The position numbers were made by a program, and so were the translations under genes. From an uncultured Candidatus Saccharibacteria bacterium (GTDB lineage: Bacteria; Patescibacteriota; Minisyncoccia; 2-02-FULL-40-12; IGHO2-01-FULL-4-A): a DNA stretch of 29,613 nucleotides. The DNA lies in the NCBI GenBank assembly GCA_964360715.1, contig CAYHYQ010000001.1, positions 2,547-32,159 on the forward strand, given 5' to 3'. The notes under the pieces were generated by a model that saw nothing but the letters and a program-made list of their open reading frames with translations, was not told the DNA's origin and ran no database searches. Shown one piece after another: positions 1 through 29,613 of the stretch (within the stretch, counting starts at the first letter, position 1; each line of letters opens with the position of its first letter).

Positions 1-2
1 AA

Positions 3-512
3 GTAGATGTTATACTATCTAGAGCAGCAAAAGAAATAGCCCTTCCTATTTCCAAAGAATCTTTAAAACTTATGGGCGCGGCCCTTTATTGGGCAGAAGG
101 AAGTAAGGATGGGTCTATGGCACTTACTAATTCTGATCCTCATTTAATTTTATTTTTTGTTAAATGGTTAAAAATAGTATTTGATATTCCCGCAAATATT
201 TTACGAGGTAGACTTAATATATACCCGCAACAAAATGAGTTAGTCATAAAAAAATTTTGGTCAGATCTAACCGGTATTCCCGTAAAATTTTTCGGAAAAA
301 GCTTTGTTAAACCCTATAGCACGGGGTATAAGAAACACAACCTATACTATGGAACGATGCGGGTTGAGGTGCCGAAAAGTGTTGATATGAAACATCGAAC
401 TTTTGGATGGATACAAGCTGTATTGTGTGCAATCACTCCAAAGGTGACGCACGTGCAAAGACGTTGGCAATCCTTGACCAAGGTATCACGACCCGTTAAT
501 CTTCTTAGGTAG
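3..512 (+). CDS. LAGLIDADG-like (LYWAEG.K motif) conserved hypothetical protein, 5'-partial
   Basis: The frame is open from the window edge (VDVILSRAAKEIALPISKESLKLMGAALYWAEGSK...), so the ATG at 72 is probably internal. The AALYWAEG helix followed by F/L-x-NSDP resembles a degenerate LAGLIDADG motif. The stop lies 3 nt before the tRNA. Confidence 0.6.
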   Translation, partial: VDVILSRAAKEIALPISKESLKLMGAALYWAEGSKDGSMALTNSDPHLILFFVKWLKIVFDIPANILRGRLNIYPQQNELVIKKFWSDLTGIPVKFFGKSFVKPYSTGYKKHNLYYGTMRVEVPKSVDMKHRTFGWIQAVLCAITPKVTHVQRRWQSLTKVSRPVNLLR

Positions 513-515
513 TTT

Positions 516-588
516 CCGCCTCTAGCTCAATTGGTAGAGCAATGGACTCTTAATCCAGAGGTTCTGGGTTCGACTCCCAGGGGGCGGA
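516..588 (+). tRNA. tRNA-Lys (anticodon CTT), CCA not encoded
   Basis: Acceptor stem CCGCCTC(516-522)/GGGGCGG(581-587); D arm GCTC-AATTGGTA-GAGC; anticodon loop CTCTTAA(547-553); T arm CTGGG-TTCGACT-CCCAG; discriminator A588. Confidence 0.97.
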
Positions 589-639
589 CTGTTACGCAGT
601 AACAAACCAACGGGAGTAAATCGCCTGTGCGATTTACGT

Positions 640-743
640 GAGGAGTCGAACGCCGGAACGATGGTCCGATAGTAATCGGATTTGTGAGGCGGTGGTTAGG
701 CCGAGTGTTACAACGACGATATGAGAGCCAAAGCCGACTCCTC
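640..743. repeat. Structured element bounded by a 9-bp inverted repeat, downstream of the tRNA
   Basis: GAGGAGTCG(640-648)/CGACTCCTC(735-743); internal CGCC(651-654)/GGCG(688-691) and hairpin TCCGAT-AGTA-ATCGGA(665-680). Preceded by hairpins at 590-604 and 616-637. Confidence 0.55.
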
Positions 744-891
744 CCTGATGAATACTTTAAGGAAACGCGAATTAAAGGAATCCGCACCGATAAAAACTGA
801 AGGATAATCCTGAAGAAGATATAGGTATATACAAACCATATTCTGATATTTGAAGCCAGAAAATTTTTAATTACAGTACTTATTATTTGAC

Positions 892-912
892 GACCTAGAA
901 TAAGGTCTTTTT
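892..912 (+). terminator. Weak intrinsic terminator closing the tRNA transcript region
   Basis: GACCT-AGAATA-AGGTC stem-loop followed by a T run. Confidence 0.4.
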
Positions 913-932
913 GTTTGTTTAGATTTTTTTAC

Positions 933-961
933 TTGACATAATAATTGTAATCTGCTATGCT
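933..961 (+). promoter_or_regulatory. Sigma70-type promoter for the orphan ORF at 1069
   Basis: TTGACA(933-938), 17-nt spacer, TATGCT(956-961), with extended -10 TG at 953-954. Confidence 0.75.
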
Positions 962-1068
962 CATAATGTTATCCGGTGGGAAATTTCCATGACCTGCTGT
1001 GGGATAATTCATGACAGACGCACATTTAACAATCAAGACACCAGAAAAGTAGAAAGGATGGTTTTTTT

Positions 1069-1572
1069 ATGACAGTAACCATGGATCAGTTTCTAGCTGG
1101 CCTATCCGAGCTCGCCTCCGGCATCAATAACGTAGTAGTCGCGACCTACAACAACCTCAACAGTCACCCGGAAGGTGGCGAGCTTAGCACTGGCGTTCGC
1201 CGGATCTCCATCGTGTGTGGCGGTGCGGCCTATGCCAATCTGAGAACGCCGTTGGGCTATATCCCGAACGAGGGGGCGCAGGCGACGAAGGCGACAGGAG
1301 TGGACAAGGTCTCGGATGGCCTCGCCCAGATCGCGTCCAGGTCGCTGGTGGTCCTCTACGCCGGGAAGTCGCGCTTCAACGAGATTGTTCGGCTCGCACG
1401 GCGCCTGGCGGATTCAGGTGTAAAGGTCGCACTCGTCAGTTGCGGATGCGATGAAAATGTGTTCGGTGGACTCGAGGCCAACGAGAACATCTCGCTCGTC
1501 GTGCCAACCCACGACAACTGTAACGGTGGCAGAGATGACCTCTCAAGAATCGTCAAGAAGCTCCTTAACTGA
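1069..1572 (+). CDS. Hypothetical alpha/beta protein with CGCD and CNGG cysteine motifs
   Basis: 167-aa ORF; SD-like AGAAAGGA upstream; own promoter and terminator; GC-rich codons; alternating strand/helix pattern. Confidence 0.75.
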   Translation: MTVTMDQFLAGLSELASGINNVVVATYNNLNSHPEGGELSTGVRRISIVCGGAAYANLRTPLGYIPNEGAQATKATGVDKVSDGLAQIASRSLVVLYAGKSRFNEIVRLARRLADSGVKVALVSCGCDENVFGGLEANENISLVVPTHDNCNGGRDDLSRIVKKLLN

Positions 1573-1587
1573 CCTCAGGCAAAGTGA

Positions 1588-1620
1588 TCCCGTACCTCGT
1601 CTGGTACGGGACTTTTTTTT
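1588..1620 (+). terminator. Rho-independent terminator
   Basis: TCCCGTACC-TCGTCT-GGTACGGGA (9-bp perfect stem) followed by C and 8 T. Confidence 0.85.
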
Positions 1621-1671
1621 GAATTTGAAACTCACTTTTAAATCATTTTCAAAAATACTAAACTGTTTTTA

Positions 1672-2814
1672 TTAGCACATCTCTTTTTGTAACACTTCCA
1701 GGAACTCATCGAGTTCCTTTTTTGTTGTCGAACGGCCAAGGGTAATACGCAAATTACCATCATCCGGGTCAGCACTCAGTGCCTTTAATACGTGTGATTG
1801 GCCGGTTTCACGAGCAGTACAAGCCGCACCAGTCGAGACCGCAAAACCGGCGCGGTCTAGAGCAAGTACCAGCATCTCGCCTGATGTATTTGGCAAGGAA
1901 ACATTTATATTATTTGCCAGACGCTGTACTAGATGGCCGTTGAGAGTCGCGCCGTGAATATTTTTTAAGATACTTTTAATCAGATAATCGCGAAGTTTTT
2001 TAAGCCGGACGGTTTCTTCAGCACGCATGTGCTCGGCAAGAGCGAGTGCTTCGGCAAAACCTTCGGCCAGAATCACAGATTCAGTACCCGGACGCAAACC
2101 GCGTTCCTGAGAGCCACCATAAAGAATCGGCATAATGGGCGTAGCATGACGAACGTAAAGAACAGCAATCCCCTGTGGTCCATATACCTTGCCACTGCTA
2201 ATAGTCATGAGATCAATACCGAGATTTTGTACATGGAGTGATAGTAAGCCGGGTGCCTGGCAGGCATCTGTATGCAATAAAACATTGGTATTATTTTTGC
2301 GATTATACGCTTTTATAACTTTACTTAGCGCGGTTATATTTTGAACTGTGCCAATTTCATTATTGGCGTACGCGATAGACACCAGCGCGGTATTTGGCCT
2401 GAGTTGGCGTGACAGCTCTGCAACCGAAACAAGCCCAGCCCCATCAATAAACAATTCGGTGAGTGTGATGCGGCCCGTCCGAACTAATGCCCGCGTTGTC
2501 GCGAGTACCGAGTGATGTTCGATACTACTTGTAATAATATGCGGTTTCTTTGTTTTTGATGCGACAATAATGCCTTGTAATGCAAGATTATTTGCTTCCG
2601 TACCCGATGATGTAAAAAATATTTCTTCCGGCCGACAAGTCAATACTTTGGCAACCTTGGTGCGTGCCGCCAGAAGACGGCTACGGGCGGCACGGCCTTC
2701 GGTATGGATTGATGAGGCATTGGCCGGCACACACGTAAGCCGACTCATCATTTTAAGCACTCGCCTGTCCAGCGGTGTCGCCGCGGCATAATCGAGATAA
2801 ATGCGTTTTTTCAT
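1672..2814 (-). CDS. iscS: Cysteine desulfurase (IscS/NifS family, PLP-dependent)
   Basis: IYLDYAAATP N-terminus, FTSSGTEANN, HTDACQ, SSGKVYGPQG (PLP lysine), STGAACT (catalytic Cys), LRITLGR. Confidence 0.93.
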   Translation of the reverse strand: MKKRIYLDYAAATPLDRRVLKMMSRLTCVPANASSIHTEGRAARSRLLAARTKVAKVLTCRPEEIFFTSSGTEANNLALQGIIVASKTKKPHIITSSIEHHSVLATTRALVRTGRITLTELFIDGAGLVSVAELSRQLRPNTALVSIAYANNEIGTVQNITALSKVIKAYNRKNNTNVLLHTDACQAPGLLSLHVQNLGIDLMTISSGKVYGPQGIAVLYVRHATPIMPILYGGSQERGLRPGTESVILAEGFAEALALAEHMRAEETVRLKKLRDYLIKSILKNIHGATLNGHLVQRLANNINVSLPNTSGEMLVLALDRAGFAVSTGAACTARETGQSHVLKALSADPDDGNLRITLGRSTTKKELDEFLEVLQKEMC

Positions 2815-2820
2815 GGAATA

Positions 2821-2873
2821 AATACAGCTCCGTTATGGGAGCTGTATTGTATCGTATTTATACAGTTAGTCAA
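2821..2873 (-). promoter_or_regulatory. 11-bp perfect inverted repeat overlapping a putative iscS promoter
   Basis: AATACAGCTCC(2821-2831)/GGAGCTGTATT(2838-2848). On the minus strand, TTGACT(2873-2868)-16 nt-TACAAT(2851-2846). Could be the dsbA terminator and/or an operator. Confidence 0.6.
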
Positions 2874-3608
2874 TTACTTGGCGAGTAGTTTTTCGATAGC
2901 ATCTTGATACGTTGCAAATGGATAAGCACCTTCAATGAATGTCTCACCGATAAAGAACGAAGGTGTACCACGCACACCTAAACCGGCACCCGTATCCTGA
3001 TCTGATTTTACCTTGGCTTCAAACTTTTTAGATACCAAGCAAGTATTGAGCGCGGTCAGATCAAGGCCGGCAGTTGTTTCCCATTGGGTTAAGTCATTTT
3101 GTGTGAACATAATTGTCTTACTGAATTTTTGGGAATCTTTCTGAACTTGGCCGTTAAAAACTGCATCATGGAACTCTAAAAACTTACCTTGCTCTTGCGC
3201 ACATTCAGAGGCCTGCGCCGCGGGTGCGGCCATTGGATGAAACTCAAGCGGATATTGCCTGATGACGAAGCGAACTTTACCCGTATCAATGTACTCTTGT
3301 TTTAATTGTGGCCATGTTTCGACAAAGAATTTACGGCAAAATGGACATTGGAAATCGGTATATTCGTATACAATCGCCTTCGCGCGCGGATTACCTAGCA
3401 CGATATCGTTTTTCTCAATCTTTAATTTTGGTTTTGTCGGCCCCGCAGTACCGCGCGTATACAATAAAGTTGCTGAAATTAAGACACCGGCCAAGAGTAT
3501 GGCTAGAGGTAATAAAAACGGTGAATAGGCAGGTTTTGAACTTCGCATTGATGCTGACGCGATCGCTGTATCTGACACCGTAGGAGTATCTATATTTTCT
3601 TTATTCAT
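2874..3608 (-). CDS. dsbA: DsbA-family thiol-disulfide oxidoreductase with N-terminal membrane anchor
   Basis: EYTDFQCPFC (CxxC), YPLEFH and GVRGTPSFFI cis-Pro loop. Start placed at MNKENI (3608) because the longer 3650 start overlaps doxX. Confidence 0.88.
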   Translation of the reverse strand: MNKENIDTPTVSDTAIASASMRSSKPAYSPFLLPLAILLAGVLISATLLYTRGTAGPTKPKLKIEKNDIVLGNPRAKAIVYEYTDFQCPFCRKFFVETWPQLKQEYIDTGKVRFVIRQYPLEFHPMAAPAAQASECAQEQGKFLEFHDAVFNGQVQKDSQKFSKTIMFTQNDLTQWETTAGLDLTALNTCLVSKKFEAKVKSDQDTGAGLGVRGTPSFFIGETFIEGAYPFATYQDAIEKLLAK

Positions 3609-3646
3609 AATGATTTTAGTATACCGGGTCAACGACAACAAAACAA

Positions 3647-4021
3647 TCAATAACGCGAAACACTATCGGGCCACTGCGTTAATGCAAGCAAAATGATAGC
3701 CAGACCCGTAGCCACAACAGTGGCACTGGTAAAACCGCTACTTAATAATTGCACCAGAAGAATACACGCGCCAAGCACCGAAAAGAATCTTATAAAAAGA
3801 CCGCTCACATGACTAATGGCTACGAGAATGGAAAAGATCGCTACAATGTATAGGAATTGATTTGCGGCCAAGCCGACTCGTTCCGCCAGATGCGCAATAC
3901 TTGGTGGTAACCAAAGAGCAATCCATGTTGCGGTGTGACGCAAAATATCAATACCAAACCATAAAAAAACCGCGGCGATGGCGACACGGATAATAAAATG
4001 AATGTTTCGAATGGATATCAT
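3647..4021 (-). CDS. DoxX-family membrane protein
   Basis: 124 aa, about four hydrophobic segments, RVAIAAVFLWFGI motif. Confidence 0.7.
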   Translation of the reverse strand: MISIRNIHFIIRVAIAAVFLWFGIDILRHTATWIALWLPPSIAHLAERVGLAANQFLYIVAIFSILVAISHVSGLFIRFFSVLGACILLVQLLSSGFTSATVVATGLAIILLALTQWPDSVSRY

Positions 4022-4048
4022 GCGACATCCTATTGTAGCGTGAGATTA

Positions 4049-5386
4049 CTAAGTTGTGCTAGAGCTAAAATTGTTGATAGGTGTTTCAATGCCATGCGCA
4101 TGCTGTTCGATAAATTCAAAAACTTTCTCGACGACCAAGCCGTCGGCAATGCGCGAACGCAACCCATCAGCATCAACATCTTTTAGGGCTTTATATTCAC
4201 CCTTGGCTTGATTATGAACATAGCGTTCAAGCGTCAGCTGAAGCTGTTCATCAACATCACTCTCATCAACCGAAAGTTTCTCAGCTTTCGCGATAGCGCG
4301 TACGACAGCATTGAGCTTTACTTGTTGTTGCGCGCGTTCATGCCATTCGGCGCGCAAATCGGCTTCAGTTTTTTTTAGATGCTCAAGATATTGATCAAGG
4401 TTAAGGCCTTTGCCGGCCAGGTCTTGCCGCAAATCACGAAGCATTGAATCGAGCTGACGTTCGATCAGCCGCGGCGGGGCTATGATACCGCTTGCTTTAA
4501 TGACTTGATTTAATAAATCGAGTCGTACACGGTCACGCTCTTTCGCTTCACCTTCCAAAGTTAGGCCCGCATGAATATTTACACGTACATCGGCAACCGT
4601 TTTAAATGTCTTGCCGAGAATAGCTACAAATTCATCAGTGAGTTTCGGAATAACGCGTTCGGCAACTTGTTTTAAGAATACGTGAAATGCTAATTTTTTA
4701 CCGCGAATCGAGACCTCGTGGTAATCACTGGGCATTGTCAGTTCAAAATCTTTTTGTTCACCAACGATCATGCCTATAATCGCCTCTTCAAAACCGGGTA
4801 CAAAACTGCCCCGACCGAGAATCAACGGGTGATTCTCGCTATGACCGCCTTCAATAACCGTGCCATTATCGGTCACGGTAAAATCAACTTCGACACGATC
4901 TTCGAGTCGGGCCGGCCGATTTACGAGTGTAATTTTGACGCGTGACTGAAGTAGGTTCTCAATAACCTTATTTACTTCATCGTCACTGACGTGAACAGGC
5001 ATGCGCTCAATACACAAACCCTTATAAGTCCCAAGTGTAACATCCGGATACAGAATGACAGAAATTTTATAGACAAGCCGCTCACTGGTATTTTCGACGA
5101 CCGCTAGATCAAAATGGTCAGCAACATCCAACCTCTCTTGTGAGATTATTTCTATAAAACTATTTTGGACGGTATATTCCAGCGCTTCTTCGCGAATACG
5201 TGCCTCGCCGACTTTCGCGATTAAGACCTCGCGCGGAATTTTTCCGGGGCGAAAACCATCCATCCGCAGTTCATTTGCAAAACGTTTCTCAACCTCACGA
5301 AGATAATCTTGCAAATCTTCCTTATCAACAGTGACCGTAAGGACGATTGCACCGGCAACGCCTTCTGTTCTATTAGTACTAATCAT
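4049..5386 (-). CDS. tig: Trigger factor
   Basis: GFRPGK ribosome-binding signature, FKBP domain (FVPGFEEAIIGM), C-terminal chaperone domain; 445 aa. Confidence 0.95.
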   Translation of the reverse strand: MISTNRTEGVAGAIVLTVTVDKEDLQDYLREVEKRFANELRMDGFRPGKIPREVLIAKVGEARIREEALEYTVQNSFIEIISQERLDVADHFDLAVVENTSERLVYKISVILYPDVTLGTYKGLCIERMPVHVSDDEVNKVIENLLQSRVKITLVNRPARLEDRVEVDFTVTDNGTVIEGGHSENHPLILGRGSFVPGFEEAIIGMIVGEQKDFELTMPSDYHEVSIRGKKLAFHVFLKQVAERVIPKLTDEFVAILGKTFKTVADVRVNIHAGLTLEGEAKERDRVRLDLLNQVIKASGIIAPPRLIERQLDSMLRDLRQDLAGKGLNLDQYLEHLKKTEADLRAEWHERAQQQVKLNAVVRAIAKAEKLSVDESDVDEQLQLTLERYVHNQAKGEYKALKDVDADGLRSRIADGLVVEKVFEFIEQHAHGIETPINNFSSSTT

Positions 5387-5388
5387 GA

Positions 5389-6666
5389 TTAAGAATTCGG
5401 TTGCGTGTCGGGGGCGTCGTTGACGAGTGTTTGTACATCGGTATCGGCGATTTCAGGATCAGCCAAAGATTCAGAGGCCGAGAGCGCGGATTGCGGGGCG
5501 CGGACATCTATTTTCCAGCCGGTAAGTTTCGCGGCAAGACGTACATTTTGACCTTTTTTACCAATAGCCAACGAGAATTGGTCTTCGGCAACTTCGGCTA
5601 AAGCGTGTTTTTGCTCTATACTCAAGATCTTCACACCGATAATTTTTGCCGGTGAGAGTGATTGCGAGATATAGCGTTCGGGTAATTCATTCCATTCTAT
5701 AATGTCTATTTTTTCACCGTTGAGTTCGTTGATAACTGTTTGTACGCGCACACCTTTCTGGCCGACGAGTGAGCCGATCGGATCAACGCCGTCTTCGTGA
5801 GAGATTACCGCGATCTTTGAACGTGAACCGGCTTCGCGCGCAATCGCTTTAATTTCAACGGCCCCGGTTTCGATTTCAGGCACTTCAAATTCAAAGAGTT
5901 TCATAACTAGACGCGGGTGAGCCCGCGAGAGATACAAAACCGGTCCCTTGCTTGTCTGTTCAACGCGTACTAATAAAAATCGCAGACGCTGATTAAGGCG
6001 GTAACTGTCGGAATAGAGTTGTTCCGTGGGCAATAAGATGCCATTCGTACGGCCTAGATCAATATAGATAATCCGACCCTCAATGCGCTGGACTAAACCT
6101 GACACAATCATACCTTCTTTCTCTTTGAATTCTTCGAAAATCGCCTCACGTTCAATTTCACGCAAACGCTGAATCACAACCTGCTTGGCCGTCTGCGCCG
6201 CAATACGACCGAAATCTGATTTTGGTTCGAGGTTGGTAATAACGCGCTCGCCGACTTTTGGATTCTTTATTGCCTCCTTAGCTTCATCAATCGTAATATA
6301 TTTCTCCGGATTGTATTTTACTTTTATCCGACCCTGCGCGTCGGTAATGACATCGGTATCTTCCACGGCAACGCCACGCGCGCTGACACGTTCAGCATGC
6401 TGTTTATCTTCTTCAACTACCGGTAATTCTCCGGTAACATAGCCGTCGGCGTCAAATCCTTCGACGACGATGCGCGCGCGTGATATCGCAACATCACCGG
6501 TCTCACGGTCGAGTTTCGCTTTTATGATCTGACTCTTCTCGCCGTAATCGCGCTTATACGCGGCGGCAATGGCCTCCTCAACGGTGCTTAATATTTTTTC
6601 TTCTGGAATACCCTTCTCGTCGGCAATCTGTTTAATGGCCGATAGGAATTGTTTTGCGTCAAACAT
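5389..6666 (-). CDS. nusA: Transcription termination/antitermination factor NusA
   Basis: FGRIAAQTAKQV, S1 domain, AREAGSRSKIAV, DPIGSLVGQKGVRV, SLAIGKKGQNVRLAAKLTGWKID. Likely start is MFDAKQF at 6666 rather than 6729. Confidence 0.96.
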   Translation of the reverse strand: MFDAKQFLSAIKQIADEKGIPEEKILSTVEEAIAAAYKRDYGEKSQIIKAKLDRETGDVAISRARIVVEGFDADGYVTGELPVVEEDKQHAERVSARGVAVEDTDVITDAQGRIKVKYNPEKYITIDEAKEAIKNPKVGERVITNLEPKSDFGRIAAQTAKQVVIQRLREIEREAIFEEFKEKEGMIVSGLVQRIEGRIIYIDLGRTNGILLPTEQLYSDSYRLNQRLRFLLVRVEQTSKGPVLYLSRAHPRLVMKLFEFEVPEIETGAVEIKAIAREAGSRSKIAVISHEDGVDPIGSLVGQKGVRVQTVINELNGEKIDIIEWNELPERYISQSLSPAKIIGVKILSIEQKHALAEVAEDQFSLAIGKKGQNVRLAAKLTGWKIDVRAPQSALSASESLADPEIADTDVQTLVNDAPDTQPNS

Positions 6667-6741
6667 GATATGAATATAGTTACTATTTAAAACGAAATCC
6701 GCTTCCCAGCGGACATCCACGGAATACAACCATAGAAAGTC

Positions 6742-6771
6742 ATCTTATCACCAACTATCCATGCGTGTCAA
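6742..6771 (-). promoter_or_regulatory. Putative nusA promoter
   Basis: Minus strand TTGACA(6771-6766)-18 nt-TAAGAT(6747-6742) with extended TG. Confidence 0.55.
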
Positions 6772-6814
6772 TATCCACACAACGTCAGGTATATAACTGA
6801 CGTTGTTATCAACA
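6771..6814. promoter_or_regulatory. 10-8-10 palindrome flanked by two DnaA-box-like 9-mers
   Basis: ACAACGTCAG(6779-6788)-GTATATAA-CTGACGTTGT(6797-6806); ATATCCACA(6771-6779) and TTATCAACA(6806-6814), each one mismatch from TTATCCACA. Confidence 0.5.
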
Positions 6815-6917
6815 TAATATCCCCTTTTTCACATTTTATAGCTCGCCGACACATGCTAGACCGTTAGTAAGGATTGTTGAGAACTAAGAGTCCGTTTCCT
6901 GATACACTACATAACAC

Positions 6918-8597
6918 ATGAATTCACCGCAGACCAATACTACTCCAGGCCAAAATCTCGAGATAGAGCTTGATAAGAAACTTGTGGCCATGCAAAATCA
7001 GCGTCTCGAGGAGGCGGCGCAAGCACGCGCCCAAATACAGGGTGTTAAATACGCGAATTTACAAATTTTTCCCATTGATACGTCATCGGTTTTACTCTTA
7101 TCGGAAGATGAAGCCCGCCGTGGCCAATTAGCAATCATCAACAAAAAAGCATCATCATTGACGGTTGCCGTTCTTGATCCACAACAAGCTGAAACTCAAG
7201 CCGTACTTAAAATGCTCACCGACAAAAATTTTACATGTAATCTTATAATTGTTTCCGAGTTAGGCCTTGCCAAGGCCTGGGAACGTTATCGAATCAGCAC
7301 AAAAAAGGATACTAGTCAGACAGGTGTTGTTCAGCTTGATCAAAATGCCATTGATACGTATCAAAAAGGCATTAGCACGCTCAAAGATCTCAAAGAGCGT
7401 ATTGTTAATCTGCCTGTTACACAGATTGTGGACATGCTTATCGCCGGCGCCCTAAAAATCGGCGCATCCGATATACATTGGGAACCGGAAGAAAAGGCGG
7501 TTCGTTTGCGTTATCGTCTTGACGGCGTCCTGACCGACGTTATTGATTTCCCGCACACAACGTATCCCAATATCTTGAGCCGGTTGAAGCTTGTCTCGGG
7601 TATGAAACTTAATGTCCGTGACCGGCCGCAAGATGGCCGTTTTACCATCCGGCAAAAGGATATTGATATTGAGGTGCGTGTTTCAATTTTGCCCGGCGCC
7701 TATGGTGAAGGCATCGTCATGCGTATCCTCGATCCACGCACCATCCGCCAACGATTGGAAGATTAAGGCATGCGTTATGATACACTCGAAACAGTCAAAA
7801 AACTGCTTCAAAAAACAACCGGAGCCATTCTCACGACCGGGCCGACCGGTTCCGGTAAAACAACCACGCTCTATGCGTTTGTGAAATTCGTAAACAATTC
7901 TGAAATGAAAGTTATAACCGTTGAAGATCCGATCGAATACTATATCGAGGGCATTACGCAAACACAGGTTGATGCTGAAGCGGGCTACACATTCGCCGGT
8001 GGCTTGCGCGCAATCGTCCGCCAAGACCCCGACGTCATACTTATTGGTGAAATGCGTGACAAAGAAACGGCCGAGATTGCCATGCAAGCGGCGCTAACCG
8101 GCCATCTTGTATTTTCAACAATTCACACCAACAACGCCGCCGGCACCGTGCCGCGCCTAATTGATCTTGGCGTAAAGCCCCAATCAATTGCACCCGCCAT
8201 TAATGCCATGATGGCGCAACGTCTGGTGCGACGCCTTTGTCAAAAATGTAAAAAACAACAAAATCCAATCGCTGATGATTTGGCCATTCTCAAAAAATAT
8301 CTGGACCCCATCGCCACACAATTTAAACTGCCGTCCCTCGATGAAAATTTACAAATTTCATATCCGATTGGTTGTGACGAATGCAATACTCTAGGATACA
8401 AAGGCCGTATCGGTGTCTATGAAATTATTGTGATGAACGATGAGCTTGGCCGATTAATTCTACAATCGCCCGCTATTTCACAGATTCAGGATATAGCTTT
8501 GAAGAACAACCTTATAACCTTATTGCAAGACGCTTTAATGCGCGTTGTGAGTGGCATTACTTCAATGCAGGAGGTTATGAATGTTATCGGCGAATAG
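6918..8597 (+). pseudogene. pilB: Type IV pilus/T2SS assembly ATPase PilB/GspE interrupted by an in-frame TAA (7764-7766)
   Basis: ORFs 6918..7766 and 7770..8597 are in the same frame and join as RQRLED*GMRYD (family pattern L-x-x-LG). Intact IHWEP, DRPQDGRF, Walker A GPTGSGKT, EDPIE, RQDPDVILIGEMRD, STIHTN, and CxxC...CxxC zinc motif. Confidence 0.9.
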
Positions 8598-8600
8598 TAA

Positions 8601-8770
8601 TTTAAAACCACAGTGATCTGTAGGCAAAACCCGAAGATGCAACCCCGGGGTTAGAGTAATACTGAGGTATACTCCAGTCGGAACCAGAATACCCGTCTGC
8701 GAAATTACTCCGATTAAGGCCAGCCAATAAAGGAAGGCCCTAATTGCCTACAGATCACTGCGGTTTTAAA
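8601..8770 (-). ncRNA. Candidate structured ncRNA (or MITE-like element), 170 nt
   Basis: Terminal inverted repeat 8601-8627/8744-8770 (26/27) enclosing several internal stems; six A-C oppositions on the plus strand become G-U on the minus strand. Confidence 0.55.
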
Positions 8771-8812
8771 GATAATAACCTCTTTAGAGGCAGTGTATAA
8801 AGTATAACTCAT

Positions 8813-9850
8813 ATGCAAAAATATGTCAAGAACTCCAATTCTGCGCGACCGGTAGCCGCCCAAACGACCGATGACGATATCGCTCTTGATCTAGCCCTGC
8901 GCCCCAGGGGTTTTGAGGAGTATATAGGTCAGGATAAGACCAAGCAAAACCTTGCCATATTGATTGCCGCGGCCAAAAAGCGGAATGAAGCACTTGAGCA
9001 CATACTTATCCATGGTCCCTCGGGTCTTGGCAAAACAACTTTGGCTTATATCATCGCCCGAGAATTTGGCGCGGGCATACGCATTACATCGGGTACCGCT
9101 TTAGAGAAAGCCGGTGATGTCGGTTCCATCCTAACTGGTCTTTCCGATGGCGATTTTTTGTTTATTGATGAAGTTCATCGTCTTAATAAGTCGGTTGAGG
9201 AAACACTTTATCCGGCGATGGAAAATTATACGCTCGACATCATTATTGGCAAAGGCGCCTCGGCAAAAACTCTGCAAGTCAAACTACCGCGCTTTACACT
9301 GATTGCCGCGACAACACGGCTTTCACTCTTATCCAATCCGTTCCGCACCCGCTTTGGCGCGCATTACAAACTCGATTTCTATGCAAACGCCGACATCGCT
9401 GAGATTGTAAGACGTTCGGCAATTATGCTGGACATTAAAATTGAAAACGAGGCCTTGCACTTAATCGCCGCGTCAGCGCGTGCGACACCCCGTATCGCCA
9501 ATCGGCTTTTAAAGCGCGTCCGCGACTACGCTCAAGTGTACGATATAGCACCCATCAATATTGAAGCCGTTACAAAAGCGCTCTCATTATTAGGTATTGA
9601 TTCGCTGGGACTCGATACGACGGACCGTAAAATCTTGTCCGTACTCGTGCAGATATTTAATGGCGGACCCGCCGGCCTGAAATCTATCGCCGCGGCAACC
9701 GGTGAGGAAGAAAGCACCGTTGAAGATGTTTATGAACCGTATCTCATGCAACTCGGTTTCTTGACGCGTTCAGCAAAGGGCAGGATAATTACAGATAGCG
9801 GTCGTGCGCATATCGGCGTCATAAATCCTGCACAGTCACGACTTATATAA
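8813..9850 (+). CDS. ruvB: Holliday junction branch migration ATPase RuvB
   Basis: LRPRGFEEYIGQ, HGPSGLGKTT, LFIDEVHRL, FTLIAATTR, TPRIANRLLKRVRD, EDVYEPYLMQLG. Confidence 0.98.
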   Translation: MQKYVKNSNSARPVAAQTTDDDIALDLALRPRGFEEYIGQDKTKQNLAILIAAAKKRNEALEHILIHGPSGLGKTTLAYIIAREFGAGIRITSGTALEKAGDVGSILTGLSDGDFLFIDEVHRLNKSVEETLYPAMENYTLDIIIGKGASAKTLQVKLPRFTLIAATTRLSLLSNPFRTRFGAHYKLDFYANADIAEIVRRSAIMLDIKIENEALHLIAASARATPRIANRLLKRVRDYAQVYDIAPINIEAVTKALSLLGIDSLGLDTTDRKILSVLVQIFNGGPAGLKSIAAATGEEESTVEDVYEPYLMQLGFLTRSAKGRIITDSGRAHIGVINPAQSRLI

Positions 9851-9852
9851 TT

Positions 9853-10128
9853 ATGACAATATTCACCACACTCTATAATCATATAAATTTTAGCATTGTG
9901 CTTTTTCTGTTTTTTCTGTGCCTTTATAGCATCGGCTCTTTTATGGTTCTTTATCACCTGATACGTTTCGGCATCGGTGTACCACCCAAAATTGTAGCTC
10001 TCGCCTACTTTATCGGTTCTGTTCTACTTTTATTCATGCTGGTTAGCGCGTATGCATTCGTTGACGTCTCAGATGCTAAACAGTTGTTACAGCAATGGTA
10101 TTCTACGAGCCAACAACCCTTCCGCTAA
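9853..10128 (+). CDS. Small hypothetical membrane protein (two TM segments)
   Basis: 91 aa, two hydrophobic stretches; starts 2 nt after the ruvB stop. Confidence 0.65.
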   Translation: MTIFTTLYNHINFSIVLFLFFLCLYSIGSFMVLYHLIRFGIGVPPKIVALAYFIGSVLLLFMLVSAYAFVDVSDAKQLLQQWYSTSQQPFR

Positions 10129-10129
10129 C

Positions 10130-10708
10130 ATGCTCGATATCATCACCCGCACAAAAAATACGTTTACCGGTCAACGCCCAGGCGAGCGTGTGATCTTAGT
10201 TCTGCGCCGGCATTGGTATATCTTGGCGTCAACTATTATTGCTCACAGCTTACTCTTGCTCTTGCCGGCATTGGTATACATTTTTGCGCGATCATATATA
10301 GCTCGCACGGGTTTAACATCTCTCTACGCGCTCGTGGTTATGATATACGTGCTTATCTGGTGGTACTCGTTGGCATATGCCGTCACCATGTATCTCTTGA
10401 ATGTCTGGGTCGTGACTGATCATCGTATCGTGACAAGTGAACAACATGGTTTCTTTAACCATATCGCCGCTGAACTTTCGCTTGGTAAAGTTCAAAATAC
10501 GTCCGCCGCGGTTACCGGTGTAATCGCCACAATGTTTAATTTTGGCGACGTCGAAATTGAGACCGCCTCGGAAGGTGGCCGTTTTATATTTCAAAAAATA
10601 CCGGCCGCCTATTCCGTCAAAGACATCATTATGCGTAGCGCCAGTGAGTACACTCAACAACATCAAAATAACCAGGAGCCGCACGGCCTTGGTTCTGGCG
10701 GTATATAA
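10130..10708 (+). CDS. Membrane protein with bacterial PH-like (bPH_2/DUF304-like) domain
   Basis: GERVILVLRRHW, two TM segments, WVVTDHRIV, GVIATMFNFGDVEIETA. Start moved to ATG 10130, 1 nt after the upstream stop. Confidence 0.75.
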   Translation: MLDIITRTKNTFTGQRPGERVILVLRRHWYILASTIIAHSLLLLLPALVYIFARSYIARTGLTSLYALVVMIYVLIWWYSLAYAVTMYLLNVWVVTDHRIVTSEQHGFFNHIAAELSLGKVQNTSAAVTGVIATMFNFGDVEIETASEGGRFIFQKIPAAYSVKDIIMRSASEYTQQHQNNQEPHGLGSGGI

Positions 10709-10714
10709 ACAGGC

Positions 10715-11452
10715 ATGACAATAACGAGCGCTGTACGAACACTCCTGACAGTCACAAGTACAGGTATTATTGCTCTCGGTGTTTTATGGTTTGCACATAA
10801 AACACCGGTGGCCGTATTTGAAACTGCGGCGATTTTTGTACCTCCAACGGCTAGTATCACTCTTACACCGGCAGGTACTATTGCGCCCTCTCAAGCATTA
10901 TCTGTCTTAACACCCAAGATTAGCATTTCTACATCAACACCTTCATTAACATCGCCTGTCATAATAGCCGCATCACCAACTCCAATACCCACCAGCAGTC
11001 CCACGCCGACAATAATCAAATTAACGCCTACAACTTCAAGAACGCCAACACCGACTATCACATTACCGCCACCAAGCGAGACGCCAACACCAGTAGTAAC
11101 TATAACCCCTACCGCCAATTCATCCCCATTGATAATTGAAACTTTTACGTCCGCAAGCAAGTTTGCACGAGGATCAACGTACACTATAACAGTTCGCTCA
11201 TTACCAAATGCCTCATGCTTTATTGAAGTATATCTACCTCTAACTGGAAATCAATCAAAATCGGCAGGAATCTGGGATAGCACAAATAACAAACCAATTA
11301 TGAACACTGTGGATGCCGAAGGAGCAACTACATGGGCATGGAAAGTCGGCTCCGCAACAAAGCTTGGCCTTGCAACAATTAAAGCAACCTGCGCGCTTGA
11401 AGATCAATCCGCTACCGAACAATTTCAAATAGAGATCATTGCGGCGCAGTAA
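10715..11452 (+). CDS. Membrane-anchored Thr/Pro-rich stalk protein with C-terminal Ig-like beta domain
   Basis: N-terminal TM segment, low-complexity TPTP region, C-terminal beta-rich domain with two Cys. Confidence 0.7.
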   Translation: MTITSAVRTLLTVTSTGIIALGVLWFAHKTPVAVFETAAIFVPPTASITLTPAGTIAPSQALSVLTPKISISTSTPSLTSPVIIAASPTPIPTSSPTPTIIKLTPTTSRTPTPTITLPPPSETPTPVVTITPTANSSPLIIETFTSASKFARGSTYTITVRSLPNASCFIEVYLPLTGNQSKSAGIWDSTNNKPIMNTVDAEGATTWAWKVGSATKLGLATIKATCALEDQSATEQFQIEIIAAQ

Positions 11453-11462
11453 ATCAATATAA

Positions 11463-12134
11463 ATTCACACCAACCTCATCGTTATTTGCGGATACGAACG
11501 CAGAGATTTTAGCGGAAATTTAAAGGAAAAAGCGTATCTAATTGGATTTCGTCTTGGCGATCTCCATGTCAGCAAAACACACCCTGATAGTCCAACAACG
11601 CGAATCAGTAGTAATAAGACCAAAGACGAACAGATTCGGCTTTTTGCTAAATTAATGAAACCCTACGGATACGTTGCCGTATACCCACGGGACAAAAATG
11701 GCGCAATCGCATCGAGATGTTATGTGAATTCTTCGTTTGACTTCCTTTTGAAAAAAGAAGATCGTGTAGAAGTATGGATTCAGAGTAAAAGAAGCTACTT
11801 CATGTCATTTTTGGGAGGATACATTGATGCGGAAGGAACTTTCTGCATCAATGCGGACAGGAGCCCCGTATTCTCGATCAAGAGTAACGACAAAAATATC
11901 TTATTTAGTATTCATGAAAACATACGCAAGCTAGAGATTCACAGTAATCCGCCCTACCTAGTTCGTAAGGCTGGCTCTTATAACAACGGAATTCGTTCAA
12001 ATCGAGATGTATATGGATATTTTATGTATACGAGAGATTCATTAAAAAAATTAATTATTGCCATATTGCCGTATTTACAACACCAAAAACGCAGAGGTGA
12101 TGCCCTTAATGTATTAAATTATGTCAGGCCATAG
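11463..12134 (+). pseudogene. Two-motif LAGLIDADG homing-endonuclease-like gene, 5'-truncated (no canonical start)
   Basis: The frame of ORF 11655..12134 is open back to a TAA at 11460-11462 and encodes DFSGNLKEKAYLIGFRLGDLHV (motif 1) upstream of FLGGYIDAEGTF (motif 2). It overlaps the yebC start by 14 nt. Confidence 0.7.
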
Positions 12135-12837
12135 CCGCTGGAGTCAGATAAAACACCAAAAGGGGGCGGCGGATGCCAAGAAAGGGCAGCTTTTTAGCAA
12201 GATGGGTAAGCTGATTGCGATTGCGGCCAAAAAGGGCGCTGATCCAGATAGTAATCCAACCCTTGCGGGTATGATTGAACGCGCCCGGGCGGTTAATATG
12301 CCCAAAGACAACATCGAACGTGCTATCCAGCGCGGCCAAGATGTGACCGCGACGGAATTGCGCAGTGTTGTGTATCAAGCGCTGGGTCCGGAAGGTGTCG
12401 CTCTCGTTATTGAAGCGATCACGGATAACAACAACCGAACATTCAATGAAGTGCGCATGATCTTAGCAAAACACAGAGCTAAACTTGCGGTTGAGGGCTC
12501 CTTGAATTGGCTTTTTGATCGCCTCGCCGTTGTCGCCGCAAATGGCGCCCCATTAAACGACGACCAACAACTGTTTCTGATTGAAGTTGGTGCCATTGAT
12601 ATTACTGTTGAACCGGAAGGTATTACGGTAACCGGCGCGCCGGAAAGTTTACATGCTTTACAAGGAGCATTGCGCACATACGGCTTTACCCTTGCTTCGG
12701 CGGCAGTCGAATACATCGCCCGAAAATATTTGAGTGTAAATCCAGTAGCATGTGTCGCCATTACTAAATTGCGAACCGATCTTGAAGACCATGCTGATAT
12801 TGAGGCCGTATTTACAAACATGGCGTCCCCTAAATAA
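12121..12837 (+). CDS. yebC: YebC/PmpR family DNA-binding regulator / translation factor
   Basis: MSGHSRWSQIKHQKG, PKDNIERAI, GPEGVALVIEAITDN. Confidence 0.96.
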   Translation: MSGHSRWSQIKHQKGAADAKKGQLFSKMGKLIAIAAKKGADPDSNPTLAGMIERARAVNMPKDNIERAIQRGQDVTATELRSVVYQALGPEGVALVIEAITDNNNRTFNEVRMILAKHRAKLAVEGSLNWLFDRLAVVAANGAPLNDDQQLFLIEVGAIDITVEPEGITVTGAPESLHALQGALRTYGFTLASAAVEYIARKYLSVNPVACVAITKLRTDLEDHADIEAVFTNMASPK

Positions 12838-12843
12838 TTATTT

Positions 12844-13317
12844 ATGATAATTCTTGGTATTGATCCCGGCACATCGTTAATAGGGTATGGCATCATCGAA
12901 ACTCTTCGCAATGGTTATCGGGCGGTTACTTATGGTACCTGCGTTACCCCGCCGCGCATTGATGCTTATGAACGATTGCCTTTAATTCAGGATTTCTTTA
13001 CGAAAATAATCAAAAAATATAAACCCGAGCATATTGGTTTGGAACAGTTATTTTTCAGTAGAAATGTTTCGACTGCCATGGGTGTCAGCGAAGTGCGTGG
13101 CGTACTAATCGCATTGGCGGCGCAGTATGGTATTCCGATTTCCCAATTTACACCGCCGCAGGTCAAACGTGCCGTCAGCGCCTCTGGCGCCGCCGGCAAA
13201 CAACAAGTGCAAGCCATGGTAAAATTAATCCTTTCTTTAAAAGAAATCCCGAAACCGGATGATGCCGCCGATGCGTTGGCTATTGCAATTTGTTCAGCCA
13301 ATACTATAGTTGAGTAA
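12844..13317 (+). CDS. ruvC: Crossover junction endodeoxyribonuclease RuvC
   Basis: ILGIDPGT, EQLFF, P-x-QVK, PDDAADALAIA catalytic motifs. Confidence 0.96.
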   Translation: MIILGIDPGTSLIGYGIIETLRNGYRAVTYGTCVTPPRIDAYERLPLIQDFFTKIIKKYKPEHIGLEQLFFSRNVSTAMGVSEVRGVLIALAAQYGIPISQFTPPQVKRAVSASGAAGKQQVQAMVKLILSLKEIPKPDDAADALAIAICSANTIVE

Positions 13318-13414
13318 TTAAAAATTAGTACTCCGTATCTATGACGCTCTGGCTGCCGTTTGGAACCAGAGCTTACAGCCACGGATCTGTAGAATGTTAG
13401 ACGAATATAGCAAC

Positions 13415-13624
13415 ATGTTTTTTATAAAAGAAATTGAAGACGCCAATGAAGATGCAGAGGATAAGAAACATAAGTATGCCGACAAAGAGGATGAGGTTGC
13501 AGAAGAAGAGATAGACGAGGATGAAGAAGATGATGACGATGACAAGGATGAGACAGAAGAGGGTGAAGAAAAAGAAGAGACACTCTACGGTACCGAGGAT
13601 ACGCTAGCTAACTCGCTAGAATAA
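13415..13624 (+). CDS. Small, highly acidic, low-complexity protein (35 of 69 residues Asp/Glu)
   Basis: Fills the ruvC-tyrS gap; purine-rich GAA/GAT codons; TAGAAT at 13390-13395 upstream and a terminator downstream. Confidence 0.6.
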   Translation: MFFIKEIEDANEDAEDKKHKYADKEDEVAEEEIDEDEEDDDDDKDETEEGEEKEETLYGTEDTLANSLE

Positions 13625-13630
13625 CCATCA

Positions 13631-13658
13631 TAAAACTGCGCTCCGCGGCGCAGTTTTA
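13631..13658. terminator. Bidirectional terminator between the acidic ORF and tyrS
   Basis: TAAAACTGCGC-TCCGCG-GCGCAGTTTTA perfect 11-bp stem with A/T runs on both sides. Confidence 0.8.
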
Positions 13659-13663
13659 TTAAT

Positions 13664-14857
13664 TTAAACGACCACACGAACGAATCTTCGTTTACCTATT
13701 TTTAAAGTTACTGTAGTGCTGGGCATAAAACCAACATTAGTAACCCTAATACCTTGATCGGTATGCACAGCTCCTTCTTCTATTAGTCGCCGCCATTCTG
13801 TCTTGGAAGTCACTACGCCAACCTCTATGAGTTTATCAACTATGGGTGCTCCCGAAAGATCTATTGTGATTACGTCTTCTGGGATAGCTCCTTTTTGAAA
13901 AGTTTCTATAAAAACCTGCTCGGCTGTATGAGCCGCATCTTCGCCATAAAACTTTTTTACAATTTCAAAAGCAACCATGGCCTTCGCCATCCGCGGCCCC
14001 AAAGCGTTAATCGTGTCTTTCTCATTAAGCGGTATCCGTGTGCAATTTATAAACAAGACATCAATCATCTCATCCGGCTGTGCCATAATAGCGCCGTACA
14101 TTTCATTGGGCGGTGATGACAGGAATACTCCCGTACCTAAACTTTTAGACATCAGCGCTCCTGTTTTCGGATTCTCCATTAGATTGACTGCCACTACAAA
14201 CTTATCTTTATTGTGTAATCGTTTCAATAACAATCTACCTGCCAAAGCATTGAAGATTTGATCTGTACCACAGAGTTCGATATCTACATCTAGTGCAACA
14301 CTGTCATACCCCTGCATTAAGGGATATAAGAATTCGTGAAGGTATATTGGGATACTGCTATTCCAACGTTTTTCAAACATATCGCGCTCCATCATCTGTT
14401 GGACGGTAAAGTTTGATGCAAGAGAAACGACATCTTTAAAAGACAATTTAGAAAGCCACGTGCCATTATAAACAATCCGGGGTGGATTTTGTTTATCAGA
14501 AAAATCCATTAATGGTTTTATTTGCGTAAGCCAATCTTCAACATTCTTTTTAACATCTTCTTCGTTTAATTGTTTACGCGTGGTGCTTTTGCCAGTCGGA
14601 TCACCTATCTGCGCAGTAAAATCACCGACTAGAATAATTACTTCGTGACCAAGTTGGCGCAACTCCTCTAAAAACATGTAATTTTTGGCATGACTTAGAT
14701 GAAGTGCATTTGATGTGGGGTCTGCGCCAATATAAATCTTTAATTTTTCACCTGACATTAATTTGTTCATGAGCTCATCGCGTGATGGCAAAACCTCAGA
14801 GACCACACCTCTGTCGAATATTTCTTTTATTACATTTTTATCAGTAATTATAGGCAT
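13664..14857 (-). CDS. tyrS: Tyrosine--tRNA ligase
   Basis: YIGADPT...HLSH (HIGH-like), GDFTAQIGDPTG, YPLMQGYD, GTDQ, LMSKS, C-terminal S4-like LKIGKRRF. Confidence 0.97.
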   Translation of the reverse strand: MPIITDKNVIKEIFDRGVVSEVLPSRDELMNKLMSGEKLKIYIGADPTSNALHLSHAKNYMFLEELRQLGHEVIILVGDFTAQIGDPTGKSTTRKQLNEEDVKKNVEDWLTQIKPLMDFSDKQNPPRIVYNGTWLSKLSFKDVVSLASNFTVQQMMERDMFEKRWNSSIPIYLHEFLYPLMQGYDSVALDVDIELCGTDQIFNALAGRLLLKRLHNKDKFVVAVNLMENPKTGALMSKSLGTGVFLSSPPNEMYGAIMAQPDEMIDVLFINCTRIPLNEKDTINALGPRMAKAMVAFEIVKKFYGEDAAHTAEQVFIETFQKGAIPEDVITIDLSGAPIVDKLIEVGVVTSKTEWRRLIEEGAVHTDQGIRVTNVGFMPSTTVTLKIGKRRFVRVVV

Positions 14858-14949
14858 TGTATTAATCGTAAGTTTCCTAAAATATACTCTTTTATTCGTA
14901 TCTGGCCAATATTGTGTGATAAGCCATTTTATGGCACAATACTCAAACT

Positions 14950-17097
14950 ATGGCTCAAAAGGCGGCACGCCACGCAACTAAACGTTATAAAAATATATTA
15001 CTCGGCCTTTTTAGCGCCTGTATTGTTGGACTCGTGATTGGTATTCTTGTATTTTTATACTATGCCAGTCAAATTCCCGACCCCTCTATACTTTCGGCCA
15101 GACGCATCAGTGAATCAACAAAAATTTATGACAGCACCGGTACTGTATTGCTTTATGATATTCACGGTGAAGAAAAACGCACCATTATACCCTGGGAAGA
15201 TATCCCTAGCTCTATAAAAAACGCGACACTCGCGGCGGAAGATAATGATTTTTATAAACATAAAGGCATTGATATTCGAGGTATTCTGCGGGCTTTCTAT
15301 AAAGATGTTACGAGTTTAAGTGCCTCCCAGGGCGGTTCCACGATTACACAACAGTTAATCAAAAAATCTTTATTAGGCGATGAAAAAACTTTAGCGCGTA
15401 AAGTAAAAGAGATAGTTCTCTCAATCCAGGTTGAGCGTAATTTTTCCAAGGATTATATCTTCTGGATGTATTTAAACCAGATCCCCTACGGTTCCAACAC
15501 ATATGGCATTGAAGCGGCAAGCCAGACATATTTTGGCAAAAATACAAAAGGATTGACCCTTGCTGAAGCGGCCACGCTTGCCAGTATGCCCAAGGCACCG
15601 ACGTATTATTCACCCTATGGCAATCATGTTGATCAACTCTTGGCACGTCGTAATTCCGTCCTCAGTCGCATGAAAACTCTTGGTATGATTGATGAGGATG
15701 AATATCTTAAATCCTCCAAAGAAGAGCTTGTAGCGAGACCGATCCGTGATGCCATTATTGCGCCTCATTTTGTGATTATGGTGCGTTCGTATCTCGAGGA
15801 AAAATACGGCAAAGATATGATTGAAAATGGTGGTCTAACCGTAACAACCACGCTCGATGCGAAGTTACAAGCCCTCGCTGAAGCAGTTGTAACCAAATAT
15901 GGCAAGATAAATGCCGAGCGTTATAAAGCAACCAACGCGGCATTGGTTACCCTTGATCCGCGTGACGGCTCTGTAAAAGCGCTTGTTGGTTCACGTGATT
16001 ATTTTGATGTTGAGCATGAGGGTAATTTCAATGTGGCCACGGGTTTTCGCCAACCGGGCTCTTCGTTTAAACCCTTTGCGTATGCCACGGCTTTTAGCCG
16101 GGGATTCACTGATTCAACGATATTATTCGACCTTCCAACTGAGTTTAATCCGAACTGCGACCCCGCAACGACGCAAACAGCGTATCGTAACGAAAAATGT
16201 TACCATCCCGGTAATTATGATGGGCGCTTCCGTGGTCCGGTTACCATGCGCCAATCATTAGCCCAGTCACTAAATGTACCGTCCGTGCAAACACTCTATC
16301 TTGCGGGTATTGATGACACAATTGAGACGGCACATGCACTGGGAATCACAACTCTAAATGATCGCTCACGTTTGGGATTATCCCTTGTACTCGGTGGCGG
16401 TGAAGTGCGTTTACTTGATATGGTAAGTGCTTACGGCGTTTTCGCGAATGACGGCGTGCGTGTGCCAACCGGCATTGTACAAAAAATTGTTGGTCGCAAC
16501 GGTGTTATCCTTGAAGAACGCCAACACACAGAACAAACGGTAATGAATTCCGGTGTTGCGCGAATCCTTAATGATATTCTGTCAGACAACAATACGCGTG
16601 GGCCTGTATTTGGCTACACAAGCCCTCTTTATTTTCCAGACCGCCCAGTGGCCGCAAAGACCGGTACAACGCAGGAGAATCGAGACGGGTGGCTTGTGGG
16701 CTATACGCCGACACTCGTAACCGGTGTCTGGACTGGTAATAACGATAACACTTCAATGACACGCCAAGGCGCCGGTGTCTCGGCGGCCGGACCGATGTGG
16801 CATGAATTTATGACCCAAGCTTTTCGTGGAACACCAGTTGCTTTATTTACTAAACCAAACCCCATAGAAACCGGAAAAATAATGCTTAACGGTGAATATA
16901 TCGGCCCGGAGGGTATTCACTCAACTTTGTATTATATTAATCGTGATAACCCAGCCGGTTCACGACCGGATAATCCCTACATGGATCCTCAATTTAAAAA
17001 TTGGGAGACCGCGGTTCAGAATTGGGTTAATAGCACTTTTGGACAAACTCCGATATTGCCTGACGCGATTATAATATCACCAACGCCGACACCGTAA
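14950..17097 (+). CDS. mrcA: Class A penicillin-binding protein (PBP1A family)
   Basis: TM anchor; transglycosylase motifs AEDNDF, GGSTITQQL, RKVKE, YLNQIPYG; transpeptidase motifs PGSSFKP (SxxK), SLN (SxN), KTGT. Confidence 0.93.
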   Translation: MAQKAARHATKRYKNILLGLFSACIVGLVIGILVFLYYASQIPDPSILSARRISESTKIYDSTGTVLLYDIHGEEKRTIIPWEDIPSSIKNATLAAEDNDFYKHKGIDIRGILRAFYKDVTSLSASQGGSTITQQLIKKSLLGDEKTLARKVKEIVLSIQVERNFSKDYIFWMYLNQIPYGSNTYGIEAASQTYFGKNTKGLTLAEAATLASMPKAPTYYSPYGNHVDQLLARRNSVLSRMKTLGMIDEDEYLKSSKEELVARPIRDAIIAPHFVIMVRSYLEEKYGKDMIENGGLTVTTTLDAKLQALAEAVVTKYGKINAERYKATNAALVTLDPRDGSVKALVGSRDYFDVEHEGNFNVATGFRQPGSSFKPFAYATAFSRGFTDSTILFDLPTEFNPNCDPATTQTAYRNEKCYHPGNYDGRFRGPVTMRQSLAQSLNVPSVQTLYLAGIDDTIETAHALGITTLNDRSRLGLSLVLGGGEVRLLDMVSAYGVFANDGVRVPTGIVQKIVGRNGVILEERQHTEQTVMNSGVARILNDILSDNNTRGPVFGYTSPLYFPDRPVAAKTGTTQENRDGWLVGYTPTLVTGVWTGNNDNTSMTRQGAGVSAAGPMWHEFMTQAFRGTPVALFTKPNPIETGKIMLNGEYIGPEGIHSTLYYINRDNPAGSRPDNPYMDPQFKNWETAVQNWVNSTFGQTPILPDAIIISPTPTP

Positions 17098-17347
17098 AAC
17101 CTTCTTTCGACAGCGAGTGTATCAGTGTTTCGCGTATAATATATAATTCGCTAGCTACCGCTTTTGAATTTACTGATATAAAAATAGTTTTATTTTTATA
17201 GATGATTTTTTTAATTGCCGTAAGCGGAAATAATGGATTATTAACGACACACGCCGCTAAAAATATTTTCTCTATTTTATTTGAATCACCTTGCTGGATT
17301 TTTATGCTTAGCGCCTTTTTTTGAAATGTTTTTTGAAGAGAATCCAC
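17069..17347 (-). CDS. Small protein resembling the DciA/DUF721 family
   Basis: 92 aa, starts 2 nt after the dnaN stop; IFISVNSKAVASEL resembles the DUF721 L-x-I-x-V-x-S...A-x-EL pattern. Confidence 0.5.
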   Translation of the reverse strand: MDSLQKTFQKKALSIKIQQGDSNKIEKIFLAACVVNNPLFPLTAIKKIIYKNKTIFISVNSKAVASELYIIRETLIHSLSKEGFTVSALVIL

Positions 17348-17349
17348 AA

Positions 17350-18444
17350 TTATGTAGTACCGCGCAGGGGCATAATGAGATATGTATAATCATTTTTCCC
17401 TTCCGGTTTGATAACCAAGGGGCTTCCTTGGCCTGTAAAGTGAATATTGACCATCTCAGTTGTGATGGCTTTTAAACCATCAAGAATATAATGATAATTC
17501 ACTGATAATTCAAAAGGGTTGCCTTGTGTCACACAAGGCACATGTGACACTATTTCACCACGATCGGTATTGTGAGCCGTAATTGTTATAATATTTTTTA
17601 CTACCTTAATAAGGAGGTCGGCGATACTTGAAGAGAAGATACTGGCCATGCGTATGTTTTTTTCGAGATCTTGTTTTTTAATAATAACAGATGCTAATGA
17701 ATTATTAGGAATAACCCTTTTATAATCAGGATATTGAGCATCTATAACCCTGGATATTAATTGGACTTCGGGTGTTGTTATAAATATTTGGTTTTGCTCG
17801 CTTGTTATAACACAATCACCTTCAATGTTGTCCGTAATACGAATTAATTCCAATACAGTGTTGCGTGGTATAATAATTGCTTTTGTAATGCTGTTTTTAT
17901 TAGGTATTATTTTTTCAGCTAATCTAAAACTATCCGTCGCCGCTAATTCTATGGTTGTCGGGGTAATTTTAAAATAAACACCATTTAATTCGGGACGTGT
18001 TTCAGTTAGAGCGGTAGCATCTATAACACTGATAAATAATTCTTTAATTAAGGATATGGGTAATGTAAGCGCTTCTGAAGTTTGATTTATTGGTAATATT
18101 GGAAATTCATCAGTCAACATACCTAAAATACTTGTTTTAAATGTTTCCGAGGAAATAATAAGGGTTTGTTTTATAACTTTTAAATTAATTTTTTCATCAT
18201 CAATAGTTGACAAAAAATCTGATAATAACTTCGCGGGAACCGCTATCTCACCTTCAGTATCTATTTTTATAGGAATAATACAGCGCACACCTAATTCAAG
18301 ATTAGTCGCGTTTATTTGTAATTCATTTTGTTTTGCGCGTAATAAAATAGTTTTAAGAATTGGTAAAGATGTATTCTTAGAAACAATGCGTTCAGTAGCA
18401 CGTAACGCGTTCATTAACCGTTTTTTGTTTATTATTATATCCAT
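17350..18444 (-). CDS. dnaN: DNA polymerase III beta sliding clamp
   Basis: LPIL, ATNLELG, EFP, ATDSFRLAE, SRVIDAQYPDYKRVIP, YLIMPLR; 364 aa, downstream of dnaA. Confidence 0.96.
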   Translation of the reverse strand: MDIIINKKRLMNALRATERIVSKNTSLPILKTILLRAKQNELQINATNLELGVRCIIPIKIDTEGEIAVPAKLLSDFLSTIDDEKINLKVIKQTLIISSETFKTSILGMLTDEFPILPINQTSEALTLPISLIKELFISVIDATALTETRPELNGVYFKITPTTIELAATDSFRLAEKIIPNKNSITKAIIIPRNTVLELIRITDNIEGDCVITSEQNQIFITTPEVQLISRVIDAQYPDYKRVIPNNSLASVIIKKQDLEKNIRMASIFSSSIADLLIKVVKNIITITAHNTDRGEIVSHVPCVTQGNPFELSVNYHYILDGLKAITTEMVNIHFTGQGSPLVIKPEGKNDYTYLIMPLRGTT

Positions 18445-18663
18445 TACTTATAAATTAATAATACTAATAATAGTGTTGATAAGGGTTATATAAATAATAA
18501 TTAACTAGTAAACACTTTTTATTTTTCATATATAACTCTGTTGATAAAATATGGATATACGTCATATAAATTTGGATAAGTTTCATATCATATAATATAT
18601 ATCTTACTAATCAATTATTTATACATAACATATCTATATTTTATACTCATCTTATACACAAAT
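18445..18663. other. Replication origin oriC (dnaA-dnaN intergenic)
   Basis: Very AT-rich. DnaA-box-like 9-mers TGTTGATAA (18474, 18539), TTTGGATAA (18571), TTATACATA (18619), TTATACTCA (18641), TTATACACA (18652). Six DnaA-trio-like triplets at 18456-18473 abut the box nearest dnaN. Confidence 0.88.
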
Positions 18664-20034
18664 TTATAAGGTTTCAAAAGATTGGTAAATACGTTCTTTA
18701 ATTAAATTTAATTCTTGTTTTGTCGCTTCATTATTCTCCTCCTCTTCTCTTATCTTTGTACACGCATGGATAACAGTCGAGTGATCACGGCCCCCAAGTT
18801 TAAAACCTATCTCCGGGAATGAGTATTTAACCTCCTCGCGCAAAAGAAACATCGCTATTTGTCGCGGACGCACAACTTCCTTGCGCCGACTGCGTTTAAT
18901 AAGATCAGAGAAGGGGATTTTATAGAAATCGGCTACGGATTTCATGACAAGTTGTGATGTCGGTTTTCGATAGGGTGTATTTAAATAAGCCGTTAATAGT
19001 TGTTTTACTTCTTTAAAATTAGGAACTTTATTATAAATCTGGCTAAAGGCAATAATACGATTTAATGCGCCTTCGAGCTCGCGTATATTTTTTTGGATAT
19101 TAGTGGCGATATATAAAAGTGACTCGTTATCAAGTTCAAAATTTTTCTCCTTCATCTTAACGCGCAAAATAGCCAACCGCGTTTCATAATCGGGTACTTG
19201 GATATCAGCGATCATGCCACCTTCAAACCGTGAGCGGAGACGTTCTTCAAGCGCGGAGATCGTGCTGGGCGGACGATCTGACGAGAGAATAATTTGCCGA
19301 TTACGACTATATAATTCATTAAAAGTGCTAAAGAAGATATACTGCGTTGCCTCTTTACCGGCGATATATTGGATATCATCAACAATAAGCAAATCAAGTT
19401 TCGCGTAACGCTGTTTTAGATCTTCCGTCGTCTTATTCTTTATAGATTCAATAATGTTTGTCGTTAGGCGCTCCGCGGAGATATATAAAACTTTTTTTTC
19501 GGGTGATGAGTTCGCGATGCTATTTCCCGTGGCCTGTAGAAGGTGTGTTTTACCTAAACCAACACCACCATAGATAAACAACGGATTATAAGTTCTGCCA
19601 AGATTTTTTGTAACGGCGATACTGGCCGCGTGCGCCAACTCATTTGTGGTGCCTACGACAAACGAATCAAATGTATAGCGCCGATTAAGATTCGTTACTT
19701 TATTAACATCGCTATCCGCGCTATCATCAGCCGGTTTATCGGACGCAAAACCGGACAAATCCTTTTTTTGGATAGCGGCCACGGCGCGCACATTACCAAT
19801 AGCATATTTAATCTCTTTTATATCACCGTTGAATTTGCGAATAATTTGCAAAATTGTGCGGTTATACTTATTTTCCAACCACTCTTTAATAAAACCATTA
19901 GGTACGCTTACGATAACAGCGCCATTGTTCTGTGAAACGAGACACGTACCTTTAAACCAGGTAATAAAATTAGCACGCGAGAGCGAGAGCTCCATTTCTG
20001 TAAGGACGGCTTTCCAGAGTTCTTCGTTGTTCAT
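18664..20034 (-). CDS. dnaA: Chromosomal replication initiator DnaA
   Basis: YTFDSFVVG, YNPLFIYGGVGLGKTHLL, LLIVDDIQ, RLRSRFEGG, NIRELEGAL, PRQIAMFL, GGRDHSTVIHA. Confidence 0.99.
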   Translation of the reverse strand: MNNEELWKAVLTEMELSLSRANFITWFKGTCLVSQNNGAVIVSVPNGFIKEWLENKYNRTILQIIRKFNGDIKEIKYAIGNVRAVAAIQKKDLSGFASDKPADDSADSDVNKVTNLNRRYTFDSFVVGTTNELAHAASIAVTKNLGRTYNPLFIYGGVGLGKTHLLQATGNSIANSSPEKKVLYISAERLTTNIIESIKNKTTEDLKQRYAKLDLLIVDDIQYIAGKEATQYIFFSTFNELYSRNRQIILSSDRPPSTISALEERLRSRFEGGMIADIQVPDYETRLAILRVKMKEKNFELDNESLLYIATNIQKNIRELEGALNRIIAFSQIYNKVPNFKEVKQLLTAYLNTPYRKPTSQLVMKSVADFYKIPFSDLIKRSRRKEVVRPRQIAMFLLREEVKYSFPEIGFKLGGRDHSTVIHACTKIREEEENNEATKQELNLIKERIYQSFETL

Positions 20035-20125
20035 ACGCGCTTAGTATAGAGAATGGTCGAATTGTAAACAAATCAACACGCGTTGACAATATGTTCACAA
20101 GGAGTGGACTAATCCAACAAGTATT

Positions 20126-20154
20126 TTGACTGACCGTCACTGTCATGATAGAAT
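20126..20154 (+). promoter_or_regulatory. rpmH promoter, positioned for a leaderless transcript
   Basis: TTGACT(20126-20131)-17 nt-TAGAAT(20149-20154) with extended TG; ATG follows after 6 nt. Confidence 0.8.
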
Positions 20155-20160
20155 CTTTTT

Positions 20161-20298
20161 ATGAAGACGACACTATACCGCCCAAGTAAAATAAAAAAGA
20201 AGCGTAAACACGGGTTCAGAGCTCGCACGCAAACAAAAAACGGCCGTACGGTTTTAAGCCGTCGCCGCGCAAAAGGTCGTCATGCGATAGTTAAATAA
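20161..20298 (+). CDS. rpmH: 50S ribosomal protein L34 (missing from the ORF track)
   Basis: Manual translation [45 protein letters not shown]; canonical position between dnaA and rnpA. Confidence 0.96.
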
Positions 20299-20309
20299 CC
20301 GTATATATT

Positions 20310-20645
20310 ATGGCGCTTCCCCAAAAGGCGCGTTTAAAAAATAAGGTTGATATTGATCGCGTTTTTCAAAAAGGAAAGACCATTGTATGCGGTTTTTTCT
20401 TTGTTCGATTTAGGTTATCAATAAAAAATCACGCGCGGGCGACTATTCTGATACCCGCACGGGTTATTTCAACTGCGGTTAGAAGAAATCGCTTGCGTCG
20501 GCAATTCATACATATACTGGCGCCAGCCCTAGTTTCAATTGGGGGCTTTGATATACTACTCGTTGTAACCGCTAAACCCACAGCGGTTGACATAAAAAAT
20601 TTGAAAGAATCATTTCTAACGCTCATTAGCCGCATTAAACAATGA
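20310..20645 (+). CDS. rnpA: Ribonuclease P protein component
   Basis: LPQKARL...DIDRVFQKG, AVRRNRLRR (RNR motif); synteny with rpmH. Confidence 0.9.
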   Translation: MALPQKARLKNKVDIDRVFQKGKTIVCGFFFVRFRLSIKNHARATILIPARVISTAVRRNRLRRQFIHILAPALVSIGGFDILLVVTAKPTAVDIKNLKESFLTLISRIKQ

Positions 20646-20863
20646 TCCGGCAAATTATCTATTTCTTTATACGGGTATATCAGGCGATATTCTCACCAAT
20701 ACTACATACCATACCTGGTGGCTGTCGTTACTACCCATCATGTTCGCACTATGCTCATGAAGCTATACAGCGACATGGCGCTTTGCGTGGCAGTCGGCTT
20801 GCATTATTTCGTTTTTTGCGTTGTAATCCACTGTGGCGCAGTGGTGTTGATCTTGTCCCATGA
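20642..20863 (+). CDS. yidD: Membrane protein insertion efficiency factor YidD
   Basis: YQAIFSP, CRYYPSCSHY, RCNPLWRSGVDLVP; ATGA overlaps on both sides. Confidence 0.95.
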   Translation: MIRQIIYFFIRVYQAIFSPILHTIPGGCRYYPSCSHYAHEAIQRHGALRGSRLALFRFLRCNPLWRSGVDLVP

Positions 20864-21597
20864 TTAGCAACATATTTAATACAATACTGCTCAATCCCCT
20901 CGTTAACGTGCTCGTTTTTTTGTATGCCTATATTCCAGGGCATGATTTTGGTATTGCTATTGTTATCTTAACAATTTGCATCAGAGTTATCTTTATACCG
21001 CTTTCAATTAAAACTATTGTTTCTCAGCAATCATTGGCTAAAGTACAGCCAAAACTTAAAGAACTTCAAGAAAAACATAAAGATAATCGAGAGGCCTTAG
21101 GCACGGCCACGATGAGTTTGTATCGTGAACATAATGTAAATCCGCTCAGTGGTTGCTTGCCGCTACTCATTCAATTTCCGGTCCTGATTGCGCTTTATAA
21201 GTCATTGACGGTTGTCTTCGGCTCAATTGAGCATATAACACCACTCTTATATTCCTTTGTGCCTCATCCGGCTGTAATCAATCCCCTGACGCTTGGCCTT
21301 GTTGACCTTACGAAGCCCGCCATTATTTTAGCTATTATCGCCGCCGCATTGCAGTTTATACAAGCTCGTAATTCATTAACCATGCAACAGAAGGCCGGTA
21401 CGGCTGATAAAAATTCACCGGCTCAGCGCATGAGTTCGCAGATGATGTATTTTTTGCCGTTCATGATCCTCCTGATTTCTTGGCGTCTGCCGGCCGGCAT
21501 TACTTTATATTGGGTAGTAACGACATTGTTCTCGATATTTGAACAGCATTTTATATATCGTCGCTATGCAACAGCGCCAGCGACCAAATTACCATGA
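20860..21597 (+). CDS. yidC: YidC/Oxa1 membrane insertase, short form without the large periplasmic domain
   Basis: DFGIAIVILTICIR, KVQPKLKELQEKH, NPLSGCLPLLIQFPV, LPAGITLYW. Confidence 0.95.
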   Translation: MISNIFNTILLNPLVNVLVFLYAYIPGHDFGIAIVILTICIRVIFIPLSIKTIVSQQSLAKVQPKLKELQEKHKDNREALGTATMSLYREHNVNPLSGCLPLLIQFPVLIALYKSLTVVFGSIEHITPLLYSFVPHPAVINPLTLGLVDLTKPAIILAIIAAALQFIQARNSLTMQQKAGTADKNSPAQRMSSQMMYFLPFMILLISWRLPAGITLYWVVTTLFSIFEQHFIYRRYATAPATKLP

Positions 21598-22079
21598 ACT
21601 TGGATTATACCAATCAAGTTGTTTCGGCAACACGTGAGATAATAGAAATGCTTGGTTTTCCCGTTACCGCACGCTGGCTTCAAGGTGGATACACTGGGCG
21701 TCACATTTCAATTGTGGCTGTTGAATCACCAAGCAATCCAACAACACTCATAGGGACAAGCGGGCAAACACTCCAAGCTATTGAACATATTGTACGTGCA
21801 ATGGCTTTTCAAAAATTTGCCAAAAAAATACGGTCGGAAGATTTTTTTGTTTTGGATATAAATAGCTATCGCCACCAACAGACAGGGCGTGTTATTGAAC
21901 TTGCTTGTCAAACAGCGCAACGTGTTGCCGCGAGCGGCATCTCTGAATCTTTGACACCGATGCTACCCTATGAACGCCGTATAGTGCACATGGAACTGGC
22001 CGCATATACGACAATTAAAACTGAAAGCGTTGGCAATGAACCACATCGCCGCGTTGTCGTTAAACCGGTCGCACGCTAG
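21594..22079 (+). CDS. jag: Jag/KhpB(EloR)-like KH + R3H RNA-binding protein
   Basis: LIGTSGQTLQAIEHI (KH), LDINSYR, MLPYERRIVH (R3H), SVGNEPHRRVVV. Confidence 0.88.
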   Translation: MNLDYTNQVVSATREIIEMLGFPVTARWLQGGYTGRHISIVAVESPSNPTTLIGTSGQTLQAIEHIVRAMAFQKFAKKIRSEDFFVLDINSYRHQQTGRVIELACQTAQRVAASGISESLTPMLPYERRIVHMELAAYTTIKTESVGNEPHRRVVVKPVAR

Positions 22080-23508
22080 TGTTCTCAATCTCATTTAATG
22101 TTGTTAGCGCGACACTTTCCCGGCTCATTGTCGGTTTTTTAAGTGTTTTTATTATCGGTATAATGACGCGCGCGTTAGGCCCGAACGCGTTTGTATTTAC
22201 AATACAGCTTTTGCTTATGTCTATGTGATTATGACGCTTGCGGATATGGGTCTGATGACGTTGTTGGTTCGGGGTACTATCGAACAGAATGCGGATGAGA
22301 ATACGTTTGTGGGCACATTATTGTTGTTAAGATTACTACTTATCAGCGCCGCTATAATTATCGGTTTCAGTATTCTGCCTTTCTTTCATTATGCCGCGCA
22401 CATTAAAATAGTTATCGGCATCGCGAGTATCTACGCGCTCAGCGGCTCAATTAATCAAATGTTCGTCGGTATCCTTCAGCGTTATCGGCATCTGCATCTC
22501 GTCGCAGGCATAGACATTGGTTCACGCACTTTACAGGCCTTGGCCGTGTTCTTATTGATTCGCACAACTAGCGCGAGTCCCGCATCAATAGCGTTGATTG
22601 TTGTCATTTCGGAGATCATTCGTTTTGGTGCTTTGTTATATGGCACGCGACGTTTTGTACAACCGCACTTAACAATAGATTTATCCGCGCTACGCAATGT
22701 ATTGCGCGACGCTTTTCCGATAGCCGCATCGTTGGTATTTATTCTCATATATTTTAAATTGGATGCAGTTCTGCTCTCATTATATCGAACACCCGCTGAA
22801 GTCGGCTTTTATTCATTGGCGTATAAAGTACTTGAGCTTGCCATATACGTACCGGCTTTATATATCGGTCTCGTATTACCTGAATTTGCGCGAACCGCAT
22901 CGCGTGACGCATTGGCTTTTCGTAATATCTTCGCGCGTTGCTGGCGCGTATTGTGTTTAAGCGCGATTCCGATAACATTCTACGTTGCCATTATGGCGCC
23001 ACGTATCGTGCATTTTATCGCAGGCGCGGGTTATGAAGTTGCGGGCACCAGTCTGCGTATATTGGCCCTTGCCATATTCCTTATATTTTTCGGCAATCTT
23101 GGCGGCACCACTATTATTGCGCTTAATCTACAGTGCCACACGCTCTGGATCTACGGCTGGGGCGCGGTGCTGAACGTGACCGGAAATCTTTTATTTATGC
23201 CGCGTTACGGCTATTTGGCGGCATCGTGGATGACGGTTATAACCGAATTGTTTGTTACTACGGCCATGTTTGTTTTTATAATTAAAAAAATACCACCGGG
23301 ATGGTTTACATCTAAGAGTATTTGGGCGCCAGCAAGCGCGGGCGTTATTACAGCGCTGCTTATGTATGTCTTTCGCGATAATTTGGCGTTGGGTACGCTC
23401 TGTGCCGGGCTATATTTCCCGTTACTCTTGGGTATGGGCGGTTTACAGAAAAGTGATATTGTGGTCGCGACGCGTTTTACGGAAAATATAACTACTCCGG
23501 TTGAGTAA
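22079..23508 (+). pseudogene. Wzx/MATE-like polysaccharide flippase with a 1-nt deletion frameshift near 22193
   Basis: A GTG at 22079 (overlapping the jag TAG) reads VFSISFNVVSATLSRLIV...TRALGPNAF. Restoring one G gives FGIYNTAFAYVYVIMTLADMGL, in frame with ORF 22225..23508 (about 12-14 TM segments; FPIAAS, KLDAVLL, VGFYSLAYK, LNVTGNLLFMPRYG). Confidence 0.85.
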
Positions 23509-24589
23509 TTGCGAATGAATACAATTTTCCATTGACGGCGTTTGTGAATACAAGCAAATCGCCGAGATTTTTAACGAATAGCGAGCGCATATCAATTCTC
23601 TGCGTGTTTTGCGCTTGATAAAGAATCGTTACACTTTGATCTGCCAAACGCATACGTATTAGGGAATCGGTACCGGATGTTTGGGTCACACCGCAATATA
23701 TCAACGTACTATCGGCGCTCCAGCCACATTTCGAAGATTTCGTTTTTAGATGTAGGTTTGTAATGACGTCATTAGCAGTATAAATAACCGAGAGTGTATC
23801 CTGGCCACTTTCGGTACTTGAGATTAGCGCGCTTGAATTATCCGGCGACCAAAGCATCTCAAGGTTCTCAATACGATCAAGGTCTTTGATAAATCTTTTT
23901 GTTTCCGTGTCCAAAGAATATAGAGAATACAGCGCGACACTACCCGCTACTTTATGAATAAGTGTTATATATATACCACCATCCCAAGCTATCCGCCATT
24001 TATTAGAACGTGTTGCCATGATTTGCTTGCTCGCGTTAAGTAGCGGATCAGCAATATTGATTGAACCAATGTTTTGTTTCGCATCGTATTGTTCATAGGC
24101 GATAAAATCACTCGTCCGGGCAAACACGGGATTTATAACGTCAGGATCATAGCGTTTTGAAGTGTTGCGCGCGAGATTGTAGTATACTGAGCCCTTTGTG
24201 TAGTTTGCGATAACTGCGCTTTGATCACGCGACCATGATAAATTTTGGGCACCGATATCAATCTTGGCTACCAATGAGCTTGCCGGATGGCGTGCATCGC
24301 TTAAGGATATTTTGCGAATTTCACCGCGTAGCGGATAGTAGTAATACATGAAGTTGTTATCACTCGTCATAATCGGACTCCGAGCTTCATCGTTGGTGAG
24401 CTGTATCGGCGTGTCGGGTATAACATATTTTTCGGTTTTAGGATTAAAACGATCCGTCAATGTATTTTGTATCTGAGCGGTTTGTGATGTCGAGCTCATG
24501 CCCGCTATAACACGTTGACCAAGCAAAAAGGCGCCGAGACCGGCGGCGACAAACAGTGTCACGATTCCAACTTTCTTAAATATTGGCAT
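23492..24589 (-). CDS. Membrane-anchored beta-propeller-like (TolB/WD40-like) protein
   Basis: N-terminal TM segment after MPIFKK (start 24589, 4 nt after the upstream stop); repeated W/SxD blade motifs (SWSRD, WSPDN, WSADS). Confidence 0.7.
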   Translation of the reverse strand: MPIFKKVGIVTLFVAAGLGAFLLGQRVIAGMSSTSQTAQIQNTLTDRFNPKTEKYVIPDTPIQLTNDEARSPIMTSDNNFMYYYYPLRGEIRKISLSDARHPASSLVAKIDIGAQNLSWSRDQSAVIANYTKGSVYYNLARNTSKRYDPDVINPVFARTSDFIAYEQYDAKQNIGSINIADPLLNASKQIMATRSNKWRIAWDGGIYITLIHKVAGSVALYSLYSLDTETKRFIKDLDRIENLEMLWSPDNSSALISSTESGQDTLSVIYTANDVITNLHLKTKSSKCGWSADSTLIYCGVTQTSGTDSLIRMRLADQSVTILYQAQNTQRIDMRSLFVKNLGDLLVFTNAVNGKLYSFAITQPE

Positions 24590-24593
24590 TGCG

Positions 24594-25571
24594 TTATGTA
24601 CTGGCTTGGCCTGATTCGGCGGCCAATACTTGTTGCTCTTCAAAACTTATAACGGCTTGTATTGCTGCTTGTTTTATGCGCCCTTCTTCTTTACGTGCGG
24701 CCAGGTATTCGCTCTTCAACTCCATCATTTTATGATAAACTTCCCACTCACGCCTGTAAAGTACACTGGCCTCGAATAAGTTCGCGGGCAAAGACAGTAG
24801 ATTGGCCAAAAAACCGATTATCCAGCCCACAATAAATTTTTTAATCATACCAAAGGCATTATGGGCTAGTTTTGAAACGAACAACTTTTTAATTTTTTGG
24901 CCCGTGTATGTCTCATATAGCGTGGCATAGCGCTGGGTCTCCTGTTGAACAAATTCAATTGTTTTTTGTATCTTACGATAGGCGAATTCCATGCGGATGA
25001 TATGGATGAGTGTGCTGATGCCGCAAAAGAGCCATAGAATATTCATTATCACATTAATAACCTCCGTGACCGGCACTAGAGCAAATAAATCCAGGATAAG
25101 AGCTATTAAATCGGCAACGCCGGCTATAAAAAATAAAATGAAAAACTTAATCGTTGAAGGTGTGCGGATAAGTTTTGCAGCTTTATCACCATCTTCTTCA
25201 GTGGGTTGTTTACGTCGAGCTAAAAACTTATCCAGCGCGTTCGTCGGTGAATCCTGTTGCATCTCGGGCGCTGGCGCCGGTTTCGAGCTCCGGGGTTCGT
25301 TAGCGGTCTCTTCCGCGCTCCATGGTTTATTTGGGACACGTCCCCCGTCACCAGCCGACGTATCAGAAGTTGACGCCGCTTGAGGGTTTGTAACCCGATC
25401 CTGCTCAAGCTCTTTGAGAAAATCATAATCTCGATAGCGCTCACGCGCGCCCTCTGTCTCCGGTCGAACCCCGAGTGGGTTATTCGAGTCATTAGTTTCA
25501 GTGGAAGACGGTGTATCTCTTTCCAACTCAGGTTTATTTGACTCGGAGTTATTGTTTGTAGCAGAACTCAT
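24594..25571 (-). CDS. Hypothetical membrane protein with a disordered N-terminus
   Basis: 325 aa; S/T/P/E-rich N-terminal region, hydrophobic central segments, charged helical C-terminus; in the VirB4 operon. Confidence 0.7.
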   Translation of the reverse strand: MSSATNNNSESNKPELERDTPSSTETNDSNNPLGVRPETEGARERYRDYDFLKELEQDRVTNPQAASTSDTSAGDGGRVPNKPWSAEETANEPRSSKPAPAPEMQQDSPTNALDKFLARRKQPTEEDGDKAAKLIRTPSTIKFFILFFIAGVADLIALILDLFALVPVTEVINVIMNILWLFCGISTLIHIIRMEFAYRKIQKTIEFVQQETQRYATLYETYTGQKIKKLFVSKLAHNAFGMIKKFIVGWIIGFLANLLSLPANLFEASVLYRREWEVYHKMMELKSEYLAARKEEGRIKQAAIQAVISFEEQQVLAAESGQAST

Positions 25572-25584
25572 TATTCAAGAGATA

Positions 25585-27429
25585 CTATTGGGCGGCGGCA
25601 TTGGCAATTTCTTTTTTGGCTTGCTCAATTTCGAGTAGCTGGCGCGGGTCAGAGGTGATGACTTGATCTTCAGCGTACGATGCCAAGACGCGCATGGCCA
25701 CATGGCTAGTGCCGGCAAAGAACAGGCCGTGGCCGACGCGCGCTTCCAGCAGGAAGTATTTTTCGGCATCGGTGAGGTTAAATGTTTGTTTAACAAGATC
25801 AATCGCCGCTGACGATTGCTTAAGCAATATCTGAATCGAACTGTTGGTGACAATCGGTTTACCGTAGGGCGAAGCCATAAAATCGTTTACATCTTGTGAG
25901 ATGGTCGTCAGGCCCAGGAAATATTTGCGACAGCGTTTGGCGATGCTGAATAAGAACGAGGCGCCGGCTTCGTATTTCATGATCAGCCAGGCCTCGTCCA
26001 CTACCAAAGTGCGTTTTTTGAGCTGAGTGCGCACTTGCGTCCAGATAAAATTGAGCACAAGATACATGGCAATCGGTCGCAACTCATCTTCCATGTCGCG
26101 AATACTGAAAACGACAAGCTGATTATCAAGCACGACATTGGTAGGGTTGTTCAAGAAACCGGAAAACGTGCCGGTGGTATATTTGCGCAGACGGATTACC
26201 AGCGTCTCGGTGCCGGTCATGCCTTCGAGTACGTTTTGGAAGTCAGTCAACAATGGAATACTGAGTGTCTTGGGATCGGCAGTGGTATTGTATGTGATAT
26301 CTTTAATGCCATACGTCTGCGTAATGGCCTCATCAAGCACGGCTTCTTCCTGTGCCGAGAGCGTACCGAACATGAGCCGCATTAAGCCCATGAGCGCGGT
26401 AATATGCGAGCGCAGAACATCGGCGAAACTTTCATCGGGCCGTGGCTGGGGTAAATCAAAAGGATTGATATGACTGTCTGATGATATGGAAACCTTGATA
26501 TTCGAGCCACCGACCGTATCGGCTAAAAAGCGATATTCATTTTCAGGATCAATGATGAATGCTTGTATGCCAAACATCAGCATACGCAGAACCTCGAGTT
26601 TAATCGTGTAGCTTTTGCCGGCGCCGGATTTTGCGAAAATAACCGTATTCGCGTTTTCCATACTGAAGCGGTCAAAGAGAATGAGTGAATTGTTATGCAG
26701 ATTTATACCGTACAAAATACCGCTATCACGCGTCAGATTATATGAGACAAACGGAAACAAGGAAGAAATCGGCTCGGTATTTAAGGATGTGTGGACGTTT
26801 AATTCATCGGTATTCAAGGGCAAAGTCGAATAAAAGCCCTCTTTCATGCGGAATGTCGCCGGTTTGGTGTAGACGAGTTGCGAATCAAGCACGCCCTTTA
26901 ATTTTTTTTCGAGATCATCGAGATCTTTCGGCGAATTGCCATAGATGGTTATATAAATGCCGAGTTCGAAGAAACGCTCAGTGCCCTGCTGTAAACGGTC
27001 GCGTAAACCTTCAATATCGCCCACTGCCGTTTCAATTTGCGGATCACGCACTTTGCCTTTCGATTGATCTTCCATAATCTGCGCCTCGAATTTACCCAGT
27101 CGATCGCGTAACTGTTTCAAAATCGTCGCTGTGTCTTGAGGATGTACATACATGGAAACCTCCATCGGGCTATCCATGTTAATGATCGGTGAGAACCAAC
27201 CGGTGTTGAGATAGCGCGGGTAAGTTGCCACGAAATATGTGCGCACGCAAACATCGCTTATCTGGAGTTGATTGGCCAGTATGGTCACCGACGCGGGCGC
27301 CAACATTTCATCCGTCATTTTGCCGCCAGCTGTTGTTGCGCCGGTAAGTGTCGGATCGAATGAAATCGCCGCGCCTGTCGGTGTTTTTTGCTCAGGCAAG
27401 GACTGTAAGGGAATAGTTTGATCCGCCAT
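25585..27429 (-). CDS. VirB4/TraC-like ATPase
   Basis: Walker A FAKSGAGKS, IIDPENEY, INPFDL, Walker B LVVDEAW, RCRKYFLGLTTISQDV, NSSIQILLKQ, G-x-GLFFAG. Confidence 0.9.
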   Translation of the reverse strand: MADQTIPLQSLPEQKTPTGAAISFDPTLTGATTAGGKMTDEMLAPASVTILANQLQISDVCVRTYFVATYPRYLNTGWFSPIINMDSPMEVSMYVHPQDTATILKQLRDRLGKFEAQIMEDQSKGKVRDPQIETAVGDIEGLRDRLQQGTERFFELGIYITIYGNSPKDLDDLEKKLKGVLDSQLVYTKPATFRMKEGFYSTLPLNTDELNVHTSLNTEPISSLFPFVSYNLTRDSGILYGINLHNNSLILFDRFSMENANTVIFAKSGAGKSYTIKLEVLRMLMFGIQAFIIDPENEYRFLADTVGGSNIKVSISSDSHINPFDLPQPRPDESFADVLRSHITALMGLMRLMFGTLSAQEEAVLDEAITQTYGIKDITYNTTADPKTLSIPLLTDFQNVLEGMTGTETLVIRLRKYTTGTFSGFLNNPTNVVLDNQLVVFSIRDMEDELRPIAMYLVLNFIWTQVRTQLKKRTLVVDEAWLIMKYEAGASFLFSIAKRCRKYFLGLTTISQDVNDFMASPYGKPIVTNSSIQILLKQSSAAIDLVKQTFNLTDAEKYFLLEARVGHGLFFAGTSHVAMRVLASYAEDQVITSDPRQLLEIEQAKKEIANAAAQ

Positions 27430-27431
27430 GA

Positions 27432-28076
27432 TTATAGGACGTGTCCCGGGTTATAATAACTGTAAAAAATTTTGGCCAGTTCGTCGCCTTTGAGCAGGTG
27501 CACATCAATACCCATACCGCTTAAACCACTGCTAATGACGTCAACGCGCTGGTTTAACTGTATCTTATAGCTTTCAAGTTGGGTATCGGTAATGTTGGCC
27601 GGCGCGTTATGGTTACTGCCGAAGAGTCCTTTGAAGCTGTCGAGAAGGCCTTTACCGCGTTCGCCGGCATTGGCCGATTCTATCGCGGCAAACGGGATAC
27701 AGATGAAGAATTTCTTAGTCATAATGTTTGCCAAATCAGTCAGGCCCTTCACGAATTTGCCATATTCAACGATCTGTATCCGCAATAATTCACTGGCCGC
27801 GCTTTGCTGTAAATCTTCAAGGGATTTAAGATAAGGCCGAACATCAATACGCCGCGAGTTTAAAACGATTTGCAAAGGAAAATCCACGGAATTTAAGAAA
27901 CTCTGGAACGCCTGAATCAGACCGGCTTGTTCATCTGATGATTTTAACTCGAAATTTATGGAACTGACTTCGACAACCGAACGCAGAGTGCCGTTTTTTA
28001 GAATAATAACACTCTCGCGAATGTCAGCGATTTGCACGAAATCTTTTGTTGAAGCGCCTGTTTTTTTTTCAGCCAT
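27432..28076 (-). CDS. VirB4-associated protein (resembles the N-terminal portion of Gram-positive conjugative TraC/TrsE-type proteins)
   Basis: V-x-SINFELKSSDEQ..LIQAFQSFLNS.DFPLQI motif; ends 2 nt before the VirB4-like start. Confidence 0.65.
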   Translation of the reverse strand: MAEKKTGASTKDFVQIADIRESVIILKNGTLRSVVEVSSINFELKSSDEQAGLIQAFQSFLNSVDFPLQIVLNSRRIDVRPYLKSLEDLQQSAASELLRIQIVEYGKFVKGLTDLANIMTKKFFICIPFAAIESANAGERGKGLLDSFKGLFGSNHNAPANITDTQLESYKIQLNQRVDVISSGLSGMGIDVHLLKGDELAKIFYSYYNPGHVL

Positions 28077-28087
28077 GCGAATATAGA

Positions 28088-28483
28088 TTACGAACCGAAT
28101 TTTTCAAGCACTTGGCCGGCCGCCGTATCTTGTTTTTTAGGACCGCTAGCCGGTGTTTGCGCTTGATCTTCTGTCGGGATAAATTGTTGAAATTGTGATT
28201 CGGCGGTGGCATTGCTATATCTGTATTTGCGACTGTTCAGAAGATAGGATATTGAAATAGCGATGTATCTGGGCAAAGGAATGCCGTCAATTTTTACAAA
28301 TGCCAAGGCCGCAAAGAGCACGCCGATCGGCAGAGCAACAGCTATAAAATACATACCGCTTAAAGCAAAGTTTAACATAAATATAATTGAGCCGCCTGTG
28401 GCCAAGTATAAAAACTGTCGCAATGTAAACGGGCCGATGAGTTTTAACTCGGTATCAATGAATTGGGGCACTTGGTATCTCAT
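28088..28483 (-). CDS. PrgI-family protein (VirB3-like)
   Basis: YQVPQFIDTELKLIGPFTLRQFLYL, two TM segments, KIDGIPL. Confidence 0.85.
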   Translation of the reverse strand: MRYQVPQFIDTELKLIGPFTLRQFLYLATGGSIIFMLNFALSGMYFIAVALPIGVLFAALAFVKIDGIPLPRYIAISISYLLNSRKYRYSNATAESQFQQFIPTEDQAQTPASGPKKQDTAAGQVLEKFGS

Positions 28484-29055
28484 GGTTTTTGGCGTAAATC
28501 AACAATATTAGCGAACGTTTGAATTTGTTTGGGCGGTTGCGGGGCTGGCGCGAATACTGGTTGTGTCGAAGCGGATTCTTGATGAACCGGTACGGGTTTT
28601 GTTACGGAAGTTACAAGTTCTTTATCACCACGCCGGGCGGCCGTTTTTGATTGTATTTGCTTAATATCCTCAAGGGCATTTTTGAAAAGAGAATTAATTA
28701 GTGTATTACTTATATTTAGAGCAGTGCCTTCAGGGATGTGTAACTCGTTGGCGATTATTTTTGTTAAGTCGCCGATAAACAATGTACCGGTAATGATACC
28801 TCGCACTATGGCCGCCAGTGTAGTGCCCTGATTTGAATTTATAATCTTTGATTTTACAAGTTCATCAAAAAATACGATAGTTTTTTTGGAAACCAAAATA
28901 TCTTGCAATGTCAAAGGTAGGCCTTCAAAAATACTGTCAAACTCTAACCAAGCGACCGATTCCATACTGCCAGCATAAGCCGGACTATATTTAAAATATA
29001 GCTGCATACTTTGATTTGCTTGCACAGACGATGTGTTTGTAGATGTCTCAGGCAT
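28480..29055 (-). CDS. Hypothetical protein in the T4SS-like operon
   Basis: 191 aa; overlaps the PrgI start by 4 nt; helical core with a disordered C-terminus. Confidence 0.65.
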   Translation of the reverse strand: MPETSTNTSSVQANQSMQLYFKYSPAYAGSMESVAWLEFDSIFEGLPLTLQDILVSKKTIVFFDELVKSKIINSNQGTTLAAIVRGIITGTLFIGDLTKIIANELHIPEGTALNISNTLINSLFKNALEDIKQIQSKTAARRGDKELVTSVTKPVPVHQESASTQPVFAPAPQPPKQIQTFANIVDLRQKP

Positions 29056-29059
29056 AGAA

Positions 29060-29613
29060 TTATGGTGCGATTACCCCTGCGGCATTCTTAATATCACGTA
29101 ACGCCTCTCTGGCTTTGGCGCCCTTTGAAAGATCTTCCAGCTCGGTAACGGTGAATTTATCCAAAGCCGCCAACTGTACCGATGAATTTTTCCAGAATTG
29201 TTCAGATGCTTTGCGCATTGTTTCAAGATTATCGCCATTAGCCATATATTCGCGTAATTTTGTATCAAACTCCGCTTTCGCAGCGCCTGAAAGCGCGGTG
29301 CCGGCGGCGACACCGTGCTTTGTGCGCATCTCGGATTCGATATTAAGCGTCGGATCGAATTTGTCGGCAGCTTCTTCAAATTCCTTACGTTCTTGGGGAT
29401 CTGTGAATTTGGCTTTGATTTCTTGAAAATCACTGCCGTTCTTGATTTTGCGCGTATTCTCTTTAGCCAGTAGTTTCTGGGTTTCACGCATTGACGGATC
29501 GGTGCTTTTTAGGAATGTTATTAAGTCAGCATCATTTAGCCCAAACTGCTTTGTACCACCTTTTTTGGCCGCGGCGGCAAAATGACCAAATTTACGTACA
29601 CGCTGAAAATTAA
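29060..29613 (-). CDS. Hypothetical helical protein, C-terminal part (5'-partial)
   Basis: The frame of ORF 29060..29491 has no stop up to the window edge (NFQRVRKFGHFAAAAKKGGTKQFGLNDADLITFLKSTDPSM...). Confidence 0.6.
   Translation of the reverse strand, partial: NFQRVRKFGHFAAAAKKGGTKQFGLNDADLITFLKSTDPSMRETQKLLAKENTRKIKNGSDFQEIKAKFTDPQERKEFEEAADKFDPTLNIESEMRTKHGVAAGTALSGAAKAEFDTKLREYMANGDNLETMRKASEQFWKNSSVQLAALDKFTVTELEDLSKGAKAREALRDIKNAAGVIAP

What the first reader, a model, noticed from the sequence alone, without database searches (positions are those of the whole stretch)
8601..8770. Unannotated 170-nt multi-branched RNA-like element between pilB and ruvB, with strand-specific G-U bias
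Seen: P1 8601-8627/8744-8770 (26/27 complementary) closes three arms: 8716-8721/8736-8741; 8654-8660/8704-8710, which itself carries hairpin 8661-8678; and 8628-8636/8643-8652. A-C oppositions at 8610/8761, 8717/8740, 8653/8711, 8665/8674, 8634/8645 and 8635/8644 all become G-U pairs on the minus strand; only 8666/8673 favours plus. Inference: this asymmetry points to selection on a single-stranded minus-strand molecule, antisense to both neighbours, with a 4-way junction. I do not recognise it as tRNA, SRP, 6S, RNase P, tmRNA or a known riboswitch. Alternative: a MITE-like element with 21-bp TIRs and a TTTAAA target duplication (8601-8606, 8765-8770).
Basis: partly seen in the sequence, partly recalled or inferred. 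Interest (0 to 1): 0.8.

Follow-up and report, generated by a model that had tools for sequence, protein, structure and literature searches.

The report
New four-armed small RNA beside ruvB
The gap between the pilus ATPase gene pilB and the repair gene ruvB holds a real, strongly promoted gene for a folded RNA of about 175-195 bases, read from the opposite strand, that nearly all ultra-small Parcubacteria (Paceibacteria, CPR) keep once per genome at this spot; it matches no catalogued RNA family, it is not their 6S RNA (a true 6S gene exists elsewhere in many of the same genomes), and its job is unknown.

Summary
Window 8601-8770 folds into a 25-bp closing stem on a four-way junction. The minus strand folds better (-88.1 against -69.5 kcal/mol).

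It is a single-copy RNA gene on the minus strand. A near-consensus promoter (TTGACA-17-TATACT, 8829-8801) precedes it, and P1 plus a U tract ends it at the pilB stop codon.

A covariance model finds one copy in 101 of 105 genomes of the order and in 83 of 151 of the class. In all 57 loci checked it lies between pilB and ruvB. It was not found in about 145 genomes of other classes.

Covariation is strong: 95.6% of cells are paired and 37 of 44 pairs change on both sides. G-U pairs outnumber A-C oppositions 395 to 44, which fixes the strand.

Rfam gives nothing. It is not a MITE, tRNA, SRP RNA, RNase P RNA, tmRNA or Y RNA.

Canonical 6S RNAs exist in this class and order, and they co-occur with this RNA at other loci. 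So it is not the 6S orthologue.

Function is unknown. My best guess is a trans-acting, protein-binding RNA whose promoter competes with ruvB initiation.

This scan has already found the same family in at least 45 other genomes.

The parts
8824..8829 (-). -35 box TTGACA of the RNA's promoter; it lies inside codons 4-6 of ruvB
   Evidence: 11/12 match, 17-nt spacer. In 54 of 58 homologous loci a match of 10/12 or better sits upstream on the RNA strand.
8801..8806 (-). -10 box TATACT. The predicted start of transcription is near 8794. It overlaps a plus-strand TATAAC (8803-8808), 5 nt before the ruvB ATG at 8813.
   Evidence: The start site is inferred, not measured.
8778..8791 (-). Small 5' leader hairpin (5 bp, 4-nt loop) followed by a U-rich run; terminator-like; role unexplained
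   Evidence: Similar AAUCCC-loop-GGGAUUUU hairpins occur in many relatives, but not all.
8599..8772 (-). Core of the structured RNA (covariance-model match, 158.4 bits)
8745..8769 (-). P1, 5' strand (25 bp with 8602-8626). The inner 10 bp (CUGUAGGCAA) are nearly invariant; the outer part covaries freely.
8713..8744 (-). Arm 1 hairpin; variable in sequence and length (4-14 bp), with many compensatory changes
8653..8711 (-). Arm 2: a long bulged helix, the most conserved part. Its tip is UGGU-UCCG-ACUG with tandem G-U pairs; its base is GGAGUA/UACUCU with an invariant G-U.
8630..8649 (-). Arm 3 hairpin (CCCGGGG / CUUCGGG)
8602..8626 (-). P1, 3' strand. With the following U-rich run (to about 8598) it acts as the RNA's intrinsic terminator, abutting the pilB stop codon (8595-8597).
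   Evidence: mean 5.1 T in the 10 nt after P1, against 3.2 expected from composition; 33/58 loci have 5 or more
8813..9850 (+). ruvB, head-to-head with the RNA gene; its ATG lies in the spacer of the RNA's promoter
6918..8597 (+). pilB-type T2SSE ATPase, convergent with the RNA. In this window it is split by an in-frame TAA (7764-7766).

Best explanation
This is an independent, single-copy gene for a stable structured RNA of an uncatalogued family specific to the class Paceibacteria (Parcubacteria). It is transcribed from the minus strand by a near-consensus sigma-70 promoter. The transcript is predicted to run from about 8794 to about 8598, roughly 197 nt, with a 170-nt core. It ends at its own closing stem plus U tract.

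The RNA is a four-way junction: a 25-bp P1, two short side hairpins and one long bulged arm. Several helical and bulged segments keep their sequence as well as their pairing: the inner P1, the middle of arm 2 and a tandem G-U block at the tip of arm 2. From this I infer that it works in trans as the specific binding partner (scaffold, subunit or decoy) of a conserved protein.

A secondary, cis effect is likely. Its promoter shares the -10 region with the start of ruvB, so firing of the RNA promoter and initiation of ruvB should exclude each other.

Shown: the gene, its strand, its structure, its conservation, its synteny, and that it is not the 6S orthologue. Inferred: transcript ends, trans action, a protein partner and promoter competition.
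For: Fold: the minus strand gives -88.1 kcal/mol (z -10.1), the plus strand -69.5.

One copy each in 101/105 genomes of the order at 54.6-181.7 bits (most above 110); the reverse strand of the same place scores only 40-53. 83/151 genomes of the class match. Class genomes that the model misses still carry a promoter plus a long-stem RNA in the same spacer.

Covariation: 24/44 pairs compensatory in 29 sequences. In 62 sequences 95.6% of cells are paired and 37/44 pairs change on both sides; 0/500 shuffles reach this, and slid controls give 35-49% paired. Arm 1 also covaries.

Strand: 395 G-U against 44 A-C cells.

Promoter: 11/12 match in the window; 10/12 or better in 54/58 loci.

Terminator: the U tract after P1 is enriched only on the RNA strand.

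Synteny: pilB (convergent) - RNA - ruvB (divergent) in 57/57 loci. The ruvB ATG lies inside the -35 to -10 span in 29/52 loci and, in the loci printed, within about 5-25 nt of it.

Known families: no Rfam family matches.
Against: No transcript data could be obtained: only DNA runs hold the sequence. Expression, transcript ends and abundance are therefore inferred.

No partner protein has been identified.

Strict synteny with ruvB and pilB would also fit a mainly cis-acting role.

A 25-bp perfect duplex would normally be an RNase III substrate, so the mature form may differ from the drawn one.

One relative (G024) lacks the inner 5' strand of P1 and arm 1.
Confidence: 0.6

Rival explanations
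1. Mainly a cis-acting device. The strong promoter, interlocked with the ruvB start, throttles ruvB by promoter occlusion or head-on collision. The transcript pairs with any pilB-to-ruvB read-through RNA. The fold serves only to stabilise and terminate the transcript.
For: pilB - RNA - ruvB order kept in 57/57 loci. The ruvB ATG lies inside or next to the RNA's promoter in nearly all loci. The -10 boxes overlap in the window. The 3' end of P1 abuts or overlaps the pilB stop codon in many relatives.
Against: Stability and termination need only P1. Selection also keeps three further arms, invariant G-U pairs, bulges and about 26 invariant positions across a whole class. That is typical of an RNA recognised by a partner.
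Confidence: 0.2
2. A 6S-type regulator that binds the RNA polymerase holoenzyme by mimicking open promoter DNA. This was the earlier favourite of this scan.
For: Similar size (about 175 nt). A long closing stem and a long distal arm. Single copy, strong promoter, wide conservation.
Against: No match to any Rfam 6S model.

The centre is a tight four-way junction with 0-4 unpaired linker bases, not an open bubble.

Bona fide 6S RNAs, with rod, bubble and GGGAG...ACCCAC motifs, exist in the same class (G113 is over the Rfam cut-off). They also occur in 34/105 genomes of the same order (covariation) and in one genome of the same family. In each case they sit at a different locus from this RNA, which those genomes also carry.
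Confidence: 0.07
3. A ligand-sensing (riboswitch-like) RNA. P1 is both the closing helix of the sensor and the terminator, and so gates antisense read-through into pilB.
For: Promoter, then multi-arm junction, then P1 with a U tract, then a convergent pilB with no spacer. Antisense control by riboswitches is known in other bacteria (my own knowledge).
Against: A 25-30-bp P1 is far too stable to switch. Conservation lies in helices and bulges rather than in junction loops. No alternative anti-terminator pairing was seen.
Confidence: 0.04
4. A MITE-like mobile element or an incidental terminator palindrome.
For: Long terminal inverted repeat; TTTAAA at both ends.
Against: One copy per genome. 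Orthologous position across a class. Covariation keeps RNA pairs, including G-U pairs, on one strand. It has its own conserved promoter. TTTAAA is part of the stem.
Confidence: 0.01

Closest known systems
6S RNA (SsrS; Rfam RF00013, 6S-Flavo RF01685)
   Same: About 150-190 nt. Single-copy housekeeping-type gene with a strong sigma-70 promoter. Long closing stem and a long distal helix with bulges.
   Different: No covariance-model match. The centre is a four-way junction with two closed side hairpins, not a single-stranded bubble. It lacks the GGGAG...ACCCAC signature. It coexists with a canonical 6S gene in many genomes of the same order and class.
Orphan lineage-specific structured ncRNAs found by comparative genomics (raiA, OLE, ROOL, HEARO and similar)
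   Same: Defined only by conserved, covarying structure and a narrow taxonomic range. The function was unknown when each was found.
   Different: No sequence or structure match to any of them in Rfam 15. Unusually strict synteny, with a promoter interlocked with a neighbouring gene.
Bacterial Y RNA / YrlA with Rsr (Ro60)
   Same: A long stem formed by the 5' and 3' ends, closing a multi-arm (tRNA-like) module.
   Different: No Rfam or ARAGORN match. The TROVE/Rsr protein is missing from 4 of 5 genomes that carry this RNA.
The pilB-ruvB four-way-junction RNA already flagged by this scan in other Paceibacteria genomes
   Same: Same architecture, strand, promoter and synteny. This window is another orthologue.
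   Different: Nothing essential. Here the leader carries a terminator-like hairpin, and pilB is broken by a TAA.

Membership tests
6S RNA | Match to the Rfam 6S covariance models | tested here: not met
   No hit at E<=10 on the element. None at E<=1 on 20 homologous loci. No 6S hit falls at this locus in 26 genomes.
6S RNA | Rod with a large single-stranded central bubble that mimics an open promoter | tested here: not met
   The centre is a four-way junction with 0-4 nt linkers. Arm 1 and arm 3 are closed hairpins in nearly all homologues; arm 1 is small or missing in a few.
6S RNA | It is the lineage's 6S orthologue (no separate canonical 6S gene) | tested here: not met
All of these also carry this RNA.
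6S RNA | Binds the sigma-70 RNA polymerase and templates product RNAs | not testable with these tools
   Needs biochemistry.
SRP RNA (4.5S / large SRP) | Rfam match and an Ffh partner | tested here: not met
   RF00169 gives none over the cut-off in 26 genomes (one weak hit at E 0.35). RF01854 gives 0/5. Ffh M domain: 0/5 and 0/151. SRP54 GTPase: none over the cut-off in 5 genomes (one weak hit, 18 bits). The loss in Parcubacteria is published (PMC4508563).
RNase P RNA / tmRNA / tRNA | Family model match at this locus | tested here: not met
   RNase P RNA is found on other contigs in all 5 genomes tested. tmRNA is found over the cut-off in 4 of the 5; the own genome has only weak tRNA-like hits. 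ARAGORN finds only tRNA-Lys at 516-589.
MITE / mobile repeat | Several dispersed copies, target-site duplication, empty sites in relatives | tested here: not met
   One copy per genome. Same slot in 57/57 loci. TTTAAA is the palindromic end of P1.
Y RNA / YrlA | Co-occurrence with the Rsr (TROVE) protein | tested here: not met
Riboswitch | Lies in the 5' leader of a co-oriented regulated gene, with a switchable P1 | tested here: not met
   The downstream gene is convergent. P1 is 25-30 bp.
Paceibacteria pilB-ruvB four-way-junction RNA (uncatalogued; defined in this scan) | Long P1 with a CUGUAGGCAA core, three arms, a UGGYUYCGRCUGG tip on arm 2, a strong promoter, and opposite-strand placement between pilB and ruvB | tested here: met

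The most novel reading that the evidence does not exclude
The RNA is the dedicated RNA subunit, or a decoy, of a so far unrecognised ribonucleoprotein that all Paceibacteria need. It would be a further housekeeping RNA beside rRNA, tRNA, RNase P RNA, tmRNA and 6S.

It may be tied functionally to its fixed neighbours. For example, as a four-way-junction RNA it could engage the Holliday-junction machinery (RuvA/RuvB/RuvC), or one of the two hexameric motor ATPases encoded on either side.
Probability: 0.3. Interest if true: 0.9.

Novelty: categorically new. Interest (0 to 1): 0.78.

Why it matters
CPR/Patescibacteria make up a large share of bacterial diversity, yet almost nothing is known about their RNA biology.

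A structured RNA kept in one copy, under a consensus promoter, by nearly every member of a whole class is very likely to perform a core function. It is physically interlocked with the start of a recombination gene.

Showing that it is not the 6S RNA removes the only ready-made explanation. It also means these tiny genomes spend about 200 bp on an RNA of a kind not yet described.

It is a well-defined target for pull-down, structure determination and metatranscriptomics.

Tried and rejected
SRP RNA: looked attractive because no SRP RNA is detectable in the order. Rejected because Ffh and FtsY-type domains are also missing. The Ffh M domain is missing from 151 genomes across the whole phylum sample, so its absence does not track the class-limited RNA.

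6S RNA: rejected as an orthologue by co-occurrence.

RuvA replacement or a RuvA-less RuvB: rejected; RuvA is encoded elsewhere in all 5 genomes tested.

Y RNA: rejected.

Bidirectional terminator: not supported in general. Only the RNA strand shows an enriched U tract.

Wider family: the model finds nothing in about 145 genomes of other Patescibacteria classes. Three of those genomes have no pilB-ruvB spacer.

Genome-wide pattern scan: too loose, mostly chance hits. Nineteen true hits were confirmed by the model and gave the organism names.

RNA-seq: only DNA runs of groundwater metagenomes hold the locus, and the one run of unknown kind laid nothing.

Model building: a full-length third 6S model could not be calibrated in time, so a 95-position core model was used.

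Literature: searches found no description of this RNA.

Full report
THE OBSERVATION

Window 8601-8770 lies between the stop codon of a PilB-type ATPase gene (7770-8597, Pfam T2SSE) and the start of ruvB (8813-9850). The outer inverted repeat is 26/27 complementary.

The plus strand folds to -69.5 kcal/mol (z -8.7). The minus strand folds to -88.1 kcal/mol (z -10.1), and none of 200 shuffles does as well.

The minus-strand fold has these parts:
- A 25-bp P1 (8769-8745 / 8626-8602).
- Arm 1 (8744-8713).
- Arm 2 (8711-8653), long and bulged, with a UCCG loop at 8682-8679.
- Arm 3 (8649-8630).

IT IS A CONSERVED SINGLE-COPY GENE, NOT A REPEAT

Each homologue folds on its own into the same four-way junction.

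An alignment of 29 homologues gives 44 consensus pairs, 24 of them with compensatory changes. A covariance model built from it (R1) gives these counts:
- Order: one match in 101 of 105 genomes, 54.6-181.7 bits (most above 110). The reverse strand of the same place scores only 40-53 bits.
- Class: 83 of 151 genomes.
- Other classes of the phylum: none in about 145 genomes.

Titles of public records that the model confirms name Yanofskybacteria, Paceibacterota, Minisyncoccia, Parcubacteria, Portnoybacteria and Azambacteria.

Class genomes that the model misses still carry a TTGACA...TATAAT promoter and a long-stem RNA on the same strand, in the same spacer.

On 62 distinct sequences, 95.6% of cells form standard pairs and 37 of 44 pairs show changes on both sides. 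No shuffle in 500 reaches any of the measures. Sliding the partners drops pairing to 35-49%. Arm 1, which the model does not cover, also forms a hairpin from very different sequences.

STRAND AND TRANSCRIPTION SIGNALS

Over all pairs and sequences there are 395 G-U cells against 44 A-C cells. G-U is invariant or nearly so at three positions. The pairing is therefore selected in an RNA read from the window's minus strand.

On that strand the window has TTGACA (8829-8824), a 17-nt spacer and TATACT (8806-8801), an 11/12 match. In 54 of 58 homologous loci a match of 10/12 or better lies upstream on the RNA strand: 40 loci at 11/12 and 11 loci at 12/12.

The 10 nt after P1 hold on average 5.1 T, against 3.2 expected from composition. 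The mirror position on the other strand is not enriched. P1 plus the U tract is therefore the RNA's own terminator, not a general two-way terminator.

The predicted primary transcript runs from about 8794 to about 8598, roughly 197 nt. It starts with a small terminator-like hairpin (8791-8778), whose role I cannot explain.

No RNA run holds the locus, so expression is not shown.

CONTEXT

In all 57 loci examined the order is pilB (convergent), RNA, ruvB (divergent), except one locus without ruvB. In several relatives the end of P1 touches or overlaps the pilB stop codon.

An in-frame ruvB ATG lies inside the -35 to -10 span of the RNA's promoter in 29 of 52 loci. In the loci printed it otherwise lies about 5-25 nt outside it.

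In the window the ATG (8813) sits in the spacer, and a plus-strand TATAAC (8803-8808) overlaps the RNA's -10 box. From this I infer that the two initiations compete. This is not shown.

WHAT IT IS NOT

Rfam 15 gives no match on the element at E<=10, and none on 20 divergent homologous loci at E<=1.

RNase P RNA is found elsewhere in all five genomes tested. tmRNA is found over the cut-off in four of the five; the own genome gave only weak tRNA-like hits.

SRP RNA, the Ffh M domain, the SRP54 GTPase domain and TIGR00959 are not found. This agrees with the published loss of SRP in Parcubacteria (PMC4508563). The Ffh M domain is also missing from all 151 genomes sampled across the phylum. Its absence therefore does not track this class-limited RNA.

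RuvA is encoded elsewhere. A TROVE/Ro60 protein occurs in only one of five genomes that carry the RNA.

THE 6S QUESTION

Earlier reports of this scan named 6S RNA as the closest known relative, and some suggested that this RNA is the lineage's 6S. I tested that in four steps.

1. RF00013 finds convincing 6S RNAs in other Patescibacteria classes: 22/151 genomes, 7 of them over the cut-off. It finds them in 7/151 genomes of this class, with G113 over the cut-off. These fold as rods with an open bubble and the GGGAG...ACCCAC signature.
2. Five of those seven class genomes (G113, G156, G200, G172, G126) also carry the four-way-junction RNA at another locus.
3. A class-specific 6S model (R2) finds one 6S in 34 of 105 genomes of the window's own order: family f3 30/62 and f4 4/9. 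All are on contigs or positions different from the four-way-junction RNA. That 6S alignment covaries strongly, with 35/40 pairs changing on both sides.
4. A core model (R3) finds one more 6S in the window's own family (G006), and it looks genuine.

It may be diverged, lost or unassembled.

The two RNAs are therefore different genes. The four-way-junction RNA is not the 6S orthologue, and its closed junction does not resemble an open promoter.

MOST LIKELY MECHANISM

The nearly invariant inner 10 bp of P1, the bulged middle of arm 2 and the tandem G-U block at its tip are conserved in sequence as well as in pairing. That pattern is usual for RNAs read by a specific protein.

I therefore favour a stable trans-acting RNA that binds a conserved partner, with promoter competition at ruvB as a side effect. 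I put about 0.6 on this whole statement and about 0.95 on the existence and strand of the gene.

The rivals are:
- A mainly cis-acting device (0.2).
- A 6S-like function despite non-orthology (0.07).
- A ligand-gated antisense terminator (0.04).
- A mobile element (0.01).

NOVELTY

No catalogued family or described mechanism fits. The held literature has no description of this RNA.

The same family has, however, already been reported by this scan from at least 45 other genomes. This window is one more orthologue.

Noticed in passing
window 7764-7766: pilB is cut by an in-frame TAA where 12 relatives have a Leu codon (LEDLGMR becomes LED*GMR; one base, TTA to TAA). An ATG two codons later could restart the ATPase half. 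This is a nonsense mutation or an assembly error.
   Followed up: partly
genomes of the phylum (not the window): The Ffh M domain (PF02978) was found in 0 of 151 genomes sampled across the whole phylum. SRP54 GTPase (PF00448) gave no match over the cut-off in 5 genomes of the order (one weak hit, 18 bits), one of them a closed 100%-complete genome. The controls ring in 14/14. The loss is published for Parcubacteria only (PMC4508563).
   Followed up: partly
L233-L252 (for example G113:C1:126974-127144, G063:C20:9698-9824, G006:C56:3712-3832): Paceibacteria have a canonical but diverged 6S RNA that mostly falls below the Rfam cut-off. A class-specific model finds it in 34/105 genomes of the order, but in only 1 of 26 genomes of the window's family and in 0 of 8 of family f2.
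   Followed up: yes
G000:C21:6402-7280 (own genome, outside the window): A TROVE/Ro60-like ORF of 642 aa, absent from 4 related genomes. Weak tRNA-like hits lie about 1 kb upstream (C21:5377-5450 and 5526-5542). This may be an Rsr plus Y-RNA locus.
   Followed up: no
window 8778-8791: A terminator-like hairpin plus U run sits right after the predicted transcription start of the RNA. Similar AAUCCC...GGGAUUUU hairpins occur in many relatives, but not all.
   Followed up: partly
L017 (G024:C9:3634-3770): One relative's copy lacks the inner 5' strand of P1 and arm 1. This is a natural deletion or a misassembly.
   Followed up: no
window 516-589: tRNA-Lys (CUU), the only Rfam/ARAGORN hit in the window.
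   Followed up: no
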